From Escherichia coli (GTDB lineage: Bacteria > Pseudomonadota > Gammaproteobacteria > Enterobacterales > Enterobacteriaceae): a stretch of 64,000 nucleotides of DNA. Numbering within the stretch: position 1 is the stretch's first letter; the number at the start of each line of letters is the position of its first letter. Below the pieces are notes generated by a model. That model did not search any database. It saw only the letters and a program-made list of their open reading frames with translations, and was not told the origin of the DNA. The stretch is from assembly GCF_003334785.1 (NCBI RefSeq), contig NZ_QOWV01000018.1. The stretch is one strand, 5' to 3'. Below, piece after piece: positions 1 through 64,000 of this stretch. The position numbers and the translations under genes were made by a program.

Positions 1-62
1 AGTGGTGGCGCATTATAGGGAGTTATTCCGGCCTGACAAGAGGAAATTTAAAATAATTTTCT
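1..62 (-). promoter_or_regulatory. rrnA P1: rRNA operon P1 promoter (rrnA-type) reading leftward out of the window
   Basis: Reverse complement of 1..62 reads tcagaaaattattttaaatttcctcTTGTCAggccggaataactcccTATAATgcgccaccAct. -35 TTGTCA at 34..39, 16-bp spacer, -10 TATAAT at 12..17, GC-rich discriminator GCGCCACC at 4..11, predicted +1 near position 3, AT-rich UP element about 40..62. Matches the canonical rrn P1 architecture from memory. Confidence 0.85.
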
Positions 63-88
63 GACCGCGCATTTTTTATTCTTTATGC

Positions 89-634
89 TTATTTCAGCGT
101 CGGTTTGTCGGTTAAATGGGCGATTTCTCGGGCGAAATTCGCCACCTGCTCCCAATCGGTATAGACAACTTCTTTGCGCGTATCCGTTTCACCGCCTGAC
201 ATCTTCATAATCAGCTTGATCATAAAACGGTCGTACCAGCGATAACGTGGGTAACGCAGCGCCCCGGCAATGACCGCGCAGCGATCGGGACGCCATTGCG
301 AGTTCATCAGAAACTTGCGCGCGTAGCTGTTGGTCTGTGGAGTACGCTTCTCCGGTTTGCGCGCCACCAGATTCACGGAGTAAAAGGCGCTCGGCATCGA
401 ATTCAGCCGCGTCGCATTTTTTTTGACAAATTCCTGGAACGCTGAATGGTAGTGACCATAGCGAATAGAAGCACCAATGACCACACGGTCATAGTTTTCC
501 CACTGTGGTTCTTCAATGCGGTGCACATTGGCGACATCCGCCTGGATCCCCAGTTCTTTCAGTTCCGAAGCCAGGTAGGAGGCAATCTCGCGCGTTTGTC
601 CGTCCCTTGTTGAGAAAAGAATTAATGTTTTCAC
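89..634 (-). CDS. hemG: Protoporphyrinogen IX oxidase, flavodoxin-like (181 aa)
   Basis: ORF 89..634; translation [38 protein letters not shown]... recognised as HemG; position next to trkH. Confidence 0.93.
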
Positions 635-645
635 GTATTACTCCA

Positions 646-2097
646 TCATTCACGCCAGAAAGTCGGGGTAAAGAGCACCAGCAATGTAAAGACCTCGAGA
701 CGACCAAACAGCATGTTGGCAATCAGGATCCATTTAGCCACCGGGTTCATACTGGTAAAGTTATCAGCAACCACGCCAAGCCCTGGCCCCAGGTTATTCA
801 ATGTCGCAACAACCGACGCAAAGGCAGAAAAGTCATCCACGCCCGTGGCGATAATCGCCAGCATACTGACAATAAACACCAATGCATAGGCGGAGAAAAA
901 TCCCCAAACGGCTTCGAGGATACGTTCCGGCAGTGCGCGATTCCCCAGCTTAATGCTATAGACGGCGTTCGGATGCACCAGTCGTTTCAGCTCACGGTTC
1001 CCCTGCTTAAACAGCAGCAGGATGCGGATCACCTTCAGGCCACCGCCCGTTGACCCGGCGCAACCGCCGATAAAGGCTGAACATAAAAGCAGTACCGGCA
1101 AAAAGAGCGGCCAGCGGGCAATGCTGTCAGTTGTAAACCCGGCGGTTGTCGCCATCGACACCACCTGGAAAAACGCCTGGTTAATTGTCATCAGCGCCGA
1201 ACTGTAGACATTATGAAACCACAGTACGAGGGTACAAATAACCACCAGCGTAAACTGTACGCCGATAAACATGCGAAATTCCGGATCGCGCCAATAAACC
1301 TTCAGACTACGCCCACTTAACAGTGAAAAGTGCAGACCGTAGTTACAGCCGGAGATCAGCAGGAAGATAGCAATGATAGTGTTAATAGTCGGGCTATCGA
1401 AATAACCGATACTGGCATCATGTGTCGAGAAGCCGCCAATAGCGATAGTCGCAAAGCTATGGCCGATGGCATCAAAGGCATCCATTCCGGCAAACCACAA
1501 CGCCAGCGCACAGGCGACGGTCAGCAAGACATAAATCAACCACAGGGTTTTCGCCGTTTCCGCAATTCGCGGGCGCATTTTGTTATCTTTCAGCGGGCCG
1601 GGCATTTCTGCGCGATAGAGCTGCATCCCACCCACGCCGAGGATAGGCAGTATCGCAACCGCCAACACGATGATCCCCATCCCGCCAAACCATTGCAGCA
1701 TCTGGCGATAAAAGAGGATGGCGTGAGGGAGCGAATCCAGCCCCACCAGCGTAGTGGCTCCCGTAGTGGTCAGGCCAGAGAAAGATTCAAAAAACGCATC
1801 GGTAATCGTGAGGTTCGGGCTTTCCGAGAAGATAAAAGGGAGCGCACCGACGCTACCCAGCACGGTCCAGAACAGCACCACTATCAGAAACCCCTCACGG
1901 GATTTAAGTTCGCCTTTCTCTTTGCGGTTCGGCCACCACAGCATAGAGCCAATGGCGAGGGCGACAAAAAAGGTCTGGGTAAAAGCGCGGCCCGCTCCAT
2001 CCCGGTAGATGAGTGCTACCAGCCCAGGGATAATCATGGTCCCTGAAAATAAGATGACCAGTAGTCCAACGATTCGGGTAATGGCGCGAAAATGCAT
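646..2097 (-). CDS. trkH: Potassium uptake protein TrkH (483 aa)
   Basis: ORF 646..2097; polytopic membrane protein starting MHFRAITRIVGLLVILFSG, recognised as TrkH. Confidence 0.93.
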   Translation of the reverse strand: MHFRAITRIVGLLVILFSGTMIIPGLVALIYRDGAGRAFTQTFFVALAIGSMLWWPNRKEKGELKSREGFLIVVLFWTVLGSVGALPFIFSESPNLTITDAFFESFSGLTTTGATTLVGLDSLPHAILFYRQMLQWFGGMGIIVLAVAILPILGVGGMQLYRAEMPGPLKDNKMRPRIAETAKTLWLIYVLLTVACALALWFAGMDAFDAIGHSFATIAIGGFSTHDASIGYFDSPTINTIIAIFLLISGCNYGLHFSLLSGRSLKVYWRDPEFRMFIGVQFTLVVICTLVLWFHNVYSSALMTINQAFFQVVSMATTAGFTTDSIARWPLFLPVLLLCSAFIGGCAGSTGGGLKVIRILLLFKQGNRELKRLVHPNAVYSIKLGNRALPERILEAVWGFFSAYALVFIVSMLAIIATGVDDFSAFASVVATLNNLGPGLGVVADNFTSMNPVAKWILIANMLFGRLEVFTLLVLFTPTFWRE

Positions 2098-2135
2098 CTC
2101 TGCCGCTTCCTTAGTTCTGCAAAACGAAGTGGGGA

Positions 2136-2750
2136 TTATTCTTCAATCGCTAACAATTGCAATGAACCACGGCTAAAATCCGCCAGCTTTGCGGAAAATT
2201 CAGCCACTTTCGCCGCCGGAAGCGCCACCCGCAGCAGAACGAATGCCTGATAATCACTGTTGATAATTTTGCCGTCACACTGCCCCAGCAACGCTTCAAT
2301 GCCGGTTAACTGATGATATTCACATTGCAAAGTATATTCGGTTAATGGCGTCTTGCGTTGGGTCGTTAGCTGGCGCAGCGCCTGATTCACGCCGCCGCCA
2401 TACGCTTTCACTAACCCACCGGTGCCAAGCAATATGCCGCCGTAGTAGCGCACTACCACAGCGGTAATTTCCCCGACGCCGCTGCCCATTAGCTGGGCGA
2501 GCATCGGTTTACCTGCCGTTCCCGCCGGCTCCCCGTCGTCAGAGAAACCCAGCTGTTGAGAATCATCCGGCGCACCCGCGACCCACGCCACGCAATGGTG
2601 CCGGGCATCGGGGTGTTCTGCCCGCACCGATTCAACAAACGCTTTCGCCGCCTCAACGCCATCGGTATGCGCCAACATCGTTATGAAGCGGCTCTTTTTG
2701 ATCTCTTCAACGACCGTGACCGGTGCCGCAGGAATTAACCAGCTTTCCAT
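2136..2750 (-). CDS. yigZ: IMPACT-family protein YigZ (about 204 aa)
   Basis: ORF 2136..2753 begins MMESWLIP; the second Met (2750) is taken as the start to match the 204-aa length I recall. Synteny between trkH and pepQ. Confidence 0.85.
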   Translation of the reverse strand: MESWLIPAAPVTVVEEIKKSRFITMLAHTDGVEAAKAFVESVRAEHPDARHHCVAWVAGAPDDSQQLGFSDDGEPAGTAGKPMLAQLMGSGVGEITAVVVRYYGGILLGTGGLVKAYGGGVNQALRQLTTQRKTPLTEYTLQCEYHQLTGIEALLGQCDGKIINSDYQAFVLLRVALPAAKVAEFSAKLADFSRGSLQLLAIEE

Positions 2751-4081
2751 CACGCCAGTTTCAGATCCCGGGTCATGTTTTCCACGTTGTTTTCGTGGAT
2801 CACCACGTTGTCTTCGATACGAATGCCGCCGAACGGTTTCAGTGCTTCAATTTTCTGCCAGTTGAAGTGCTTGCTGAACTGCCCTTCACGCCACGGTGCC
2901 AGTAGCGATTCGATGAAGTAGATACCCGGTTCGATGGTTAACACCATGCCCGGCTGGAGAATACGGGTGCAGCGCAGGTACGGATATTTTGCCGGTGCCG
3001 CGAGGTGCGTACCGCTATCATCCTGCATAAAACCAGCGACGTCATGCACCTGCAGGCCCAGCGGATGGCCGATACCATGCGGCATAAACGGCCCGGTAAG
3101 ATCGTTTTCGACCATCGCTTCTTCACTCATATCGGTGATGATTTGATGTTTACGCAGCAGTTTGGCGATGCGCTGATGGAACTGGATGTGGTAATCCACA
3201 TAGCTGACGCCTGCTTTCATGGTGGCGATCAGCGCCAGTTGTTCATCATTAACGTCCTTCACCAGCTGCGCGTAGTCGTTGTCACTTTTTGCCGACCAGG
3301 TACGGGTCAGGTCAGCCGCATAGCCGTTATATTCTGCCCCGGCATCCAGCAGGAAGCTGCGCATCTCTTCCGGTGCCTGATGGTCCAGTTTGGTGTAATG
3401 CAGTACCGCAGCGTGTTCGTTAAGCGCCACAATGTTGCTGTAAGGTACGTCGGTATCACGATGACCGGTCGCGGTCAGATAGGCAATGTTGATATCGAAC
3501 TCGCTCATGCCAGAACGGAACGCTTCTTCTGCCGCGCGGTGACCGTTGACCGCCATTTTCTGCGCTTCACGCATACAGGCCAGTTCGTACTCAGTTTTGA
3601 AGGAGCGATAGTAATGCAGGTAGTCGATAACCCCTTTCGGGTTGATGTTGCTGGCCTCAATACCCAGTTGCAGCGCACGTTCCGGCACCGGACCGATATA
3701 ACCGATATTGCCGCGCGCAGCAGGCAGCAGGCTACCAATGCCATCGGCTTTCGGCAGCGCGATCACTTCCACATCTTCAGTCCAGAAAGAGGTCGGCAGC
3801 GGTTCGACGTTGTGCCAGTAATCAACCGGCAGATAGAACCACAGTTTCGGCTTGTTCACGCCATCCACCAGCAACCAGCAGTTTGGCACCTGAGTTACCG
3901 GCACCCACGCTTTGAATTGCGGGTTCACTTTAAACGGATAGGGATGATCGTCGAGAAAAACATTGAACAGCTCGCCGGAGTGAATAAGTAACGCATCCAG
4001 CTTGAAGCGCGCCAGCGCATCGCGAGTCCGTTCTTGTAAGGTAGCTATATGATTTTTATAGAGCGAGGCCAGTGATTCCAT
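2750..4081 (-). CDS. pepQ: Xaa-Pro dipeptidase (prolidase), M24 family (443 aa)
   Basis: ORF 2750..4081; [26 protein letters not shown]...; divergent from fadB as in E. coli. Confidence 0.93.
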
Positions 4082-4270
4082 TTTTTACCCTTCTGTTTTT
4101 TTGACCTTAAGTCTCCGCATCTTAGCACATCGTTCATCCAGAGCGTGATTTCTGCCGAGCGTGATCAGATCGGCATTTCTTTAATCTTTTGTTTGCATAT
4201 TTTTAACACAAAATACACACTTCGACTCATCTGGTACGACCAGATCACCTTGCGGATTCAGGAGACTGAC

Positions 4271-6460
4271 ATGCTTTACAAAGGCGACACCCTGTACCTT
4301 GACTGGCTGGAAGATGGCATTGCCGAACTGGTATTTGATGCCCCAGGTTCAGTTAATAAACTCGACACTGCGACCGTCGCCAGCCTCGGCGAGGCCATCG
4401 GCGTGCTGGAACAGCAATCAGATCTAAAAGGGCTGCTGCTGCGTTCGAACAAAGCAGCCTTTATCGTCGGTGCTGATATCACCGAATTTTTGTCCCTGTT
4501 CCTCGTTCCTGAAGAACAGTTAAGTCAGTGGCTGCACTTTGCCAATAGCGTGTTTAATCGCCTGGAAGATCTGCCGGTGCCGACCATTGCTGCCGTCAAT
4601 GGCTATGCGCTGGGCGGTGGCTGCGAATGCGTGCTGGCGACCGATTATCGTCTGGCGACGCCGGATCTGCGCATCGGTCTGCCGGAAACCAAACTGGGCA
4701 TCATGCCTGGCTTTGGCGGTTCTGTACGTATGCCACGTATGCTGGGCGCTGACAGTGCGCTGGAAATCATTGCCGCCGGTAAAGATGTCGGCGCGGATCA
4801 GGCGCTGAAAATCGGTCTGGTGGATGGCGTAGTCAAAGCAGAAAAACTGGTTGAAGGCGCAAAGGCGGTTTTACGCCAGGCCATTAACGGCGACCTCGAC
4901 TGGAAAGCAAAACGTCAGCCGAAGCTGGAACCACTAAAACTGAGCAAGATTGAAGCCACCATGAGCTTCACCATCGCTAAAGGGATGGTCGCACAAACAG
5001 CGGGGAAACATTATCCGGCCCCCATCACCGCAGTAAAAACCATTGAAGCTGCGGCCCGTTTTGGTCGTGAAGAAGCCTTAAACCTGGAAAACAAAAGTTT
5101 TGTCCCGCTGGCGCATACCAACGAAGCCCGCGCACTGGTCGGCATTTTCCTTAACGATCAATATGTAAAAGGCAAAGCGAAGAAACTCACCAAAGACGTT
5201 GAAACCCCGAAACAGGCCGCGGTGCTGGGTGCAGGCATTATGGGCGGCGGCATCGCTTACCAGTCTGCGTGGAAAGGCGTGCCGGTTGTCATGAAAGATA
5301 TCAACGACAAGTCGTTAACCCTCGGCATGACCGAAGCCGCGAAACTGCTGAACAAGCAGCTTGAGCGCGGCAAGATCGATGGTCTGAAACTGGCTGGCGT
5401 GATCTCCACAATCCACCCAACGCTCGACTACGCCGGATTTGACCGCGTGGATATTGTGGTAGAAGCGGTTGTTGAAAACCCGAAAGTGAAAAAAGCCGTA
5501 CTGGCAGAAACCGAACAAAAAGTACGCCAGGATACCGTGCTGGCGTCTAACACTTCAACCATTCCTATCAGCGAACTGGCCAACGCGCTGGAACGCCCGG
5601 AAAACTTCTGCGGGATGCACTTCTTTAACCCGGTCCACCGAATGCCGTTGGTAGAAATTATTCGCGGCGAGAAAAGCTCCGACGAAACCATCGCGAAAGT
5701 TGTCGCCTGGGCGAGCAAGATGGGCAAGACGCCGATTGTGGTTAACGACTGCCCCGGCTTCTTTGTTAACCGCGTGCTGTTCCCGTATTTCGCCGGTTTC
5801 AGCCAGCTGCTGCGCGACGGCGCGGATTTCCGCAAGATCGACAAAGTGATGGAAAAACAGTTTGGCTGGCCGATGGGCCCGGCATATCTGCTGGACGTTG
5901 TGGGCATTGATACCGCGCATCACGCTCAGGCTGTCATGGCAGCAGGCTTCCCGCAGCGGATGCAGAAAGATTACCGCGATGCCATCGACGCGCTGTTTGA
6001 TGCCAACCGCTTTGGTCAGAAGAACGGCCTCGGTTTCTGGCGTTATAAAGAAGACAGCAAAGGTAAGCCGAAGAAAGAAGAAGACGCCGCCGTTGAAGAC
6101 CTGCTGGCAGAAGTGAGCCAGCCGAAGCGCGATTTCAGCGAAGAAGAGATTATCGCCCGCATGATGATCCCGATGGTCAACGAAGTGGTGCGCTGTCTGG
6201 AGGAAGGCATTATCGCCACTCCGGCGGAAGCGGATATGGCGCTGGTCTACGGCCTGGGCTTCCCTCCGTTCCACGGCGGCGCGTTCCGCTGGCTGGACAC
6301 CCTCGGTAGCGCAAAATACCTCGATATGGCACAGCAATATCAGCACCTCGGCCCGCTGTATGAAGTGCCGGAAGGTCTGCGTAATAAAGCGCGTCATAAC
6401 GAACCGTACTATCCTCCGGTTGAGCCAGCCCGTCCGGTTGGCGACCTGAAAACGGCTTAA
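4271..6460 (+). CDS. fadB: Fatty acid oxidation complex alpha subunit (enoyl-CoA hydratase / 3-hydroxyacyl-CoA dehydrogenase), 729 aa
   Basis: The ORF track opens at 4145, but the recognised N-terminus [31 protein letters not shown] starts at ATG 4271, preceded by ggagactgac as ribosome-binding site, giving 729 aa. Confidence 0.93.
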
Positions 6461-7633
<1,173 letters not shown>

Positions 7634-7639
7634 CCACTT

Positions 7640-7822
<183 letters not shown>

Positions 7823-7884
7823 ATGGTTTGCCAGATACGTCATAGATCTAAATGCCACTGAATAACAGTTTAGTTGCCGTTCTT

Positions 7885-7910
7885 CCCGCCTGTCAGGGGC
7901 GGGTTTTTTT
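7885..7910 (+). terminator. Rho-independent terminator downstream of fadBA
   Basis: GC hairpin cccgcctgtcaggggcggg (7885..7903) followed directly by T7 (7904..7910). Confidence 0.75.
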
Positions 7911-7915
7911 ATATC

Positions 7916-8617
7916 TCAGATAAATGCAAACGCATCGCCAAACAGGCGATCTTCCCGCGCATTACGCTCACTGCAAAACAGATCGCGGGCAATTTTCGCC
8001 ATCTCAAAACGTCCGGCAATATAGATATCATGCTCTGCCAGCGTACCGTGATCCTGCAATACCGCCGTTAACACGGTGCCAGTACGCCCACGCCAGCCCG
8101 CTTCCGGTTGTTCAACCACCGGCACCACTTGCAGACCAGGATGCTTCAACGAAAGCGCCTCAAGCTCGCAGAGATCATACAGATGCTGCTCTTCACGCCC
8201 GCCCCAGTAAATGGTGATATCACGGTTTGGGTTACGCGCCAACGCTGTCAGCAAAATCGAGCGGGCATAAGAGAACCCGGTGCCGCCCGCAATCAAAATC
8301 ATCGGACGCTCTTCATCATCGCGCAGCCACGCTTCTCCGTGGGGAATGTCGACCACGATTTGATGATCTTTGAGGATGCGGTCCATGACTGCTTTCGCGT
8401 AAAGGTTGATTTCAGAAGCGCCAATATGCAGCTCGATAAACCCTTTTTCATCCGGCGTCGAAGCCATTGAGAACGGACGTTTGTCGCGCTCATCCATCAC
8501 TACCATCAAATACTGACCAGCACGAAAAGAAAAGGCCGCGTCTGGCACGATGCGGACACGATATACGGTATCCGTGATAGCTTCTACCGAGGTCACTTTA
8601 CAGCTTAAGGTTGTCAT
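7916..8617 (-). CDS. fre: NAD(P)H-flavin reductase (233 aa)
   Basis: The ORF track extends to 8650, but the recognised N-terminus [25 protein letters not shown] begins at the internal Met (8617). Confidence 0.9.
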
Positions 8618-8662
8618 GCGCTTTCTCTGTCGGATCGATAAATAGGGCAAAACAAACGCGCA

Positions 8663-10156
8663 TCAGGCGCTTTTACCGTTGTTAAAAATAGCCAGTTCAT
8701 CCCAGATGGCGTCAATATGCGCGACAACATCTGGATCTTTTTTGATGGGACGTCCCCATTCACGCTGGGTTTCCCCCGGCCATTTATTCGTGGCATCCAG
8801 CCCCATTTTTGAACCCAGCCCGGAGACAGGCGAGGCAAAATCCAGATAATCAATAGGCGTATTTTCTACCAGAACAGTATCCCGCGCCGGGTCCATACGG
8901 GTGGTAATCGCCCAAATCACATCGTTCCAGTCGCGTGCGTTAACGTCATCATCGCAAACGATCACAAATTTAGTGTACATAAACTGGCGTAAGAACGACC
9001 AGACGCCCATCATGACGCGCTTCGCGTGTCCGGCGTACTGTTTTTTGATTGTCACTACCGCCAGGCGATAAGAGCAGCCTTCCGGCGGCAGGTAAAAATC
9101 GACAATTTCCGGGAACTGTTTTTGCAGAATCGGCACAAACACTTCGTTCAGTGCGACACCCAGCACCGCGGGCTCATCTGGCGGACGCCCGGTATAGGTG
9201 GAATGGTAAATCGCATCTTCACGCTGGGTAATATGCGTCACGGTAAATACCGGGAAACTATCGACTTCATTATAGTAACCGGTGTGGTCGCCATACGGCC
9301 CTTCCGGCGCAGTTTCGCCTTGTTCGATATACCCTTCCAGCACAATCTCCGCACTGGCGGGCACTTCAAGATCATTGGAGATACACTTCACCACTTCGGT
9401 CTTGGTGCCACGTAGCAATCCGGCAAACGCATACTCTGAAAGCGTATCCGGAACGGGAGTGACTGCACCGAGAATCGTGGCGGGATCGGCACCCAGCGCC
9501 ACAGAAACCGGGAAACGTTCGCCCGGATGCGCCGCACACCACTCCTGATAATCCAGCGCGCCGCCGCGATGCGACAGCCAGCGCATAATCAGTTTGTTTT
9601 TACCAATCAGCTGCTGGCGATAAATGCCCAGATTCTGCCGCTCTTTATGTGGGCCGCGCGTCACTGTCAGCCCCCAGGTAATCAGCGGCGCGGCATCTTC
9701 CGGCCAGCAGGTCATAATGGGAATGCGATTGAGATCGACGTCATCGCCAGAGACGATTTTTTGTTGGCAGGGCGCACCACGCAGCCGCTTTGTCGGCATG
9801 TTCAATACTTGCTTAAACTGCGGCAGTTTATCAAACAGGTCGCGGAAACCTTTTGGCGGCTCCGGCTCTTTCAGAAACGCCAATAATTTACCAACTTCAC
9901 GCAGCGCCGAAACATCTTCCTGCCCCATGCCCATCGCCACGCGCTTTGGCGTACCGAACAGGTTGCACAGCACCGGCATTGAGTAGCCTTTAGGGTTTTC
10001 GAACAACAGCGCAGGCCCACCGGCACGCAAAGTGCGGTCAGCAATTTCAGTGATTTCCAGATGCGGATCCACCGGGAGCGTGATACGTTTTAGCTCACCC
10101 TGCTGTTCAAGCAGCGTCAAGAAGTCGCGTAAATCGTTATATTTCATGGCGTCCAT
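8663..10156 (-). CDS. ubiD: 3-octaprenyl-4-hydroxybenzoate decarboxylase (497 aa)
   Basis: ORF 8663..10156; [58 protein letters not shown]... Confidence 0.93.
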
Positions 10157-10277
10157 TGTAGCCTCTTAATCTGCGCCCATTATACGGCGTTCATCTTTGC
10201 GATGCTGTAAATTTGTTAAATTAGCGTGAACTCTGACGGTATAACGCAAACCGGGGAATATAATTAACTTAGCGTAA

Positions 10278-11590
<1,313 letters not shown>

Positions 11591-11631
11591 CCTGTACTCC
11601 ATATGACAACCGCCCTGACGGGCGGTTGAAT

Positions 11632-12408
11632 TTATTCTTCAGTTTTTTCGCTTTCTGCTTCAGCGTCGTTTTCCTCTTCCCGATTTCGCCCTTTACCAAC
11701 GTAAAAGCGTGAGAAGAAGACACCGATTTCAAACAGACAGTACATCGGGATCGCCAACAGCGTTTGCGAGAAGACATCCGGCGGCGTCAGCAACATCCCG
11801 ACAACGAATGCACCAACCAGCACATACGGGCGTTTTTTGCGTAAGTCTTCTGGCGAGGTAATCCCCATCCAGCACAGCAGCACAATTGCTACCGGCACTT
11901 CAAAGGAGACACCAAACGCCATAAACAGCGCCATAACGAAGCTTAAATAGCTGGCGATGTCGGTGGATACCTGCACCCCTTCCGGCGCGGTATTGGCAAG
12001 GAAGCCAAATGCCAGCGGAAAGACCACAAAGTAGGCGAATGCCATGCCGATATAAAACAGCAGAGAGCTGGAAACCAGCAGCGGCACCACCAGGCGACGT
12101 TCATGCTTATACAGCGCTGGGGCGATAAATGCCCACACCTGATAGAGAATCACCGGCGCTGACAGAATCAGCGACACCATAAAGGTCAGCTTGATCGGCG
12201 TAAAGAACGGCGAGGCCACGTCGGTGGCGATCATCGTTGAACCTTGCGGCAACTGCTTGATCAATGGCGCGGATACCAGGTGATAGATGTCATTGGCGAA
12301 ATAGACCAGACACAGGAATATCACGATCACCGCGATAATGCAGTTCAGCAGACGCTTACGCAGCTCAATCAGATGCGTGATAAGCGGTTGAGTATCTTCT
12401 ACAGACAT
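11632..12408 (-). CDS. tatC: Twin-arginine translocase subunit TatC (258 aa)
   Basis: ORF 11632..12408; [40 protein letters not shown]... Confidence 0.94.
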
Positions 12409-12410
12409 GT

Positions 12411-12926
12411 TTACGGTTTATCACTCGACGAAGGGGAAGGTGCAGCGGTTTTCGGTTCAGCGTCCGCAGCAGGTTTTACCACCGGCTCTGGCGTGGTTTC
12501 TGGCTTCTGTTCCGGCGAACTGGCCTGCGTTTGTGCAGCGGCAGGCGTTACGCCCTCATGCGCAGCTTCATTATCTTTCACCACCGGGTTATGGATGGTG
12601 TGCGCTTCATCGCTCGCCTTTTCAGGATCGTTTGCAACGTAGGAACGCTTCATCGACTCCGCGGCCTGGCGTAGTTCATCCATCGACGCTTTCAGTTCGG
12701 GCGTCAGGTTAGTGAGGCTCGCCTTTTCAACCTTTTTCAGACTGTCCTGAAACTCCTGGAGTTTTAACTCCTGGGTCAGTTCGTTCTGCACCGTTGTCGC
12801 CAGTGAACGCAACGCGCGAATCCAGCCCGCTACCGTTTTTACCGCCACAGGCAGTCGTTGCGGCCCCAGAACGACGAGGCCGATGATGAACACCAATAGC
12901 AGTTCGCTAAAACCGATATCAAACAC
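12411..12926 (-). CDS. tatB: Twin-arginine translocase subunit TatB (171 aa)
   Basis: ORF 12411..12926; [43 protein letters not shown]... Confidence 0.94.
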
Positions 12927-12929
12927 GGA

Positions 12930-13199
12930 TTACACCTGCTCTTTATCGTGGCGCTTCGCGTCTTCTGTTTTAGCCTGTTCCTGATTCGTATCCGCCTGCT
13001 TATCGGCGATAGTTTTCGCAGTAAAATCAGCATCCTGACTGGTTTTATCCTGCTTTGGTTCATCATCGCTCATTGCTTTTTTAAAGCCTTTGATCGACGC
13101 ACCAAGATCGGAACCGATGGAGCCGAGCTTTTTGGTGCCAAAAAGCAGTACAACGATGACGGCAATAATCAATAACTGCCAAATACTGATACCACCCAT
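12930..13199 (-). CDS. tatA: Twin-arginine translocase subunit TatA (89 aa)
   Basis: The ORF track extends to 13241; the recognised protein [49 protein letters not shown] starts at the internal Met (13199). Confidence 0.92.
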
Positions 13200-13277
13200 A
13201 CATGTTCCTCTGTGGTAGATGATGATTAAACAAAGCCGCATTATACGTTACACGGCCCGCCTTGAGCGATGAAAAAA

Positions 13278-15520
<2,243 letters not shown>

Positions 15521-15533
15521 TTCCGGTCTCCTG

Positions 15534-16289
15534 TCAGAACTTATAACCACGATGCAGCGCCACAACCCCTGCCGTCAGATTGTAGTAGTCGACACTTTCG
15601 AATCCGGCATCCTGCATCATGGCTTTCAGGGTATCCTGATCGGGATGCATACGGATGGATTCTGCCAGATAACGGTAGCTGTCGGCGTCGTTCGCGACCA
15701 GTGAGCCAATACGCGGCAGCACATGGAAGGAGTATGCATCATAGGCTTTGCTCAGCGGCTCGATAATTGGCTTCGAGAACTCAAGCACCAGCAGGCGGCC
15801 GCCGGGTTTCAGCACGCGATACATTGAACGCAGTGCTTTATCTTTGTCGGTGACGTTACGCAGACCAAACGAAATGGTGATGCAATCAAAGGTGTTATCC
15901 GGGAACGGCAGCGCCTCAGCGTTCGCCTGAACATACTCAACGTTGCCAATCACACCGATATTACGCAGCTTCTCGCGGCCCATTTTGAGCATGGATTCAT
16001 TGATATCAGCAAGGACCACTTTGCCAGTTTCTCCGACCAGGCGGGAGAATTTCGCTGTCAGGTCGCCGGTGCCACCAGCCAGATCCAGCACGGTCTGCCC
16101 ACGGCGTACGCCGCTGCAATCAATCGTGAATCGCTTCCACAAACGATGAATACCAAATGACATCAAATCATTCATGACATCGTATTTTGATGCCACGGAA
16201 TGGAAAACGTGGGCGACCATATCCGCTTTTTGTTCCTTCGCGACGGTCTGAAAACCAAAGTGCGTCGTTTCTTGTAACTTATCCACCAT
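15534..16289 (-). CDS. ubiE: Ubiquinone/menaquinone C-methyltransferase (251 aa)
   Basis: ORF 15534..16289; [52 protein letters not shown]...; SAM-binding motif LDLAGGTGD. Confidence 0.94.
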
Positions 16290-16383
16290 CTCAATGCCTG
16301 CTCATCAAAAAATTGTTCCAGAAGTGTAACAGATTGGGCGTCGATGCCCTAGATTTCTACCCGGCTTAACTACTCCCAATGGG

Positions 16384-17811
16384 CTAGCGCGACTGCTGAT
16401 TATATTCATCATCGCGTTGATAAGCTTCATCATTCGGCTGCTCCGGAACCGACCGAAGTCGATACTCTTCATCCTGGCTCACCGCCTGTTCAGCCAAATC
16501 CGGATTAATCTCGCGTTTAATTTCTACTCCTAAACCGCGAAACGCTTCTGCCTGCGCCAGCACATTTCCGCGCCCTGAAGAGAGTTTTTTCATTGCCTGC
16601 CGATAATTATCCTGCGCTTTGTCGAGACTTTGACCAATCGCGGACATGTCATCGATGAACAAACGCATCTTGTCGTACAGCTTGCTGGCACGATCGGCGA
16701 TTTGCTGGGCGTTGCGGCTTTGATGCTCATAACGCCACAGGTTGGCGATAGTGCGCAGCGCCACCAGCAGCGTAGTCGGGCTAACCAGCATGATGTTGTT
16801 TTTCAACGCTTCGGTGATCAGCTCCGGCTGGCGGTCAAGCGCCAGTAAAAAAGCGGGTTCAACGGGAATAAACATCAGCACGTAATCCAGAGTTCGCAGC
16901 CCCGGCAGCTGTTGATAATCTTTGCGTCCCAGCAAACGGATATGGTTACGCACCGACGCGATATGTTCCTGTAGCGCGCTTTCGCGGGTGTAGTCGTCTT
17001 CGGCGTTAAAATAGCGTTCATAGGCGACCAGCGTCATTTTGGCGTCGATCACCACATCTTTTCCCTGCGGCAGGCGCACGATGACATCCGGCTGCATCCG
17101 CGAGCGGGCGTCATTTTCGATGCTGACCTGGGTTTCATATTCATACCCTTCACGCAGACCGGAAGCCTCCAGCACCCGCGTCAATACTACCTCGCCCCAG
17201 TTGCCCTGGGTTTTATTGTCGCCTTTCAGCGCGCGCGTCAGGTTGATCGCTTCCTGGGCCATTTGCGCGTTGAGTTGCTGGAGATTGCGAATTTCGTGGG
17301 TCAGGGTATGGCGTTCTTGTGCTTCTTTACCGAAGCTGTCCTGAACCTGACGGCGGAAACCGTCCAGTTGTTCACGTAGCGGCGACAACAGGCTGTTCAG
17401 ACTCTGACGGTTTTGCTCATCAACCCGGCGATTGCTGTGCTCAAAAATACGGTTGGCGAGGTTTTCAAACTGCTCACTGAGGCGCTGCTCGCTGTTAATC
17501 ATCTGGCGAATTTTATCGTCAGCATGTTGCTGTGCGGCTTCCATCCGCGTGGTTACTTCACGCAGATCGGCCTCCAGAGAGGTGTTAATACTTTGCAGGC
17601 TGCGCACTTCGTTATTGAGTAACTCGCACTCTGCACGCCAGTGCTCGCTTTGGGTAATTTGTTGTTTTGCCGCGCTTAACTCCGCGACCATCTCTTCACG
17701 TTCAGCTAATTGCTCGGCTTTTTGCTGCGCATGTTGATAACTGGCAAACAGCCAGCCAATTGCCACACCCACCAACGCAATAACTGCGTAAACCATGATT
17801 GAGAAATCCAC
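16384..17811 (-). CDS. rmuC: DNA recombination protein RmuC (475 aa)
   Basis: ORF 16384..17811; N-terminal transmembrane segment followed by a long coiled-coil region and a RmuC nuclease-like C-terminus. Confidence 0.9.
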   Translation of the reverse strand: MDFSIMVYAVIALVGVAIGWLFASYQHAQQKAEQLAEREEMVAELSAAKQQITQSEHWRAECELLNNEVRSLQSINTSLEADLREVTTRMEAAQQHADDKIRQMINSEQRLSEQFENLANRIFEHSNRRVDEQNRQSLNSLLSPLREQLDGFRRQVQDSFGKEAQERHTLTHEIRNLQQLNAQMAQEAINLTRALKGDNKTQGNWGEVVLTRVLEASGLREGYEYETQVSIENDARSRMQPDVIVRLPQGKDVVIDAKMTLVAYERYFNAEDDYTRESALQEHIASVRNHIRLLGRKDYQQLPGLRTLDYVLMFIPVEPAFLLALDRQPELITEALKNNIMLVSPTTLLVALRTIANLWRYEHQSRNAQQIADRASKLYDKMRLFIDDMSAIGQSLDKAQDNYRQAMKKLSSGRGNVLAQAEAFRGLGVEIKREINPDLAEQAVSQDEEYRLRSVPEQPNDEAYQRDDEYNQQSR

Positions 17812-17913
17812 AACGCCTCCTGACGCAACAACTTACCCGCACAAAATAGAATTGTGCTGTACAAACGTCCAGTTGGAAAGGCATTTCCTGCGAGGCGCTA
17901 CGCAAAAATACAA

Positions 17914-17934
17914 AAGGCCGAACGCGTCGGCCTT
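17914..17934 (-). terminator. Rho-independent terminator downstream of udp
   Basis: On the minus strand, hairpin aaggccgacgcgttcggcctt followed by ttttgtattttt (plus-strand A-rich tract 17901..17913). Confidence 0.7.
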
Positions 17935-17951
17935 CAGACAGGAGAAGAGAA

Positions 17952-18713
17952 TTACAGCAGACGACGCGCCGCTTCCACCACGATTTTCACCGCATGGCTT
18001 TCGGTTTGTTTCATCGTCTCAGCATTCGGGATCTCTTGCTGGGTGCGGTTAACGATAACACCCGCTACCATACCGGCACGCAGGCCCTGACTTGCACACA
18101 TGGTCAGCAGGGTTGCAGATTCCATTTCATAGTTCATTACGCCCATCGCCTGCCACTCTTCCATAGAACCTTTAAAGTGACGAACTACGCGACCAGAGTA
18201 AGTATCGTAACGTTCCTGACCTGGGTAGAAGGTATCAGAAGAAGCTGTCACGCCAACGTGAGTTGTCGCGCCAATGGATTTCGCAGCTTCAACCAGCGCA
18301 GTCGTACATTCGAAATCAGCGACAGCCGGGAATTCCAGCGGTGCGAAGTGCAGGCTCGCGCCATCCAGACGGACAGACGCCGTGGTAACCAGGACATCAC
18401 CCACATTAATATGCGGCTGAATAGCGCCCGTTGTACCGATACGCAGGAAGGTGCGAATGCCCAGCTGTGCCAGCTCTTCAACAGCAATAGAGGTAGACGG
18501 GCCGCCGATACCGGTAGAGCAGACGATAACAGGTTTACCATCCAGCTCTGCACGCCAGGTAGTGAATTCGCGGTGAGATGCCAGCTTAACCGGCTTATCC
18601 ATCAGCGCGGCGATCTTTTCCACACGATCCGGGTCGCCAGGGACGATGGCAAGCGTAGCCCCTTGTAAATCGTTTTTAGTGAGGCCGAGATGAAAAACAT
18701 CAGACTTGGACAT
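17952..18713 (-). CDS. udp: Uridine phosphorylase (253 aa)
   Basis: The ORF track starts at 18719 (MYMSKSD...); the recognised start is [35 protein letters not shown] at 18713. Confidence 0.93.
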
Positions 18714-18974
18714 ATACAACTCCTCTGTGAATCGGTTTAGTCAGAAGAAGCAAAAAGACACTTTACCGAAGGGTTTAACATTTTTTCGTGATACTCATCA
18801 CCATGACGCAAATGCGTTGCATAAATTTACCCACCAAAAGTGATGCAAATCACATAAATCACCCTTCATTCTGCAGGACTGCATAAAAGATGAGCCGATT
18901 CAGGCAATGTGATTTGTTGCATGCTGACTATAGTTAACATTGCGCAACATTTTTATAAGGGTACGGAGAATACC

Positions 18975-19790
18975 ATGGCAACAACACAACAATCTGGATT
19001 TGCACCTGCTGCATCGCCTCTCGCTTCGACCATCGTTCAGACCCCGGACGACGCGATTGTGGCGGGCTTCACCTCTATCCCTTCACAAGGGGATAACATG
19101 CCTGCTTACCATGCCAGACCAAAGCAAAGCGATGGCCCACTGCCAGTGGTCATTGTAGTGCAGGAAATTTTTGGCGTGCATGAACATATCCGCGACATTT
19201 GTCGCCGTCTGGCGCTGGAGGGGTATCTGGCTATCGCACCTGAACTTTACTTCCGCGAAGGCGATCCGAATGATTTTGCCGATATCCCCACGTTGCTTAG
19301 CGGTCTGGTAGCAAAAGTGCCTGACTCGCAGGTGCTGGCCGATCTCGATCATGTCGCCAGTTGGGCTTCCCGCAACGGCGGCGATGTTCATCGTTTAATG
19401 ATCACCGGATTCTGCTGGGGTGGACGTATCACCTGGCTGTATGCCGCGCATAATCCACAGCTAAAAGCCGCAGTGGCGTGGTACGGCAAACTGACGGGCG
19501 ACAAGTCGCTGAATTCACCGAAACAACCTGTTGATATCGCAACCGATCTTAACGCGCCGATTCTCGGCTTATATGGTGGTCAGGATAACAGCATTCCGCA
19601 GGAGAGCGTTGAAACCATGCGCCAGGCGCTGCGGGCTGCTAATGCGAAAGCAGAGATTATCGTGTACCCGGACGCCGGGCATGCATTCAACGCTGATTAT
19701 CGCCCGAGCTATCATGCCGCATCTGCAGAAGATGGCTGGCAGCGTATGCTGGAATGGTTTAAGCAGTATGGTGGGAAGAAGTCGCTGTAA
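18975..19790 (+). CDS. ysgA: Dienelactone hydrolase family protein (271 aa)
   Basis: The ORF track opens at 18909; the recognised start [22 protein letters not shown] is at ATG 18975, preceded by ggagaatacc. Alpha/beta-hydrolase motif GFCWGG. Confidence 0.85.
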
Positions 19791-19800
19791 TGAGAAAAGA

Positions 19801-19821
19801 CCGGGTGGTATTACCACCCGG
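19801..19821. terminator. Stem-loop terminator between convergent ysgA and metE
   Basis: Hairpin ccgggtgg-tatta-ccacccgg followed by tttggatttt on the plus strand; could serve both convergent genes. Confidence 0.6.
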
Positions 19822-19829
19822 TTTGGATT

Positions 19830-22091
19830 TTACCCCCGACGCAAGTTCTGCGCCGCCTGCACCATGTTCGCCAGTGCCGCGCGGGTTTCTGGCCAGCCGC
19901 GCGTTTTCAGGCCACAGTCCGGGTTGACCCACAGGCGCTCTGCCGGAATGCGTTTTGCCGCTTTCTTCAGCAAGGCTTCAATCCATTCCACGCTCGGTAC
20001 GTTTGGCGAGTGAATGTCATAGACGCCAGGACCGATTTCATTTGGATAATCAAACTCTTCAAACGACTCCAGCAACTCCATGTCGGAACGCGAGGTTTCG
20101 ATGGTGATGACGTCTGCGTCCAGCGCCGCAATCGAATCCATGATGTCGTTGAACTCGCAATAACACATGTGAGTGTGGATTTGTGTGTCATCTTTCGCCA
20201 CGGCGGCGTTGATACGGAAGGCCTCTACGCCCCACTGGAGATACGCATCCCAGTCGCTACGACGCAGCGGTAAACCTTCGCGCAGCGCCGGTTCGTCAAT
20301 CTGGATGATGCCAATTCCAGCGGCTTCCAGATCGGCCACTTCATCACGCAGCGCCAGCGCAATCTGTTTGGCGATGGTTTCACGGCTGACATCTTCACGC
20401 GGGAACGACCAGCAGAGTATGGTCACCGGCCCCGTCAGCATCCCTTTCACCGGTTTGTCGGTCAGCGATTGCGCATACTTCGCCCACTCCACGGTAATCG
20501 GTGCCGGGCGGCTAATGTCACCAATGACAATCGGTGGCTTCACGCAGCGGGAACCGTAGCTCTGTACCCAACCGTTTTGCGTAAAGACAAATCCGTCGAG
20601 GTGCTCGCCAAAGTATTCCACCATGTCATTACGCTCGGCCTCGCCATGTACCAGCACATCCAGTCCCAAACGTTCCTGCTCAACAATGGCCTGCTTGATA
20701 TGTTCCGCAATGCCCGTGCGGTAGTTGTTGGCGTCGAGATTGCCCTTTTTGAAATCCAGACGCAGGGTACGAATTTCCGTGGTTTGCGGGAAGGAACCAA
20801 TCGTGGTGGTCGGCCACGCTGGCAGTTTAAAACGCGCACGCTGGGCTTCAGCACGCACTTCATAGACATTCGCACGCTGGCTGTCCTGGGCGGTGATCGC
20901 CGCCAGACGCTTTTCTACCGCCGGATTATGTACGCGGGTAGAGTGACGACGTGCCTGAATCGGGGCGCTCCACTCTGCCAGAGCTGCCGTGTCACCACTG
21001 TTCAGCGCATCGCGCAGCAGTGCCAGTTCATGGCATTTTTGTAGGGCGAAGGCAAACCAGCTTTTCACTTCTGCATCAAGACGCGTTTCCACGCTCAGGT
21101 CGATGGGGCTGTGCAGCAACGAGCAGGAAGATGCCACCCACAAATCACGTTTGCCGACAATGTCCTTAATTTGCGCATATTTCTCGGTAAGATCGGCGCG
21201 CCAGACGTTACGACCATTGATCAGACCCGCAGACAGCAACCAGTCAGAAGGCAGGCGCTTGTGCAGTTCAGCAACGTCATCTTTACCATGTACGAGGTCA
21301 ACATGCAGACCCTGAACAGGCAGCGCAGTAATCGTGTCGAGATTTGGCGTTACGCCTTCAAAATAGGTGGTCAGCAGCAGTTTCACCTGTCCCTGGAGCG
21401 CGTCGTAAGCGGGTTTGTATGCGTCCAGCCACGCCTGTGGTAGTTCCAGTACCAGCGCGGGTTCATCAATCTGTACCCACTCGATGCCGCGTTTCGCCAG
21501 TTCTGCCAGCACTTGCTGATAAACCGGCAGAATGTCGTTCAGCAGGCTCAGGCGGTCAAATTGTTCACCTTTCACTTTCCCCAGCCACAGCCAGGTAACC
21601 GGCCCCAGCAGCACAGGTTTCACCTTGTGGCCCAGCGCCAGCGCCTCGTCCACTTCGTCCAGCAGCTGCGTCCAGGTCAGTTTGAACTGTTGGCCTTTAA
21701 CGAACTCCGGCACCATGTAGTGATAGTTGGTGTTAAACCATTTGGTCATTTCCGCTGCCGCCGCAGGTTCGCCAGTCGGCGCACGTCCACGACCAATACG
21801 GAACAGGGTGTCGATATCTACCGAACCATCTTTGTTCTGATGACGCGCCGGAACGTTACCCAGCAGCAGACTGGTGGTCAGTACATGATCGTACCAGGCA
21901 AAATCGCCCACCGGCAGCAGGTCGATACCCGCTTGCTTTTGTTGATCCCAGTGACGAGCACGCAATTCACGCCCTACCGCCAGCAGTTCTTCACGCGTGG
22001 AGTTCCCCGCCCAATAACTTTCTTGCGCTTTTTTCAGCTCGCGACGCAGGCCAACGCGAGGGAAACCGAGGGTGTGATTCAATATTGTCAT
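19830..22091 (-). CDS. metE: Cobalamin-independent methionine synthase (753 aa)
   Basis: ORF 19830..22091; [51 protein letters not shown]... Confidence 0.95.
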
Positions 22092-22226
22092 TTTTTCTTC
22101 CTCTAATTATATGTAAATCCTATGGATTTTGAATTTAGGGAAGGCGGCAAGTTTATTCATCCCCGGGAGCTTACTGAAGTAAGTGACCGGGGTGGAGAAA
22201 CGCAGCCAACGCACCATAAATTTAAA

Positions 22227-22264
22227 AGACGAAGGATTTTAGCCGTCCAGATGTTTACACATCC
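22227..22264. promoter_or_regulatory. Candidate MetJ operator (tandem met-box-like 8-mers) in the metE/metR divergent control region
   Basis: Tandem 8-mers agccgtcc / agatgttt / acacatcc (22241..22264) and agacgaag (22227..22234) match the AGACGTCT met-box consensus at 5-6 of 8 positions. Both genes are known MetJ targets. Confidence 0.4.
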
Positions 22265-22327
22265 ATAATTGGCGGTTACTGTATATTCCTCAAGCGCAAA
22301 TTATTCATGCCGAAGTGAAGGACTTTC

Positions 22328-23281
22328 ATGATCGAAGTAAAACACCTGAAAACGCTACAAGCGTTGCGGAACTGCGGCTCGCTCGCAGCCGCTGCGGCGA
22401 CGTTGCATCAGACGCAATCCGCCCTGTCTCACCAGTTTAGCGATCTGGAACAACGCCTTGGCTTCCGGCTATTTGTGCGTAAGAGCCAGCCGCTACGCTT
22501 TACACCGCAGGGAGAAATCCTGTTGCAACTGGCAAACCAGGTACTGCCGCAAATTAGCCAGGCCCTGCAAGCCTGCAATGAACCGCAGCAGACGCGTCTG
22601 CGCATTGCCATTGAGTGCCATAGCTGTATTCAGTGGCTGACACCCGCGTTAGAAAATTTCCATAAGAACTGGCCGCAGGTAGAGATGGATTTTAAATCGG
22701 GCGTGACATTTGACCCGCAGCCCGCCTTGCAACAGGGAGAGCTGGATCTGGTAATGACGTCCGATATTCTGCCGCGCAGTGGCCTGCATTATTCGCCGAT
22801 GTTCGACTATGAAGTGCGTCTGGTGTTAGCACCTGACCATCCACTGGCGGCGAAAACGCGAATTACACCGGAAGATCTCGCCAGCGAGACGCTATTAATT
22901 TATCCGGTGCAGCGTAGTCGACTGGATGTCTGGCGGCATTTTCTTCAGCCGGCAGGCGTCAGCCCGTCACTGAAAAGCGTCGATAACACCTTATTGTTGA
23001 TTCAGATGGTTGCCGCGCGGATGGGTATTGCCGCGCTACCGCATTGGGTAGTAGAGAGTTTTGAGCGCCAGGGTCTGGTGGTGACCAAAACCCTGGGCGA
23101 AGGCTTGTGGAGCCGACTGTACGCCGCCGTGCGCGATGGCGAGCAGCGTCAGCCAGTTACGGAAGCGTTTATTCGCTCAGCGCGCAATCACGCCTGCGAT
23201 CATCTGCCGTTTGTGAAGAGCGCGGAGCGACCCACTTACGATGCACCCACAGTGAGGCCAGGATCACCAGCGCGCCTGTAA
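22328..23281 (+). CDS. metR: LysR-family transcriptional activator MetR (317 aa)
   Basis: ORF 22328..23281; [63 protein letters not shown]; helix-turn-helix at N-terminus. Confidence 0.94.
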
Positions 23282-24068
23282 TAAACGTTGGCCAGTGCGG
23301 CTGTTGGTGCCAGATAGCCAGGTTTACCAGCAGCCCTGCCGGAACGTGCATATTATTCATAATGCCCAGCGTTCCGGCGTCCACCTGCGTCGCGCCGTAG
23401 TTCCACATAAAGTAGCCAATCCCGGAAGCCACCACGCCAAGAAACACCAGAATGCCCCATTGCAGCGTGGTTTGCGGCATTTTCTGCGCATTTCCCAGCA
23501 AGAACCATGCAATCACTGCCACCAGAAACGCGCCAAGATAGAACCACGCAAAGGCGTTATGCTGTGGCATCGGGCGAGTTTCCATCAGGCGTTTGTAACC
23601 CACCATGCCAATGGCAAAAGTGATATTGGAGAGTTGCACCAGCAGCAAGCCAGTCCAGAAATGGTCGGTGACCTGATCATAGCGAATAATCCCGGCACCA
23701 ATCACCGCCAGCAAGGCGCTAAAGGCATAGCCCCAGCGCAGACGGCGCTTACTCATGATGTCATAAATCAGCGTGATGTAGAGCGGCGTCAGCACGGTGA
23801 ACAGCAGCAGCTCGGAAACCGTCAGGTAGAGATAAGCGCGGAAACTCAGCATATACATCACGCCAAGCTGCATCGCGCCCACCAGCATATACAGGCCGAC
23901 CGTTTTCAGGCTATTGCCACGGGTACGCAGAAACGGCAGAAAAACGAGTGCCGCCAGGCCAACGCGCACCAGCACCGCAAAATAGCTATCGACGTGCCCC
24001 GCAAGGTACTCGCCATAAAAGCTAAAGGAGAAGGCCCACAGAATCGTGGTGATGATAAGTAGCGCCAC
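23169..24068 (-). CDS. yigM: DMT/EamA-family inner membrane transporter YigM (299 aa)
   Basis: ORF 23169..24068; polytopic membrane protein [24 protein letters not shown]...; its 3' end overlaps the metR 3' end convergently by 113 nt. Confidence 0.85.
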
Positions 24069-24143
24069 AATGGAAAACTCTTTGATTAACGGGTATCCAT
24101 TGTAGCGAAGTATCAGGTTGACAACTGACCAAATAAAGAACGA

Positions 24144-24944
24144 TTACGATAAATAGAGTTTACGCAGATAATGCGGCACCGCGTCGTCGGCATTAGTACC
24201 AATCACTTCCAGCTCGGGATGAAGGTCTTTCAGACGCTGGTGCGCACTGCCCATAATGCAGCCTTTCCCCGCCATCGACAGCATTTCGGCGTCGTTCATC
24301 CCGTCACCAAACGCAATACAATCCTTCAGGCTGTAGCCCAGTTTCTTCGCCACCGCTTCCAGCGCATGGCCTTTTGAAACGCCGCCCGCCATCACTTCCA
24401 GACAGGTTAAGGTAGAGAAACTGACGTTGACGCGATCGCCCCAACGAGCGTTAATCGCCTGCTCCAGCGGCAGCAGTTGTTCATGGGAATCGCAGGTGAA
24501 GAACACTTTGCTGACGCCTTCCGGCTCCAGTAATCCAGGCTCATACAGCGCATATTGGAACACCGCTTCTTTAAAAAAGCGCATCTCTTCCGGGCGATGG
24601 CGATTCATAAACCATTCGTCGTCGCGATAAACGTTAGTAATGATGTCCGGATTGTCGTTGACTACGCCAAACAGATCGCTGGCAATGTCGCGATCCAGGT
24701 TATGAGCAAAAATCAGATTACCATCCAGATCGTGAACGCGCGCACCATTGGAGGTAATCATGTAAGACTTAATCTCCAGATTATCGCGAATTTGCCCCAC
24801 ATCAACGTGGTGACGACCGGTCGCAAACACAAAGTTGATGCCGCGCGCGGTGAGCAGCTTCAGAGTTTCTTTGGCGTAAGGGGATAACGTATGGTCGGGA
24901 GAAAGTAACGTGCCATCTAAATCAGACGCAACAACCTGGTACAT
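24144..24944 (-). CDS. yigL: Cof-type HAD phosphatase YigL (266 aa)
   Basis: The ORF track extends to 25070; the recognised start MYQVVASDLDGTLLSPDHTLSPYAKETLKLL (HAD motif I DxDGT) is the internal Met at 24944. Confidence 0.88.
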   Translation of the reverse strand: MYQVVASDLDGTLLSPDHTLSPYAKETLKLLTARGINFVFATGRHHVDVGQIRDNLEIKSYMITSNGARVHDLDGNLIFAHNLDRDIASDLFGVVNDNPDIITNVYRDDEWFMNRHRPEEMRFFKEAVFQYALYEPGLLEPEGVSKVFFTCDSHEQLLPLEQAINARWGDRVNVSFSTLTCLEVMAGGVSKGHALEAVAKKLGYSLKDCIAFGDGMNDAEMLSMAGKGCIMGSAHQRLKDLHPELEVIGTNADDAVPHYLRKLYLS

Positions 24945-24951
24945 AAGAAAT

Positions 24952-25974
24952 TTAAACCTCTGTAGAGCGGTTTCCGCTGGGTGAGTTATGCCTGTTGAAA
25001 AAATCAACGATGGCGTGGAGCGCGACTGAGCGCATTGCGTCCTTTTCAAAAAGGATCTCATGGTAAGCACCTTTAATTACCAACGGCCGTCCTCCTTCGA
25101 CAGGATGGCCCGCGGCGGTGCGGAGTTCACAAAAACGGTCATGCATGCGGTTATCCACCACGCGTTCCTCTTCAGCCTGCAAGAGAAGCGTTGGCGTGGC
25201 GTCATCACCCGCACCGGCTAACACCTGTTCGCCAGCCAGAATACTTTCGCGTACCCAATGGTAGGTCGGCCCACCGACGCGAATCGTTGGGTCATCAGCA
25301 TAGAAGCGTAAGTTACGTCGATATCGCTGTCTGCTGTGGGTCAGTACGTTGATAGCAAACGGCAACGCGCGCCAGCGCCCGGTGCCTATTGCATAGCCAT
25401 CACGGAAACGTGGATGCGCTTCGGCCCAGTTGAGGATCTGCCGTGCCATAAATGACGGCATACGAATCACGATCCCAAACATTGGCGCAGTTAGCGCAAT
25501 GGCGTCACATACACCTGGATGGCGTTGCAGAAATAATGTGGAGATCGCACCGCCCATCGAATGTGCCAGTATATAGCGTTTACGCCACGGACCGGGCTGA
25601 ACCTCCTGCTGCCAGAATGCCGCCAGATCATCAACATAATCATTAAAGCGATTAACATGCCCGAGATGCGGATCGGCTAACAGGCGACCGGAACGTCCCT
25701 GCCCGCGATGGTCGATGATTAAGACATCAAACCCCAAATGGAACAGGTCATAGGCCAGTTCCGCATATTTTACGTAGCTCTCAATACGCCCCGGGCAGAT
25801 GACTACCACCCGGTCATGGTGCTGTGCGCGAAAACGGACAAAGCGCACCGGAATGTCATCCACACCAGTAAACTCTGCTTCATCACGCTGACGCCAGAAA
25901 TCAGTCAGCGGTCCCATGGTAAAAGCAGCAAACGCGTTTTCTCTTGTTTCCCAGTCTTTTTGCTGCTGAAACAT
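24952..25974 (-). CDS. pldB: Lysophospholipase L2 (340 aa)
   Basis: ORF 24952..25974; alpha/beta hydrolase with GHSMGG nucleophile motif; MFQQQKDWETRENAFAAFTMGPL... Confidence 0.92.
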   Translation of the reverse strand: MFQQQKDWETRENAFAAFTMGPLTDFWRQRDEAEFTGVDDIPVRFVRFRAQHHDRVVVICPGRIESYVKYAELAYDLFHLGFDVLIIDHRGQGRSGRLLADPHLGHVNRFNDYVDDLAAFWQQEVQPGPWRKRYILAHSMGGAISTLFLQRHPGVCDAIALTAPMFGIVIRMPSFMARQILNWAEAHPRFRDGYAIGTGRWRALPFAINVLTHSRQRYRRNLRFYADDPTIRVGGPTYHWVRESILAGEQVLAGAGDDATPTLLLQAEEERVVDNRMHDRFCELRTAAGHPVEGGRPLVIKGAYHEILFEKDAMRSVALHAIVDFFNRHNSPSGNRSTEV

Positions 25975-26084
25975 CGGGTAATCTGCCTCTTAAACCACGT
26001 AAAATCGTTTTTTTTAGCGTGCCTGACACAACGCTGCGACAGTAGCGTATTGTGGCACAAAAATAGACACACCGGGAGTTCATC

Positions 26085-26705
26085 ATGACCTTAGAATGGT
26101 GGTTTGCCTACCTGCTGACATCGATCATTTTAAGCCTGTCGCCAGGCTCTGGTGCAATCAACACTATGACCACCTCGCTCAACCACGGTTATCGCGGCGC
26201 GGTGGCGTCTATTGCTGGGCTTCAGACCGGACTGGCGATTCATATTGTGCTGGTTGGCGTGGGGTTGGGGACGCTATTTTCCCGCTCAGTGATTGCGTTT
26301 GAAGTGTTGAAGTGGGCAGGCGCGGCTTACTTGATTTGGCTGGGAATCCAGCAGTGGCGCGCCGCTGGTGCAATTGACCTTAAATCGCTGGCCTCTACTC
26401 AATCGCGTCGACATTTGTTCCAGCGCGCAGTTTTTGTGAATCTCACCAATCCCAAAAGTATTGTGTTTCTGGCGGCGCTATTTCCGCAATTCATCATGCC
26501 GCAACAGCCGCAACTGATGCAGTATATCGTGCTCGGCGTCACCACTATTGTGGTCGATATTATTGTGATGATCGGTTACGCCACCCTTGCTCAACGGATT
26601 GCTCTATGGATTAAAGGACCAAAGCAGATGAAGGCGCTGAATAAGATTTTCGGCTCGTTGTTTATGCTGGTGGGAGCGCTGTTAGCATCGGCGAGGCATG
26701 CGTGA
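26085..26705 (+). CDS. rhtB: Homoserine/homoserine-lactone efflux protein, LysE/RhtB family (206 aa)
   Basis: ORF 26085..26705; [39 protein letters not shown]... Confidence 0.93.
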
Positions 26706-26713
26706 AAAATAAT

Positions 26714-26743
26714 GTCGGATGCGGCGTAAACGCCTTATCCGAC
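26714..26743. repeat. Single REP element between rhtB and rhtC
   Basis: gtcggatgcggcgtaaacgccttatccgac, a palindromic REP-family sequence. Confidence 0.8.
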
Positions 26744-26766
26744 TTACTCTGAAGACGCGTCTGGCA

Positions 26767-27387
26767 TCACCGCGAAATAATCAAATGAATGCCAAATCCG
26801 GCAAATAACGCCCCGGCAAAACCATCAATCCACTTCGCCAGACGTTGATAACCACGGCGCATTTGCGGCAGGGCAAACAGGCTGGCAACGACGGTAAACC
26901 ACGCCAGCGTTTCGACAATGATCAGCGCAAAAATGCCCCAGCGCGCGGTAGTGCCAACGTTATCACCGACAAACAATGAGAACACCGAGCCAAAGTAGAT
27001 AATCGCTTTCGGATTAGCGAGATTGGTCAGTAAACCTTTCAGGAAACTGCGCCCACTTTTCGCCAGCTCGACCTGTGGCGCAGGTGCAGAAACCGCCTCT
27101 TTTTTCAGTGCACCACGTAGCATCTGGTAACCCATCCAGCAGAGATACAGGCCACCGCCCACCATAATCAGCGTATGCAGCCAGGCCATTTTTTCGATAA
27201 TCAAATGCAGGCCAAGCAGCGCAATCCCAGCCCAAACCATTACGCCGCAGGTAATGCCCAGCACGCCCATCATCGCTTCTTTACGGGAACGACTGACAGC
27301 GGTCTGAGAGACAAAAAAGAAATCGGGACCGGGGCTCATAAGCGCCACAATGTGCACCATGGCGACGGTGAGAAATAACATCAACAT
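26767..27387 (-). CDS. rhtC: Threonine efflux protein, LysE/RhtB family (206 aa)
   Basis: ORF 26767..27387; MLMLFLTVAMVHIVALMSPGPDFFFVSQTAVSRSRKEAMMGVLGIT... Confidence 0.93.
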   Translation of the reverse strand: MLMLFLTVAMVHIVALMSPGPDFFFVSQTAVSRSRKEAMMGVLGITCGVMVWAGIALLGLHLIIEKMAWLHTLIMVGGGLYLCWMGYQMLRGALKKEAVSAPAPQVELAKSGRSFLKGLLTNLANPKAIIYFGSVFSLFVGDNVGTTARWGIFALIIVETLAWFTVVASLFALPQMRRGYQRLAKWIDGFAGALFAGFGIHLIISR

Positions 27388-27450
27388 ACATTTGACTCGC
27401 GGGGGAAACGTTTACGGAGTCTTCATACTGGCACTTTTTTATGCTGCTGA

Positions 27451-29286
27451 CTACTCTTCGTCATCGCCATCAACATGCGCACGAATCAGCGCCATAAACG
27501 GTTTGCCAAAGCGTTCCAGCTTGCGCATCCCAACGCCGTTAACGCTGAGCATTTCGCTGGCGGTGATCGGCATCTGTTCAGCCATCTCAATCAAGGTTGC
27601 GTCGTTAAACACCACGTACGGCGGGACATTACTTTCATCGGCTATCGATTTACGCAGTTTGCGTAATTTGGCGAACAGTTTGCGATCATAGTTGCCGCCG
27701 AACGATTTCTGCATCGCTTTCGGTTTGAGCGCCACGATACGCGGCACGGCAAGTTGCAAAGAGGATTCGCCGCGCAGCACCGGGCGCGCGGCCTCTGTCA
27801 GTTGTAGGGCAGAATGCTGGGCAATATTTTGCGTCACCAGGCCGAGGTGAATCAGCTGGCGGATCACGCTCACCCAATGTTCATGGCTTTTATCACGGCC
27901 CATGCCATAGACTTTCAGTTTGTCATGACCATAGTCGCGGATACGCTGGTTATTAGCACCACGAATCACTTCCACCACATAACCCATCCCAAACCGCTGA
28001 TTCACACGACCAATGGTGGAAAGGGCAATCTGAGCATCGGTTGAACCGTCGTACTGTTTCGGCGGATCGAGGCAGATATCGCAGTTCCCGCACGGCTCCT
28101 GACGCCCTTCGCCAAAATAGTTCAGCAATACCAGACGACGGCAAGTTTGCGCTTCGGCAAACGCGCCCATCGCATTGAGTTTGTGGCGCTCGATATCCTG
28201 CAACTGCCCCTGCGGCTTCTCTTCCAGACAACGGCGCAGCCACGCCATATCAGCCGGATCGTAAAACAGCATCGCTTCCGCGGGCAGGCCATCACGCCCG
28301 GCGCGTCCGGTTTCCTGATAATAGGATTCGATATTGCGCGGAATATCAAAGTGGACCACGAAGCGAACGTTTGGTTTATTGATGCCCATGCCGAACGCCA
28401 CCGTCGCCACCACAATTTGCAGGTCATCGCGCTGGAATTTTTCCTGCACATCGGCGCGAACATTATTTTCCAGCCCGGCATGATAGGCCGCCGCGCTAAT
28501 TCCCTTGCTTTGCAGGCGCGCAGCGGTGTCTTCTACTTTCGCGCGGCTGTTGCAGTAGATAATGCCTGACTTACCGCGCTGTTCCTGCACGTAGCGCATC
28601 AACTGATCGAGCGGTTTGAACTTCTCCATCAGCATGTAGCGAATATTCGGACGGTCAAAACTGCTGATTTGAATCAGCGGATCGTTCAGCCCCAGCAGGC
28701 GCACGATATCCTGGCGCGTGGTGTCGTCGGCTGTGGCGGTCAGCGCCATAAACGGCAGCGTCGGGAACCGCTGGCGCAACTGACCGAGCGCGGCATATTC
28801 CGGGCGGAAATCGTGGCCCCATTGGGAGATACAGTGCGCTTCATCAACGGCTAATAACACCGGATTCCAGTGCGCCAGATGCTCAAGAAAGTTATCCAGC
28901 ATCAGGCGTTCCGGGGCGATATAAAGCAGACGAATTTGCCCGGTGCGGCAGCCTGTCATCACTTCAAGTTGCTGTTCGCGGGTTTGCGTCGAGTTAAGGC
29001 ACGCCGCCGCCACGCCGTTGGCTTGCAGTTGATCCACCTGATCTTTCATCAACGAAATCAGCGGTGAAACAACCACGGTAAGGCCGTTTAGCAATAAGGC
29101 AGGGATTTGATAGCAAAGGGATTTTCCGCCACCAGTGGGCATGACGACGAGGCAATCGCGGCCGGAAAGCACAGTGTCGATAATTTCTTCCTGGCCGGGG
29201 CGAAACTGTTGGTAGCCAAAGGTTTCTTGTAAAACCTGTTTAGCTCCGGACTCCAGATTCAACACTTCCGCCTGCGCCACATTCAC
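27451..29286 (-). CDS. recQ: ATP-dependent DNA helicase RecQ (609-611 aa)
   Basis: ORF 27451..29286 ([32 protein letters not shown]...). The 609-aa form I recall would start at the GTG two codons in (29280). DEAH box and RecQ C-terminal/HRDC regions recognised. Confidence 0.93.
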
Positions 29287-29300
29287 CCCGATTGCCTGAA

Positions 29301-29329
29301 ATAAAAACAGGCGCTATTTTCAGCGCCTG
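29301..29329 (-). terminator. Rho-independent terminator downstream of pldA
   Basis: On the minus strand, hairpin gcaggcgctgaaaatagcgcctg followed by tttttattt (plus-strand A-run 29301..29307). Confidence 0.7.
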
Positions 29330-29412
29330 CGCGAGAAACTGCAATGCTTTTAGTCTCTGAGAGGGTAATCCTGGATGCTGGATTCCAGATTTGCCAACCA
29401 CTCAACCGTTCA

Positions 29413-30282
29413 TCAAAACAAATCGTTTAGCATAACCCCCACACCGACACGGGTCTGGTTGAAGTTATAGTCGATGAGCGATTCGCCATAGCCGCTGTAA
29501 ACCTGAGTATAAAGGCGCACATGTTTGGTGATCGGGTAACTTAAGCCTAACTCCGCGCCGCCGTAGCCGGTGTTCCAGTTGTACTGTCCTTTCGCACTGA
29601 GCACCGCATCACCGAGGTGATAGCCGATTTTAAGCTGGTAGTAACCCATATATTTGGTGATATCCGGGTTATCGTCAGTATTACCCACCACATACCACGG
29701 CTTCACTTCTACCAGCCAGTTACCGTTTTCTGCCATCAGGCGAGTATAAAGGCGGTTCCAGCTGCGGGAGGTCGGGTCGGAACGCCCGTTAGAGTCGTGG
29801 TTATACCCCATCTCCACATCGCGCAGCGTCCAACCTGCAAAACGGTAATCGGTGGCAAAACCGAGGAACAATTGCGGTTCGTAGTTGGTTTCACGAAACG
29901 GTGAAGACTCTTCGCTATTGGACAGTTGCCACCAGGATTTTTGCGTATAAGACGCACCCAACACCGAGTTCGGGCCTAAAATCCCACGCCACAGCGGAAA
30001 TGCCAGGCTCAACTGAAACTTTACTTCATCCTTACGCGCATTTTCCGCCCAGTCGTAACTGGCAATCGCTTCTTTATTCAGATCGCTGGTTTGGGTGTAA
30101 ATGAGGTAGTTGGTGTCATAAGGATAGAGCGTGAACGGATTGTCATGCTCCTGCAGCATATTGGCGATAATACTGCCACGCACCGCTGGCGCGTCATGCA
30201 CCTCTTTCACCGTTGCCTCTTGTGCATATACTGCCATAGGCAACATAAACACCGGCAACAACCAGCCCTGCAGAGTCCGCAT
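29413..30282 (-). CDS. pldA: Outer membrane phospholipase A (289 aa)
   Basis: ORF 29413..30282; signal peptide MRTLQGWLLPVFMLPMAVYA, C-terminal beta-barrel ending ...GVGVMLNDLF. Confidence 0.93.
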   Translation of the reverse strand: MRTLQGWLLPVFMLPMAVYAQEATVKEVHDAPAVRGSIIANMLQEHDNPFTLYPYDTNYLIYTQTSDLNKEAIASYDWAENARKDEVKFQLSLAFPLWRGILGPNSVLGASYTQKSWWQLSNSEESSPFRETNYEPQLFLGFATDYRFAGWTLRDVEMGYNHDSNGRSDPTSRSWNRLYTRLMAENGNWLVEVKPWYVVGNTDDNPDITKYMGYYQLKIGYHLGDAVLSAKGQYNWNTGYGGAELGLSYPITKHVRLYTQVYSGYGESLIDYNFNQTRVGVGVMLNDLF

Positions 30283-30446
30283 CGGTCGTGTTCTCCGTAA
30301 CGAATTATTGATAAGGTGAATATTTTTCTGCGGGCTATTTTACATACTTAACTCCATAGCCGTTAGTTATCCCTTCCTAAAGTAGAAACCAACAACAAAG
30401 AAGCATAAAATCAACATTTCATTAACCAATGAAGTGTAAGGATGAT

Positions 30447-30914
30447 ATGTCTGCCGTACTGACCGCTGAACAAGCCCTGAAATTAGTGGGTGAGATGTTT
30501 GTTTATCACATGCCATTTAACCGCGCATTGGGGATGGAACTGGAGCGTTACGAAAAAGAGTTCGCACAGCTGGCCTTTAAAAATCAGCCAATGATGGTGG
30601 GCAACTGGGCGCAAAGCATTTTGCACGGCGGGGTCATTGCGTCGGCGCTGGATGTCGCCGCCGGTCTGGTGTGCGTGGGAAGTACCTTAACCCGCCACGA
30701 AACCATCAGTGAAGATGAACTACGCCAGCGGCTATCGCGGATGGGGACCATTGATCTTCGCGTTGATTATCTGCGCCCAGGCAGGGGCGAGCGTTTTACT
30801 GCTACTAGTAGCCTGTTGCGTGCAGGCAATAAAGTCGCCGTCGCCCGCGTTGAATTACACAATGAAGAACAGCTTTATATTGCCAGTGCCACCGCCACCT
30901 ATATGGTAGGTTGA
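30447..30914 (+). CDS. yigI: Hotdog-fold (4HBT/PaaI-like) acyl-CoA thioesterase (155 aa)
   Basis: The ORF track opens at 30429 ([10 protein letters not shown]...); I take the start as [36 protein letters not shown] at 30447. Confidence 0.85.
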
Positions 30915-30965
30915 AGACATAAAAGCAGGTAAACTGCTGTTACCAATTAAAAATGAGTATTCCCG

Positions 30966-31856
30966 ATGGATGCAAAACAAACGCGGCAGGGCGTATTACT
31001 CGCTCTTGCCGCTTATTTTATTTGGGGTATAGCGCCAGCGTACTTCAAGTTGATTTACTACGTGCCCGCCGATGAAATCCTGACGCATCGCGTGATCTGG
31101 TCGTTTTTCTTTATGGTGGTGCTGATGAGCATTTGCCGCCAGTGGTCCTATTTAAAAACGCTGATTCAGACGCCACAGAAAATTTTTATGCTGGCAGTCT
31201 CTGCCGTGCTGATTGGTGGCAACTGGCTACTGTTTATCTGGGCGGTGAACAATCACCATATGCTGGAAGCGAGCCTTGGTTACTTTATTAACCCGCTGGT
31301 GAACATTGTGCTGGGGATGATTTTCCTCGGCGAGCGATTCCGCCGGATGCAATGGCTGGCGGTGATTCTGGCGATATGTGGCGTGTTAGTCCAGCTGTGG
31401 ACTTTTGGTTCGCTACCTATTATCGCGCTGGGACTGGCATTTAGTTTTGCCTTCTACGGTCTGGTACGCAAGAAGATTGCCGTTGAAGCGCAAACCGGCA
31501 TGTTAATCGAAACCATGTGGCTGCTGCCCGTGGCGGCAATTTACCTGTTTGCTATTGCCGACAGCTCAACCAGCCATATGGGGCAAAACCCGATGTCGCT
31601 GAATTTACTGCTGATCGCCGCCGGTATTGTCACTACCGTACCGCTGTTGTGTTTTACCGCCGCTGCCACGCGCTTGCGTCTCTCAACGTTAGGCTTTTTC
31701 CAGTACATTGGCCCGACGCTGATGTTCCTGCTGGCTGTGACGTTTTATGGTGAAAAACCGGGTGCCGATAAGATGGTGACTTTCGCCTTTATTTGGGTGG
31801 CGCTGGCAATTTTTGTGATGGATGCGATTTATACGCAGCGTAGAACGTCCAAATAA
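30966..31856 (+). CDS. rarD: EamA/DMT-family transporter RarD (296 aa)
   Basis: ORF 30966..31856; MDAKQTRQGVLLALAAYFIWGIAPAYFKLIYYVPADEILTHRVIWSFFFM... Confidence 0.92.
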   Translation: MDAKQTRQGVLLALAAYFIWGIAPAYFKLIYYVPADEILTHRVIWSFFFMVVLMSICRQWSYLKTLIQTPQKIFMLAVSAVLIGGNWLLFIWAVNNHHMLEASLGYFINPLVNIVLGMIFLGERFRRMQWLAVILAICGVLVQLWTFGSLPIIALGLAFSFAFYGLVRKKIAVEAQTGMLIETMWLLPVAAIYLFAIADSSTSHMGQNPMSLNLLLIAAGIVTTVPLLCFTAAATRLRLSTLGFFQYIGPTLMFLLAVTFYGEKPGADKMVTFAFIWVALAIFVMDAIYTQRRTSK

Positions 31857-31950
31857 AAAATAAATATATTCTGAAAAAATATGCCGACTCTTGCATGAGA
31901 GTGGGCATATTGCCATGCTGACCGGAGACTCATACAAGGATGTAAAATTT

Positions 31951-32331
31951 ATGTTACGTATATTTATCCCAACATCTAACGGTAAGATTTCCAGACGTCG
32001 TTATATATTTTCATTTATTTTAATAAATTTCATTTTTGCCTTTCTTATTATCTTTTTTAACGATGGAGAAGCAGGCTTTCTTGTTATAGTCTCTACCATC
32101 GTACTCCATTATCTCGTCATCAACATGAATTGCCAGCGACTCCGTGATAGTGGTTTCATCTATATAAAAACTTATGTTTTTGGTACATTAGCAGTATATA
32201 TCATCTCTATCATCACAATGATAGCCGAAGATTTTGCCTGTTCAGGCAATGGTTCGATGATTTTTTTGATTTGTTATTTTTCCACTTTCAGTATGCTAAT
32301 GCTTGCACCTACTGATTCATCAAAACAATAG
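31951..32331 (+). CDS. yigG: Small inner-membrane protein YigG, function unknown (126 aa)
   Basis: Start taken at the internal ATG 31951 ([20 protein letters not shown]...); the ORF track opens at 31891. Two or three hydrophobic segments; markedly AT-rich coding sequence. Confidence 0.75.
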
Positions 32332-32344
32332 TTATGGAGTATTT

Positions 32345-32725
32345 ATGAGTAAGGAATATATGAACGATGGTTCATTAAGTGAAAAATGGAAATACCGATT
32401 TAATTTTTATGATCAACATGGTTTTCCTGGATTCTGGGGGGCAACACCAGAATATAAAGCAGCATTTAAAGCATTAAAAGTAAGACAACGCTTAACTATT
32501 CAAATGAATTTCATTGCTTTCTTCTGTTCCTGGATATATTTATTTGTCCTGGGGTTATGGAAAAAAGCAATTATAGTTCTATTACTTGGTATTCTATCTC
32601 TATTTGTTGGTGCACTAATTGGCGTTAACATTCTGGGAATTGCCGTAGCAGCCTATGTTGCTGTTAACACGAACAAATGGTTCTATGAGAAAGAGGTAAA
32701 AGGGTTAAATACCTGGAGCCTTTGA
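32345..32725 (+). CDS. yigF: Small membrane protein YigF (DUF2628-like), function unknown (126 aa)
   Basis: Start taken at ATG 32345 (MSKEYMNDGSLSEKWKYRFNFYDQHGFPGFWG...), preceded by ggagt; the ORF track opens at 32303. AT-rich; C-terminal hydrophobic segments. Confidence 0.75.
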   Translation: MSKEYMNDGSLSEKWKYRFNFYDQHGFPGFWGATPEYKAAFKALKVRQRLTIQMNFIAFFCSWIYLFVLGLWKKAIIVLLLGILSLFVGALIGVNILGIAVAAYVAVNTNKWFYEKEVKGLNTWSL

Positions 32726-32731
32726 ATAACA

Positions 32732-32769
32732 GGTGGCTTAGCCAGACTAAGCCACCGCTCTCGTTTTTT
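32732..32769. terminator. Stem-loop terminator between convergent yigF and corA
   Basis: Hairpin ggtggcttag-ccaga-ctaagccacc (32732..32756), then gctctcg and T6 on the plus strand; overlaps the corA stop. Confidence 0.65.
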
Positions 32770-33718
32770 ACAACCAGTTCTTCCGCTTAAAGTACAGATA
32801 CGGTGCCAGGCCCGCGAGGATCATAAAGATAATCGCGCCAGGGTAGCCGAAGCTCCACTTCAGTTCTGGCATAAACTCAAAGTTCATGCCATAGCTGGAA
32901 GCAACGAGCGTCGGCGGCAGGAATACCACGGATACCACCGAGAAGATTTTGATGATGCGGTTCTGCTCGATGTTGATAAAACCCATTGCCGCCTGCATCA
33001 GGAAGTTCACCTTCTGGAACAGGGATTCGTTATGCGGCAGCAGGGATTCGATATCTCGCAGGATTTCACGCGCCTGCTCCAGTTGCCCACCCGGTAAACG
33101 CGCTTTACGCACCAGGAAGTTGAGCGCGCGCTGGGTATCCATCAGACACAGGCGAACTTTCCAGCCGATATCTTCCAGTTCCGCCAGAGTGGAGAGCGCC
33201 TCGTCGTACTCATCGCCCTGATGCCCTTCCATAATCACCCGGCTCAACTGCTCCAGGTCGCTATAGATATTTTCAATTTCATCTGCCAACTGTTCGATTT
33301 TGGTTTCGAACAGATCCAGCAGCAACTCGTAGGCGTTACCGTCTACCATCGACTGGCTACGGGCACGCATACGATACAGACGAAAAGCGGGCAGTTCACG
33401 CTCACGCAGAGTAAACAGACGACCATCACGGATGGTAAATGCCACAGTGGAGTTACCGGCGTGATCTTCCGCATCTTCAAAGAAGAAGAAGGAGTGAATA
33501 TGCAGGCCGTCGTCGTCTTCAAAGAAACGTGCCGATGCTTCGATGTCTTCCAGTTCCGGGCGGGTTGCCAGGCTCTGGCCAAGTTCAGATTGTACGCGCA
33601 GTCGCTCGTCGTCGTCCGGTTCGACAAGATCAATCCATACTGCATTTACAAGGGGTTGTGACTCTTCGACTTCCAGCCGGGTCAGTCGGTTATTTTCCAG
33701 TTGAAATGCGCTCAGCAT
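32768..33718 (-). CDS. corA: Magnesium/cobalt transporter CorA (316 aa)
   Basis: The ORF track starts at 33733; the recognised start [20 protein letters not shown] is at 33718. GMN motif present ([11 protein letters not shown]). Confidence 0.93.
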
Positions 33719-34087
33719 GACCGGGACTCCCAATGCTTAAAATATCGGACAGTTCGGTGGGCACACAGAAACAAATTGGGTTTCAGACCATTAAACAGCC
33801 TGACTCAGCGCGACGGGAAAAATTGAGGTCGCTGACAACCGCTAAGGCTATCAGCAAAAAGGGATAGCCTTAGGAGTTGATCCTGGATGACAGGATAGTG
33901 AGCCAGTATCTACTGGGTGTGTCCAAGGCGAATGTCCTCTTAGAGTGATCGTGCGCGCATGTTACGCCAGCAAAATTTTGCCGTCAACACGCAACAGAAC
34001 ACCACAGAACAATAGTTGAACTTCGCGCTTTTTGGTACTCGTCAAGGTCGCTAACAGGATAAAAAAATCCCACATCCAGGACCTATA

Positions 34088-34852
34088 ATGGCGCATCAGC
34101 TACTCATTGGTAAAGGAATGATCACCTTGAATCTCAAACGGATTTTTCTCGCCCTCACCTTACTTCCCTTGTTTGCTGTTGCCGCTGATGATTGCGCACT
34201 CTCAGATCCGACGCTGACCGTACAGGCGTATACCGTTAATCCTCAAACAGAGCGGGTGAAAATGTACTGGCAAAAAGCCAATGGCGAAGCGTGGGGAACG
34301 TTACATGCTCTGCTGGCGGATATTAATAGTCAGGGTCAGGTGCAGATGGCGATGAACGGCGGCATCTATGATGAAAGCTATGCGCCGCTCGGTTTGTACA
34401 TCGAAAACGGTCAGCAGAAGGTGGCGTTAAATCTCGCTTCAGGTGAAGGGAATTTCTTTATCCGTCCTGGCGGCGTGTTTTATGTCGCGGGAGATAAAGT
34501 CGGCATCGTTCGTCTGGATGCCTTCAAAACCAGTAAAGAGATTCAGTTTGCGGTGCAGTCAGGGCCAATGTTGATGGAAAACGGTGTAATTAATCCGCGT
34601 ATTCATCCCAACGTCGCCTCAAGCAAAATTCGTAACGGTGTTGGGATTAATAAACATGGGAACGCCGTGTTTTTGTTGAGCCAGCAGGCAACAAATTTTT
34701 ATGATTTTGCCTGTTATGCCAAAGCGAAACTGAACGTTGAGCAGCTGCTTTATCTTGATGGCACGATTTCACATATGTATATGAAAGGCGGGGCAATCCC
34801 GTGGCAACGCTATCCTTTTGTCACCATGATTTCCGTCGAGCGGAAAGGTTAA
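34088..34852 (+). CDS. yigE: Secreted/periplasmic protein YigE (DUF2233), function unknown (254 aa)
   Basis: ORF 34088..34852; a hydrophobic signal-like segment LNLKRIFLALTLLPLFAVAADD near the N-terminus. Confidence 0.8.
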   Translation: MAHQLLIGKGMITLNLKRIFLALTLLPLFAVAADDCALSDPTLTVQAYTVNPQTERVKMYWQKANGEAWGTLHALLADINSQGQVQMAMNGGIYDESYAPLGLYIENGQQKVALNLASGEGNFFIRPGGVFYVAGDKVGIVRLDAFKTSKEIQFAVQSGPMLMENGVINPRIHPNVASSKIRNGVGINKHGNAVFLLSQQATNFYDFACYAKAKLNVEQLLYLDGTISHMYMKGGAIPWQRYPFVTMISVERKG

Positions 34853-34891
34853 AACGATAGTTTTGTGTCAGATACTGAAGATGGCGCAGAT

Positions 34892-34995
34892 GCCGGATGC
34901 GGCGTAAACGCCCTATCCGGCCTACATGACGTTGCAATTTATTGAATCTGAATGATTTTTTAGGCCAAATAAGGTGCGCAGCACCGCATCCGGCA
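34892..34995. repeat. RIP-type BIME: two inverted REPs flanking an IHF-like core
   Basis: gccggatgcggcgtaaacgccctatccggcctac (34892..34925), core gcaatttattgaat (34933..34946, approximating the IHF consensus), inverted REP taggccaaataaggtgcgcagcaccgcatccggca (34961..34995). Confidence 0.8.
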
Positions 34996-34998
34996 ACG

Positions 34999-37161
34999 TT
35001 ACACCGACTCCAGCCGGGCGTATGCCGCCACCAGCCATTTAATACCCTGGCCCTGAAATGCCACCTGCAAACGGCTATGCTCACCGCTGCCTTCCATATT
35101 GACAATGGTGCCTTCACCAAACTTAGCGTGGCGTACGCGCTGGCCGAGCTTGTAGCCGCTGTCGTTCTCGACCATCGGCGTACCCATCCGCTGATGGCTG
35201 ACCGGGCGGCTTACCGTGGCGCGCAGGCGCACCTCTTCCACACACTCTTCCGGCAGCTCGCCGATAAAGCGCGACGGGCGATGGTAAACCTCTTTACCAT
35301 ACAGACGGCGGGTTTCCGCGTAGGTCAGCGTCAGTTTCTGCATCGCGCGGGTTACGCCAACGTAGGCCAGACGGCGTTCTTCTTCCAGACGCCCGCCTTC
35401 ATCCAGCGACATCTGGCTTGGGAACATGCCCTCTTCCATACCAACGATAAACACCTGCGGGAACTCCAGGCCTTTCGCCGAGTGTAGCGTCATCAACTGC
35501 ACCGCATCCTGCCAGGTATCCGCCTGCCCTTCACCTGCTTCCAGTGCCGCATGGGAGAGGAACGCCTGCAGCGGCATTAAATCTTCGTCTTCTTCGTTGT
35601 AGCTGAACTGGCGCGTTGCCGTCACCAGTTCCTCTAAGTTTTCGATACGCGTCTGACCTTTTTCGCCCTTCTCCTGCTCATACATGGTACGCAGGCCGGA
35701 GTCTTTAATTACCCGGTCAGTCTGTACATGCAGCGGCATATCGGCAGTTTCCTGCGCTAAGGCGTCGATTAATTCCATAAATCGCTGCAAGGCGCTGGCA
35801 GCTCGCCCGGCGAGGGCTTTTTCCTGCAACAGCTCACGACATGCCTGCCAGAGTGTTAACTGGCGATCGCGCGATGTCTGACGTACCACGTCCAGCGTCC
35901 GGTCACCAATACCCCGCGTTGGCGTATTCACCACACGCTCAAAGGCCGCGTCGTCGTTGCGGTTGGCAATCAGGCGCAGATACGAGAGCGCATCTTTGAT
36001 TTCCTGGCGTTCGAAGAAGCGCATCCCGCCGTAAATACGGTACGGCATACTGGCCTGCAATAACGCCTCTTCGAGCACCCGCGACTGGGCGTTGCTGCGG
36101 TAGAGAATGGCGCACTCGGCAAGCGCTCCGCCGTTGTCCTGCCAGGTTTTGATGCGGTTAACCACAAAACGCGCTTCATCGAGTTCGTTAAAAGCGCAAT
36201 AGAGGGAAATAGGCTCACCGTCCGCGCCATCGGTCCACAGTTTTTTACCCAGACGCCCGTTATTGTTTTCAATCAGGGCGTTAGCGGCGCTCAGAATATT
36301 GCTGGTAGAGCGGTAGTTTTGCTCCAGACGAATAGTTTCGGCACCGGGGAAATCATTAAGGAAACGCTGAATATTCTCCACCTGCGCCCCGCGCCAGCCG
36401 TAGATTGACTGGTCGTCATCACCGACGATCATCACTTTGCCGGTGTCGCCCGCCAGCAGGCGGATCCACGCGTACTGAATGTTGTTGGTATCCTGGAATT
36501 CGTCCACCAGGATATTGGTAAAACGTTCGCGGTAGTGTTGCAGGATATGCGGCTTGTTAAGCCACAACTCGTGAGCGCGCAGCAGCAGCTCGGCGAAGTC
36601 CACCAGGCCCGCGCGGTCACACGCTTCCTGATACGCCTGATACACCTTCTGCCAGGTCTGCTCCACCGGATTACCGTAGCTTTGAATATGATGCGGACGC
36701 AGGCCTTCATCTTTCTGGCTGTTGATGTACCACATTGCCTGCCGCGGCGGCCACTGCTTCTCGTCGAGGTTCATGGCTTTGATCAGACGCTTAAGCAGGC
36801 GTAGCTGGTCTTCACTGTCGAGGATCTGGAAATCCTGCGGCAGATTGGCGTCCATATGGTGCGCACGCAGCAAACGGTGCGCCAGCCCGTGGAAGGTGCC
36901 GACCCACATACCGCCCTGGCTCGTGCCCATCAGTTGCCCGATACGATGACGCATCTCCGCCGCCGCTTTGTTGGTAAACGTCACCGCCATAATCGAGTAT
37001 GGCGAGCAGTTTTCCACGCTCATCAACCAGGCGATACGATGCACCAGTACGCGCGTCTTACCACTGCCCGCGCCCGCCAGCACCAGAAGGTTGCTGCGTG
37101 GCGCGGCCACCGCTTCGCGCTGTTTGTCATTAAGGCTGTCGAGCAGGTAAGAAACGTCCAT
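34999..37161 (-). CDS. uvrD: DNA helicase II UvrD (720 aa)
   Basis: The ORF track extends to 37350 (783 aa); the recognised N-terminus MDVSYLLDSLNDKQREAVAAPRSNLLVLAGAGSGKTRVL (Walker A) starts at the internal Met 37161, downstream of a LexA box. Confidence 0.94.
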   Translation of the reverse strand: MDVSYLLDSLNDKQREAVAAPRSNLLVLAGAGSGKTRVLVHRIAWLMSVENCSPYSIMAVTFTNKAAAEMRHRIGQLMGTSQGGMWVGTFHGLAHRLLRAHHMDANLPQDFQILDSEDQLRLLKRLIKAMNLDEKQWPPRQAMWYINSQKDEGLRPHHIQSYGNPVEQTWQKVYQAYQEACDRAGLVDFAELLLRAHELWLNKPHILQHYRERFTNILVDEFQDTNNIQYAWIRLLAGDTGKVMIVGDDDQSIYGWRGAQVENIQRFLNDFPGAETIRLEQNYRSTSNILSAANALIENNNGRLGKKLWTDGADGEPISLYCAFNELDEARFVVNRIKTWQDNGGALAECAILYRSNAQSRVLEEALLQASMPYRIYGGMRFFERQEIKDALSYLRLIANRNDDAAFERVVNTPTRGIGDRTLDVVRQTSRDRQLTLWQACRELLQEKALAGRAASALQRFMELIDALAQETADMPLHVQTDRVIKDSGLRTMYEQEKGEKGQTRIENLEELVTATRQFSYNEEDEDLMPLQAFLSHAALEAGEGQADTWQDAVQLMTLHSAKGLEFPQVFIVGMEEGMFPSQMSLDEGGRLEEERRLAYVGVTRAMQKLTLTYAETRRLYGKEVYHRPSRFIGELPEECVEEVRLRATVSRPVSHQRMGTPMVENDSGYKLGQRVRHAKFGEGTIVNMEGSGEHSRLQVAFQGQGIKWLVAAYARLESV

Positions 37162-37219
37162 TGGCACCGCCGCGTAAAAATAGGTTGGGCGGAGAAGCGC
37201 AACGCCCTCCGCCAAAAAG

Positions 37220-37235
37220 CTGGGTATATATACAG
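37220..37235 (-). promoter_or_regulatory. LexA (SOS) box in the uvrD promoter
   Basis: Minus strand reads CTGTATATATACCCAG (CTGT-N8-CCAG), about 60 bp upstream of the uvrD start; uvrD is a known SOS gene. Confidence 0.8.
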
Positions 37236-37244
37236 ATTTGCTGA

Positions 37245-37961
37245 TTATATCAGCGAGGTCAGAGATGCCAACCGGGAAATTTCCAGATGCGGCAGTAAAC
37301 GGCTGTCCCAGGTTTGCATCAGATCGCCATTTTCCGGTCTGATCCAACAAGCCTGCATTCCGCTGCGAATTGCCCCACCCACGTCAGTGGTGAGATCGTC
37401 CCCAACATGTAAGATCTCGCCGATCGGCACGTTGAGTTTTTCCGCAGCCAAAAAGTACATATCGCTGAACGGTTTTGAGCGCCCGTGCGGGCCAGCGCGC
37501 AGCACAAACTCAAAATAATCCCCCAAACCAAACAGCTCCGGCTGGGCGTTACCGTTGGTGATCGCCACCAGCGGCCATTTCTTCGCCAGCTGTTTTAAGG
37601 TGTCGTGAGTTTGCTGCGGGACGTCGATTCGGCTGCGCCATTTGGCAAAGTTGATCATTGCTGCGTGTGCGCCTGCACTGGCTTCTTCGGCACTCAGCCC
37701 GGCGTCGAGCATCGCTTGTTCAATCGAACGAAAACGCCAGCGCGTCACGTCGTGATAAATCTCGGGTTCCGCTTCCCGTACCGCCTGGCGCAGGCGTTGC
37801 AGATCTTCATTCTGGAAGCTGCGCAGCGCCGGATGATAATTTTGCACAAAGGTAAGCGCCTCTCGCTCGGTGCGCAAAATCACCGGACGGTTATCGTAAA
37901 GGGTATCATCCAGGTCAAAGGTGAGCGCCGAGATGCGCCCCAAAGGCCGGTAAAAACGCAT
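37245..37961 (-). CDS. yigB: HAD-family phosphatase YigB (238 aa)
   Basis: ORF 37245..37961; [24 protein letters not shown] (HAD motif I). Start overlaps the xerC stop by 1 nt. Confidence 0.88.
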
Positions 37962-38857
37962 TATTTCCCCCGTTTGGCGCGTGGATGCGCCGCATCGTAC
38001 ACCGAGGCAAGGTGTTGAAAATCAAGATGAGTATAGATTTGCGTGGTGGAGAGGTTGGCATGACCCAGCAGCTCCTGCACACCACGAAGATCGCCGCTCG
38101 ACTCCAGCATATGCGTGGCGAACGAGTGACGTAATTTATGCGGATGAACGTGATTATTCAGCCCTTGTTTTATGCCCCATTCGGCAAAGCGTTTCTGCAC
38201 ATTACGCGCGGAGATACGCTTGCCCAGTTTCGACAGAAAAAGCGCGTCGTCTTCGCTACCAAACAGGTCGCGCAAATCAAGCCAGTGCTCAATCCACGCC
38301 ACAGCGTTGCGACCAATCGGCAGGCGGCGCTCTTTGCTGCCTTTCCCCATAACCCACACTTCACCAGACTCCAGGTCGAGGTGTTTAATATCCAGCCCCA
38401 CCAGCTCAGAAAGACGCAGACCCGCGCCGTACATCACTTCCAGCATTGCACGGTCGCGTACAGCGAGGGGATCATTGATATCAATATCCAGCAGCCGATT
38501 CATATCGTCGACGTCGATGTTTTTCGGCAGATGACGCGGCGCTTTCGGTGCCGAAACACCTTTCGCCGGGTTAGCTTTGAGTTCGTTCTGGCTGACCAGC
38601 CAGTCAAAAAAGCTACGTAGCGCAGAAAGCCGTAACGCCAGACTTGCTGCTCCCAGCCCTTTACGGCGACTGCGTACAGCAAAATTGCGCACCATCGTCA
38701 CATCACATTGCTGCCAGCTTTGCAGGCCGTTTTCGCTGGCAAAATTGATGATCGCCTCAAGCTGACGCTGGTAGTTAAGCAGGGTTATCGGGCTAAGCTG
38801 GCGCTCCACGCTCAGATAACGTAGGTAGCGTTCTACATCGGTGTGTAAATCGGTCAT
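37961..38857 (-). CDS. xerC: Tyrosine site-specific recombinase XerC (298 aa)
   Basis: ORF 37961..38857; [40 protein letters not shown]...; conserved R..HxxR..Y catalytic residues near the C-terminus ([12 protein letters not shown]...IYTHL). Confidence 0.94.
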
Positions 38858-39561
38858 ACGCGTTCAATCCAACGCTCCAGAAGCTCCGGCAACATCAGCG
38901 CAATTTCATGAAGTAACTGCGTTCCTTGCCCTTGTTGATAGTGACTGGCATCGCGACTGGTAAACAGCACGACACCCAAATCAGCATCGCTTCCCAGCAT
39001 CGACATCGCCACCGATCCCACCGCTTTCGCTTCCGGTAGCACCACCAGCAGCTCTGGTCCGTTAAGCGGCCCAAGATAGTGCTGTTCCTGCCCCAAACGC
39101 TGAATACGCAGCGGTTCGAAAGACTGACGGCTTAATGCCAGATGAGTGTGGTTCGACGGCGCACCTAAGCGCCAGCGATCCGGAAACAGGCGCAGACTCG
39201 CACCTGCCAGGCCGAGATCGCGCGCCCAGCGGTGAAAGCGCATCAGCATATCGTCGAGACTGCTGGCGGCGGTGAGACTGCGCTGCAGGTAGAGTAGGCG
39301 ATAAAACAGGCCTTCGTTGGCGATAGCCTGTTCCATCAACAGCGCCATGTTCTCTTCCAGAACATGAATATGATTACGTGCGCGGGCCATGTGCCACTCG
39401 ACCAACGAAACGGTGCCGCGTACCGGATGCGGCACACGTATCGCTTCTACTGCGCGCGCATTACGGATAAAAAACTCAGGATTTTTAATCAGATAATCGA
39501 CAACCGCCCGGTCATCAAGCTCCGTGAGTGTTTCCTGCAGTTCTTCCCCTGGTTGCTTCAT
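38854..39561 (-). CDS. yigA: DUF484-family protein YigA (235 aa)
   Basis: ORF 38854..39561; 4-nt overlaps with dapF upstream and xerC downstream, consistent with the dapF-yigA-xerC-yigB operon. Confidence 0.85.
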
Positions 39562-40382
39562 AGATGAATAAATCCGTCGTAGACATGTACCGCCGGGCCA
39601 GTCATATATAACGGGTGACCCGGACCTTTCCAGGCGATATCAAGACGACCGCCGGGGAGTTCCACGCGTACTTCTTCGGCCAGCAAACCTTGCTGAATCC
39701 CTACTGCAACCGCCGCACACGCGCCGCTGCCGCAGGCCTGGGTTTCTCCTGCCCCACGCTCATAAACGCGTAAACGAATATGCTCGCGCTTAACCACTTG
39801 CATAAAACCGATATTGGCGCGCTCCGGAAAACGCTCGTGGCTTTCCAGAACAGGACCAAGCGTTTCTACCGCCGCGGTATCGACATCATCGACCTGAATC
39901 ACGCAATGCGGATTTCCCATCGACACCACGCCGCATAAGATTGTCTGCTCGGCGGCGCGCATAATATAGGTCTTTTCCGCTTTGTTAGCGCGAAACGGCA
40001 CGGCGGAAGGTTCGAAGTTGGGTTCGCCCATATTTACGCGGACCAGATCATCATCGGTGACGGTCAGAACCATCCGCCCGTTGGCGGTGCTGACGCGGAT
40101 ATCACGCTTATTGGTCAGTCCTTTCAGACGCACAAAACGGGCAAAGCAGCGCGCACCGTTGCCGCACTGCGCCACTTCACTGCCATCAGCATTGAAAATG
40201 CGATAGTGAAAATCCAGTTCAGGATCATACGGCGGCTCAACCACCAGCAGTTGGTCAAACCCTACCCCCAGGTGCCGATCAGCCAGGCGACGAATCAGCT
40301 CCGGTGAAAAAAAGACATTCTGCGTTACCGCGTCGACGACCATAAAATCGTTGCCAAGGCCATGCATTTTCGAGAACTGCAT
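39558..40382 (-). CDS. dapF: Diaminopimelate epimerase (274 aa)
   Basis: ORF 39558..40385 begins [20 protein letters not shown]; start taken at the second Met (40382). Catalytic cysteines in [16 protein letters not shown] and ACGSGACAA. Confidence 0.93.
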
Positions 40383-40418
40383 CATTTACTCCAATCACGC
40401 GGGTACAGAAACTGACTT

Positions 40419-40622
40419 TTAGTAATTCACCTGGGATGGACCATCGCCAGTGGCGCGATCGTTTTTATCCGGCACCGTGGATTGCGTTTGCGTCTCTACC
40501 GGTTTGGTCGGCGGCGGTGCGTTTTTATCTGCAGGCGGGAAATAGAGCGGACCTTTCAGACCGCAGCCCGTCAGGCTGAAGAGAGTAAGTAATACAGTGA
40601 GTGCCTTAAACACGTTTTTCAT
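40419..40622 (-). CDS. yifL: Small lipoprotein YifL (67 aa)
   Basis: ORF 40419..40622; MKNVFKALTVLLTLFSLTGCGLKGPLYFPP with a lipobox LTGC. Confidence 0.85.
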   Translation of the reverse strand: MKNVFKALTVLLTLFSLTGCGLKGPLYFPPADKNAPPPTKPVETQTQSTVPDKNDRATGDGPSQVNY

Positions 40623-41084
40623 TATGGATTGCCTGTAAAGTTCATCGCTTTCTGCTTTCTATCATCGCAGGAGAAGACGTAAAAGCAAGCGTTTAGCGAC
40701 TCTTTATGAAGTCTGAAAAGTGAGGAAATGCTGCGAGTATAACGCTTACTCGTGGGGATTTATGTTTTGCTGGTAGTTTCGTGATCGGCACCTCGCGCCA
40801 GGATGGCTTTATGCACTATCGCAATGTGGTTTGTTTGTTGTCTTTTTTAGTTCCGTCAGCGTGAGGATGCTCGCTCGGTAAACCTGATCATAATGTTTAC
40901 CAGAAACAGGGAAAGACGTGGTGTAACTGCGCCCTAATGAAGAGACAAATCTTTCGCTACACAGAGACATCATTATTCCGGTGACGGATGAATCGTGCCG
41001 GAACGCAGCCGCAGAGGTGCAAACTTTGAAGCCCTGACCCCATGCCGCTATACTGCCGCCATCACTTAAAAACAGGATACAACA

Positions 41085-41405
41085 ATGAACGACAGTGAAT
41101 TTCATCGCCTGGCTGATCAACTCTGGCTGACCATTGAAGAACGCCTGGACGACTGGGATGGCGACAGCGATATCGACTGCGAAATCAACGGCGGCGTACT
41201 GACCATTACCTTTGAGAATGGCAGCAAAATCATTATCAACCGCCAGGAGCCGCTGCACCAGGTATGGCTGGCAACCAAACAGGGCGGCTACCATTTTGAC
41301 CTGAAAGGCGATGAGTGGATTTGTGATCGCAGCGGCGAAACCTTCTGGGATTTGCTGGAACAGGCGGCGACGCAGCAGGCGGGTGAAACAGTCAGTTTCC
41401 GCTAA
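41085..41405 (+). CDS. cyaY: Frataxin homologue CyaY (106 aa)
   Basis: ORF 41085..41405; [71 protein letters not shown]. Confidence 0.94.
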
Positions 41406-41444
41406 GATTGCATGCCGGATAAGCCTCGCTTTCCGGCACGTTCA

Positions 41445-43991
41445 TCACGAAAAATATTGCTGTAATAGCGGCGTATCGTGATCCTGATTGGCAGGCGGCA
41501 TGTTACCGATAGATTTTGTGCGGAACGGAATCACCTGTTCACGACCATCAACCTTCACAATCTGATAGAACTGCGGCAGGTTGAAGTTGATGAAGCTTGA
41601 GCCGTAGGTAAAACGGTCATGCGATGACGAGTAGAAGCGACTGACGTCACGTACCAGCTCCTCTTTGCTGCCTTCGCAGTGGTGATATACCTCAACCCGG
41701 TTGCTTTCGTCGAGAATGTAGATATTAAAGCCATTCTCGTCTTGCGTTTCTTCGAAAAAGAACTGGATGATCCCTTCGCTGGCAAAGCCGTCCACCACCG
41801 CCGGTAATTTGACGTGATTGGTTTCAACCTGCACTGACAGGCCGTGCAGTTTGTTATGCGAAATCGCGCCATAAAACTCGATGGCGTTTTCCAGTTTCTG
41901 TACCGATACATTCAGGCGTTCGAAGAACAACCCCCAGGTTTGACCAGAAACGCGCAGCGCCTTGAAACGCCCGGTTTCCTGGCGGGTGCTGGAAAGACGC
42001 AATTCAATACACTCAGAAACCAGTTGCTGCACGCGAGTACGAATTAAGCCGCGCAGATGCTGGCTATAACAGAAGACTTCCACGCTATCTGGCGGTGCGG
42101 CGTCCTGATGCATTTTGCCGAGAATAGTTTTCAGGGCTTCGATCATCGATTGCTCGCCGTTGAAGTGCAGCGTACGCACTTCGTTCCACGAGTTGCGGTA
42201 CAGCAGGTCAACGCTACCTACCAGGCAATTTTGATTCTCGCCAAAGCTGAAGACATCCAGCTTACGGAAATCGAAATGCACCACCTGATTGCGGAACGCC
42301 GCTGTCGGGTCATATTCCAGGTTAACGATAATCGCCAGATGGCGGATCTCACACGGGCTGTAGAGCGCCTTCGGTGTCGGTGCAGGTAAGCGCAGCGGGA
42401 AATGGTGCGACACGTCGGCGACCATCTCCTGCAACTTAGGCAAATCGACAATGCCGTTACCTTTAATATACAAACGGGTGCGCGAGGTCAGCAGGCCGTT
42501 AAACCATGCCCACGCCACCAGTTTATTCAGGTAACGGTTATATTCCAGCGGCTGATGGCTGATGATCGACTCAATATTTGGCGCGCGGTTATACAGATAC
42601 CAACCTGAACGGTTAGCCCGGCCCGGCGGCACATAAATAAAGGTCAGATTCGGTTCCGAGAGATCGGGTGAAATCTGCGGGTTTACCAGCGTCACTTTAC
42701 CTGGTAATGCTTCAAACGCGGCATACAGCTTACGCGTCAGCACGCCGATATCCTGCGGACTGGCGGAGACGCTAAGGTTATTGCGACGCGCAAAGCGGAT
42801 CAGATTACGGTAGCTCTGCATCATCGCGTCGAGCAACTCGTTGTGCGCCTCACGCACCTGATCAATCTTCCAGTTAGCGCGGTTATCGAGCATTGCCAGA
42901 CGAGCTTCGTCCCAACCCCACTCGCTCACTAACTGGCTCAACACTGCGCGACGCCAGCCTACGCAGGCGCGTTCACGGCTGAGCTTTTCGCACACTTTTA
43001 AATAGAAGCAGCGACGTACTAAATCCAGACGGGTAAAATCTTCAATCGCCGTCAGGTATTCAGTAACACGCTCCAGCATCATGCAGTATGGATCGAGACC
43101 AAACGATACAATCTCGCCGTCGTGCAAACGCTGTTTGATATCTTTCGCCAGCAGACGTGGGTTCGGGTATTCCCAGGAATAGGCTTCCAGCAGCAGTGTT
43201 TTCAGTACCGCTTTGTATGGGGAATCGATACTCTTGTAGAGCTGCCAAAGGCTGGCACCAAAGTACTCTTCAGCAGAAAGCGAGCTTAAGCCACCGAGAT
43301 CCAGCCATTCATTTGGCGTCAGCACGCCCTGCGCGTAAAGCGTCATCACATAGTCGTCGTAATGCTCTTCTTCGTCGCACGGCACCATATTCCACAGAAT
43401 ACGCTTACCGGCGAGACGCACGGCGGTACGATAAAATTCGTCAAGCAGCAGTATATGCTGGGTGGAGCCACAATCTTCGCCCCCCAGGCTGCCGCTTTCA
43501 TTATGACGGAAGCGGTTTTCATCAATCAGGAAGAAGCTGACTTCCACACCCAGCGAGGCGGCCCAGTTTTCCAGCAGGCTACATTTACGTTGTAGCAATT
43601 GGCGCTCTTCGCTATCGAGCCAGGATTGATGACAGACCCAGATATCCAGGTCAGAGGAACAACTTTGCCCTACGGACGAGGTGCTGCCCATGGTGTATAC
43701 ACCAGTAATTGGAAGCTCACCTTTCGGCGGATCCTGTACTGACATTCCACGATACAGTTCAAGCTCGTTCAGGTAGTGGCGTTGAGTTTCATCAGGCGTG
43801 TAAAGGCAAATGCCTTTGGGAACGTTACCATCAAGGTAACCCGGCATTAGCGGATGGTGATAGTGCAACAATGTCGGCAGTAGACTGTAGACCTGTTGGA
43901 ATGCAGGCCCCATAGCAGCAAGCGCGCGATCCACACGCAATTGATTTATGGCATCCAGTCTCTGTTTCAGAGTCTCAATATAGAGGTACAA
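41445..43991 (-). CDS. cyaA: Adenylate cyclase, class I (848 aa), TTG start
   Basis: ORF 41445..43991; [39 protein letters not shown]... The codon at 43989..43991 is caa on the plus strand, i.e. TTG on the minus strand. Confidence 0.94.
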
Positions 43992-44377
43992 GACGTATCG
44001 CCTGATTTGCTACCCGTCATGACTGTGATTCCGCCAACATCAACGGTAACACGCGGCATTCGGGATATTTCGTATGTCAAAGGTAACCGTTACCACTTTT
44101 CGCGCCTGGTTTTTTTAGTTTCACGACGAAAAAATGGTCTAAAACGTGATCAATTTAACACCTTGCTGATTGACCGTAAAGAAAGATGCGCTACATACAA
44201 GTGTAGCACCGTTTATTCTCTGTAAATTCCTTATTACAACGGCGTGAAACGCCTGTCAGGATCCACTGCCAGACCTCATTTTACGGTTTGCGCAGGCGTC
44301 TACGTTTCACCACAACACTGACATCACTCTGGCAAGGATGTTAGGATGGACCACGGATGATAATGACGGTAACAAGC

Positions 44378-45319
44378 ATGTTAGACAATGTTTTAAGAAT
44401 TGCCACACGCCAAAGCCCACTTGCACTCTGGCAGGCACACTATGTCAAAGACAAGTTGATGGCGAGCCATCCGGGCCTGGTCGTTGAACTGGTACCGATG
44501 GTGACGCGCGGCGATGTGATTCTTGATACGCCGCTGGCGAAAGTAGGCGGAAAAGGCTTATTTGTAAAAGAGCTGGAAGTCGCGCTCCTCGAAAATCGCG
44601 CCGATATCGCCGTACACTCAATGAAAGATGTGCCGGTTGAATTCCCGCAAGGTCTGGGACTGGTCACTATTTGTGAGCGTGAAGATCCTCGCGATGCCTT
44701 TGTGTCCAATAACTATGACAGTCTGGATGCGTTACCGGCAGGCAGTATCGTCGGGACGTCCAGTTTACGTCGCCAGTGCCAACTGGCTGAACGCCGTCCG
44801 GATCTGATTATCCGCTCCCTGCGCGGCAACGTCGGCACTCGCCTGAGCAAACTGGATAACGGCGAATACGATGCCATCATTCTTGCCGTAGCCGGACTAA
44901 AACGTTTAGGTCTGGAGTCACGTATTCGCGCCGCGTTGCCACCCGAGATTTCTCTTCCGGCGGTAGGACAAGGTGCGGTGGGTATTGAATGCCGCCTTGA
45001 TGATTCACGCACTCGCGAGCTGCTTGCCGCGCTGAATCACCACGAAACTGCACTGCGCGTTACCGCAGAACGCGCCATGAATACCCGTCTCGAAGGCGGA
45101 TGTCAGGTGCCAATTGGTAGCTACGCCGAGCTTATTGATGGCGAAATCTGGCTGCGTGCGCTGGTCGGCGCGCCGGACGGTTCGCAGATTATTCGCGGTG
45201 AACGCCGCGGTGCGCCGCAAGATGCCGAACAAATGGGGATTTCGCTGGCAGAAGAGCTACTGAATAACGGCGCGCGCGAGATCCTCGCTGAAGTCTATAA
45301 CGGAGACGCCCCGGCATGA
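44378..45319 (+). CDS. hemC: Porphobilinogen deaminase / hydroxymethylbilane synthase (313 aa)
   Basis: The ORF track opens at 44357; the recognised start is [34 protein letters not shown] at 44378. Confidence 0.93.
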
Positions 45320-46056
45320 GTATCCTTGTCACCCGCCCGTCTCCCGCTGGAGAAGAGTTAGTGAGCCGTCTGCGCACACTGGGGCAGGTGGCCTGGCATT
45401 TTCCGCTGATTGAGTTTTCTCCGGGTCAACAATTACCGCAACTTGCTGATCAACTGGCAGCGCTGGGGGAGAGCGATCTGTTGTTTGCCCTCTCGCAACA
45501 CGCGGTTGCTTTTGCCCAATCACAGCTGCATCAGCAAGATCGTAAATGGCCCCGACTACCTGATTATTTCGCCATTGGACGCACCACCGCACTGGCACTA
45601 CATACCGTAAGCGGACAGAAGATTCTCTACCCGCAGGATCGGGAAATCAGCGAAGTCTTGCTACAATTACCTGAATTACAAAATATTGCGGGCAAACGTG
45701 CGCTGATATTACGTGGCAATGGTGGTCGTGAGCTAATTGGGGATGCCCTGACGGCGCGCGGTGCTGAGGTCACTTTTTGTGAATGTTATCAACGATGCGC
45801 AATCCATTACGATGGTGCAGAAGAAGCGATGCGCTGGCAAGCCCGCGAGGTGACGATGGTCGTTGTTACCAGCGGTGAAATGTTGCAGCAACTCTGGTCG
45901 CTGATCCCACAATGGTATCGTGAGCACTGGTTACTACACTGTCGACTATTGGTCGTCAGTGAGCGTTTGGCGAAACTCGCCCGGGAACTGGGCTGGCAAG
46001 ACATTAAGGTCGCCGATAACGCTGACAACGATGCGCTTTTACGGGCATTACAATAA
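45316..46056 (+). CDS. hemD: Uroporphyrinogen-III synthase (246 aa)
   Basis: ORF 45316..46056; 4-nt overlap with the hemC stop; [34 protein letters not shown]. Confidence 0.92.
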
Positions 46057-46077
46057 CTCTCATAACAGGAAGCCATA

Positions 46078-47271
46078 ATGACGGAACAAGAAAAAACCTC
46101 CGCCGTGGTTGAAGAGACCAGGGAGGCCGTGGACACCACGTCACAACCTGTCGCAACAGAAAAAAAGAGTAAGAACAATACCGCATTGATTCTCAGCGCG
46201 GTGGCTATCGCTATTGCTCTGGCGGCGGGCATCGGTTTGTATGGCTGGGGTAAACAACAGGCCGTCAATCAGACCGCCACCAGCGATGCCCTGGCTAACC
46301 AACTGACGGCATTGCAAAAAGCCCAGGAGAGCCAAAAAGCCGAGCTGGAAGGCATTATTAAGCAACAAGCTGCACAACTTAAGCAGGCGAATCGTCAGCA
46401 AGAAACGCTGGCAAAACAGTTGGATGAAGTCCAACAAAAGGTCGCCACCATTTCCGGCAGCGATGCTAAAACCTGGCTGCTGGCTCAGGCCGATTTTCTG
46501 GTGAAACTCGCCGGACGGAAGCTGTGGAGCGATCAGGACGTCACGACCGCTGCAGCGTTGCTGAAAAGTGCAGACGCCAGCCTGGCGGATATGAATGACC
46601 CGAGTCTGATTACCGTTCGTCGGGCAATTACCGATGATATCGCCAGCCTTTCTGCAGTATCGCAGGTGGATTATGACGGCATAATCCTTAAGCTTAATCA
46701 GCTTTCAAATCAGGTAGATAACCTGCGTCTGGCCGATAATGACAGCGATGGTTCGCCGATGGATTCAGACGGTGAAGAGCTTTCCAGTTCCATCAGCGAA
46801 TGGCGTATCAATCTGCAAAAAAGCTGGCAGAACTTTATGGACAACTTCATTACGATTCGCCGTCGTGATGACACCGCCGTACCGCTGTTAGCGCCAAATC
46901 AGGATATCTATCTGCGCGAAAATATTCGCTCTCGCCTGCTGGTCGCAGCACAAGCTGTACCGCGTCACCAGGAAGAGACTTATCGCCAGGCGCTGGAGAA
47001 CGTCTCCACCTGGGTACGTGCTTACTACGATACTGATGATGCCACCACCAAAGCGTTCCTCGACGAGGTGGACCAGTTAAGCCAGCAAAATATCTCGATG
47101 GATCTTCCGGAAACCCTGCAAAGCCAGGCGATGCTGGAAAAACTGATGCAGACTCGCGTGCGTAACCTGCTGGCACAACCGGCAGCGGGGACAACGGAAG
47201 CTAAACCTGCACCTGCACCTGCACCTGCACCGCAAGCTGATACTCCGGCAGCCGCGCCGCAAGGAGAATAA
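46078..47271 (+). CDS. hemX: HemX, membrane-anchored coiled-coil protein (397 aa here)
   Basis: ORF 46078..47271; N-terminal transmembrane segment, coiled-coil region, C-terminal Pro-Ala-rich tail containing the (CCTGCA)4 repeat. Confidence 0.9.
47206..47229 (+). repeat. Perfect hexanucleotide tandem repeat (CCTGCA)x4 inside hemX, encoding (Pro-Ala)4
   Basis: cctgca cctgca cctgca cctgca at 47206..47229, in frame, followed by ccg; protein reads [11 protein letters not shown]. Confidence 0.9.
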
Positions 47272-47273
47272 CC

Positions 47274-48470
47274 ATGCTAAAAGTGTTATTGCTCTTTGTG
47301 TTGCTGATTGCGGGGATCGTGGTTGGCCCGATGATTGCCGGCCATCAGGGTTATGTGCTGATCCAGACCGACAACTACAATATCGAAACCAGCGTCACGG
47401 GCCTGGCGATCATATTGATTCTGGCGATGGTAGTGCTGTTTGCCATTGAGTGGCTACTGCGGCGGATCTTCCGCACTGGCGCGCACACCCGTGGGTGGTT
47501 TGTCGGACGTAAGCGTCGCCGTGCACGTAAGCAGACCGAACAGGCGCTGCTGAAACTGGCGGAAGGCGATTATCAGCAAGTTGAAAAGCTGATGGCGAAA
47601 AATGCCGATCACGCGGAACAACCGGTGGTGAACTATCTACTGGCTGCCGAAGCCGCGCAACAACGTGGTGATGAAGCACGCGCCAACCAACATCTGGAAC
47701 GCGCAGCGGAGCTGGCCGGCAACGACACCATTCCGGTAGAAATCACCCGCGTACGTCTGCAACTGGCCCGTAATGAAAACCATGCTGCACGCCACGGCGT
47801 GGATAAGCTGCTGGAAGTTACGCCACGCCATCCGGAAGTATTACGTCTGGCGGAACAGGCGTATATCCGCACAGGTGCATGGAGTTCGCTGCTGGATATT
47901 ATCCCATCAATGGCGAAAGCCCATGTTGGTGATGAAGAACATCGTGCAATGCTGGAACAACAGGCATGGATTGGCCTGATGGATCAGGCGCGTGCCGATA
48001 ACGGTAGCGAAGGTTTGCGTAACTGGTGGAAAAACCAAAGCCGGAAAACGCGTCATCAGGTAGCGTTGCAGGTGGCAATGGCGGAACATCTTATTGAATG
48101 TGACGATCATGATACTGCCCAGCAAATTATCATCGATGGCCTGAAACGCCAGTACGACGATCGCCTACTGCTGCCGATTCCTCGACTGAAAACAAACAAT
48201 CCGGAACAGCTGGAAAAAGTGCTGCGCCAGCAAATCAAAAACGTCGGCGATCGCCCGCTGTTGTGGAGCACACTGGGCCAGTCACTGATGAAGCACGGAG
48301 AATGGCAGGAAGCATCGCTCGCCTTCCGCGCAGCGCTGAAACAACGTCCGGACGCCTACGATTACGCATGGCTTGCCGACGCGCTGGACAGACTGCACAA
48401 GCCGGAAGAAGCTGCAGCGATGCGTCGCGACGGTTTGATGTTAACGTTGCAGAATAACCCGCCACAGTAG
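47274..48470 (+). CDS. hemY: HemY, TPR-containing inner membrane protein (398 aa)
   Basis: ORF 47274..48470; starts 2 nt after the hemX stop; MLKVLLLFVLLIAGIVVGPMIAGHQGYVLIQTDNYNIETSVTGLAIILI. Confidence 0.92.
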   Translation: MLKVLLLFVLLIAGIVVGPMIAGHQGYVLIQTDNYNIETSVTGLAIILILAMVVLFAIEWLLRRIFRTGAHTRGWFVGRKRRRARKQTEQALLKLAEGDYQQVEKLMAKNADHAEQPVVNYLLAAEAAQQRGDEARANQHLERAAELAGNDTIPVEITRVRLQLARNENHAARHGVDKLLEVTPRHPEVLRLAEQAYIRTGAWSSLLDIIPSMAKAHVGDEEHRAMLEQQAWIGLMDQARADNGSEGLRNWWKNQSRKTRHQVALQVAMAEHLIECDDHDTAQQIIIDGLKRQYDDRLLLPIPRLKTNNPEQLEKVLRQQIKNVGDRPLLWSTLGQSLMKHGEWQEASLAFRAALKQRPDAYDYAWLADALDRLHKPEEAAAMRRDGLMLTLQNNPPQ

Positions 48471-48517
48471 TTCCTTCTCACCCGGAGGCAAGCACCTCCG
48501 GGGCCTTCCTGATACAT

Positions 48518-48724
48518 AAAAAAACGCCTGCTCTTATTACGGAGCAGGCGTTAAAACAGGTCTGTATGACAACAAGTGGGTGCTTCACTCAACGTTGTGT
48601 CCATGGTGTCTGATGAGGCATAAGCGACATCTGTCAGTGGACGATAAGCACCGTAAACGGCTCTGCGTCATTCCGGAGTTTATGAGGCACTAAGGCGAAC
48701 ATAAGAGATGGAATGAGCATCTAC
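48518..48724 (-). ncRNA. glmZ: GlmZ small RNA (SraJ/RyiA), post-transcriptional activator of glmS
   Basis: Minus strand reads GUAGAUGCUCAUUCCAUCUCUUAUGUUCGCCUUAGUGCCUCAUAAACUCCGGAAUGACGCAGAGCCG...CAUACAGACCUGUUUUAACGCCUGCUCCGUAAUAAGAGCAGGCGUUUUUUU, which I recognise as GlmZ. It ends in an intrinsic terminator (hairpin gcctgctc-cgtaataa-gagcaggc plus U7), has a -10-like CATAAT just upstream (plus 48731..48736), and sits in the known hemY-aslA intergenic location. Confidence 0.88.
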
Positions 48725-49148
48725 TCGTTTATTATGCCACAGAGAATCGGGAAATAACATCCCTTAACACTTGTTATGAGATAATTCTGTAATCCTCTTT
48801 GCTTCCTGAGTAATAACTTCCTGAGTGAATATTTAACCTGAGCTTGATCCTACACATACTTATTATGAATGATAAAATTCATTCAATTAATAACACATAT
48901 ATTAATTGCCGTTAAAACTAAAAACAGCATCAATAATCAACGCGATATAATAAACCTGCCTTACATATCAACTGCGCCAGAGGTAGGATTGAAAACGCTC
49001 TCCTGATTTTCCAATTCATTTTCTGGATAAATAAATAATTTATTTTTGTCACTATTATTTATGTAATCATCCTGTCAGGGAGAGGGATCTCAATTATCAA
49101 TGCTTAATTACGTCATCATTTTGATGACATGAAACCGGAGCATTTTGC

Positions 49149-64000: not shown

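Follow-up and report, generated by a model that had tools for sequence, protein, structure and literature searches.

The rrnA promoter and its genomic context

The sequence analysed here, referred to as the window, is a stretch of 64,000 nucleotides from Escherichia coli (RefSeq assembly GCF_003334785.1, contig NZ_QOWV01000018.1). At its left edge lie the hemG gene, encoding the menaquinone-dependent protoporphyrinogen IX dehydrogenase, and, beyond the hemG stop codon, a promoter of the kind (P1) that precedes the rRNA operons. Both are on the minus strand, so that the promoter fires leftwards, out of the window. The trkH, yigZ and pepQ genes come after hemG, on the same strand. The coordinates of the features discussed below, including those located in the adjoining sequence of strain MG1655, are collected in Table 1.

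The reverse complement of window positions 1 to ~70 contains, in order, an UP element, the hexamer TTGTCA, a 16-bp spacer, the hexamer TATAAT, a G+C-rich discriminator and a starting A. Read on the minus strand from window position 63 to position 1, the arrangement is AGAAAATTATTTTAAATTTCCTC-TTGTCA-GGCCGGAATAACTCCC-TATAAT-GCGCCACC-ACT, and the promoter is cut by the window edge at +3. In a consensus scan P1 scored 11/12, the top score within the first 3 kb. It is apparent that the elements typical of an rrn P1 promoter are present, i.e. near-consensus sigma-70 hexamers with a suboptimal 16-bp spacer, a G+C-rich discriminator (GCGCC...) between the -10 hexamer and the start, and an A/T-rich UP element at about -40 to -60. 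In rrnB P1, transcription begins 9 nt downstream of the -10 hexamer, and the start listed for rrnA in Table 1 is the one expected from the exact identity of the two promoters. Window positions 1 to 63 (minus strand) almost certainly belong to P1 of the rrnA operon of E. coli K-12, a sigma-70 promoter whose core and UP element they make up. The promoter is itself long known, among the most thoroughly studied of all, and textbook biology.

Table 1. Features at the hemG–rrnA junction and elsewhere in the window. Positions are those of the window, except where marked L001 (MG1655 locus coordinates, in which window base 1 is position 9000).
Feature	Position	Strand	Remarks
Inferred rrnA P1 start (+1, A)	3..3	-	Placed from exact identity with rrnB P1
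Discriminator GCGCCACC, -8..-1	4..11	-	G+C-rich; same as in rrnB P1
-10 hexamer TATAAT	12..17	-	Read from sequence and consensus scan
Spacer, 16 bp	18..33	-	Read from sequence
-35 hexamer TTGTCA	34..39	-	Read from sequence and consensus scan
UP element AGAAAATTATTTTAAATTTCCT, about -60..-39	about 42..63	-	A/T-rich; identical to rrnB P1 UP element
Fis site I, centre -71, GAATAAAAAATGCGC	67..81		11/11; intergenic, between hemG stop and UP element
Predicted Fis site, centre -91, GACGCTGAAATAAGC	87..101		Only 8/11 in K-12; hemG codons 178–181 and stop
Predicted Fis site, centre -111, GCCCATTTAACCGAC	107..121		10/11 in K-12; inside hemG codons 172–176
Fis-consensus match, centre -222, GACCGTTTTATGATC	218..232		Perfect consensus; hemG codons 135–139; not claimed as a site
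hemG	89..634	-	181 aa; GTG start; TAA stop at 89..91
Antisense ORF, 41 aa	85..210	+	Over hemG 3′ end; probably spurious
P2 (TTGACT, 16 bp, TATTAT)	L001 9081..9108		119 bp after P1 -35 hexamer (MG1655)
16S rRNA	L001 9290..10831		Rfam, 1578 bits
StyR-44 match	L001 11162..11270		Rfam, 125 bits
naRNA4	7692..7769	-	Rfam gathering-score match, 92 bits
Erse sRNA	14915..15166	-	Rfam gathering-score match, 319 bits
GlmZ/SraJ	48518..48724	-	Rfam gathering-score match, 218 bits
Cluster of four tRNA genes	52348..52781	-	Rfam gathering-score matches

Window positions 1 to 2500 were 100% identical to the sequence of E. coli K-12 MG1655, and also to that of other strains, and gave a full-length match (at least 80% of the query) in 5425 of the 5426 complete E. 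coli genomes. Of those 5426 genomes, 5374 contained a match to at least 80% of a 500-nt segment that extends from the 3′ end of hemG across the P1/P2 leader. When the window was extended leftwards with the MG1655 sequence, the layout of an rrn leader was found: a tandem P2 promoter ~120 bp downstream of P1, a leader in which boxA (GCTCTTTAACAA) is visible, and a 16S rRNA gene that starts 290 nt to the left of window base 1. In the MG1655 annotation the order after hemG is 16S, tRNA-Ile, tRNA-Ala, 23S, 5S and then mobB; both tRNAs, the 23S and the 5S genes were confirmed by Rfam, and the gene name of this 16S in NC_000913 is rrsA. The position of hemG upstream and mobB downstream, the Ile/Ala tRNA spacer and the rrsA name together identify the operon as rrnA, on the basis of the MG1655 annotation around the match and, for the tRNAs, of Rfam. 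The P1 match thereby anchors the window on the hemG side of rrnA of E. coli K-12, in reverse-complemented orientation. A side observation concerns the rrnA spacer, in which a match to the Rfam family StyR-44 was located on the tRNA-Ala/23S side, just upstream of the 23S gene.

The original prediction had read the first ~60 nt as a near-textbook rrn P1 promoter directed out of the window, had assigned the left edge to rrnA from its synteny with hemG, and had placed the hemG stop codon at 89..91. All of these readings were borne out, with the rRNA operon lying inside the ~300 bp to the left within which it was to be expected, and with P1 matching rrnB P1 exactly (see below). The layout also agrees with published accounts: rrn operons all carry two promoters, P1 and P2, some 120 bp from one another, together with an UP element, a discriminator and 3–5 Fis sites, and gel shifts at rrnA are in accord with this (PMC4696680).

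The hemG stop codon is separated from the -35 hexamer by 46 nt, which are taken up by Fis site I and the UP element. No intrinsic terminator was found between the hemG stop codon and P1 (window 64..88; L001 8913..8961). Transcription of trkH–hemG presumably reads into the rrnA promoter region.

Fis-type sites in the rrnA upstream region of K-12

Fis sites consist of a 15-bp A/T-rich core with G/C and C/G bounds and Y-R steps at +/-(3-4) (PMC4784862), and the upstream activating regions of stable-RNA promoters hold several of them in helical register (PMC8099737). The number of Fis sites at rrnA is as previously reported, in the range of 3–5 per promoter (PMC4696680). Sequences were scored in this study at 11 positions, using the degenerate consensus GNNYRWWWWWYRNNC. 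The scan recovered the Fis sites of rrnB, which lie at -71, -102 and -143, with scores of 10–11/11 and, of the seven rrn P1 promoters of K-12, all but one had a site centred exactly on -71 with a score of at least 9/11.

Upstream of rrnA P1, the scan located Fis site I and a predicted site centred on -111; a second predicted site, centred on -91, is a weak match in K-12 and emerges from the cross-species comparison below (Table 1). The perfect consensus is not enriched in the window, with seven matches as compared with 10 expected by chance, and lone matches therefore carry little weight. Good matches do, however, cluster near P1: those of at least 10/11 with both G/C bounds had a window-wide frequency of one in 842 nt, but the first 260 nt alone contained three. 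Further K-12 matches at -123, -134 and -222 are not claimed as Fis sites, their G/C bounds being either unconserved or explained by conserved amino acids; at -222, the score was at least 9/11 in 68% of species.

It had been predicted that a Fis-binding region at about 63..160 would overlap the 3′ end of hemG. Such an overlap was found for the predicted -91 and -111 sites, while the -71 site proved to be intergenic. The combination of site I at -71 with phased upstream sites is recognized here by sequence and conservation only, and from these we infer that the predicted sites at -91 and -111 would be occupied by Fis.

Conservation of the hemG–P1 junction in the Enterobacteriaceae

A scan for HemG, with one genome per species, yielded 80 Enterobacteriaceae loci and an alignment of 81 sequences. 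The loci span Escherichia, Salmonella, Citrobacter, Enterobacter, Klebsiella/Raoultella, Kosakonia, Buttiauxella and Cedecea. In every locus that reached far enough, hemG was followed by an rrn P1 promoter; most draft contigs end at this point, as is expected at a repeat. P1 +1 lay 631 nt from the hemG start in all cases, with no net indel (81 Enterobacteriaceae species; window 87..634; loci L009–L088, 1201..1835), and this fixed distance made an ungapped alignment of the 81 sequences possible. Over the same 81 species the hemG stop codon wanders over five positions, and the HemG protein is 176–183 aa long.

Within P1, the number of parsimony changes per column averaged 0.3 for the -10 hexamer, 0.7 for the -35 hexamer and 1.1 for the discriminator, which was nearly invariant in 64 species. 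The T-tract of the UP element, at -53 to -48, was likewise nearly invariant across species.

Further upstream, six near-invariant columns were observed. These constitute three G...C pairs, 14 bp apart, that recur with a 20-bp period: G-118 (81 of 81 species) with C-104 (79/81) in the -111 site, G-98 (78/81) with C-84 (81/81) in the -91 site, and G-78 (80/80) with C-64 (77/78) in the -71 site. The centres of all three pairs are conserved as A/T, namely T-111 (81/81), A-90 and A-72 to A-70, and the centre of the -91 site is A-rich across species. When mean Fis-consensus scores were determined for 565 positions, from -620, near the hemG start, to -56, the highest were those of the centres -71, -111 and -91. 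The -91 centre scored at least 9/11 in 74% of species.

It might be proposed that, upstream of -80, the phased G...C motifs serve H-NS or Lrp, which are other nucleoid proteins known from rrn P1 upstream regions, instead of Fis, or that they reflect intrinsic DNA curvature. Binding of H-NS has been reported for the promoter regions of rrnA, rrnB and rrnH (PMC4696680), and the region upstream of -80 is A/T-rich, with phased A-tracts. What is conserved, however, is exactly the pattern that marks Fis sites, in which an A/T-rich centre is bounded by G at -7 and by C at +7 (PMC4784862). Moreover, its proximal copy, at -71, occupies the Fis site I position that is common to rrn P1 promoters. G/C bounds at a distance of 14 bp are not known to be needed in the motif of H-NS or in that of Lrp, and we consider it improbable that these proteins, or curvature, account for the pattern in place of Fis.

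Constraint on hemG codons

To quantify conservation within hemG, parsimony changes were counted on a neighbour-joining tree constructed from hemG codons 1–140 only; the 81 species are related, and counts of this type correct for kinship only roughly. Third-codon positions in hemG showed a mean of 16.3 changes. Codon 176 encodes 13 different residues and has undergone 31 amino-acid changes, but its third base, C-104, changed only twice; at codon 178 the amino acid changed 17 times and the third base, G-98, once. For the remaining 38 variable codons, third positions changed ~19 times on average, with a minimum of 7. Other third positions with three or fewer changes are found in Trp or Met codons, or where the amino acid is conserved or changes little (0–6 changes).

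Comparable results were obtained for a leucine codon and for the stop codon. Leu174, at the centre of the -111 site, is encoded by TTA in 66 of the 71 species that have Leu there, as compared with 0–38% TTA at the 12 other Leu columns of hemG, where CTG usually dominates. When the hemG stop falls at codon 178, it is TAG in 19 of 22 species, whereas at other stop positions TAA predominates, by 51 to 8. A TAG stop at codon 178 keeps G-98, and its use fits selection for a G at -98. Examples of stops at codon 178 are provided by loci L035, L037 and L038 (locus positions 1732..1734, equivalent to window 101..103).

Constraint of this kind was not a general property of the hemG 3′ end. Third positions in codons 141–176 averaged 14.8 changes versus 17.5 elsewhere, a weak difference (p about 0.03), and for codons with three or more synonyms the slowdown at the 3′ end was not significant. 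Region-wide synonymous constraint is therefore not claimed. The original prediction that the hemG coding sequence is constrained by promoter architecture thus holds, across the 81 species, for C-104, G-98 and the TTA codon of Leu174, but for the 3′ end as a whole it finds only the weak slowdown just described. The activator sites of rrnA appear to fix a few hemG nucleotides, and to do so at the level of DNA rather than protein.

The invariant positions are situated within or beside the hemG coding sequence and stop codon, and it is conceivable that C-104, G-98 and the Leu174 TTA are kept by hemG itself, through codon usage, termination context, or structure or a terminator at the 3′ end of the mRNA. 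Variation in the length of the HemG C-terminus (176–183 aa) also makes end-of-gene effects conceivable. However, as the stop codon moves over its five positions, the G/C columns do not move with it, but are fixed relative to the promoter instead. Codon usage would not explain the TTA at Leu174, since TTA is disfavoured at the other 12 Leu columns. As regards the mRNA, no conserved RNA pairs were detected by RNAalifold in the region from -130 to -55 in 20 diverse species, and the absence of an intrinsic terminator between hemG and P1, mentioned above, argues against retention of these bases for termination. Finally, the invariant columns of hemG share the 14-bp G...C pattern and the 20-bp period with site I, which is intergenic. 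An origin of these constraints in hemG itself is, accordingly, unlikely.

A more far-reaching reading is that, throughout the Enterobacteriaceae, roughly the final ten codons of hemG serve two purposes at once. It seems reasonably likely, from the comparative data, that an indel-free array of three helically phased Fis sites for rrnA P1, superimposed on the hemG 3′ end, freezes C-104 and G-98 although the amino acids of their codons are free to drift, holds the rare TTA codon in place and dictates the choice of TAG over TAA where the stop coincides with G-98.

Comparison with other stable-RNA promoters

All seven K-12 rrn upstream regions were aligned, by anchoring on TATAATGCGCC. The rrnB P1 promoter has the same sequence as rrnA P1 from about -67 to +3, i.e. 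over the UP element, TTGTCA, the spacer, TATAAT and the discriminator, and rrnC P1 has the same sequence from about -73 to +3. Beyond about -70 upstream, the seven regions are unrelated. Because homology ends at about -70, the hemG 3′ end is unique DNA outside the repeated rrn unit; an extension of rrn-operon homology into hemG was considered and rejected, as similarity to the other six operons ends at that point. The idea that window positions 1..62 resemble a promoter only by chance, or are what is left of an inactive one, can safely be set aside. Consensus scans do yield false positives (six promoter-like sites in 3 kb versus 2.5 expected), but over 70 nt the sequence does not differ at all from rrnB and rrnC P1, it is correctly placed with respect to P2 and 16S, its -35 hexamer, -10 hexamer and discriminator hardly vary among about 64 species, and the 500-nt P1/P2 stretch is matched in almost all of the complete E. 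coli genomes (see above).

The rrnA and rrnB promoters are alike in having Fis site I centred on -71, and in that a co-oriented upstream gene ends about 80–86 nt before +1. They differ in their distal Fis-type sites, which are located at -102 and -143 in rrnB but at -91 and -111, with 20-bp spacing, in rrnA. Co-oriented upstream genes end before P1 at -86 in rrnA (hemG), at -82 in rrnB (murI) and at -77 in rrnH (gmhB). Since murI ends at -82, sites II (-102) and III (-143) of rrnB lie inside murI coding DNA. Judging by position, the same dual use probably applies to murI–rrnB and to gmhB–rrnH. In rrnC, by contrast, the neighbouring gene, yieP, is divergent, so that no co-oriented coding end falls within the activating region. 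It was also observed that Fis site I of rrnH P1 reaches the gmhB stop codon.

A further parallel is found at tyrT, where Fis sites are situated at -71, -91 and -122, the first spacing being 20 bp, as in rrnA. The tyrT upstream activating sequence, though that of a gene other than rrnA, likewise presents several helically phased Fis sites at a stringently controlled stable-RNA promoter (PMC8099737).

Proposed mechanism and significance

On the arrangement described above, RNA polymerase would bind the TTGTCA and TATAAT hexamers of rrnA P1, while the C-terminal domains of its alpha subunits would interact with the A/T-rich UP element. The open complex would be short-lived owing to the G+C-rich discriminator and the 16-bp spacer. 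In rrnB P1, the short-lived open complex confers sensitivity to ppGpp/DksA and to the initiating NTP, and this regulation may be carried over to rrnA P1 because the sequences are identical. Transcription would begin at window position 3 and proceed leftwards, via P2 and boxA, into the 16S rRNA gene.

Fis dimers bound upstream would activate rrnA P1. Site I, at -71, takes up the little space that separates the hemG stop codon from the UP element, and two more Fis-type sites in helical phase, at -91 and -111, cover the stop codon and the last ten codons of hemG. With the latter two sites over the end of hemG, that gene and the upstream activating region of rrnA would share DNA, and a few hemG nucleotides would be held by the promoter and not by the HemG protein.

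The comparative signature of the hemG overlap is a small addition to a well-known system, and one that possibly has not been described before. At single-nucleotide resolution, it points to rRNA-promoter activator sites as a constraint on an upstream gene, both on its coding sequence and on which stop codon it uses. It would follow that 'synonymous' sites at gene ends beside strong promoters are not neutral, and that 'inverted' codon conservation, such as that at codons 176 and 178, may offer a simple way to map functional Fis sites. If the proposal is correct, the hemG 3′ end is a clean natural case of a transcription-factor array overriding the codon-level evolution of its neighbour.

Other features of the window

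An open reading frame antisense to the 3′ end of hemG was considered as a possible gene. Its ATG is unconserved, A-83 being replaced by G in 66 of 81 species, and the frame is therefore probably spurious. Elsewhere in the window, Rfam matches at the gathering score identified naRNA4, the Erse sRNA, GlmZ/SraJ and a cluster of four tRNA genes, all on the minus strand (Table 1).

Follow-up and report, generated by a model that had tools for sequence, protein, structure and literature searches.

Convergent overlap of metR and yigM (bioP) in Escherichia coli: a conserved 113-nt tail-to-tail overlap with almost no dual coding

Introduction

Why do metR and yigM (bioP), two convergent genes of Escherichia coli that encode a LysR-family regulator and a biotin transporter, share 113 nt of coding sequence on opposite strands, and how much of the shared stretch is really needed by both proteins? 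The two genes lie in the metE / metR / yigM(bioP) / yigL / pldB region of the window, i.e., the whole stretch of 64,000 nt that was analysed (contig NZ_QOWV01000018.1) and to which all positions refer unless strain MG1655 is named. The metR/bioP overlap is already known, being annotated in RefSeq and reported by Cote et al. 2016 (PMC5120140), who also described that the deletion of metR disrupts the biotin-transport phenotype of yigM. The genes and the coordinates treated here are the same as theirs, and the analyses of codon constraint, conservation range and transcript ends were added in this study. The initial annotation of the window had assumed that about 37 codons are constrained for both proteins and that each transcript runs into the other gene, and both points are addressed below.

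Results

Both genes are genuine and their stop codons bound the overlap

The features of the locus are as follows, with the evidence in parentheses.

22328..23281, plus strand: metR coding sequence, HTH-type LysR-family regulator MetR, 317 aa (ORF list, PRK15421, Pfam, PDB, RefSeq)
23169..24068, minus strand: yigM/bioP coding sequence, EamA/DMT-family biotin transporter, 299 aa, GTG start (ORF list, Pfam, TIGR00950, RefSeq, genetics of Cote et al., AlphaFold)
23169..23281, both strands: tail-to-tail overlap of the metR and yigM coding sequences, 113 nt (ORFs, sequence, RefSeq)

Both MetR and YigM/BioP belong to recognised families and have recognised functions. MetR matched the NCBIfam equivalog PRK15421 over its whole length (741 bits, residues 1-317 of 317) and contains the Pfam domains HTH_1 (residues 5-63) and LysR_substrate (86-288). 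The PDB entry 5fo5, which is named MetR, is identical to MetR residues 1-92, and the LysR-family regulatory domain of PDB entry 4ab5 aligns with residues 87-296. YigM carries two Pfam EamA domains (residues 3-128 and 139-275) and matches TIGR00950 over residues 11-273; its product is named 'bioP: biotin transporter' in RefSeq, and Cote et al. 2016 (mBio, PMC5120140) assigned it as the biotin transporter by genetic and chemical-genetic means.

The metR frame is closed by a TAA at 23279-23281, directly followed by a second in-frame TAA, and the yigM frame by a TAA at 23169-23171 on the minus strand. The two ORFs lie on opposite strands with overlapping 3' ends, and the limits of the overlap are stop codons at both ends, so the choice of start codon is irrelevant to it. 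ORFs, sequence and RefSeq agree that the overlap is real, stop-bounded and 113 nt long at 23169-23281, as the initial annotation had described it. The same two overlapping coding sequences are found in the RefSeq strains EPI300 and MG1655, whose records were inspected, and in the further matches listed; in MG1655, bioP occupies 4011076..4011975 and metR 4011863..4012816. A megablast search with positions 22300-24100 detected the locus in 5426 of 5426 complete E. coli genomes, with at least 80% coverage in 5424 of them.

Conservation of the overlap in Enterobacterales

To build the conservation set, species-representative genomes were scanned once with YigM, which gave 80 loci from Enterobacteriaceae with YigM identities of 81-100%. 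Distant YigM orthologues were collected by a representative search and by a second search seeded with P0123, and a word-indexed search with E. coli YigM returned close relatives only. In all 80 Enterobacteriaceae species loci metR was convergent to yigM and overlapped it by 68-116 nt, i.e., the overlap is shared by the orthologous pairs of other species and is not a strain-specific 3' extension. The alignment of 81 Enterobacteriaceae sequences contained zero indels along the 1741 nt from the start of yigM to the start of metR. In direct ORF counts, 71 of these 81 sequences had an overlap of 113 nt, 7 had one of 116 nt, 2 had one of 98 nt and 1 had one of 68 nt. The ORF lengths were very stable too, with 299 aa for YigM in 80 of 81 and 317 aa for MetR in 72 of 81.

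Outside the Enterobacteriaceae, Yersinia has the same geometry as E. coli (YigM of 299 aa, MetR of 317 aa, overlap of 113 nt). Pectobacterium brasiliense has an overlap of 95 nt and a MetR of 311 aa, and a Dickeya-like contig has an overlap of 98 nt. Serratia marcescens keeps the order yigM, metR, metE without the overlap, its YigM of 286 aa and MetR of 314 aa being separated by a spacer of 36 nt. Erwinia toletana also lacks the overlap and carries a DUF1456 gene between yigM and metR, which encode proteins of 287 and 312 aa, respectively. In both species the two proteins stop shortly past the same conserved cores. Since the gene order is the same in these two species without an overlap, neither gene needs the overlap in order to function. 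The closest YigM homologues of Vibrio and Microbulbifer (292-294 aa) are located elsewhere and do not adjoin metR.

The Serratia locus exceeds that of Yersinia by about 95 nt, which sit exactly at the core junction (WVAP / FV..RP). Tandem duplication was considered as the route by which Serratia left the overlap, and in the alignment the similarity of the two core copies was too short to call. Yersinia, the Pectobacteriaceae and the Enterobacteriaceae share phase and ORF length, from which we infer that the overlap may be ancestral to these lineages and may have been resolved secondarily in Serratia and Erwinia; this assignment of ancestral and derived states is drawn from the distribution in few lineages. 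The identical length of the overlap over at least three families of Enterobacterales is an observation of its own, which counts against a simple run-on and could reflect selection for the overlap itself.

Partition of coding constraint between the two frames

In the shared stretch, the first codon positions of the two genes are opposite each other, the third position of yigM is opposite the second position of metR, and the second position of yigM is opposite the third position of metR. A silent change in one gene therefore always falls on the second position of the other, and the site of variation reveals which of the two proteins is protected. The overlap was divided by this means into three parts.

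23169..23221: part under constraint for MetR alone, where MetR residues 281-298, which end the regulatory domain, face the stop of YigM and its tail 284-299
23222..23234: doubly constrained core of about 13 nt; MetR A299-E-R-P302 opposite YigM W279-V-A-P282
23235..23281: part under constraint for YigM alone, where YigM residues 263-278, in the last transmembrane helix, face the stop of MetR and its tail 303-317

Among the 81 sequences, YigM codons 283-299 showed a mean diversity of 0.286 at the second yigM position (the third of metR) versus 0.046 at the third (Mann-Whitney p=5.5e-5). The pattern was reversed in YigM codons 263-278, with a mean diversity of 0.434 at the third yigM position (the second of metR) versus 0.122 at the second (p=1.7e-4). 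The codons of the core, YigM 279-282 (WVAP) and MetR 299-302 (AERP), were almost invariant, with diversities of 0.0, 0.029 and 0.006 at the three positions. Both proteins are altered together in the core of Pectobacterium and of the Dickeya-like contig (YigM WVVK, MetR ASRP).

The dN/dS values were calculated by the Nei-Gojobori method, pooled over pairs without correction for phylogeny, and in the gene bodies dS approaches saturation (about 1.0).

YigM 1-262 (gene body): dN/dS 0.08
YigM 263-278 (constrained part of the overlap): dN/dS 0.18
YigM 283-299 (passenger tail): dN/dS 2.29, with dS 0.07 versus about 1.0 in the gene body
MetR 1-280 (gene body): dN/dS 0.05
MetR 281-298 (constrained part of the overlap): dN/dS 0.06
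MetR 303-317 (passenger tail): dN/dS 1.85

When the shared stretch is compared in this way with the rest of each gene, one frame has a dN/dS of 0.06-0.18 and the other of 1.85-2.29 everywhere outside the core, and dS is lowered about 6-14-fold in the passenger tails. Purifying selection in both frames along the whole shared stretch was not found. The double constraint on about 37 codons, as first proposed, is thus replaced by a split, in which, by diversity and dN/dS, no more than about 4 codons (some 13 nt) are invariant in both frames. The values above 1 in the tails are the expected artefact of a frame that is dragged along by its partner and do not indicate positive selection.

The C-terminal tails of YigM and MetR

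The AlphaFold model of YigM (mean pLDDT 86.7, pTM 0.83) places the last helix at residues 259-284, and residues 284-299 form the sole segment with pLDDT below 50. Short forms of YigM occur naturally: P0075 (284 aa, 42 member sequences) ends in WVAPHS, and P0076 (285 aa, 66 member sequences), which is named for Salmonella enterica serovar Gaminara, ends in WVAPRSA. The orthologues of Serratia, Gibbsiella, Chania and Erwinia have 286-287 aa. The YigM tail 283-299 is a disordered and dispensable passenger.

The MetR alignment is near-perfect up to R301/P302 in all lineages and unalignable beyond, with the proteins ending at residue 311-318. The MetR tail 303-317 likewise appears to be a passenger, and it is probably disordered, as its sequence divergence alone suggests. 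The AlphaFold model of MetR was left unused because of its pLDDT of 38.8, obtained from a shallow alignment of 14 sequences.

Transcript ends

Given the stop-bounded overlap of the coding sequences, each transcript must reach at least 113 nt beyond the stop of its convergent neighbour and end inside that gene, as the initial annotation had deduced. A consensus scan found no intrinsic terminator on either strand in 22000-24400, with 2.6 expected in shuffled sequences. Single-sequence folds of the two overlap strands were unremarkable (z-scores of -1.6 and -1.75), and the consensus folds of 84 aligned overlap regions were weak on both strands (-7.7 and -8.2 kcal/mol over 111 nt), showed no compensatory pairs and had an alifold covariance term of only -0.4 to -0.7 kcal/mol. 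Neither a GC-rich hairpin flanked by A- and T-runs nor a conserved stem-loop, as expected of a bidirectional intrinsic terminator, was present at the junction. An 11-nt inverted repeat at 23173-23183 / 23220-23230 was considered as a conserved hairpin and was rejected, as it had no compensatory changes. Rfam gave no family in the overlap, and its sub-threshold matches were confined to the metE-metR intergenic region.

Published data point to Rho-dependent termination of the yigM-sense transcript in this neighbourhood.

23440 (MG1655 4011704 +), minus strand of the window: published peak of a region in which the yigM-sense strand shows Rho-dependent termination (Adams et al. 2021, eLife, PMC7815308, Supplementary file 2)

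The peak was converted to the window coordinate through the MG1655 record and is some 160 nt upstream of the shared stretch, at the coarse resolution given by the 800-nt windows of that study. The coverage of the yigM-sense strand upstream and downstream of it was 98 and 21 without bicyclomycin and 300 and 326 with bicyclomycin, which gave a Rho score of 5.07 (p=1.3e-12) (PMC7815308). These bicyclomycin data support Rho-dependent termination on the yigM strand. Neither gene has a Term-seq 3' end in the lists of Adams et al. 2021 (PMC7815308), and the metR strand has no Rho entry there. Because there is neither an intergenic spacer nor an intrinsic terminator, Rho-dependent ending of both transcripts is probable, which would make metR termination Rho-dependent as well. 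Ribosomes would leave each mRNA at its stop codon, and the RNA would continue untranslated as the antisense of the partner until, probably, Rho terminates it.

Discussion

The metR/bioP overlap is real, and it is most probably an ordinary run-on of two genes. In the reading that our results make likely, two unrelated functional genes are structurally locked tail to tail in an old overlap, and nothing points to a function dedicated to the shared stretch. The run-on origin, its polarity and the lack of a regulatory role are what we infer. The functional 3' ends of metR (to about residue 302) and yigM/bioP (to about residue 283) would abut and share about 13 nt, and each frame would run on through the antisense of its partner to the first stop, which would add a passenger tail of 15-17 residues to each protein. 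The antisense frame read by the YigM tail contains 8 stops in the 317 codons of metR, with open runs of 17-65 codons, and the frame read by the MetR tail contains 16 stops in the 299 codons of yigM. With so few stops in the antisense frames, tails of 15-17 codons are expected by chance once the cores abut.

The persistence of the geometry can be explained in a similar way. The MetR stop is the antisense of YigM F262-I263 and the YigM stop is the antisense of MetR F281-I282, and both Phe-Ile pairs are conserved. When the ATT of YigM I263 becomes ATC, which is synonymous there, the MetR stop changes from TAA to TGA; stops of both types occur. As the stops lie inside conserved codons of the partner, and indels would cause a frameshift in or damage a core, the geometry is frozen, and no selection for the overlap is needed.

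The other readings of the locus differ in what they ask of the shared 113 nt. That one of the genes really ends earlier, and the overlap is an error of annotation or sequencing, would be in line with the survey of Palleja et al. 2008 (PMC2478687), in which overlaps longer than 60 bp can be real only when they are convergent and, among 178 such convergent overlaps, 124 were 3'-extension misannotations and 54 were credible. For metR/yigM this is extremely improbable, because the same stops and the same frames recur in 84 independent genomes with no indel, both conserved cores extend into the shared region, and a metR deletion that cuts the last 30 codons of YigM abolishes BioP function (PMC5120140). 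The sequencing error or frameshift that the initial annotation had named as a ground for refuting the overlap is ruled out by these comparative data. If instead both C-terminal tails were functional, with, for instance, a cytoplasmic, Arg/Asp-rich tail in YigM and a Pro-rich tail in MetR, the 37 codons would be truly dual-coding. The great stability of both ORF lengths and the coverage of all 317 positions by the NCBIfam MetR model speak for functional tails, but the length stability is explained by the stops that sit in conserved partner codons, and a dN/dS above 1 with a strongly lowered dS in each tail is the mark of a frame dragged by its partner. YigM 284-299 is moreover modelled as disordered and is absent from the natural orthologues of 284-287 aa (Serratia, Erwinia and the Salmonella lineage), while MetR tails cannot be aligned between overlapping and non-overlapping species. 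Functional tails are thus improbable.

A further reading is a regulatory one. Convergent transcription could act as an excludon or cis-antisense device, in which polymerase collisions or RNA duplexes couple the methionine regulator to the biotin transporter. Biotin synthesis uses S-adenosylmethionine at the BioC, BioA and BioB steps, and as it consumes S-adenosylmethionine, a physiological link between metR and bioP is conceivable. The two mRNAs are complementary over at least 113 nt with no terminator separating the genes, and the order yigM-metR-metE persists together with the overlap in Enterobacteriaceae, Pectobacteriaceae and Yersinia. Antisense regulation has a precedent in E. coli at the convergent genes arfA and mscL (PMC10070815), and a collision-based model of termination has been proposed for convergent pairs (10.1101/2022.10.23.513370). 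Yet Serratia and Erwinia toletana are syntenic and have lost, or never had, the overlap; neither a conserved RNA structure nor a compensatory change is present in it; and the substitution pattern is wholly explained by protein constraint, one partner at a time. Coverage of the yigM strand is also low (98 reads per 800 nt), and collisions would be rare on the assumption that metR is likewise weakly transcribed. A cis-antisense device of this kind is therefore unlikely, and the stronger form of the idea, in which the frozen 113-nt overlap is a conserved cis-antisense switch between metR (methionine and S-adenosylmethionine supply) and bioP (biotin uptake) that was lost in Serratia and Erwinia, is less likely still.

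Taken as a run-on of two genes, the overlap resembles the long convergent overlaps of Palleja et al. (PMC2478687) in being tail-to-tail and longer than 60 nt, and in having well-characterised genes and stop-defined ends. In that paper, and in Rogozin et al. 2002 as cited there, conserved overlaps of this kind come about when a stop or spacer is lost and the frame runs on to the following stop. The credible cases of Palleja et al. are mostly conserved in very close species, whereas the metR/yigM geometry is identical from Escherichia to Yersinia. The arfA/mscL pair (PMC10070815) is likewise tail-to-tail in Enterobacterales and has an extended complementary 3' region; there, however, the 3' UTR of mscL lies over the arfA coding sequence and regulation was shown experimentally, whereas in metR/yigM coding sequence lies over coding sequence and the arrangement is known from sequence. 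The bidirectional-terminator class of the Liu laboratory (Ju et al. 2019, after the account in 10.1101/2022.10.23.513370) comprises overlapping terminators between convergent E. coli genes that likewise lack classical intrinsic terminators. As that source describes them, these sites are intergenic, need a stem-loop and are Rho-independent, while in metR/yigM both an intergenic space and a conserved stem-loop are missing, and the yigM strand is Rho-dependent by the bicyclomycin data.

The overlap also explains a published phenotype. The metR deletion of Cote et al. keeps the last 18 nt before the stop and removes the window positions up to 23260. It thereby removes YigM from about codon 270 on, i.e., half of helix 10, which explains the loss of BioP, and this loss fits helix 10 of YigM being essential. 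Their yigM deletion primer, on the other hand, ends just outside the overlap and leaves it intact (PMC5120140).

The metR/bioP overlap opens no long-standing question, and its main value is practical. It is a clean textbook case of a long convergent overlap that persists with almost no real dual coding, in which the dispensable tail of each protein is the antisense read-out of the essential end of the other. In overlaps of this type, a tail dN/dS above 1 is an artefact of the overlap and is not evidence of positive selection. A full ΔyigM allele made by the standard Keio deletion design would presumably cut MetR after about residue 287. Standard deletion of either metR or yigM harms the other gene, and published ΔmetR strains lose biotin uptake (PMC5120140). 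Because such deletions hit both genes, the phenotypes of metR or yigM need to be studied with overlap-aware alleles.

Sequence at the two stop codons

An 8-nt perfect inverted repeat, CGTTTATT at window 23166-23173 and AATAAACG at 23280-23287, lies exactly over the yigM and metR stop codons. Each of these stops, read on the opposite strand, falls in the codons TTT ATT for a Phe-Ile pair of the partner protein, and because of this the metR and yigM mRNAs both end in ..AAUAAACG. The sequence comparison showed that the metR stop of Yersinia is without the 8-mer found at the E. coli stops, so that the repeat looks like a coincidence at the level of E. coli.

Divergent records and the yigL start

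Among the megablast matches listed, which were spread over ranks, the lowest was that of E. coli strain Z135-6 (NZ_CP159632.1 2012557-2014436), with a query coverage of only 39% in two pieces. Its annotation, [quoted passage not shown], suggests that metR is disrupted or rearranged in this strain. In the same search of E. coli genomes, the query matched one place on a plasmid, and a few genomes had two matching places. The record titled Chryseobacterium sp. 18061 (CACSKA010000013.1) carried a typical Enterobacteriaceae yigM/metR locus with a YigM identity of 83% and a metR/yigM overlap of 113 nt, and this assembly is probably contaminated or mislabelled. The yigL ORF at window 24144-25070 on the minus strand was called mechanically as 308 aa from GTG, as compared to 266 aa (801 nt) in RefSeq; the longer ORF is merely an in-frame start farther upstream, and the sequence itself holds no discrepancy.

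Transcript ends around the locus

Two Rfam families, the Yersinia sRNA Ysr49 and the Vibrio antisense RNA V_AS5, matched below threshold within the metE-metR intergenic region, with about 27 bits where the gathering cut-offs are about 95:
Window 22113-22287 (+) and about 22156 (-), sub-threshold matches to Ysr49 and V_AS5

Adams et al. (2021, PMC7815308) reported a Term-seq 3' end at MG1655 4012988 (+), with the metE start 65 nt downstream, and this end may mark a short metE RNA derived from the 5'-UTR. In the same study, the stretch preceding the Rho site of yigM was covered three-fold more deeply with bicyclomycin, at 300 as compared to 98:
MG1655 4010904-4011704 (+), roughly window 23440-24240 (-), region of raised coverage

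This increase hints at additional Rho-dependent termination before that site, either within pldB-yigL or where yigM begins.

The relatives that keep the gene order without the overlap have stem-loops in the spacer between yigM and metR, which in Erwinia toletana additionally holds an inserted DUF1456 gene:
Serratia marcescens locus 3362-3397, yigM-metR spacer with a stem-loop, GTGGGCCA..TGGCCCGC
Erwinia toletana locus 3365-3976, yigM-metR spacer with a stem-loop past the yigM stop, AGCGGAGCGG..CCGCTCCGCT

These stem-loops of Serratia and Erwinia may be the terminators that are missing from the overlapping species.

Follow-up and report, generated by a model that had tools for sequence, protein, structure and literature searches.

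Positions 31857-32767 of the window, by which we mean the whole 64 kb stretch of Escherichia coli DNA analysed here, make up the exact gap between the stop codons of two convergent core genes. The left flank is rarD (30966..31856, plus strand), annotated in RefSeq as an EamA-family transporter, which is conserved and serves as the left homology arm of the slot described below; its stop codon ends at 31856. The conserved right flank is corA (32768..33718, minus strand), which encodes a Mg2+/Co2+ channel and whose stop codon lies at 32768. The gap opens with an AT-rich spacer (31857..31950, plus strand) that is the presumed promoter region of the two enclosed genes and falls within a published promoter island and EPOD, and continues with yigG (31951..32331) and yigF (32345..32725), both on the plus strand, each encoding 126 aa, separated by 13 nt and each preceded by a Shine-Dalgarno-like AAGGA or GGAG. 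It is closed by a hairpin (32732..32756, both strands), which the preliminary description had called strong and bidirectional and which indeed folds with a stem of 10-11 bp at -17.5 kcal/mol (z -4.2; 0/200 shuffles fold as well) and scores as terminator-like on both strands; judged by its placement and score, this intrinsic terminator, common to the convergent yigF and corA, would end the transcripts of yigGF and corA alike. No Rfam family, tRNA included, reached its gathering score at the locus, and an RNA element within the islet was discarded as a candidate since Rfam in E-value mode returned three sub-threshold matches at chance level only (E 0.46-0.75).

Measurement upholds what the preliminary description had judged by eye, namely an AT-rich islet with AT-biased codons between rarD and corA. 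The 911 bp have a GC content of 0.347, whereas the mean over the window is 0.528 (sd 0.031 at a window size of 911 bp; z -5.8), which makes the interval the lowest-GC stretch in the 64 kb, with 0.14% of windows as low and all of these overlapping it. GC3 is 0.315 in yigG and 0.283 in yigF (z -6.5 and -7.2 against the 51 long ORFs of the window), as compared with 0.62 in rarD and corA and 0.59 +/- 0.04 over the genes of the window, so that the bias extends beyond amino-acid content to the choice of codons. The conspicuous T/A run that had been cited earlier maps to 32008-32062, inside yigG, where it encodes the first transmembrane (TM) helix. AT content and codon usage strongly off those of the host, one of the marks of an H-NS-silenced acquired islet, are thus both present.

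What lies in this interval is yigG-yigF, an AT-rich, H-NS-silenced operon that had been documented before in E. coli K-12 and that codes for two small proteins of the inner membrane, and what we state about H-NS occupancy and transcriptional silence in K-12 is drawn from the literature. The operon is listed as promoter island 4000528_663, bound by H-NS in all ChIP studies ("A", that is all studies, in Table 1 of Panyukov & Ozoline 2013, PMC3661553), published data of the kind that the preliminary description had proposed to consult, and the same source reports it as predicted to be foreign by two methods (Nakamura 2004; Lawrence & Ochman 1998). An H-NS-repressed, AT-tract-dependent intragenic promoter has been described inside yigG (Singh/Warman/Grainger, PMC7229825), and the primers of that study map exactly to 32102..32251 (plus strand) of the window, while the yigGF region as a whole appears as a small silenced EPOD, or protein-occupancy domain (Freddolino, Fig 7C of PMC8282354). 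In Salmonella, deletion of yigG gave envelope-related phenotypes, affecting attachment, aggregation and growth under chlorine, which were modest and only partly complemented (PMC3579871). As a listed example of the promoter islands and H-NS-silenced islets of E. coli K-12, yigGF is confirmed here in its AT-richness and variable presence, and differs from other such islets in being very small (0.9 kb), in carrying no mobility genes and in sitting at a slot that different genera have in common; this last point makes its behaviour that of a long-lived polymorphic locus, not of a recent island. The polymorphism of the slot, with its alternative cassettes, and the conservation of the gene pair are what the present analysis adds to the published record.

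Both products fit the earlier characterization as hydrophobic proteins of about 126 aa with no assigned function, and profile and structure searches found no characterised or solved homologue for either. YigG belongs to the NCBIfam equivalog NF008474 (PRK11371), which it matches over residues 1-126 with 255.6 bits (E 1e-76; curated cut-off 217), and it is a 4-TM distant relative of DUF805. The best Pfam match, to DUF805 (PF05656), is sub-threshold (i-Evalue 0.023, 15.6 bits) and does not make YigG itself a member; among 20 members of the YigG family, 3 match DUF805 at E <= 1e-3 and 12 at E <= 0.1. Its AF2 model (pLDDT 89) has helices at 15-38, 42-66, 72-92 and 100-118, and in a Foldseek search of afdb50 nearly all hits beyond its own family are DUF805 proteins (E 0.1-1, TM 0.5-0.77), a likeness to be read in light of the fact that bundles of four membrane helices are a common, unspecific fold. 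The YigG family is restricted to Enterobacteriaceae, and from 1.84 billion proteins its profile retrieves only 30 cluster representatives, so that most of DUF805 lies out of its reach. With DUF805, a family of YhaH/YhaI-type inner-membrane proteins in E. coli, YigG shares the four TM helices. The DUF805 motif R-L-H-D-x-G resembles the R-x-R-D-x-G loop that follows TM2 of YigG, from which the S-G-W-W continuation of the motif is missing.

YigF, in turn, is a member of DUF2628 (PF10947), with a match of 40.1 bits (E 5.2e-10) over model positions 9-91 of 93, and its homologues carry precomputed PF10947 assignments. It combines a basic, non-hydrophobic N-terminal portion of ~50 aa with a hydrophobic C-terminal half (AF2 model, pLDDT 87), and its motifs KW..RF.FF, LGLWKK and N..YYxKEVKG are kept as far as Pseudomonas. 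The stand-alone DUF2628 membrane proteins of Pseudomonas, Pantoea, Budvicia and others share these motifs and a similar size (125-143 aa against 126); they are, however, solitary, sit in unrelated contexts and show a mild GC deficit, whereas YigF of Enterobacteriaceae is paired with a YigG-like protein at the corA slot, markedly AT-rich and polymorphic. What literature we found on the function of DUF805 or DUF2628 consists of incidental mentions only. The equal length of YigG and YigF raised the question of paralogy, which was rejected on the basis of an absent BLASTP match and an HHalign probability of 0.2%.

The locus proved to be strongly polymorphic among 5,426 complete E. coli genomes, and a cassette that is absent from, or replaced in, close relatives, a further mark of an H-NS-silenced acquired islet, is evident from the tally. 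Intact yigGF (at >=80% coverage) is found in 2,964/5,426 genomes (~55%), 556 of which carry a 77%-identity allele; a further 994 give partial matches only, the listed examples being a ~50-nt remnant, and 1,468 give no match. At least three unrelated AT-rich cassettes use the rarD/corA slot in E. coli: yigG with yigF; a 99-aa minus-strand membrane ORF (hyp99) with a distant YigG relative (ORF128); and a DUF3289/DUF943 pair, a colicin-M-like T6SS effector and its immunity protein. The second of these occurs in 1,464/5,426 genomes (~27%) and has no DUF2628 gene, and neither Pfam nor NCBIfam supports a relationship of hyp99 to DUF805 or DUF2628; the third occurs in 2,633-2,759 of the 5,426 genomes, or about half, and is absent from the window itself. 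All alternative cassettes, that with the soluble DUF3289 effector included, have a GC content of 0.33-0.45 in every genus.

The cassettes occur either singly or stacked behind scars of the flanking genes. The 137-nt 3' segment of corA (32768..32904, minus strand, in the window) is present in other strains as a second copy, corA', between yigGF or the alternative cassette and the DUF3289/DUF943 cassette (96.35% identity over 137 nt by blastn; loci L002 and L005-L007), so placed that DUF3289/DUF943 often sits behind a scar bearing the RefSeq name "CorA family ... missing N-terminus"; in Atlantibacter there are also rarD' scars. Homology with the haplotype of the alternative cassette stops at 31845, within the last rarD codons, and resumes exactly at the corA stop codon in all haplotypes. 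Throughout, corA itself was matched in 5,426/5,426 genomes, and in each E. coli locus examined the CorA protein matches that of K-12 fully or at 99-100% identity. Damage to the cassette is also seen, in the form of IS1 insertions (H1, H17), an internal stop in yigG of strain 19SZHZ869Rt, and many truncated protein clusters.

Where yigGF is intact, it falls into two allele lineages in E. coli, separated by a dS of 0.70 in yigG and 1.25 in yigF, as against 0.08-0.18 in the flanks. The divergence is sharply limited to 31860-32740, with identity to the ST131-type allele dropping from 0.98 at 31751-31850 to 0.86 at 31851-31950. For YigF, identity reaches 99% between the ST131 type and E. albertii and 84% between K-12 and Salmonella, but only 70% between K-12 and the ST131 type; the two E. 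coli lineages diverge more from each other than K-12 does from Salmonella, and E. albertii has one of them too. Allele exchange at the slot is ongoing and not a single old event. Between the E. coli alleles dN/dS is 0.20 for yigG and 0.15 for yigF, values that indicate purifying selection on both genes. In the YigG alignment, sequence variation is densest from TM1 through the first periplasmic turn to where TM2 begins.

Across Enterobacteriaceae, at least seven genera keep a YigG-like gene and a DUF2628 gene together beside the 3' end of corA, and an AT-rich YigG-like/YigF-like pair occupies the same slot in other Escherichia spp., Salmonella, Superficieibacter, Atlantibacter and Kosakonia. 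The ORFs remain intact, with conserved length and motifs, at 25-58% identity across genera. In one enterobacterial contig LacI and enolase-family genes separate the pair, whose genes overlap by 4 nt, from a rarD fragment on the contig's edge, and in E. whittamii yigG-yigF is followed by an orphan DUF943 gene without an effector. Pairing is not obligatory, as follows from the YigF homologues of Pseudomonas, Pantoea and other genera, which have no YigG-like neighbour, and from the YigG relative that stands without a DUF2628 gene in the alternative cassette. The old horizontal acquisition proposed in the preliminary description fits this distribution as well as the published record (PMC3661553, PMC7229825, PMC8282354). 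GC and codon usage differed strongly from the flanks and no characterised homologue was found, so that neither result that would have counted against the preliminary description was obtained.

Searches for a vehicle or a recognisable functional class were negative. The features of an integrase-mobilised island were not found: the interval and its flanks hold no integrase or recombinase gene, and the locus has no tRNA and no flanking direct att repeat, a search for transposon-like or att repeats having given short chance repeats only. A phage origin was rejected likewise: IMG/VR, scanned with the YigF family because the YigG alignment diverged too much for such a scan, gave one marginal match at a contig end, and the only tblastn matches in the "phages" collection are unannotated records of 1.6-3.5 kb that resemble host DNA. 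The plasmid collection gave six matches, all non-mobilizable, two of them 4.9 Mb long and one a Salmonella record with recQ-pldA-rarD-corA-uvrD, which by size and content are chromosomal DNA, and a plasmid-borne yigGF was dismissed on this ground. The earlier remark that no partner gene marks the islet as a toxin-antitoxin or phage-defence pair holds, in that PADLOC and PHROGs gave 0 matches each for YigG, YigF and the proteins of the alternative cassette and NCBIfam gave no defence or TA match. The idea that yigGF is itself a T6SS effector-immunity pair was also set aside, both products being polytopic membrane proteins with no adjacent effector, and no effector or toxin gene adjoins yigGF in any locus examined.

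We consider it rather probable (roughly 0.6) that the yigG-yigF operon is an AT-rich accessory cassette, one of several interchangeable ones lodged between the 3' ends of convergent core genes, whose proteins form an inner-membrane complex. Since the cassettes begin and end where the flanking ORFs stop, and integrase, tRNA and att-type repeats are absent, the best explanation for the swapping of cassettes is homologous recombination in the conserved rarD and corA flanks, and for the stacked arrangements it is homology-anchored illegitimate joining. YigG and YigF would act together as a small accessory complex, YigG being modelled as an N-in/C-in 4-TM bundle with a conserved RxRDxG loop predicted to be cytoplasmic and a conserved E..C...G loop predicted to be periplasmic, and YigF probably presenting its conserved basic DUF2628 motifs to the cytoplasm. 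Such a complex may serve the envelope in a niche-specific and dispensable way and be expressed only on relief of H-NS silencing; the K-12 cassette, according to the literature, is H-NS-coated and transcriptionally silent, with spurious intragenic promoters. Loss, truncation, IS1 interruption and pseudogenisation in many strains argue for weak selection.

Several other readings have to be weighed against this one, and the most far-reaching is that the slot is an islet of inter-bacterial competition, in which YigG/YigF and the alternative cassette are orphan immunity-type determinants against T6SS, CDI or colicin-like membrane toxins, kept diverse by frequency-dependent selection. Its boldest form, in which the rarD/corA gap is a recombination-driven competition slot and the YigG family and DUF2628 make up a new membrane-embedded class of immunity or resistance proteins under balancing selection, could have as its target membrane-acting toxins or another agent entering via the inner membrane; we regard either form as improbable, even if it leads the alternatives. 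The orphan DUF943 gene after yigG-yigF in E. whittamii speaks for it, as do the allele lineages, deep and trans-specific yet under purifying selection, the concentration of YigG variation around TM1 and the first periplasmic turn, and the modelled nature of the products as small polytopic inner-membrane proteins. Immunity proteins against pore-forming colicins and membrane-targeting T6SS/CDI toxins are small inner-membrane proteins with 3-4 TM helices, and resemble YigG and YigF in size, topology, AT-richness and allelic diversity, a likeness of use as a lead only. YigG and YigF, however, match no such protein in sequence or fold, no known immunity or defence model recognises them, no cognate toxin gene lies nearby, and the broad, solitary occurrence of the YigF family in non-toxin contexts (Pseudomonas, Pantoea) looks more like a general membrane function. 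A further point in favour is that the DUF3289/DUF943 pair, described as an orphan T6SS cassette (Geller et al. 2024, PMC11148199), holds this very slot in roughly half of the E. coli genomes; it does so in Atlantibacter too and is, like yigGF, a two-gene, same-strand, AT-rich unit; but yigGF has no soluble enzyme-like effector, the two cassettes have no sequence relationship, and the sharing of a slot can be positional only. In the literature searched, no paper was found that treats the rarD/corA slot as a T6SS islet.

Slightly less probable still is that the two ORFs are decaying xenogeneic DNA of no functional relevance, which survives solely through being made harmless by H-NS, as the published silencing of the K-12 cassette, the IS1 insertions and internal stop, the many truncated clusters and the roughly 990 genomes with the 5' remnant alone might suggest. 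This is countered by the low dN/dS (0.15-0.20 across a dS of 0.7-1.25), by the intact, motif-bearing ORFs across genera, by AF2 models that are confident from shallow alignments, and by a gene order that is kept, down to a 4-nt overlap in one lineage. We give very little weight to YigG/YigF being accessory or regulatory partners of CorA (or RarD), which would explain the kept adjacency: in all enterobacterial loci recovered the pair adjoins the 3' end of corA, even with a different left neighbour as in L088, and the two transcription units share a terminator, but DUF3289/DUF943 and hyp99 with ORF128 take the same position, ~45% of E. coli do without intact yigGF while corA is universal, YigF homologues outside Enterobacteriaceae are not beside corA, and the genes are convergent rather than co-transcribed, with yigGF silenced and corA expressed. 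That the AT-richness reflects nothing but the composition of hydrophobic proteins, without foreign origin, draws on the abundance of Phe, Ile, Leu, Asn, Lys and Tyr, with their AT-rich codons, in YigG and YigF, and is already contradicted by the GC3 values (0.28-0.32, as against 0.62 in the likewise polytopic rarD), by a non-coding spacer that is equally AT-rich, and by the low GC of the cassette with the soluble DUF3289 effector.

The H-NS-silenced yigGF islet was already known, and the direct value of finding it again is low. The comparative picture, on the other hand, offers a handle on two orphan families, the DUF805-like YigG and DUF2628, by presenting them as a travelling pair in a slot that also takes a T6SS cassette, with allele lineages older than the species. 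The rarD/corA locus is, moreover, a compact natural example of convergent gene ends acting as homology arms for AT-rich cargo without mobility genes, in which the corA' and rarD' scars stand as a record of the joins.

The interval 31857-32767, which spans exactly the distance from the rarD stop codon to the corA stop codon, lies in a K-12-like E. coli chromosome where the genes run pldA, yigI, rarD, yigG, yigF, corA (on the minus strand), yigE, and uvrD. The preliminary description had portrayed it as an AT-rich islet encoding two membrane proteins of about 126 aa and closed by a strong bidirectional hairpin, and the measurements bear this out: yigG (31951-32331) and yigF (32345-32725) are plus-strand ORFs of 126 aa, each with a Shine-Dalgarno-like motif 5' of the start, forming an operon with a spacing of 13 nt, and the hairpin (32732-32756; fold -17.5 kcal/mol, z -4.2) scores as terminator-like on either strand. 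The compositional anomaly is pronounced, with a windowed GC of 0.347 versus 0.528 for the window (z -5.8), the minimum of the 64 kb, and a GC3 of 0.315 in yigG and 0.283 in yigF versus 0.62 in rarD and corA and a reference value of 0.594 +/- 0.043 among 51 long ORFs of the window. This codon bias is not due to hydrophobic amino-acid content, because rarD, which also encodes a polytopic membrane protein, has a normal GC3. The sole other stretch of the window with GC near 0.33 (48700-49150) is an ORF-poor spacer, bordered on its left by the GlmZ sRNA (48518-48724, minus strand; Rfam RF00083) and on its right by a 551-aa sulfatase-like ORF starting at 49149; Rfam matches over the gathering score also include the Erse sRNA (14915-15166), naRNA4 (CssrE; 7692-7769), and a four-tRNA gene cluster (52348-52781), all on the minus strand.

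The islet is a known feature that had been read correctly: its genes are annotated, and publications already describe it as AT-rich, silenced by H-NS, and of predicted foreign origin. The yigF/yigG interval serves as the example figure and a table entry in the paper on 'promoter islands', where it is predicted foreign according to both Nakamura et al. and Lawrence & Ochman, in agreement with the earlier suggestion of horizontal acquisition, and is H-NS-bound in all ChIP studies (PMC3661553). The Grainger laboratory dissected six intragenic promoters repressed by H-NS, one of which sits in the islet (PMC7229825); the published primers map to 32102-32251 within yigG. An extended protein occupancy domain, small and silenced, spans yigF, yigG, and rarD (PMC8282354). 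These three papers are the source of the statements here that the islet is coated by H-NS, is transcriptionally silent, and carries spurious intragenic promoters.

A megablast search of 5,426 complete E. coli genomes with the islet region recovered the flanks in every one and most of the islet in only 2,963-2,964, so that its presence is variable. Haplotypes were defined from annotated example loci and blastn breakpoints. Haplotype a is the K-12 arrangement (rarD, yigG yigF, corA), and haplotype b, the ST131 type found in 556 genomes, has the same order with an allele 77% identical across the islet. Haplotype c carries, between yigF and corA, a scar termed corA' (a 137-nt copy of the corA 3' end, 96% identical) followed by DUF3289/YPO3983 and DUF943, a colicin-M-like T6SS effector/immunity pair, whereas haplotype d retains a yigG 5' remnant ending at 32038, followed by DUF3289, DUF943, and corA. 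Haplotype e breaks from rarD at 31845 and contains a 99-aa minus-strand membrane ORF, an unannotated 128-aa plus-strand ORF, corA', DUF3289, DUF943, and corA; its cassette occurs in 1,464/5,426 genomes, O157:H7 among them. The DUF3289/DUF943 cassette was counted in 2,633-2,759 of the complete genomes, and about 990 match the islet only partially. In every haplotype blastn homology is regained exactly at the corA stop codon, and in all genera examined the slot cargo has a GC of 0.33-0.45 versus 0.50-0.55 in the flanks. Neither an integrase nor a tRNA nor att-like repeats turned up at the locus in annotation, repeat, and Rfam searches, and the claim that no toxin-antitoxin or phage-defence partner is present held, as defence, TA, phage, and mobility signatures were absent from our searches. 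IS1 insertions lie inside slot cassettes of several strains (BLAST hits H1, NZ_CP073949; H17, NZ_CP125883; H96, NZ_CP021722), and yigG is annotated as a pseudogene with an internal stop in strain 19SZHZ869Rt (locus L005, 4252-4632); both observations point to dispensability.

When K-12 is aligned with an ST131-type strain, identity drops from 95-100% to 65-86% precisely over about 31860-32740, with a dS of 0.70 in yigG and 1.25 in yigF versus 0.08-0.18 in yigI, rarD, and corA. As dN/dS is 0.20 (yigG) and 0.15 (yigF), these are two functional alleles under purifying selection, separated by inter-genus-scale divergence. The ST131-type YigF shares 99% identity with that of E. albertii, and K-12 YigF is 84% identical to the Salmonella protein, 83% to that of Superficieibacter, and 70% to the other E. 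coli allele; chimeric YigG proteins (P0006) also occur. At the level of sequence comparison, this pattern indicates repeated replacement via the conserved flanks or trans-specific polymorphism. A single ancient insertion of yigGF is a misfit with it. Within rarD, whose dS is 0.175, K-12 versus ST131-type identity dips to 89-94% at 31350-31700 between segments of 96-100%, possibly a tract of recombination that travelled along with the islet allele.

The 128-aa ORF adjoining corA' (plus strand; 5213-5599 of locus L006 from E. coli EC7518, 5216-5602 of locus L007 from O157 AR-0427) is a distant YigG relative, with 29% identity (pairwise E 2e-6), an NF008474 match under the cut-off (E 7e-6), and the RxRDxG motif; it is unannotated in these RefSeq records, and about 27% of the E. 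coli genomes carry it. Its partner, a hydrophobic minus-strand ORF of 98-99 aa (locus L006 4701-5000; locus L095 4623-4919), is 58% identical between these two loci across species and matched nothing in Pfam, NCBIfam, or PADLOC; in another species this cassette stands alone between rarD and corA.

A genome-collection scan by YigF alignment and subsequent tblastn searches using the E. coli proteins revealed conservation of the pair beyond E. coli: the order rarD, YigG-like, YigF-like, corA occurs in E. coli, E. whittamii, E. albertii, Salmonella, Superficieibacter, Atlantibacter, and two Kosakonia species, with protein identities of 84-97% in the flanks, 30-58% for YigG, and 46-84% for YigF. 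A metagenomic enterobacterial contig encodes a 25%-identical YigG relative and then a DUF2628 gene (4-nt overlap) adjoining the corA 3' end, with LacI-type and enolase-superfamily genes 5' of the pair and rarD represented by just a fragment at the edge of the contig. In Atlantibacter subterranea, an 88-aa corA' and a 70-aa rarD' adjoin each other in the space separating yigF from DUF3289 (L014, 6432-6907), which looks like the scar expected from a tandem join of two different slot alleles; E. coli, unlike it, keeps only the 137-nt corA' fragment. In E. whittamii, a DUF943 gene (L011, 6487-6975; 79% identical to that of E. coli) directly follows yigG-yigF without DUF3289 and looks like an orphan immunity gene. 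Outside Enterobacteriaceae, YigF homologues are 35-46% identical, solitary, and in unrelated contexts. The most distant YigG/DUF805-like relative (P0181; 3773-5399 of metagenomic contig SRR26015881_114, which is plasmid- or ICE-like) lies just downstream of Hha, H-NS homologue, and Pmp3-family genes, with topoisomerase and ParA genes nearby and no DUF2628 partner. Records of the chromosomal yigG-yigF locus in the 'phages' collection (OR845793.1, OR851002.1; 1.6-3.5 kb, unannotated) and among 'plasmids' (NZ_CP141089.1, NZ_CP134663.1, NZ_LN868946.1; 4.9 Mb, or bearing recQ-pldA-rarD-corA-uvrD) look like mislabelled host DNA.

Neither protein has a solved or characterised homologue in our remote-homology and structure searches, consistent with the initial statement that no function is assigned, and a literature search found no published mechanism for YigG, YigF, DUF805, or DUF2628; deleting yigG in Salmonella modestly alters attachment, aggregation, and the chlorine-stress phenotype, with partial complementation (PMC3579871). 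AF2 models of both are confident despite shallow alignments. YigG, which matches its own NCBIfam equivalog model (255.6 bits, cut-off 217), has four helices (15-38, 42-66, 72-92, 100-118; pLDDT 89), with Lys/Arg grouped at the N-terminus and in the 63-73 loop and Asp/Glu in the 38-40 and 93-94 loops, from which the positive-inside rule predicts an N-in/C-in topology. Among the 20 sequences of a family alignment, R63 and R65 never vary and R15, N58, D66, G68, G101, L116, and P120 are nearly invariant; C97 is invariant among the closer members. Since the family is tiny (30 cluster representatives in 1.84 billion proteins; all named family-level Foldseek matches in Enterobacteriaceae), matches Pfam DUF805 below threshold, and has DUF805 models as its weakly scoring structural neighbours outside the family, the most fitting description of YigG is that of a DUF805-like protein that is divergent and restricted to one lineage. 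YigF belongs to Pfam DUF2628 (E 5e-10), and its model (pLDDT 87) has a basic N-terminal region of about 50 residues with short helices, then a hydrophobic half; the motifs KW..RF.FF, LGLWKK, and N..YY.KEVKG are kept as far as Pseudomonas. Comparison of the two families found them unrelated to each other.

We favour, at a probability of roughly 0.6 and with most of the uncertainty in protein function, a composite explanation that joins a swap-prone slot to a YigG-YigF inner-membrane complex. Homologous recombination in rarD and corA would exchange the cassettes, homology-anchored illegitimate joins would produce the stacked haplotypes, and the corA'/corA direct repeat would permit the DUF3289/DUF943 cassette to be lost in a RecA-dependent manner; YigG and YigF would form a small complex whose envelope role is dispensable and niche-specific. 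The most interesting alternative, that they are immunity-type determinants of a competition islet, draws its support from co-location with the slot's effector/immunity cassette and from the diversity pattern of the alleles, but a toxin gene adjoining yigGF was never found and DUF2628 is broadly distributed and solitary, and we regard it as improbable. A functional link to CorA is less likely still, because unrelated cassettes use the same position and intact yigGF is missing from almost half of the E. coli genomes, whereas corA is matched in all, its protein being 99-100% identical to that of K-12 at every E. coli locus examined.

Added here are the slot haplotypes with counts, the alleles shared across species boundaries, the conserved pairing of YigG-like with DUF2628 genes, the scars corA' and rarD', and the unannotated YigG relative. 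These results are ordinary in kind, describing a variable islet at a conserved hotspot, and they offer testable leads on two orphan protein families.

Follow-up and report, generated by a model that had tools for sequence, protein, structure and literature searches.

A polymorphic RIP-type repeat between the convergent yigE and uvrD genes of Escherichia coli

The intergenic region between the convergent genes yigE and uvrD contains an inverted repeat whose core recurs between aslA and aslB in the same 64-kb stretch of Escherichia coli DNA (hereafter the window). This raises the question of what kind of element it is, whether the common core signifies a particular relationship between the two copies, and what, if anything, the repeat does for uvrD. 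A prior sequence-only reading had called it a RIP-type repeat with an IHF-like core and proposed that it may stabilise the 3′ end of the uvrD mRNA or insulate the two genes from one another. Taken as a whole, we consider it likely that the element is a single-copy, mosaic member of the RIP/RIB/BIME-1 repeats that probably binds IHF, would act at the RNA level through its hairpins, and belongs to an allele that probably arose by deletion.

Anatomy and family of the uvrD and asl elements

The yigE-uvrD intergenic region is 146 nt long (34853–34998). The yigE gene (34088–34852, plus strand; stop codon at 34850–34852) ends 38 nt before the element, and uvrD approaches from the other side on the minus strand with its TAA stop codon at 34999–35001; the two genes are therefore convergent, as had been read from the sequence. 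Around the element the locus is 100% identical to K-12-like E. coli genomes, in reversed orientation with respect to MG1655. The element corresponds to MG1655 positions 4,000,149–4,000,253 (NC_000913.3), and the aslB-aslA intergenic region to 3,984,194–3,984,351. The RefSeq record of MG1655 has no repeat features annotated at the yigE-uvrD site; the K-12 GenBank record presumably annotates RIP elements. Between the uvrD and aslA stops, the window is 12 nt longer than NC_000913.3 (34999 + 4,000,145 versus 50804 + 3,984,352) and therefore differs from MG1655 somewhere in 35002–49148.

The element consists of two inverted REPs and a 34-nt linker and occupies positions 34891–34995. We name REPs y or z following Ton-Hoang 2012 (PMC3333891). 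The yigE-side REP (34891–34925, plus strand, TGCCGGATGCGGCGTAAACGCCCTATCCGGCCTAC) is of the y type, as judged from its sequence, a REP head search, its stem arms (34892–34905 and 34908–34921) and RNA folding; its minus strand has the 5′ GTAG that is conserved among REPs, and its stem is bulged. The uvrD-side REP (34960–34995, minus strand, TTAGGCCAAATAAGGTGCGCAGCACCGCATCCGGCA, which reads TGCCGGATGCGGTGCTGCGCACCTTATTTGGCCTAA on the minus strand) was recognized from its sequence, the head search and its stem arms as a degenerate y-type REP, with TTAG for GTAG, GGCCAAAT for GGCCGGAT, and a GGTGC/GCACC stem for GGCG/CGCC. The REP heads lie at 34892 (+) and 34994 (−), and the outer REP arms (34891–34902 and 34984–34995) are complementary at all 12 of 12 positions, in addition to the internal stem of each REP, which bears out the description of two inverted REPs around a 14-nt core. 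Three bases (34996–34998) separate the element from the uvrD stop codon, and the first paired base of the hairpin falls 4 nt past it, in agreement with the 4 nt given in the sequence-only reading. Between the REPs, the L linker of the BIME-1/RIP family (34926–34959) comprises a 7-nt spacer, an 18-nt core (TGCAATTTATTGAATCTG) and a 9-nt spacer that, in this copy, terminates in a T6/A6 run.

The second element (50832–50937) is located between the likewise convergent aslA (stop codon at 50802–50804) and aslB (stop codon at 50963–50965), 27 and 25 nt from the respective stops. A sequence and head search places a z2-like REP with a CCGGAT head (TGCCGGATGCGATGCTGACGCATCTTATCCAGCCTAC) on the aslA side (50832–50868, plus strand), followed by the L linker (50869–50902; core TGCAATTTATTGAATTTG at 50876–50893) and by a canonical, inverted y-type REP (GTAGGCCGGATAAGGCGTTTACGCCGCATCCGGCA; 50903–50937, minus strand) on the aslB side. 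Both the uvrD and asl intergenic regions hold one unit each, with no tandem array. Elsewhere in the window, a BIME-2 array of two units (7638–7826), in which y REPs alternate with inverted z2 REPs across short linkers and the L motif is missing, directly follows an open reading frame ending in TAA at about 7631–7633.

RIP and RIB are names for the same unit as BIME-1. RIP (repetitive IHF-binding palindromic) elements were reportedly described by Oppenheim et al. in 1993, the RIB name is said to come from Boccard and Prentki in the same year (EMBO J 12:5019), and BIME-1 is said to be due to Gilson, Bachellier and Hofnung. The REPs of E. coli are divided into types y, z1 and z2; in a BIME-1, which is a single unit, one z1 and one y are inverted relative to each other and flank a long and well-conserved L linker that often contains an IHF site, and in BIME-2s, z2 and y are repeated in tandem with short linkers between them (PMC3333891).

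Both elements in the window clearly belong to the RIP/RIB/BIME-1 family, which has been known since 1993. Like its other members, they contain inverted REPs around a linker of about 34 nt with a TGCAAT(A/T)TATTGAAT core that bears the IHF consensus, and they occur as single extragenic units at the 3′ ends of transcription units. The inverted REPs and the conserved L linker thus justify the RIP-type name given in the sequence-only reading. The elements are built from the same REP units as BIME-2 (y and z2, with short S linkers), but BIME-2 is tandem, lacks the L linker and the IHF motif, and has a documented association with gyrase. The REP composition also departs from the z1 + y known for the family: it is y-L-y′ at uvrD, where the second y is the degenerate one, and z2-like-L-y at asl. 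On the corresponding side, 57 sampled family copies among the matches listed carry nearly always z1, with one z2 (L019) and one other CCGGAT-type REP (L051). Further differences are a left spacer of 7 nt (8 nt in the family) and the absence of flanking inverted motifs in the window copies. Both copies count as BIME-1-like chimeras in the strict Bachellier/Ton-Hoang scheme, while under the RIP definition they are members.

The family sample was obtained by scanning one genome per species for TGCAATNTATTGAATNTG, which matched at least 120 loci; the scan demanded fixed core positions, so the conservation of those positions cannot be read from the sample. At least 55 of the loci are associated with REPs and derive from E. 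albertii, one E. coli strain, and Pseudocitrobacter, and the other 65 listed are scattered chance matches in unrelated organisms, without REPs. Neither yigE nor uvrD was found in the fetched E. albertii or Pseudocitrobacter family loci. Among the matches listed, the typical unit comprises a z1 REP (TGCCTGATGCGCTACGCTTATCAGGCCTAC), 8 nt, the core TGCAATATATTGAATTTG, 9 nt, and an inverted y REP (GTAGGCCGGATAAGGCGTTyACGCCGCATCCGGCA); the 8-nt and 9-nt spacing around the core is the commonest (34 of the 45 copies in which both spacers are measurable), and a loose pattern match finds extra inverted flanking motifs in about half of the sampled copies. The uvrD linker contains the 18-nt core and the 9-nt right spacer of the family, with a left spacer of 7 rather than 8 nt, and has a median identity of 74% to 43 measurable family copies of other genomes among the matches listed. 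When a 45-nt probe was used to locate L regions, the median E. coli genome had 11 such places and K-12-like genomes about 19.

The shared core and the IHF motif

The 14-mer GCAATTTATTGAAT occurs exactly at 34934–34947 and 50877–50890, on the plus strand in both cases, so the recurrence of an identical core between aslA and aslB, as claimed from the sequence, is exact. There is no third exact copy in the 64-kb window; allowing up to two mismatches yields four matches (0.70 expected), and no further L motif appears in the window even with three mismatches. Alignment of the two elements, a check that had been proposed together with the claim, covers about 140 nt, with a mean column identity of 82%. 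By our own count, their full linkers are 76% identical, compared to a median of 0.74–0.80 for random family pairs, and each window linker has closer relatives in other genomes (0.83–0.85 among the matches listed). We therefore ruled out that the uvrD and asl elements are sister copies, as their overall linker identity is no closer than that of random family pairs. Among the matches listed, they alone share the 7-nt left spacer, which ends in ACGY.

Of the 57 sampled copies among the matches listed, 42 have A at the variable core position, 8 have T, 5 have G and 2 have C. The exact GCAATTTATTGAAT is the T variant, a minority form that recurs independently in E. albertii and Pseudocitrobacter. 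The shared 14-mer belongs to the L linker that the whole family conserves, and it therefore indicates no special uvrD-asl kinship; of the original claim, the identity of the two cores stands but the link between the two loci does not.

A similar division applies to the claim that the core approximates the IHF consensus. Compared to WATCAANNNNTTR, the minus-strand sequence ATTCAATAAATTG (34935–34947; also 50878–50890) matches at eight of the nine specified positions, but matches of this quality number 47 in the window against 46.4 expected from shuffles, and the resemblance alone therefore proves nothing. The single mismatch is also present in the family consensus ATTCAATATATTG, and the A-to-T difference of the window copies is situated in the NNNN spacer, which the IHF consensus leaves unspecified. 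An A6 run is located 8 nt upstream of the match on the same (minus) strand. This may resemble the layout of the H′ site of lambda attP (A6, 8 nt and a 13-nt core): the minus strand here reads AAAAAA-TCATTCAG-ATTCAATAAATTG, although the window core has T rather than A at consensus position 2.

BIMEs have been cited as IHF-binding sites (PMC3184786). Because the family is reported to bind IHF, the window copies should do so as well, and family membership together with the published work on the family indicates that IHF probably binds the linker of the uvrD copy. At the DNA level, IHF would then bind and bend the L linker between the two REPs. Full-text literature searches returned nothing useful on IHF binding or transcript ends at the yigE-uvrD locus, and the RepRanger supplements contain no mention of uvrD, yigE, aslA or aslB.

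Strain polymorphism and origin of the K-12-type allele

Occupancy of the site was surveyed in 5426 complete E. coli genomes, a comparison across strains that the sequence-only reading had proposed. The site proved strongly polymorphic: 3012 genomes have the contiguous, K-12-type yigE-element-uvrD arrangement and exactly 2414 have a gene-bearing one, which together account for all 5426. The element with its L linker is present in 2974 genomes (about 55%), leaving 45% in which the L linker is absent at the uvrD site. A third spacer allele, represented by strain LR-46 (L126, 164–287), joins the same y REP to a short linker of different sequence (CCAAGAGCCATTTCTGAAT), lacks L and has its proximal REP truncated; it occurs in at most 38 of the 5426 genomes (3012 minus 2974). 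Since 45% of genomes have no L linker here, and up to 38 have neither L nor the stop-proximal REP, any role of the IHF site must be dispensable. The asl site is polymorphic as well, with the K-12 type in 2260 of 5426 genomes (at least 80% of window positions 50740–51010 covered); in other genomes, the match there begins at the linker or else stops at the left REP.

The alternative uvrD allele contains a 903-nt gene encoding 300 amino acids and a single, perfectly palindromic REP between yigE and uvrD; BL21 carries this gene and K-12 does not. In three gene-bearing loci the gene is located at 244–1146 (L002), 277–1179 (L003) and 272–1174 (L004), at the site corresponding to window positions 34853–34890. 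It is annotated as a SAM hydrolase or SAM-dependent halogenase (Pfam PF01887 and PF20257, equivalent to DUF62). A probable relic of its 3′ end (last codons, stop codon and 6 nt) is found at 34876–34889, directly beside the element. Of the 14 nt upstream of the left REP head, 11 match the gene allele in the EC21Z-083 and LR-46 haplotypes and 8 match in the window; the best of 115 other REP heads reaches 8 of 14. The segment is common to the Helicobacter pylori orthologue and is therefore part of the gene, and the REP head and the GATGCC junction are identical in both alleles. Because this relic of the gene adjoins the element, we infer an origin by deletion; the comparison suggests that a gene-bearing ancestor gave rise to the RIP allele through deletion and REP remodelling, and that the K-12 state is derived. 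The event would be a REP-associated polymorphism in which the DUF62 gene was probably deleted and the neighbouring REP remodelled. Homology of the first 24 nt of the yigE-side flank to the interior of the DUF62 gene was also considered; it is marginal, with 37–59 of 1000 shuffles scoring as well, and was dropped.

Outside Escherichia and Shigella, the closest relatives of the DUF62 gene are found in H. pylori and H. acinonychis, at 90.7% protein and 84.6% nucleotide identity to the E. coli gene. The homology extends 26 nt upstream of the start codon and 6 nt beyond the stop codon. In H. pylori, the gene lies in a normal chromosomal context near uvrA and rsmH, with a G+C content of 42.9% against 36% in its flanks (47.2% for the gene in E. 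coli). The gene looks like one that was transferred between phyla, in either direction.

Two haplotypes of the K-12-type arrangement (K-12-type and EC21Z-083-type) differ at 1 of 106 positions in the element and at 6 of 37 in the 37-nt flank (Fisher p = 0.0012). Five of the six flank differences are clustered in a 12-nt patch beside the REP head (34877–34888), which suggests one templated event rather than separate point mutations. The pattern of divergence is compatible with constraint acting on the element or with a templated alteration of the flank; instead of selection, recent spread or gene conversion may explain why the element has diverged so little.

RNA hairpins and candidate roles at the uvrD 3′ end

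In RNA of the uvrD sense, the uvrD-side REP forms 13 pairs (−17.4 kcal/mol), starting 4 nt past the UAA; RNA of the opposite sense forms 8 pairs (−12.0 kcal/mol) and loses the lower stem. That stem is kept in the uvrD sense alone, since the GG-to-AA changes give G-U pairs there and A-C mismatches in the other strand. The yigE-side REP folds alike on both strands (−21.1 kcal/mol for plus and −21.4 for minus). In a transcript of the whole element, the two REPs can pair in one long stem; its folding energy is −56.9 kcal/mol (z = −6.3) for uvrD-sense RNA and −54.6 kcal/mol (z = −4.1) for yigE-sense RNA. In each of three gene-type genomes examined, the perfectly palindromic REP is found 4 or 14 nt past the uvrD stop, with folding energies of −27 to −30 kcal/mol. 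The stop-proximal hairpin is kept in both major alleles, and the IHF linker is allele-specific.

Published work describes REP hairpins as a block to exonucleases that protects transcripts, and as a mark of the 3′ ends left by Rho termination (PMC6061677). When a REP lies less than 16 nt from a stop codon, the gene upstream of it is translated less (Liang, Rudd and Deutscher 2015, as cited in PMC12306157). By this 15-nt measure the uvrD copy is close enough (3 nt from the stop, with its stem from the fifth nt) and the asl copy is not; the uvrD hairpin, 4 nt past the stop, thus resembles the stop-proximal REPs of Liang 2015 (Mol Cell 58:431), as far as these are described in the citing paper. 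At the RNA level, each of the convergent transcripts would end in or cross a REP hairpin. The uvrD-side hairpin would most likely block 3′-to-5′ exonucleases and so set and stabilise the uvrD mRNA 3′ end, and, being within 15 nt of the stop codon, it may disturb termination and lower UvrD synthesis, as for other stop-proximal REPs. The earlier proposal of a 3′ mRNA stabiliser is accordingly retained as a candidate role, one that fits the stability of the hairpin, its 4-nt distance from the stop and its presence in both alleles. The most likely working part for uvrD is, as a candidate, the stop-proximal RNA hairpin. We single it out because it is kept in both major alleles and because its substitutions preserve pairing in uvrD-sense RNA only; the hairpin, rather than the IHF site, is the part worth testing.

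An alternative, which we regard as possible though unlikely, is that the element is a functionally neutral relic, a decaying, non-autonomous REP/BIME at a deletion scar that persists since its removal brings no benefit. Its presence in only 2974 of 5426 genomes, the rest being otherwise arranged, is consistent with this, as are the polymorphism of the asl site, the adjoining relic of a deleted gene, and the atypical composition of the element. In particular, the GTAG needed by the REP-associated transposase (PMC3333891) is replaced with TTAG in the uvrD-side REP; mobilisation by this transposase (the RAYT, TnpA-REP) would call for GTAG 5′ of an imperfect palindrome, and the yigE-side REP has, on the minus strand, GTAG and a bulged stem. 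However, divergence is far lower in the element than in its 37-nt flank, pairing survives the substitutions of the proximal REP in one RNA sense, that of uvrD, and the hairpin beside the stop is retained by both major alleles.

The proposed insulator has no support beyond the location of the element between convergent genes. A more specific form of the idea makes the element a DNA gyrase site, or topological insulator, where positive supercoils arising between the two genes would be absorbed, as for other BIMEs. Both REPs are of the y type, which is preferentially cleaved by gyrase, but the reported enrichment of cleavage concerns BIME-2 arrays, and sites occupied by IHF are negatively associated with cleavage sites (PMC6379681). 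As the uvrD element is a single unit with an L linker, unlike the BIME-2 array at 7638–7826, we consider a gyrase-based role very unlikely.

Still less probable is a bidirectional intrinsic (Rho-independent) terminator for yigE and uvrD, despite strong hairpins on both strands at the ends of convergent genes: no U run follows either REP, the sole T6/A6 run is part of the linker, some 30 nt beyond the yigE-side hairpin, and the one terminator-like match (34985–34973, minus strand; 1.1 expected) takes as its tail the descending arm of the REP stem. Having no hairpin followed by a U run, the intrinsic terminator was rejected.

Equally remote, in our judgement, is a REP-derived small RNA resembling naRNA4 or ES036, for which there are Rfam matches on the minus strand at 34867–34922 (naRNA4, RF02564; 44.8 bits) and 34918–34959 (ES036, RF02751; 19.5 bits), but these score below the gathering thresholds of 59.5 and 37.6 bits, respectively, reflect shared REP and L sequence rather than full-length similarity, and are accompanied by no promoter-like site within the element. 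At asl, the minus strand of the linker (50875–50896) is identical to ES036 positions 7–28 and scores 30.0 bits, also below the gathering threshold, and the ES036 consensus contains the exact GCAATTTATTGAAT. The ES036 family appears to have been built on the RIP linker of another locus. The model of ES036 (the CssrF sRNA) pairs UGCAA with UUGCA as a small hairpin, a pairing that is absent from the uvrD copy.

The preferred reading thus remains that of a mosaic RIP/RIB/BIME-1 repeat with a probable IHF site and a stop-proximal RNA hairpin. The element class is textbook E. coli repeat biology, and no new kind of element is involved. The case shows that resemblance to the IHF consensus has, on its own, no statistical weight. 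It also identifies the yigE-uvrD site as a sharp two-state polymorphism, with 3012 genomes of the K-12 type and 2414 with the gene. A speculative extension, to which we give little credence at present, is that the uvrD alleles (the RIP with an IHF site and a hairpin of −17 kcal/mol, the palindrome of −27 to −30 kcal/mol with the gene, and the rare form with no stop-proximal hairpin) set different UvrD levels via REP-dependent control of both termination and mRNA stability. If this were true, part of the variation in repair-helicase dosage among E. coli lineages would trace to a repeat polymorphism.

Follow-up and report, generated by a model that had tools for sequence, protein, structure and literature searches.

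The TTG at positions 43991..43989 (minus strand) of the window, by which we mean the whole 64,000-nucleotide stretch of Escherichia coli DNA analyzed here, is almost certainly the authentic UUG initiation codon of cyaA, an inefficient start that selection maintains. Catabolite repression has cAMP as its signal, and CyaA, the enzyme that makes it, is under a tight limit of dosage; the cyaA TTG is a textbook case of gene output set by the choice of start codon. TTG starts are found in just a few percent of E. coli genes. The feature itself is already known, and has been since the 1980s, its conservation included. Confirming it here is of importance solely for annotation, in that the TTG is where cyaA of the window should be taken to start, for a product of 848 amino acids (aa); the comparison between species is a modest independent confirmation of purifying selection on the weak codon, which the literature had already stated. 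The features on which the argument turns are as follows.

43989..43991, minus strand: the TTG with which cyaA initiates (sequence, ORF list, and translated frame; the RefSeq CDS starts here too).
41445..43991, minus strand: cyaA coding sequence, class I adenylate cyclase (848 codons plus stop).
43999..44003, minus strand: Shine-Dalgarno (SD)-like AGGCG with a 7-nt spacer to the TTG (sequence; conservation at −12..−8).
43992..44006, minus strand: conserved translation-initiation block at −15..−1, ATCAGGCGAnAcGTC (per-position conservation).
44010..44012, minus strand: in-frame TAG stop, 7 codons upstream of the TTG (frame translation).
43911..43913, minus strand: first in-frame ATG downstream, at codon 27, the sole conceivable downstream alternative (ORF).
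43967..44020, minus strand: ATG-initiated 17-codon ORF, out of frame and overlapping the TTG, probably not functional (sequence).

The minus strand around the start reads caggcgatacgtc / aatcaggcgatacgtc and then TTG tac ctc tat att gag act ctg aaa cag, and a frame of 848 codons opens at this TTG (sequence and ORF list). The 848-aa product matched the NCBIfam equivalog NF006977 at 2048.3 bits (cutoff, 1761), with residues 1 to 848 aligned to profile positions 1 to 848 of 848, so that the family model, too, begins at the TTG-encoded residue. The catalytic-domain motif SDLDIWVCH is present from residue 113 (0-based index, 112). A 601-nt query across the start found a match in 5,426/5,426 complete E. 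coli genomes, mostly at ≥99% identity, and the match fell on cyaA (class I adenylate cyclase) and, divergent from it, hemC. The gene order was hemC-cyaA-cyaY, with hemC divergent upstream and cyaY downstream, in annotated E. coli genomes whose sequence equals or nearly equals that of the window. Three annotated genomes were inspected (L001, L002, and L123), one of them sharing just 94% identity with the 601-nt query and another carrying a single nucleotide polymorphism at −5, and in all three the RefSeq/PGAP cyaA CDS starts at the base matching window position 43991 (position 3410 of the L001 locus). The initial annotation had placed an 848-aa adenylate cyclase frame on the minus strand with a TTG as its first codon; gene identity, strand, length, coordinates, and N-terminus all proved exact (sequence, ORF list, NF006977, and RefSeq), and its reading of the TTG as the initiation codon is borne out by the coinciding RefSeq start, the SD-like block, and the conservation of the TTG described below. 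The locus thus shows what marks a genuine UUG gene, namely, the spacing of an SD-like element, the exclusion of alternative in-frame starts, and a start codon kept beyond synonymous drift.

An upstream in-frame start was ruled out for E. coli cyaA. The same frame 5′ of the TTG translates as SHDG*QIRRYV, and the six codons between the TAG (44012..44010) and the TTG (CAA ATC AGG CGA TAC GTC) include no ATG, GTG, or TTG; a start upstream in this frame is impossible because the stop lies 7 codons away with no start codon in between. It had been claimed that no in-frame ATG would give the recognized N-terminus, with the caveat that an upstream one might have been missed. One was looked for, and none lies between the TAG and the TTG, leaving the ATG at codon 27.

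That the true start is this downstream ATG (43913..43911), and that the TTG is a mere mechanical opening of the frame, is a reading to which we give next to no credence. ORF callers do always stretch a frame to its first possible start, and the codon 27 ATG is kept in 75/76 Enterobacterales among the matches listed. Codons 2 to 26, however, have almost invariant amino acids with varying synonymous sites, and because they are conserved as protein while varying synonymously they must be translated, which rules out Met27 as the start and upholds the claim that there is no usable in-frame ATG. The conserved SD-like block also precedes the TTG rather than the codon 27 ATG, the NCBIfam model aligns from CyaA residue 1, and 2- to 6-fold shifts in the yield of the enzyme follow from mutation of the UUG (Reddy 1985, via PMC5499595). 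A cyaA entry was not found in the TRAINSPOTTER N-terminomics supplements. Table S3 of the INRI-seq study (PMC9825163), a table of alternative sites only, gives for cyaA an out_of_frame ATG 37 nt from the annotated start, detected in vitro, and the same +37 ATG has zero signal in that table’s Meydan 2019 in vivo column. At +38 of cyaA, the window contains an out-of-frame mini-ORF, ATG CCA TAA (43946 to 43954, minus strand).

Within E. coli, the start is practically fixed. A 41-nt query centered on the TTG was 100% identical in 5,422/5,426 complete genomes, and a more sensitive search found a one-base difference in the 41-mer in the other four; one of these, when inspected, had an A-to-G change at −5 and kept the TTG, which is therefore unchanged in at least 5,423/5,426 genomes. 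Versions of the 41-mer with ATG or GTG in place of the TTG had no match in the 5,426 complete genomes.

For comparison between species, a degenerate DNA pattern for SDLDIWVCH was searched in one genome per species (GTDB collection; a sample without Salmonella, Klebsiella, or Vibrio), which gave at least 120 loci. The upstream region was readable in 115 of the matches listed; for each locus, the frame of the motif was traced back to the previous stop and then aligned with the E. coli N-terminus. Among these matches, the start-aligned codon was TTG in 75/76 Enterobacterales-type loci (N-terminus xY[L/F]), from genera including Citrobacter, Enterobacter, Pantoea, Erwinia, Serratia, Yersinia, Dickeya, Pectobacterium, Photorhabdus, Xenorhabdus, Morganella, Edwardsiella, and Arsenophonus. 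It was also TTG in 15 other gammaproteobacterial loci among the matches listed, 10 of them from Aeromonas and the others from Tolumonas, Moritella, Agarivorans, Aliagarivorans, and Avibacterium. Thus, among the matches listed, 90/91 loci from other species sharing the CyaA N-terminus carry TTG, and none carries ATG or GTG.

The sole Enterobacterales exception among the matches listed was a metagenome-assembled genome (MAG; L061, Enterobacteriaceae bran_bin.7) in which TTT stands at the position of the TTG, the flanks are otherwise typical, and the frame offers no further start ahead of codon 20; either an error of assembly or a true loss of the start codon may account for it. The remaining 24 loci among the matches listed, which include Pseudomonas, Halopseudomonas, Cellvibrio, Alteromonadaceae, Chromatiales, and assorted MAGs, had no start codon at the aligned position, and most of them had an ATG about 15 codons further upstream, giving a longer N-terminus. 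In agreement with these longer N-termini, NCBIfam models of the subfamily of about 950 aa place E. coli residues 5 to 7 on profile positions 20 to 22.

Codon 1 behaves differently from the leucine codons within the gene. Across the 76 loci among the matches listed, it is never CTG, TTA, ATG, or GTG, while codons 8 and 18 each appear as six leucine synonyms, codon 12 as two, and codon 24 as five leucine codons plus replacements. The surrounding protein is nearly invariant at residues 2 to 19 (residue 3 alone varies, L or F) and mostly conserved at residues 20 to 26, with third positions varying throughout. Since the TTG is fixed in 75/76 loci among the matches listed and internal leucine codons use two to six synonyms, its conservation exceeds chance. 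On the comparison of sequences, this indicates that the TTG is under selection as a weak codon, showing no drift and no upgrade to AUG or GUG, because ATG and GTG replace it in none of the 5,426 E. coli genomes or the approximately 90 species among the matches listed. As a separate observation on codon usage, Arg codon 11 (43959 to 43961, minus strand) is the rare AGA in 63/76 Enterobacterales and AGG in 2, among the matches listed; CGN prevails at Arg codons 19 and 22, so that codon 11 is a conserved rare codon near a weak start.

Conservation also marks the region directly upstream of the TTG. Among the matches listed, per-position conservation was approximately 40 to 55% at −30..−16 and rose to 84 to 100% at most of −15..−1, where the consensus is ATCAGGCGAnAcGTC; the AGGCG at −12..−8 was 84 to 100% conserved (73 Enterobacterales among the matches listed). 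Three-base periodicity is absent from the block, and periodic third-position variation of the coding type begins directly 3′ of the TTG. It follows from this lack of periodicity that, where the frame stays open upstream, −15..−1 is not evolving as coding sequence, and the conservation there is the footprint of a ribosome-binding site. The spacer itself is almost invariant in the 73 Enterobacterales among the matches listed (A at −5, 96%; G at −3, 93%; T at −2, 96%; C at −1, 96%). This conservation (43992 to 44006) is tighter than an SD alone would need, and neither RNA structure nor an Rfam family explains it: a single-sequence fold of −59..+50 did no better than shuffled sequences (z = −0.83), RNAalifold gave −1.57 kcal/mol for 25 diverse Enterobacterales, with no compensatory pairs, and an Rfam scan of window positions 43500 to 44500 (E ≤ 1) returned zero matches. 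An RNA structure sequestering the cyaA start was accordingly rejected on the shuffle and RNAalifold results.

Upstream of this block, the ATG of the 17-codon ORF lies at 44020..44018, 29 nt upstream of the TTG, and the ORF ends at 43967. If this ATG and the overlapping ORF were a functional upstream ORF gating cyaA, the weak TTG would be one part of that control. The ORF does exist in E. coli and spans the TTG, and a comparable out-of-frame ATG is found, as in E. coli, in two Citrobacter loci (L004 and L090). A 1-nt difference, however, brings the corresponding ATG into frame in E. albertii (L021) and two further Citrobacter loci (L081 and L092), where it lies 10 codons upstream of the TTG with the frame open, so that its frame flips in and out between close relatives within Escherichia and Citrobacter. 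The upstream ATG is, moreover, missing from most Enterobacterales among the matches listed, where no genus besides Escherichia and Citrobacter has it, conservation upstream of −16 is poor, no obvious SD was seen by inspection before the 44020 ATG, and evidence for translation of the 17-codon ORF was not found. A gating role is thus very improbable: the ORF is probably not functional, because it is not conserved, and it was rejected as a conserved regulator on this ground and for its flipping frame. Judged from the open frame, E. albertii and the two Citrobacter species with the in-frame ATG at −10 codons may make a longer CyaA.

A further out-of-frame ATG arises within the spacer of many Enterobacter-, Kosakonia-, Kluyvera-, and Pluralibacter-type species, which have GATATGTCTTG at −5 where E. 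coli has GATACGTCTTG (loci L006, L016, L028, L049, L058, L060, L062, L066, L067, L071, L102, and L105). This ATG stands 5 nt before the TTG and 2 nt past the SD-like AGGCG, and it opens an ORF of 9 codons (21 codons in L058 and L102).

The preferred reading, an authentic and weak UUG start, corresponds to the following mechanism. The 30S subunit would be positioned by the SD-like AGGCG, 7 nt upstream of the UUG, which would be decoded by an fMet-tRNA mismatched to the first base of the codon and, owing to that mismatch, would initiate several-fold less efficiently than AUG. Inefficient initiation would hold CyaA synthesis low and would thereby limit the cellular capacity to make cAMP, and selection maintains the weak codon; the steps to cAMP and to fitness are the inferred ones.

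Published work on the same codon agrees with this mechanism. PMC5499595, citing Reddy, Peterkofsky and McKenney 1985, gives adenylate cyclase for cyaA with UUG, GUG, and AUG in the ratio 1:2:6, and reports 1:2:3 for the same codons in a lacZ fusion. The E. coli K-12 cyaA UUG described there (Roy, Haziza and Danchin 1983; Reddy 1985, via PMC5499595) has the same gene, codon, and N-terminus as that in the window, with no difference in what is cited, and the cyaA UUG start is said to be common to many Enterobacterales and other Gammaproteobacteria (PMC5499595). PMC7177335 counts cya among those genes of the polyamine modulon whose inefficient start codon binds fMet-tRNA better under the action of polyamines (Yoshida et al. 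2001), and describes the cya SD as normally positioned and the start codon as inefficient. A translational throttle is therefore the established reading, given the cited UUG mutagenesis and the polyamine literature. The initial annotation had proposed that the weak start throttles cAMP synthesis and that this fits what is known of E. coli cyaA; the literature agrees on the second point (PMC5499595), and the throttle is supported by the 1:2:6 ratio, as cited there, together with the fixed TTG, the step to less cAMP being the one that would follow from it.

The cyaA start resembles several known systems and differs from them in part. Like cyaA, spoT (UUG), infC (AUU), and tufA/fus and hupB (GUG) have non-AUG starts fixed across genera and are regulatory or dosage sensitive (PMC5499595). 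A non-AUG start need not act as a throttle, since tufA and hupB both reach high expression from GUG. The infC AUU, unlike the cyaA UUG, is autoregulated via discrimination by IF3. A loop of this kind is not known for cyaA. Feedback on cyaA is transcriptional, through repression by cAMP-CRP. The closest likeness is with the polyamine-modulon genes that have inefficient starts (cra, cya, frr, gshA, and spoT, as well as uvrY; PMC7177335), of which cya is a listed member: cya in the window combines an inefficient start with a normally placed SD (AGGCG, 7-nt spacer), as in that modulon, and its polyamine response is reported in the literature.

The throttle may, as published work suggests (PMC5499595 and PMC7177335), be condition dependent (polyamines, ppGpp/IF2) rather than fixed only. 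It is possible, if on balance doubtful, that the UUG is a conditional control point, kept as UUG and not GUG for a distinct response to polyamines, ppGpp/IF2, and cold; a similarly tentative suggestion within this reading is that nutritional stress favors CyaA synthesis relative to that from AUG mRNAs. PMC5499595 puts forward the idea that cold, nutritional state, and ppGpp affect UUG less than they do other non-AUG starts, reports that the competitiveness of a UUG mRNA went down by approximately 12% where that of GUG, AUA, and AUU mRNAs fell by 30 to 60%, and ties this robustness to the conserved UUG in cyaA and spoT. The start codon of cya, which places the gene in the polyamine modulon (PMC7177335), points the same way, as do the unusually conserved spacer at −7..−1 and the fact that in approximately 90 species among the matches listed and in 5,426 E. 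coli genomes UUG has never given way to GUG, a single mutation off. The competition data, however, come from a model mRNA in vitro and not from cyaA, and conservation of the UUG is equally expected if selection simply favors the lowest of three efficiencies. A conditional and a fixed throttle are compatible rather than exclusive. Going further, the UUG and the near-invariant 15-nt block might be a condition-sensing initiation site, fixed before the split of Enterobacterales, Aeromonadales, Pasteurellales, and some Alteromonadales, a suggestion we regard as unlikely; also unlikely, to the same degree, is that such a site is triggered by polyamines, ppGpp/IF2, or a trans-acting factor reading the spacer and is not merely a static start of low efficiency.

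A promoter scan of the hemC-cyaA intergenic region gave two weak consensus matches. Approximately 155 nt upstream of the TTG lies a CRP-like site, TGTTAAATTGATCACG (44145 to 44160, minus strand), with 2 mismatches to TGTGA-N6-TCACA, which we take to be the place that the literature assigns to repression of the cya P2 promoter by cAMP-CRP. CRP-like matches at 2 mismatches were not above the chance count within the window, so the placing of a cyaA CRP site is owed to the literature alone. Also in this intergenic region, a palindrome, GTGCTACACTTGTATGTAGCGC, is followed by a T-rich run (44188 to 44209) and has a terminator-like score on both strands. The divergent hemC frame opens at an ATG at 44357 (plus strand; 320 aa), and its RefSeq start is 21 nt downstream at 44378 (313 aa; window positions 44357 to 44380).

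Follow-up and report, generated by a model that had tools for sequence, protein, structure and literature searches.

The hemX locus and its repeat

The DNA analysed here, referred to as the window, is a 64-kb stretch of Escherichia coli sequence in which hemD, hemX and hemY follow one another in that order, with hemD upstream of hemX and hemY downstream (Table 1). The hemX reading frame matched the NCBIfam model NF008173 over its full length with a score of 719 bits (cut-off 313), and the Pfam family PF04375 (HemX) covered residues 130–363 of the product (E = 3.7e-108); judged by these matches, the product is a member of the HemX family. The function of HemX is poorly defined. RefSeq and NCBIfam label the protein 'uroporphyrinogen-III C-methyltransferase', which Pfam gives only as putative; we take this to be a historical name, unsupported for this membrane protein. 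A single membrane helix was predicted near the N-terminus (residues ~36–54) with KKSK before it, which, together with known topology data, suggests an N-in anchor with the remainder of HemX in the periplasm. No solved structure of any HemX relative was found. One preprint describes HemX as distantly homologous to Mic60 but without the mitofilin domain (bioRxiv 10.1101/2022.06.14.496148), and a hemX deletion mutant showed lower sensitivity to gentamicin (PMC12282077).

Table 1. Coordinates in the window of the hemX repeat, its surroundings and the CVN014 primer sites
Feature	Coordinates	Strand	Remarks
hemX coding sequence, 397 aa	46078..47271	+	open reading frame with NCBIfam and Pfam match
(CCTGCA)4 microsatellite, variable core of CVN014	47206..47229	+	with partial copies, array 47205-47231
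Rest of the HemX tail, PQ[A/G] and ten more residues, with stop codon	47230..47271	+	invariant
hemY	47274..48470	+	starts 2 nt past the hemX stop and 45 nt past the tract
CVN014 reverse primer site, GCAGCRGGGACAACGGAAGC	47182..47201	+	0 mismatches, unique in the window
CVN014 forward primer site, TCCCCGCAATCAGCAAMACAAAGA, within the start of hemY	47293..47316	-	0 mismatches, unique in the window
CVN014 amplicon	47182-47316		135 bp
Repeat with a 98-bp unit	7633-7824		1.9 copies, 85% matches

A preliminary description of this DNA had reported four perfect, in-frame copies of CCTGCA encoding (Pro-Ala)4 in the C-terminal tail of HemX. Reading of the window sequence confirmed them: the four copies lie within the last 70 nt of hemX, preceded by GAAGCTAAA and followed by CCGCAAGCT, and encode PAPAPAPA, residues 377–384 of the protein. 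Tandem Repeats Finder returned the array with a period of 6, 4.5 copies, 100% matches and a score of 54. The doubled unit, CCTGCACCTGCA, occurred 3 times as compared with 0.00 expected in shuffled sequences, and the array was the sole hexamer repeat with at least three copies in the 64 kb; on both counts it is not there by chance. Each repeat strand can fold as a modest, imperfect hairpin through the self-complementary TGCA tetrads, with 2 × 2 mismatches between them; for the two 10-unit strands the hairpin energies were −11.3 kcal/mol (z = −4.4) and −13.7 kcal/mol (z = −3.0). Elsewhere in the window, a repeat with a 98-bp unit and a consensus containing GCCGGATGCGGCGTAAACGCCTTATCCGGCCTAC looks like an intergenic repeat cluster of the REP/BIME type.

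After the tract, HemX continues for 13 residues and then stops, and a GGAG motif within this last stretch is the likely ribosome-binding site of hemY. No Pfam domain was found C-terminal of the tract in HemX. Because the tract lies beyond the Pfam HemX domain and only 13 residues come after it, it belongs to a low-complexity tail rather than to a linker; composition and the Pfam boundary suggest that this tail is disordered. No promoter-like or terminator-like site overlapping the tract was found in the window sequence, and a role for the tract as a regulatory element was rejected.

Identity with the typing locus CVN014

On sequence grounds, the tract is the variable-number tandem repeat (VNTR) CVN014, an already known typing marker. 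The generic E. coli MLVA scheme that includes CVN014 (GECM-7, GECM-10) is reportedly that of Lindstedt et al. in 2007, as extended by Lobersli et al. in 2012. CVN014 has a 6-bp unit, is amplified with the primers TCCCCGCAATCAGCAAMACAAAGA and GCAGCRGGGACAACGGAAGC, and is scored as allele = (product − 111)/6 (PMC8143711); the identity drawn here rests on the primers as reprinted in that paper, which is a later one. In the window the two primers face each other across the tract, and the length of the product equals 111 + 4 × 6, so that the window types as allele 4. By the same formula, ten other genomes gave integer alleles (2, 3, 5–7 and 9–12). The tract can be equated with CVN014 because both primers match, once each, across it and because the 111-bp non-repeat part is the published offset. 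The other primers of the ten-locus MLVA scheme had no match in the window.

Within its assay, CVN014 is reported to vary more than any other locus (PMC3877011). One study recorded 9 alleles over a range of 4–15 with a Nei diversity of 0.83 (PMC3519732), and the allele-frequency table of a Swedish study resembles that of our own sample of 99 genomes (PMC5217547). As the most discriminating locus of generic E. coli MLVA, it is of a practical value that is already in use. Added here are the placement of CVN014 in the Pro-Ala tail of HemX, a wider allele range, and changes to the reverse-primer site in two lineages. No link of CVN014 to hemX or to a Pro-Ala tail was found in the searchable open-access papers, and a search of the full-text literature for hemX as a VNTR or tandem repeat returned only unrelated papers. 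The identification has no bearing on an open biological question unless the length of the tail affects the function of HemX or HemY.

The changes to the primer site concern two genomes. In 2020CK-00188, which is divergent (94% identity) and carries 9 units, a separate in-frame deletion of 9 nt just upstream of the array takes out part of the reverse-primer site. In W619, which carries 8 units, a G-to-A change falls within the same site (GCAGCGGAGACAACGGAAGC). From these sequences, CVN014 PCR is predicted to be weak or null in both.

Copy number among genomes

hemX was found in 5426/5426 complete E. coli genomes, of which ~220 were inspected, 24 by sequence and the others via alignment spans. 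Copy number varied both among genomes, as the preliminary description had proposed, and within clonal lineages, and ran from 1 to 25 units in arrays that were nearly always pure. The extremes, 1 unit in BKQ37E and 25 in SD134209, were verified by sequence as pure; they are the minimum and maximum among the genomes inspected, not over all 5,426. One genome per hemX length class was fetched and its tract extracted, and the flanks of these genomes were identical but for a few SNPs. Over all sequence-checked genomes, pure arrays of 1–13, 17 and 25 units were confirmed, their flanks being conserved.

The preliminary description had tentatively given a length of 393 aa for HemX of K-12 and had suggested that the four-residue gap to the window equals two repeat units. 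Both points were borne out by NEB Turbo, a K-12 derivative, in which hemX is 1182 bp long, encodes 393 aa and has 2 units as compared with 4 in the window, the flanks inside the CVN014 amplicon being identical to the window's. The alignment span of MG1655 hemX was 12 nt below that of the window. That the length difference lies in the tract held in every genome checked by sequence.

Among 40 evenly spaced hemX matches, spans ran from 1182 to 1254 bp in 6-bp steps with one exception, a span of 1215 bp that is due to the extra 9-nt deletion of 2020CK-00188. Apart from that genome, the spans in both systematic samples differed from the window by multiples of 6, and all of them were in frame, in agreement with the earlier expectation that 6-nt changes would leave the frame intact. 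The distribution of copy number (Table 2) was drawn up for 99 genomes from two pooled systematic samples of evenly spaced matches, most copy numbers being inferred from spans. The range in this sample was 1–19 units, with a median of 6, a mean of 6.6 and a Nei diversity of 0.89; alleles of up to 25 units turned up in further searches beyond it. A rough cross-check came from a synthetic query of 30 units, at least 80% of which was covered in 2,225 of the 5,426 genomes (41%); such coverage corresponds, by our estimate, to 7 units or more, and 42% of the sample of 99 has at least 7. Allele 2 was common (15/99) and allele 3 rare (2/99), frequencies that would not obviously be expected under stepwise neutral change in its simplest form; the pattern may stem from oversampling of laboratory strains and strains of K-12 type.

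Table 2. Number of genomes with each copy number in the pooled systematic samples (n = 99); the four genomes with 14 units include P276M, which has an interrupted array
Units	1	2	3	4	5	6	7	8	9	10	11	12	13	14	15	19
Genomes	1	15	2	7	16	16	11	7	5	4	5	3	1	4	1	1

In all the regions fetched, hemX was annotated as an intact CDS. HemX lengths of 391 to 439 aa are to be annotated as normal alleles, not as errors. One of the hemX matches belongs to a plasmid record, and hemX matched at two places in at least one genome. Because the tract is a hypermutable simple-sequence repeat within a gene and ends 45 nt before hemY begins, it brings to mind a phase-variable contingency locus at which repeat number would switch hemX or hemY on and off. 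Such a role is scarcely credible here: the unit is 6 nt long, span differences throughout both systematic samples are multiples of 3 with hemX intact, no promoter-like or terminator-like element lies over the tract, and the ribosome-binding site and start of hemY fall outside the array. For hemX itself, on/off switching was ruled out by the reading frame.

Sequence and assembly quality were called into question by a single genome. In P276M the array reads as 7 units, CCTGCTGCA, 1 unit, CCA and 4 units, and the annotation of the adjoining hemY shows a frameshift and an internal stop; the insertions and the frameshift suggest local errors, and the interrupted array may reflect faulty assembly or sequencing and not an impure allele that truly exists. 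That the variation as a whole is an artefact of assembling or sequencing a short repeat has next to no probability. Arrays of 6–150 nt, all but the longest, fit within one short read, the other sequence-checked alleles were pure with clean flanks, and related isolates shared the same allele (the pairs Z1815/Z1816 and AC-3/AC-5, and two stocks of strain 86-24). Independent PCR fragment sizing in MLVA studies, moreover, gives a similar allele range.

The tract changes quickly relative to the DNA around it. When the 25 kb around hemX (window 34600–59599) served as query, the best 60 genomes, all listed at 100.0% identity, had spans that differed by −6, +6, +36 and +54 bp. Four of these 60 were fetched and contained 3, 5, 10 and 13 units with 0 mismatches over 326 nt of flank. 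Five otherwise near-identical relatives carry insertions of ~1.3 kb or 2.7 kb in the same region, the 2.7-kb insertions being annotated as an IS66-like ISCro1 family transposase. Genomes labelled O157:H7 had 9, 10, 15, 16 and 17 units (17 verified in G5295), and strain 86-24, which we take to be an O157:H7 strain, had 6 by sequence; STEC and O157 genomes tend toward long arrays. The varied unit numbers on near-identical haplotypes and within O157:H7 indicate that the tract outpaces nearby point mutations. Across short epidemiological spans the tract is stable. Among ST131 isolates, CVN014 varied from 2 to 11 while most isolates kept all other loci unchanged (PMC3407997).

The same haplotypes bear on whether copy number changes mainly by homologous recombination, either through import of hemX alleles from other strains or through unequal crossing-over between sister chromosomes, which we hold to be very improbable. 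E. coli recombines often, the flank polymorphisms GCAGCG/GCAGCA and CAAGCT/CAAGGT combine variously with copy number, multi-unit jumps (4 to 10 or 13) are found on one haplotype, and the repeat strands can form modest hairpins. However, copy numbers differ with 0 mismatches in the 326-nt flank on 25-kb haplotypes listed at 100.0%, whereas imported alleles would usually bring flanking SNPs, and whole-unit changes arise clonally when similar E. coli VNTRs are passaged. RecA-dependent unequal exchange inside an array of 24–150 nt is possible.

Repeats at this site are not confined to E. coli. In a protein search, the HemX tails of Citrobacter and Salmonella were Pro/Ala-rich, with an end that was PAAAPQGE or differed from it by one substitution; PAAAPQGE was the end of most Citrobacter tails read and of Salmonella, and the single substitutions occurred in three Citrobacter species. 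At the DNA level, the site matching the E. coli tract contains GCACCT five times in C. gillenii and four times in C. rodentium, a 9-nt unit, CCTGCCGCA, in C. sedlakii, and a single CCTGCC in Salmonella. HemX variants of 394, 397 and 400 aa in C. sedlakii differ by (PAA)1, 2 and 3, and the 9-nt array thus has the look of a VNTR in its own right at this position. The Citrobacter arrays thus mark the site as repeat-prone beyond E. coli.

Other length variants of HemX were met in passing. An E. coli-type HemX of 485 aa, from a single ENA metagenome contig, contains an internal tandem duplication of 88 residues (HQEETY...TTEAKPA) with its junction at the start of the Pro-Ala tract and with an interrupted array (PAPAPAPTPAPAPAP); the duplication could be genuine or the product of misassembly. 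Two further variants, both rare, have their changes away from the tract: a 413-aa HemX of Salmonella Berta with a 24-residue duplication that starts inside the membrane helix, and a 387-aa HemX that lacks six residues (QESQKA) of the coiled-coil region, the deletion lying between short direct repeats.

Mechanism and comparison with known systems

The best explanation overall, to which we assign a probability of about 0.9, is that the tract is the CVN014 microsatellite, changing by whole-unit slippage, and that the length of the HemX tail drifts near-neutrally as a result. During replication, the nascent strand would pair again with its template shifted by one 6-nt unit or several, each slip adding or removing Pro-Ala dipeptides. 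Because the unit is a multiple of three, the reading frame and stop codon of hemX, the tail end PAAAPQGE and the start of hemY would be left untouched. With all alleles in frame, hemX is never switched off, and alleles differ in nothing but how long the low-complexity Pro/Ala tail is. Since this tail is outside the Pfam HemX domain and no domain comes after it, the changes in length are probably neutral or close to neutral, which would leave alleles free to drift in length. The wide range of alleles within clones likewise suggests near-neutral drift.

The slipped-strand mechanism put forward in the preliminary description is the most likely one and is the accepted mechanism for loci of this kind. 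It is favoured by the pure arrays, by whole-unit differences on identical flanks, and by passage experiments on other VNTRs; purity is expected if slippage continually turns the array over. MutS recognises 6-nt loops poorly, and such loops may escape mismatch repair at the tract. More speculatively, the hairpins of the repeat strands might stabilise slips of several units. The rate at which other E. coli VNTRs with units of 6–7 nt gained and lost whole units in passage ran from 4.4e-5 to 1.8e-3 per generation and was higher for long alleles (PMC3777172). Comparison of sequences does not rigorously tell slippage apart from recombination between misaligned repeats or from selection on length.

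Selection on length would imply that the Pro-Ala tail is functionally tuned, a stiff segment setting the reach or contacts of the C-terminus and alleles being selected by lineage or niche. We regard this as very unlikely. The Pro/Ala-rich tail and its largely conserved end are kept in Escherichia, Citrobacter and Salmonella, several Citrobacter species have arrays at this site as well (that of C. sedlakii being built from another, 9-nt unit), and long arrays tend to occur in STEC and O157 genomes, all of which would fit tuning, as would the properties of HemX as a membrane-anchored coiled-coil protein described as a Mic60 relative whose loss alters gentamicin sensitivity. However, the 13 residues after the tract include no domain that a longer segment could position, 2 units suffice for normal growth of K-12, and the array is absent in Salmonella. 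The spread of 3 to 13 units on near-identical 25-kb haplotypes, and of 9 to 17 units in O157:H7, looks like drift.

A decidedly unlikely form of tuning is that unit number adjusts HemX/HemY in haem-dependent respiration, acting either through a stiff tail or through mRNA structure just upstream of the hemY start, the start of hemY being assumed for this purpose to be translationally coupled to hemX. If true, tuning of this sort could explain the persistence of arrays at the site in Escherichia and several Citrobacter species.

The closest known system is CVN014 itself. It and the hemX tract are the same locus, as seen in the primers, the 6-bp unit, the 111-bp offset and the polymorphism, and no structural difference separates them; the allele range is 1–25 in complete genomes as compared with 1–15, the widest in the typing studies compared. 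The VNTRs used for MLVA of O157:H7 (Vhec and the O157-n loci, for example O157-10) are arrays of short units that change by whole units in clonal growth. They are used for outbreak typing and change faster when alleles are long; the hemX tract has 9–17 units in O157:H7. No O157-specific MLVA locus tied to hemX was found in the open-access literature, and the PulseNet O157 primers had no match in the window, which is weak evidence.

Other proteins contain segments that resemble the HemX tract in composition. The (Glu-Pro)n(Lys-Pro)n segment of TonB, the APAPAPAP hinge of OmpA and the Ala/Pro linkers of pyruvate dehydrogenase E2 are Pro-rich and rigid. The likeness would lie in the alternating X-Pro pattern, which is expected to be extended and stiff, and HemX is predicted to face the periplasm. 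These segments join two functional domains, whereas the HemX tract is part of a tail with 13 residues after it; an interpretation of the tract as a rigid Pro/Ala linker between domains was rejected because of those 13 residues and the lack of a Pfam domain downstream. To our knowledge, the Pro-rich segments of TonB, OmpA and E2 are not hypervariable microsatellites.

Finally, the tract is, like the contingency loci of Haemophilus, Neisseria and Campylobacter, a hypermutable intragenic repeat, and one that probably changes by slippage, as they do. In those loci a change in repeat number shifts the reading frame or the spacing of a promoter and so turns expression on or off, whereas in hemX the unit is 6 nt long and all alleles stay in frame.

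Follow-up and report, generated by a model that had tools for sequence, protein, structure and literature searches.

The hemY–aslA intergenic gap of an Escherichia coli genome carries an exact copy of the K-12 small RNA gene glmZ

INTRODUCTION

Is the space between hemY and aslA in E. coli as empty as an ORF track makes it look? In the stretch of DNA analyzed here, which is 64 kb long and is called the window in the following, an earlier sequence-only reading had placed the gene for the small RNA GlmZ in this gap, on the minus strand and hidden from the ORF track. The gap lies where it was described (between the end of hemY at 48470 and the start of aslA at 49149), and the remark on invisibility is fair: only two mechanically called ORFs of 36 and 37 aa overlap the proposed gene, and the sampled RefSeq/PGAP genomes are featureless at this site. 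We conclude, with a probability of about 0.98, that positions 48518–48724 on the minus strand encode GlmZ (SraJ/RyiA), a trans-acting small RNA of E. coli that has its own promoter and terminator, activates glmS and is controlled by RapZ and RNase E. Identity, boundaries, structure, synteny and terminator as well as the location and specificity of the glmS complementarity were computed here, while for promoter activity, the dependence on Hfq, RapZ-directed processing by RNase E and the decoy GlmY we rely on published work with K-12, whose sequence is identical.

RESULTS

A full-length GlmZ match in the K-12 gene order

We scanned the whole 64-kb window with the covariance models of Rfam 15 and found a match of the family RF00083 (GlmZ_SraJ) at 48518–48724 on the minus strand, with 218.4 bits (E = 3.4e-56) against a gathering score of 60 bits. 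The match is untruncated, covering model positions 1–214 of 214, and it was reproduced in a low-threshold scan of 48400–49200 with permissive filters. This second scan also returned SNORA68, Thr_leader (lying on the terminator hairpin) and EF3314_EF3315, which were set aside as sub-threshold chance matches. The gene and its closest neighbors are the following:

48518..48724, minus strand: glmZ, full-length primary transcript of 207 nt, from the Rfam RF00083 match and the identity to MG1655
46078–47271, plus strand: hemX, from the gene order
47274..48470, plus strand: hemY, convergent downstream neighbor of glmZ, a 398-aa ORF with K-12 hemY (b3802) at the same position
49149..50804, plus strand: aslA, divergent upstream neighbor of glmZ, a 551-aa ORF with K-12 aslA (b3801) at the same position

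Throughout, nucleotide n of GlmZ is window position 48725 - n. The gene is convergent with the hemCDXY cluster, hemY and hemX being located directly downstream. Beyond aslA follow aslB on the minus strand and then four tRNA genes, and the order hemX-hemY-glmZ-aslA-aslB is the K-12 arrangement read in reverse.

Alignment to E. coli K-12 MG1655 showed that the 207 nt are verbatim those of positions 3986432–3986638, with 100% identity. Covariance model and alignment, both of which had been proposed as checks in the sequence-only reading, thus agree with its call of GlmZ down to the exact coordinates and the length of 207 nt, and its description of a known rather than a new element is correct: the gene is already known, and the window holds an exact copy of the reference allele. 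The 5' end also coincides with the annotated start of the MG1655 ncRNA glmZ (b4456). The MG1655 feature (NC_000913.3 3986432–3986603), however, comprises 172 nt and ends 35 nt before the terminator, whereas Rfam and the literature give 207 nt, which is the length of the GlmZ primary transcript (PMC4152352). Identity to the 207-nt interval is at least 99.5% in 5,425 of 5,426 complete E. coli genomes, and an 801-nt query around the site finds a match in all 5,426.

Compared to K-12 GlmZ, not only the RNA itself but also the 424-nt aslA–glmZ spacer (48725–49148, promoter included), the terminator, the neighbors and the glmS-pairing site are identical. The window strain itself is not K-12: over 8.1 kb around glmZ the two sequences agree in 99.8% of positions, the differences being five SNPs and 12 bp inserted in hemX. 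All of them lie outside glmZ and the spacer; the difference closest to the gene is a SNP in hemY at 48419. The earlier suggestion that sequence differences in the 3' region could alter regulation is therefore moot for this genome, as RNA, promoter and terminator are those of K-12. From the same identity GlmZ would be expected to be expressed in the window strain, as species of about 207 and about 150 nt. hemX carries a perfect hexamer array (4.5 copies of ACCTGC at 47205–47231) that is longer than in K-12 by two units (12 bp, 47220–47231), so that HemX has 397 aa in the window and 393 aa in K-12, an in-frame length polymorphism.

The sequence-only reading had also stated that no other non-tRNA RNA gene in the window is strongly supported. 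This did not hold, as EsrE and naRNA4 pass the Rfam thresholds as well:

14915–15166, minus strand: Rfam RF02757 (‘Erse’), 319.5 bits over the full model
7692–7769, minus strand: Rfam naRNA4 (nucleoid-associated ncRNA 4, an element of the REP type with paired hairpins), 92.1 bits, gathering score 59.5

The K-12 counterpart of the RF02757 match is the ncRNA esrE (b4707), located within the ubiJ coding sequence at its 3' end.

The paralog that shares a clan with GlmZ has to be considered here. The small RNA GlmY (SroF/Tke1) is a homologous decoy that binds RapZ without pairing to glmS, and an interval encoding GlmY could resemble the one found: clan CL00011 comprises both families, another member of the clan overlapped the GlmZ match with a lower score, and the two RNAs have a common architecture of stem-loop 1 (SL1) and stem-loop 2 (SL2), with 62.7% identity over the aligned positions and 66% in SL1 and SL2 (nt 1–146). 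Nevertheless, the GlmZ model wins the clan competition, the sequence is 100% that of K-12 glmZ, and K-12 glmY, which encodes an RNA of 184 nt, adjoins glrK and sits between glrK and purL, whereas the window locus is linked to hemY. Together with the pairing data given below, we regard the assignment to GlmY as extremely improbable and the assignment to GlmZ as the one that fits the locus.

The stem-loop architecture is kept in evolution

The minimum free energy (MFE) fold of the window GlmZ has -60.8 kcal/mol; of 200 dinucleotide shuffles, 199 fold less stably (z = -3.33). Two large stem-loops precede the linker and the terminator hairpin:

48660..48724, minus strand: SL1 (GlmZ nt 1–65), from the Rfam consensus, the MFE fold and RNAalifold on 40 homologs
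48579..48652, minus strand: SL2, the central stem-loop (GlmZ nt 73–146), from the Rfam consensus, the MFE fold, RNAalifold and covariation

Homologs were collected by searching 100,044 species genomes for an exact 18-nt pattern with 16 specified bases, taken from the 3' arm of SL2. We obtained 120 loci, 101 of which show the conserved GlmZ 5' end 122–143 nt upstream together with a downstream T-run and, as far as listed by title, are Enterobacterales. The 19 remaining loci, without the GlmZ 5' motif, served as negative controls; as far as titles were listed, most of them stem from unrelated phyla (Acidobacteriota, Syntrophomonas, Rothia and others). hemY was found nearby in only two of these controls, which are probably divergent Enterobacterales copies. 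Among GlmZ-like loci with at least 600 nt of room, a convergent hemY lies downstream in 83 of 87, while only 8 of 62 homologous loci with room on the upstream side, which is variable, show an aslA-like gene there. These counts agree with the published synteny, in which glmZ clusters with hemCDXY and the upstream side varies (PMC3045617), and Yersinia and Salmonella glmZ are orthologous RNAs with the hemY linkage seen in the window.

For the alignment, 39 homologs thinned to less than 92% identity were combined with the window to give 40 sequences. Without any prior structure, RNAalifold recovered SL1, SL2 and the terminator as well as a mini-hairpin of 3 bp within the linker, with compensatory double changes at 12 pairs. 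When the Rfam consensus was projected through the window row, 88.0% of the cells can pair, compared to 35–40% when the partners were slid by one to three columns, and none of 500 shuffles reached the covariation score of the Rfam structure or its 82 double-change cells. These values have to be read knowing that many or most of the helix pairs are invariant and hence uninformative, and that selecting homologs by the search pattern necessarily left its columns, in the 3' arm of SL2, without variation. The double changes are concentrated in the terminator (eight pairs) and in SL2 (two at the base and one in the middle helix). The base helix of SL2 is paired in 100% of the cells, with a swap between UA and CG in 17 of 40 sequences; the lower stem of SL1 is paired in all 40, with compensatory UA to CG and CG to UA changes at two pairs. 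For the upper part of SL1 the Rfam register (columns 19–22 and 55–59 of the alignment, GlmZ nt 19–22 with 40–44) is paired in 25.6% of the cells and was set aside, as the pairing of UUAUG with CAUAA (nt 21–25 with 41–45) given by the MFE fold and RNAalifold can form in nearly all sequences. Taken together, the order SL1–SL2–linker–terminator is kept across the homologs.

The same alignment bears on the idea that the interval encodes a small protein, for which two ORFs with GTG starts are present, 48478–48588 on the minus strand (36 aa) and 48580–48693 on the plus strand (37 aa). Across the 40 sequences many indels of 1 or 2 nt fall into the spans of these ORFs, and the substitutions preserve base pairs and not the reading frame. 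Moreover, the minus-strand ORF passes through the terminator hairpin, and neither the K-12 record nor the RefSeq genomes sampled have an annotated CDS that covers the RNA. A ‘hypothetical protein’ annotated in ST131 is an ORF located downstream, whose overlap with glmZ is limited to the final 2 nt of the RNA gene. A coding function is thus exceedingly unlikely, and the changes are those of a structured RNA.

Some strains deviate from the reference allele or its surroundings. Genomes of the ST131 lineage carry the change A104C in GlmZ, in the predicted apical part of SL2 (NZ_CP063774.1, 601–1396), and in NZ_CP063774.1 the ORF of the ‘hypothetical protein’, with 196 aa, runs from the end of the glmZ terminator in place of the short spacer that precedes hemY in the window. 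In E. coli Res13-Lact-PEB21-38-A (NZ_CP062851.1, 598–1701) an IS1A element replaces most of aslA, the glmZ promoter and GlmZ nt 1–6, which makes this glmZ a natural promoter-less and 5'-truncated allele. In E. coli strain H1, an IS1B is present inside the 801-nt interval that surrounds glmZ.

Promoter and terminator delimit an independent transcription unit

Upstream and downstream of the RNA we located the signals that are listed here:

48736..48731, minus strand: sigma-70 -10 hexamer CATAAT (-12..-7), within an extended -10 element at 48731..48739, by direct reading
48755..48760, minus strand: candidate -35 hexamer ATGTTA (-36..-31), matching TTGACA in 3 of 6 positions with an 18-nt spacer
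48518..48552, minus strand: intrinsic terminator (SL3), from a terminator scan and an inverted repeat (I1)

The -10 hexamer CATAAT and the intrinsic terminator named in the sequence-only reading were thus both found on the minus strand. The 5' end of glmZ at 48724 is located 7 nt downstream of CATAAT, and a TG at -15/-14 (48739 and 48738) directly precedes the hexamer; by our own reading the two may form an extended -10. The best candidate for the -35 appears to be ATGTTA. A generic scan for the sigma-70 consensus, which demands at least four of six matches in each hexamer, did not report the glmZ promoter, because the candidate -35 matches in only three positions. On the identical K-12 sequence, Göpel et al. 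assayed promoter activity by lacZ fusions and observed that the region upstream of -40 is dispensable while a cut to -20 abolishes expression, that mutating three -35 consensus bases lowers expression drastically and that mutating the right half of the -10 abolishes it (PMC3045617). A candidate with three consensus bases agrees with these data.

According to the same study, GlrR and sigma-54 are without effect on K-12 glmZ, which is not bound by GlrR and is transcribed from a single constitutive sigma-70 promoter, whereas the glmZ promoters of Yersinia and Salmonella have a sigma-54 -24/-12 element and three GlrR sites (PMC3045617). Searching for a -24/-12 element upstream of the window glmZ, we found no GG at -24/-25. 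A TGGCA at -15..-11 was rejected as a sigma-54 site, being merely a -12-like half that overlaps the -10. The absence of the element is in line with the literature, according to which E. coli has lost the control by sigma-54 (PMC3045617). Further upstream, in the AT-rich spacer between aslA and glmZ, we noticed a direct repeat with a 15/16-nt unit (CTTCCTGAGTGAATAA, 1.9 copies) at 48802–48831, about -78 to -107 from glmZ. It may belong to the control of aslA, since this region is dispensable for the glmZ promoter (PMC3045617).

The terminator consists of an 11-bp stem with seven G-C pairs and an 8-nt loop (48552–48523), followed by seven T ending at 48518, and between genera, double changes that restore the pairing are seen at 8 of the 11 pairs. 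A second hairpin, a perfect GC-rich one of 8 bp with a 6-nt loop (CCCGGAGG / CCTCCGGG) and without a T-run, was observed at 48481–48502, 11 nt past the hemY stop. It is probably the 3'-end hairpin of hemY and distinct from the glmZ terminator, which follows 20 nt further on.

Could the conserved interval be a cis element instead, either a 3' UTR or bidirectional terminator of hemY or regulatory DNA upstream of aslA? The terminator hairpin is only 47 nt away from the hemY stop, hemY and glmZ converge, and the generic scan gave no sigma-70 consensus for glmZ. However, the full-length model of the 207-nt RNA matches on the strand opposite to hemY, which has the GC-rich hairpin at 48481–48502 of its own. 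The promoter sequence is the one that drives the lacZ fusions and loses activity when -35 or -10 is mutated (PMC3045617), and the conservation over 207 nt with structure-preserving changes extends to genera that have no aslA upstream. For K-12, a discrete transcript beginning at the base that corresponds to 48724 has been published. We thus consider a cis element very improbable. With a detected terminator and a promoter identical to the one dissected in K-12, glmZ presents itself as an independent transcription unit.

The linker is complementary to the glmS leader

For the interaction with the target we used a windowed scan that combines the duplex energy with the cost of opening both RNAs, the target being the intergenic region between glmU and glmS of K-12. 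The following two features fall into the linker:

48556..48575, minus strand: glmS-pairing site in the SL2–SL3 linker (GlmZ nt 150–169), from the accessibility-corrected pairing scan against the K-12 glmS leader
48570..48574, minus strand: approximate zone of RapZ-directed RNase E cleavage (GlmZ nt ~151–155), inside helix A of the pairing site, taken solely from the literature

The best interaction joins GlmZ nt 150–169 with glmS -40..-22 by 8 + 7 bp, with a duplex energy of -19.2 and a net energy of -8.9 kcal/mol; on the side of GlmZ it is made up of helix A (UUGUUGUC), a 5-nt internal loop and helix B (GACCUGU). Two of 69 dinucleotide shuffles of GlmZ match the real pairing energy (z = -1.8), so that the value is only modestly unusual. 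For GlmY (-4.2 kcal/mol) and for GlmZ nt 1–151 (-4.7 kcal/mol) the best interaction with the glmS leader is weaker and lies elsewhere. Thus, a linker complementary to the glmS anti-Shine-Dalgarno arm is present in the window RNA, absent from GlmY and lost on processing. The computation supports the location of the site and the specificity of GlmZ compared to GlmY, and should be taken as support and not as proof of an interaction. The site agrees with the published one, in which 15 nt between SL2 and SL3 pair with glmS -41..-19 in an Hfq-dependent manner, as proven with compensatory mutations (PMC4152352), and in this respect the pairing with the glmS mRNA ascribed to GlmZ in the earlier reading is upheld. 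An RNAduplex calculation with full-length GlmZ and the glmS leader was discarded: it yielded end-to-end pseudo-duplexes, 476 of 500 shuffles scored better, and GlmY scored better than GlmZ. It is meaningless here because its design ignores intramolecular structure.

In the predicted fold of the glmS leader, a helix forms between -35..-28 and the segment -15..-6 immediately in front of the start codon. The arm that would mask the ribosome-binding region is thus overlapped by the GlmZ target. Across the 40 Enterobacterales sequences helix B is conserved to 93% and helix A to 79%, compared to 34–50% for the adjacent unpaired bases. In Providencia, Proteus, Morganella and Moellerella (eight loci: L007, L018, L022, L031, L039, L063, L076 and L116), helix A is without UGUU and the linker is longer and U-rich (alignment columns 186–193), so that their interaction with glmS may be shorter or displaced.

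The mini-hairpin of the linker joins G155-U156-C157 with G163-A164-C165 (window 48561–48570). It is part of the Rfam consensus and is paired in 96.7% of the cells over the 40 homologs, among which we saw no compensatory double change at these pairs (155–157/163–165). The reviews considered here describe the linker region only as single-stranded. One could imagine a small switch in which the mini-hairpin keeps the site for glmS pairing and RNase E partly covered, thereby shifting the balance between Hfq/glmS pairing and RapZ/RNase E cleavage. We consider such a role unlikely: it has the conservation in its favor, and the same bases are constrained by the glmS pairing anyway.

DISCUSSION

With the locus assigned to glmZ, the known biology of the K-12 RNA can be mapped onto the window as a proposed mechanism. 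The gene would be transcribed from its own sigma-70 promoter with a weak -35 and an extended -10, and transcription would end at the intrinsic terminator, giving a 207-nt RNA composed of two 5' stem-loops, a linker of about 26 nt and the terminator hairpin. Assisted by Hfq, linker nt 150–169 would pair with glmS at the 5' arm of a hairpin in which the ribosome-binding site is hidden, and the opened site would allow more of the GlcN6P synthase GlmS to be made. When GlcN6P is plentiful, RapZ bound to the 5' stem-loops would direct RNase E to cut at about nt 151–155, inside the pairing site, leaving GlmZ inactive. When GlcN6P is scarce, the paralog GlmY would sequester RapZ, and full-length GlmZ would accumulate.

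The control by RapZ, RNase E and the GlmY decoy is known from the identical K-12 RNA (PMC4152352, PMC6602413). The processed form has been given as about 151 nt (PMC4152352) and, as GlmZ*, as nt 1–155, with cleavage taking place 6–7 nt downstream of SL2 whatever the sequence (PMC6602413). Chimeras made of the first two stem-loops bind RapZ, which identifies SL1 and SL2 as the RapZ-binding part (PMC6602413).

GlmZ is among the best-characterized small RNAs of the enterobacteria, and the discovery value of one more identical copy is small. It is for annotation that the locus is useful: ORF-based tracks miss the gene, the sampled RefSeq/PGAP E. coli genomes are featureless there, and the MG1655 record has it 35 nt too short. 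A pass with covariance models is needed to label glmZ; otherwise the 678-nt gap between hemY and aslA looks empty.

Follow-up and report, generated by a model that had tools for sequence, protein, structure and literature searches.

The perfect 7-3-7 inverted repeat GTCATCA-TTT-TGATGAC (GTCATCATTTTGATGAC) that precedes aslA in E. coli is, in our assessment, best explained as an incidental, Escherichia-restricted and weakly constrained inverted repeat without a dedicated regulatory role, a reading to which we assign a probability of about 0.5. The repeat occupies positions 49112–49128 of the window, by which we mean the whole stretch of 64,000 nucleotides that was analyzed, and corresponds to NC_000913.3 3986028–3986044. 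Its position and arms are exactly those of the original prediction, which had also correctly placed the GGAG Shine-Dalgarno (SD) sequence of aslA (49137–49140, plus strand) and the palindrome about 20 nt before the aslA ATG (20 nt when counted from the palindrome end). The coding sequence of aslA (arylsulfatase AslA, b3801) extends on the plus strand from 49149 to 50804 as an ORF of 551 aa, its ATG corresponding to the complementary strand of NC_000913.3 at 3986007. The window represents E. coli K-12, and a 601-bp stretch around the palindrome is 100% identical to BW25113 and NEB5-alpha.

The region of ~420 bp that had been described as an AT-rich leader is indeed AT-rich (32.5% GC for 48730–49148 versus 52.8% in the window), but it represents the entire intergenic spacer between the divergent genes glmZ and aslA (48725–49148, 424 bp, 32% GC) rather than a known aslA leader transcript. 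The sRNA gene glmZ is encoded on the minus strand at 48518–48724 (Rfam RF00083, 218.4 bits, full length) and was the sole Rfam match over 48300–49400 at E ≤ 1; its terminator hairpin (48523–48552) is located a short distance past the stop codon (48470) of the convergent hemY. Rfam matches 207 nt of GlmZ, and the 172-nt form alone is annotated in RefSeq. The nearest annotated genes are hemX, hemY, glmZ, aslA and aslB, with hemX and hemY upstream and aslB convergent on aslA from the other side. Residing in the shared divergent spacer, 388–404 bp upstream of the glmZ start, the palindrome might be thought of as a far-upstream glmZ control element, for example a leftover GlrR or IHF site, an idea to which we give practically no credence. 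Goepel et al. 2011 (PMC3045617) found that the glmZ promoter of E. coli does not require any sequence beyond −40 and that GlrR does not bind to −424..+32; Escherichia is devoid of the GlrR, IHF and sigma-54 motifs. These published deletion and EMSA data effectively exclude a contribution of the palindrome (−388 to −404) to the control of glmZ.

The mere presence of the palindrome before aslA is not beyond chance frequency. The window contains 10 perfect 7-3-7 palindromes versus 4.9 ± 2.1 expected from Markov-1 simulations, one of them in the same spacer only 83 bp upstream (49029–49045). If loops of 0–10 nt are allowed, 94 repeats with 7-bp arms are found versus 53 ± 11 in Markov-1 simulations; the roughly 2-fold elevation of perfect 7-bp-arm inverted repeats thus seen window-wide probably reflects terminators and similar elements. 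A repeated palindromic element of the REP/BIME type could be ruled out, since the 41-mer spanning 49100–49140, present in 5,411 of 5,426 complete E. coli genomes, is single-copy with a median of 1 place per genome among these 5,411. Further copies of the palindrome with up to two mismatches are lacking in the 64-kb window. Permitting up to three mismatches yielded 7 matches versus 2.2 expected, which we do not accept as regulon sites, as all matches other than the palindrome itself have three mismatches and are more than 5 kb away.

Allele-specific searches over the 5,411 complete genomes carrying the 41-mer revealed that the perfect form found in K-12 is shared by 3121 genomes (58%), the remaining 42% of E. 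coli genomes having asymmetric versions. The most frequent of the latter, GTCATCATTTTGACGAC (…TGACGAC; B2 strains, including ST131 and Nissle), was found in 1269 genomes and contains an A·C mismatch that reduces the predicted stability of the isolated hairpin from −6.4 kcal/mol (K-12) to −4.2 kcal/mol. A second strain group of 666 genomes carries GTCAACATTTTGACGAC (GTCAACA…TGACGAC; −3.9 kcal/mol), where the second substitution has shifted the register and given rise to a new repeat, the perfect 5-4-5 GTCAA/TTGAC. In O157:H7 (344 genomes) the allele is GTCATCATTTTGTTGAC (…TGTTGAC), with a T·T mismatch and a hairpin energy of −2.1 kcal/mol. Thus, judged by these energies, all three common derived alleles weaken the K-12 stem.

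Orthologous loci were retrieved by scanning GTDB species genomes that encode AslA. In E. whittamii, as in the likewise divergent Escherichia genomes E1V33 and SCPM-O-B-8794, the sequence is GTCATCCATTTAATGAC, with a 5-bp stem. Strain E69 has GTCGTCGTTTTGATGAC, where two A-to-G changes both leave G·U pairs, and E. albertii has GACATCAATTTGATGTC, in which the complementary double change T2A/A16T together with T8A generates a perfect 8-1-8 palindrome. In total, eight distinct palindrome alleles occur in the genus Escherichia; positions 2, 4, 5, 7, 12, 13, 14 and 16 are variable, and the outer G-C, N-N and C-G pairs are retained in every allele. Beyond Escherichia, the syntenic glmZ-aslA spacers of Pseudocitrobacter, Kluyvera, Superficieibacter and one further enterobacterium lack the palindrome. 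These spacers measure 300–500 bp (about 400–430 in most), and all they have in common with their Escherichia counterparts is the GGAG and the ATG, the former being invariant in 19 of 19 aligned enterobacterial orthologue leaders. The aslA loci of Salmonella arizonae and Citrobacter are non-syntenic. The check proposed earlier, conservation across aslA orthologues, therefore shows the palindrome to be imperfect in 42% of E. coli genomes and missing outside Escherichia. By and large, the lack of conservation in close relatives that had been named as refuting evidence is thus observed.

These comparisons bear directly on the suggestion that the palindrome is an operator for an unknown regulator, i.e., the binding site of a dimeric transcription factor that acts as a repressor or an activator of aslA. 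We disfavor this suggestion and consider it quite improbable. The perfect dyad symmetry of 7 + 7 bp close to the gene start in K-12 does resemble the inverted-repeat operators of dimeric repressors, perfect symmetry is kept in E. albertii, and the location, with a conserved block on the upstream side and the ribosome-binding site on the other, is one where a repressor could block transcription. Unlike in such operators, the half-sites vary among strains, differing in 42% of E. coli genomes and in cryptic-clade sequences, and what would be the contact positions are those listed above as variable within the genus, at a rate equal to that of the spacer background. In addition, regulon copies are lacking in the window, where no second site with up to two mismatches was found, the homologous spacers of sister genera do not contain the palindrome, no regulator is encoded among the nearest annotated genes, and searches of the literature on aslA retrieved none that binds here. 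On comparison with FNR, CRP, Fur, IHF, PmrA, NikR and other E. coli operator consensus sequences, we recognized none that would fit the palindrome.

How strongly the palindrome is constrained relative to its surroundings was assessed in an alignment of the whole spacer from 9 Escherichia sequences. Invariant columns amount to 58% (0.58) of the spacer and to 9 of 17 in the palindrome, which is the spacer background rate. In the same 9 sequences, 32 of 37 columns are invariant in the upstream flank (49075–49111), as are 20 of 23 from 49129 through the start codon. Judged from this alignment, the constrained aslA-proximal sequence is represented by the flanks, that is, the block 49075–49111 and the ribosome-binding region, and not by the palindrome. 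The conserved 37-bp block, TCAGGGAGAGGGATCTCAATTATCAATGCTTAATTAC, adjoins the palindrome upstream and contains the tandem heptads TCAATTA-TCAATGC, with an extra TCAATTA copy in strain Tig228. If the palindrome is incidental, the present result only removes a candidate and points to the conserved flanks instead.

Several alleles nevertheless changed in a symmetric manner, and this deserves consideration. In E. albertii, each of the three changes either maintains the symmetry or adds to it, a pattern that is unlikely under independent random substitutions (probability of ~0.002–0.005 by our rough estimate). Template-switch correction of quasi-palindromes yields symmetric changes without selection. 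Work by Ripley and by Lovett and colleagues is said to have established quasi-palindromes as mutational hotspots, at which imperfect inverted repeats are corrected by template switching. Our case is similar in that the repeat is short with a 3-nt spacer, shows paired changes (E. albertii) as well as the re-registered GTCAA/TTGAC, and lacks sequence conservation. It is dissimilar in that the substitution density is at the spacer background and not elevated, and the mechanism would be deduced from the alleles only. Drift or template-switch correction, rather than selection, may thus be the origin of symmetric changes like the double substitution of E. albertii.

The main alternative to an incidental repeat is a selected leader hairpin, with the palindrome as part of an SD-masking stem-loop of 46 nt that keeps AslA translation low or makes it dependent on an opening factor. 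We regard this as possible, yet clearly doubtful. The structure in question is an extended imperfect stem-loop predicted for plus-strand RNA at 49099–49144 in the putative aslA leader, the palindrome forming its apical stem. In the predicted fold of 49098–49146,.(((((((..(((.(((((((...))))))).))).....))))))). (−14.0 kcal/mol), a basal helix pairs AAUGCUU (49099–49105) with GAGCAUU (49138–49144) and thereby covers three of the four SD bases (GAG), and a middle helix pairs UUA (49108–10) with UGA (49130–32); the palindrome hairpin, folded by itself as RNA, is predicted at −6.4 kcal/mol. The z-score of −4.17 obtained for this fold refers to a 49-nt window that was chosen after the structure had been seen, which counts against giving it much weight. 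The stem-loop persists in folds of 86 and 211 nt, for which the whole-segment z-scores of −0.54 and −0.95 are unremarkable, and it ranks in the top 0.7% for stability among 1,802 windows of 49 nt with GC content within ±5%, taken from both strands of the 64 kb. Moreover, the overall stem-loop shape is common to all Escherichia alleles (−9.6 to −14 kcal/mol), neither strand of the basal helix varies within the genus, and the compensatory change in E. albertii and the G·U-preserving changes in E69 would suit a selected hairpin as well.

Against selection of such a hairpin stand the covariation and shuffling analyses. A pair-by-pair count over seven distinct alleles gave 87.8% paired cells versus 85.4 ± 2.2 in 500 shuffles, with 127 of the 500 shuffles reaching as high, so that covariation is not significant. 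Among the seven alleles a double change occurs at a single pair only, and the basal helix, being invariant, is uninformative here. The predicted SD pairing of 0.74 in Escherichia is likewise not above that obtained with shuffled upstream sequence (mean 0.62–0.70; 30–50% of shuffles as high). Furthermore, the stem positions vary at the neutral spacer rate, the derived alleles weaken the stem, and the conserved block upstream (49075–49111) extends far beyond the 7 nt needed by the basal helix. An SD pairing of 0.98–1.0 with different leaders in Pseudocitrobacter, Superficieibacter and S. arizonae (the last at a non-syntenic locus) might be taken to support SD masking in aslA leaders more generally. 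The fraction of shuffles reaching these values was 0.00–0.02 for Pseudocitrobacter, 0.04 for Superficieibacter and 0.09 for S. arizonae, and the masking is not outstanding relative to shuffles in Escherichia or Kluyvera. With Pseudocitrobacter and Superficieibacter as the only clear cases and S. arizonae as a marginal one, we did not accept SD masking as a conserved theme. In Pseudocitrobacter, ACTCCTTCA is found at the position homologous to the left arm, some 30 nt ahead of the SD of aslA, and pairing between its CUCC and the GGAG of the SD is predicted (P = 1.0; 0–2% of shuffles as high). Based on these predictions, the anti-SD arrangement of Pseudocitrobacter is different from and stronger than that of Escherichia.

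SD-masking leader hairpins are reportedly exemplified by the MS2 coat gene, for which de Smit and van Duin are said to have described translational attenuation by mRNA secondary structure. The aslA stem-loop is comparable insofar as its predicted terminal helix pairs three of the four SD bases immediately 5' of the start codon, and a predicted stability of −14 kcal/mol is within the range that lowers initiation. It differs in that the structure is a prediction that lacks covariation and has SD pairing at the level of shuffled sequences; in addition, the apical stem, i.e., the palindrome, makes no contact with the SD, and no opening trigger is known. A function as an RNA thermometer is not indicated, as no melting is predicted in silico (SD pairing of 0.74, 0.73, 0.72 and 0.71 at 20, 30, 37 and 42 °C). 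An intrinsic terminator was also dismissed: only two of the seven stem pairs are G-C, the sequences following the stem (plus strand, ATGAAACC; minus strand, GTAATTAA) provide no U tract, and the terminator scan does not report the palindrome. The original view that the palindrome might form a 5'-UTR hairpin affecting translation therefore holds as far as physical plausibility is concerned, given a stem-loop of −14 kcal/mol that includes the SD, but it does not find backing from covariation, from SD pairing above the shuffle level or from a mapped transcription start site (TSS).

With regard to the latter, no aslA TSS is entered in the SMRT-Cappable-seq, Kim 2012 and Mendoza-Vargas 2009 supplements, nor in the part of the Cappable-seq supplement that was available to us; the 3'-end map of Adams 2021 has no 3' end at the palindrome, so that neither a terminator nor an attenuator is detected there. 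These datasets provide a further argument against the selected leader hairpin. A candidate σ70 promoter for aslA, CTTACA-18-TAGGAT, is predicted on the plus strand at 48960–48989. It came from a scan that combined conservation with an ad hoc scoring matrix; each of the 12 hexamer positions is identical in the 9 Escherichia sequences, and the 18-bp spacer varies. Initiation from this candidate promoter near 48996 would, we infer, give a leader of ~153 nt that includes the palindrome. Shimada et al. 2014 (PMC3946193) listed another aslA promoter, TTAACA-18-TGTAAT, located far upstream, which is likewise a prediction and not a mapped start. The same study reported binding of RpoD holoenzyme and H-NS to the aslA<>glmZ spacer in genomic SELEX in vitro (PMC3946193). 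This, together with the GC content of 32.5%, supports the earlier remark on AT-richness and H-NS for the spacer as a whole. The spacer thus resembles H-NS-silenced AT-rich promoter regions in base composition (32% GC) and H-NS binding (PMC3946193); the SELEX binding concerns the whole spacer, and nothing ties H-NS to the palindrome. Searches of the literature for aslA in conjunction with promoter, H-NS, glmZ or SELEX retrieved no regulator or site described here, and an effect of RpoE on aslA in E. coli K1 was reported in one paper as indirect only. The only aslA RNA 3' end listed by Adams et al. 2021 lies 1108 nt inside the gene (MG1655 3984899, window ~50257), which implies some aslA transcription in K-12 as well as an internal termination or processing site.

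A transcription start closer to the palindrome, near 49108–49112, would make the palindrome the first structure of the mRNA, where it could protect the transcript from 5'-end-dependent decay. The 5' stem-loop of ompA mRNA confers protection of this kind. Conservation of the block 49075–49111 would fit such a start, as would the weak candidate promoter CTGTCA (49072–49077)-18-TATCAA (49096–49101), both hexamers of which, as read from the sequence, share 4 of 6 positions with the consensus. This hexamer pair appeared in neither promoter scan (for the second scan, among its top 15), the start has no TSS support, and B2, O157 and cryptic-clade sequences have a weak or disrupted stem, all of which renders a 5'-terminal stabilizer very improbable.

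Returning to the incidental repeat, this reading does not deny that the palindrome may fold. If transcribed, it would form the tip of the 46-nt stem-loop, the base of which would cover the GAG of the SD, and the resulting passive reduction of AslA translation would add to the silencing of the promoter region by H-NS. The retention of the outer pairs, the symmetric changes in E. albertii, the GTCAA/TTGAC repeat, the G·U pairs of E69, the top-0.7% fold and the invariant basal strands are compatible with weak selection on the hairpin. If the palindrome indeed caps a genus-specific SD-masking leader, then natural alleles may give different AslA output, since the whole stem-loop is predicted at −14 kcal/mol in K-12 and E. 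albertii versus about −10 kcal/mol in B2 (Nissle, ST131), the GTCAACA group and O157; we consider such allele-dependent output unlikely. If true, it could be relevant to E. coli K1, for which aslA is reported to have a role in brain endothelium invasion. A genuine leader hairpin would by itself represent ordinary damping of translation by mRNA structure on a poorly expressed and often lost gene, its wider interest lying in allele-dependent AslA expression in extraintestinal pathogenic strains.

The aslA gene itself is frequently inactivated. In 9 of 30 evenly spread E. coli genomes (e.g., RM9975), only the first ~138 nt of aslA are left, with aslB following close behind, meaning that aslA is truncated in about 30% of the complete E. 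coli genomes sampled; in O157:H7, it is annotated as frameshifted. Such frequent loss implies that constraint on the aslA control region is probably weak. In some strains (20AR0300, XJW9B277), an IS1 copy is inserted in the glmZ-aslA spacer. The IS1 end in 20AR0300 abuts CTTAATTAC (~49103 of the window), immediately before the palindrome; in addition, the SD of this strain has changed from GGAG to GAAG.

Two further features of the spacer were noted. An ATG at 49129, directly after the palindrome, opens an out-of-frame ORF of 64 codons and is replaced with AGG in strain E69. Farther upstream, the block GAGGTAGGATTGAAAACGCTCTCCTGAT (48980–49007 of the window) is highly conserved in Escherichia. 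It is 81% complementary to GGAGAGGGATCTCAAT, 75 nt downstream (49079–49094), and also complementary to aslA codons 4–6, CGTTTTCA (49159–49177); these complementarities could reflect a long-range leader structure or protein sites. The block also contains a 5-codon mini-ORF, TTG AAA ACG CTC TCC TGA, behind a GAGG.
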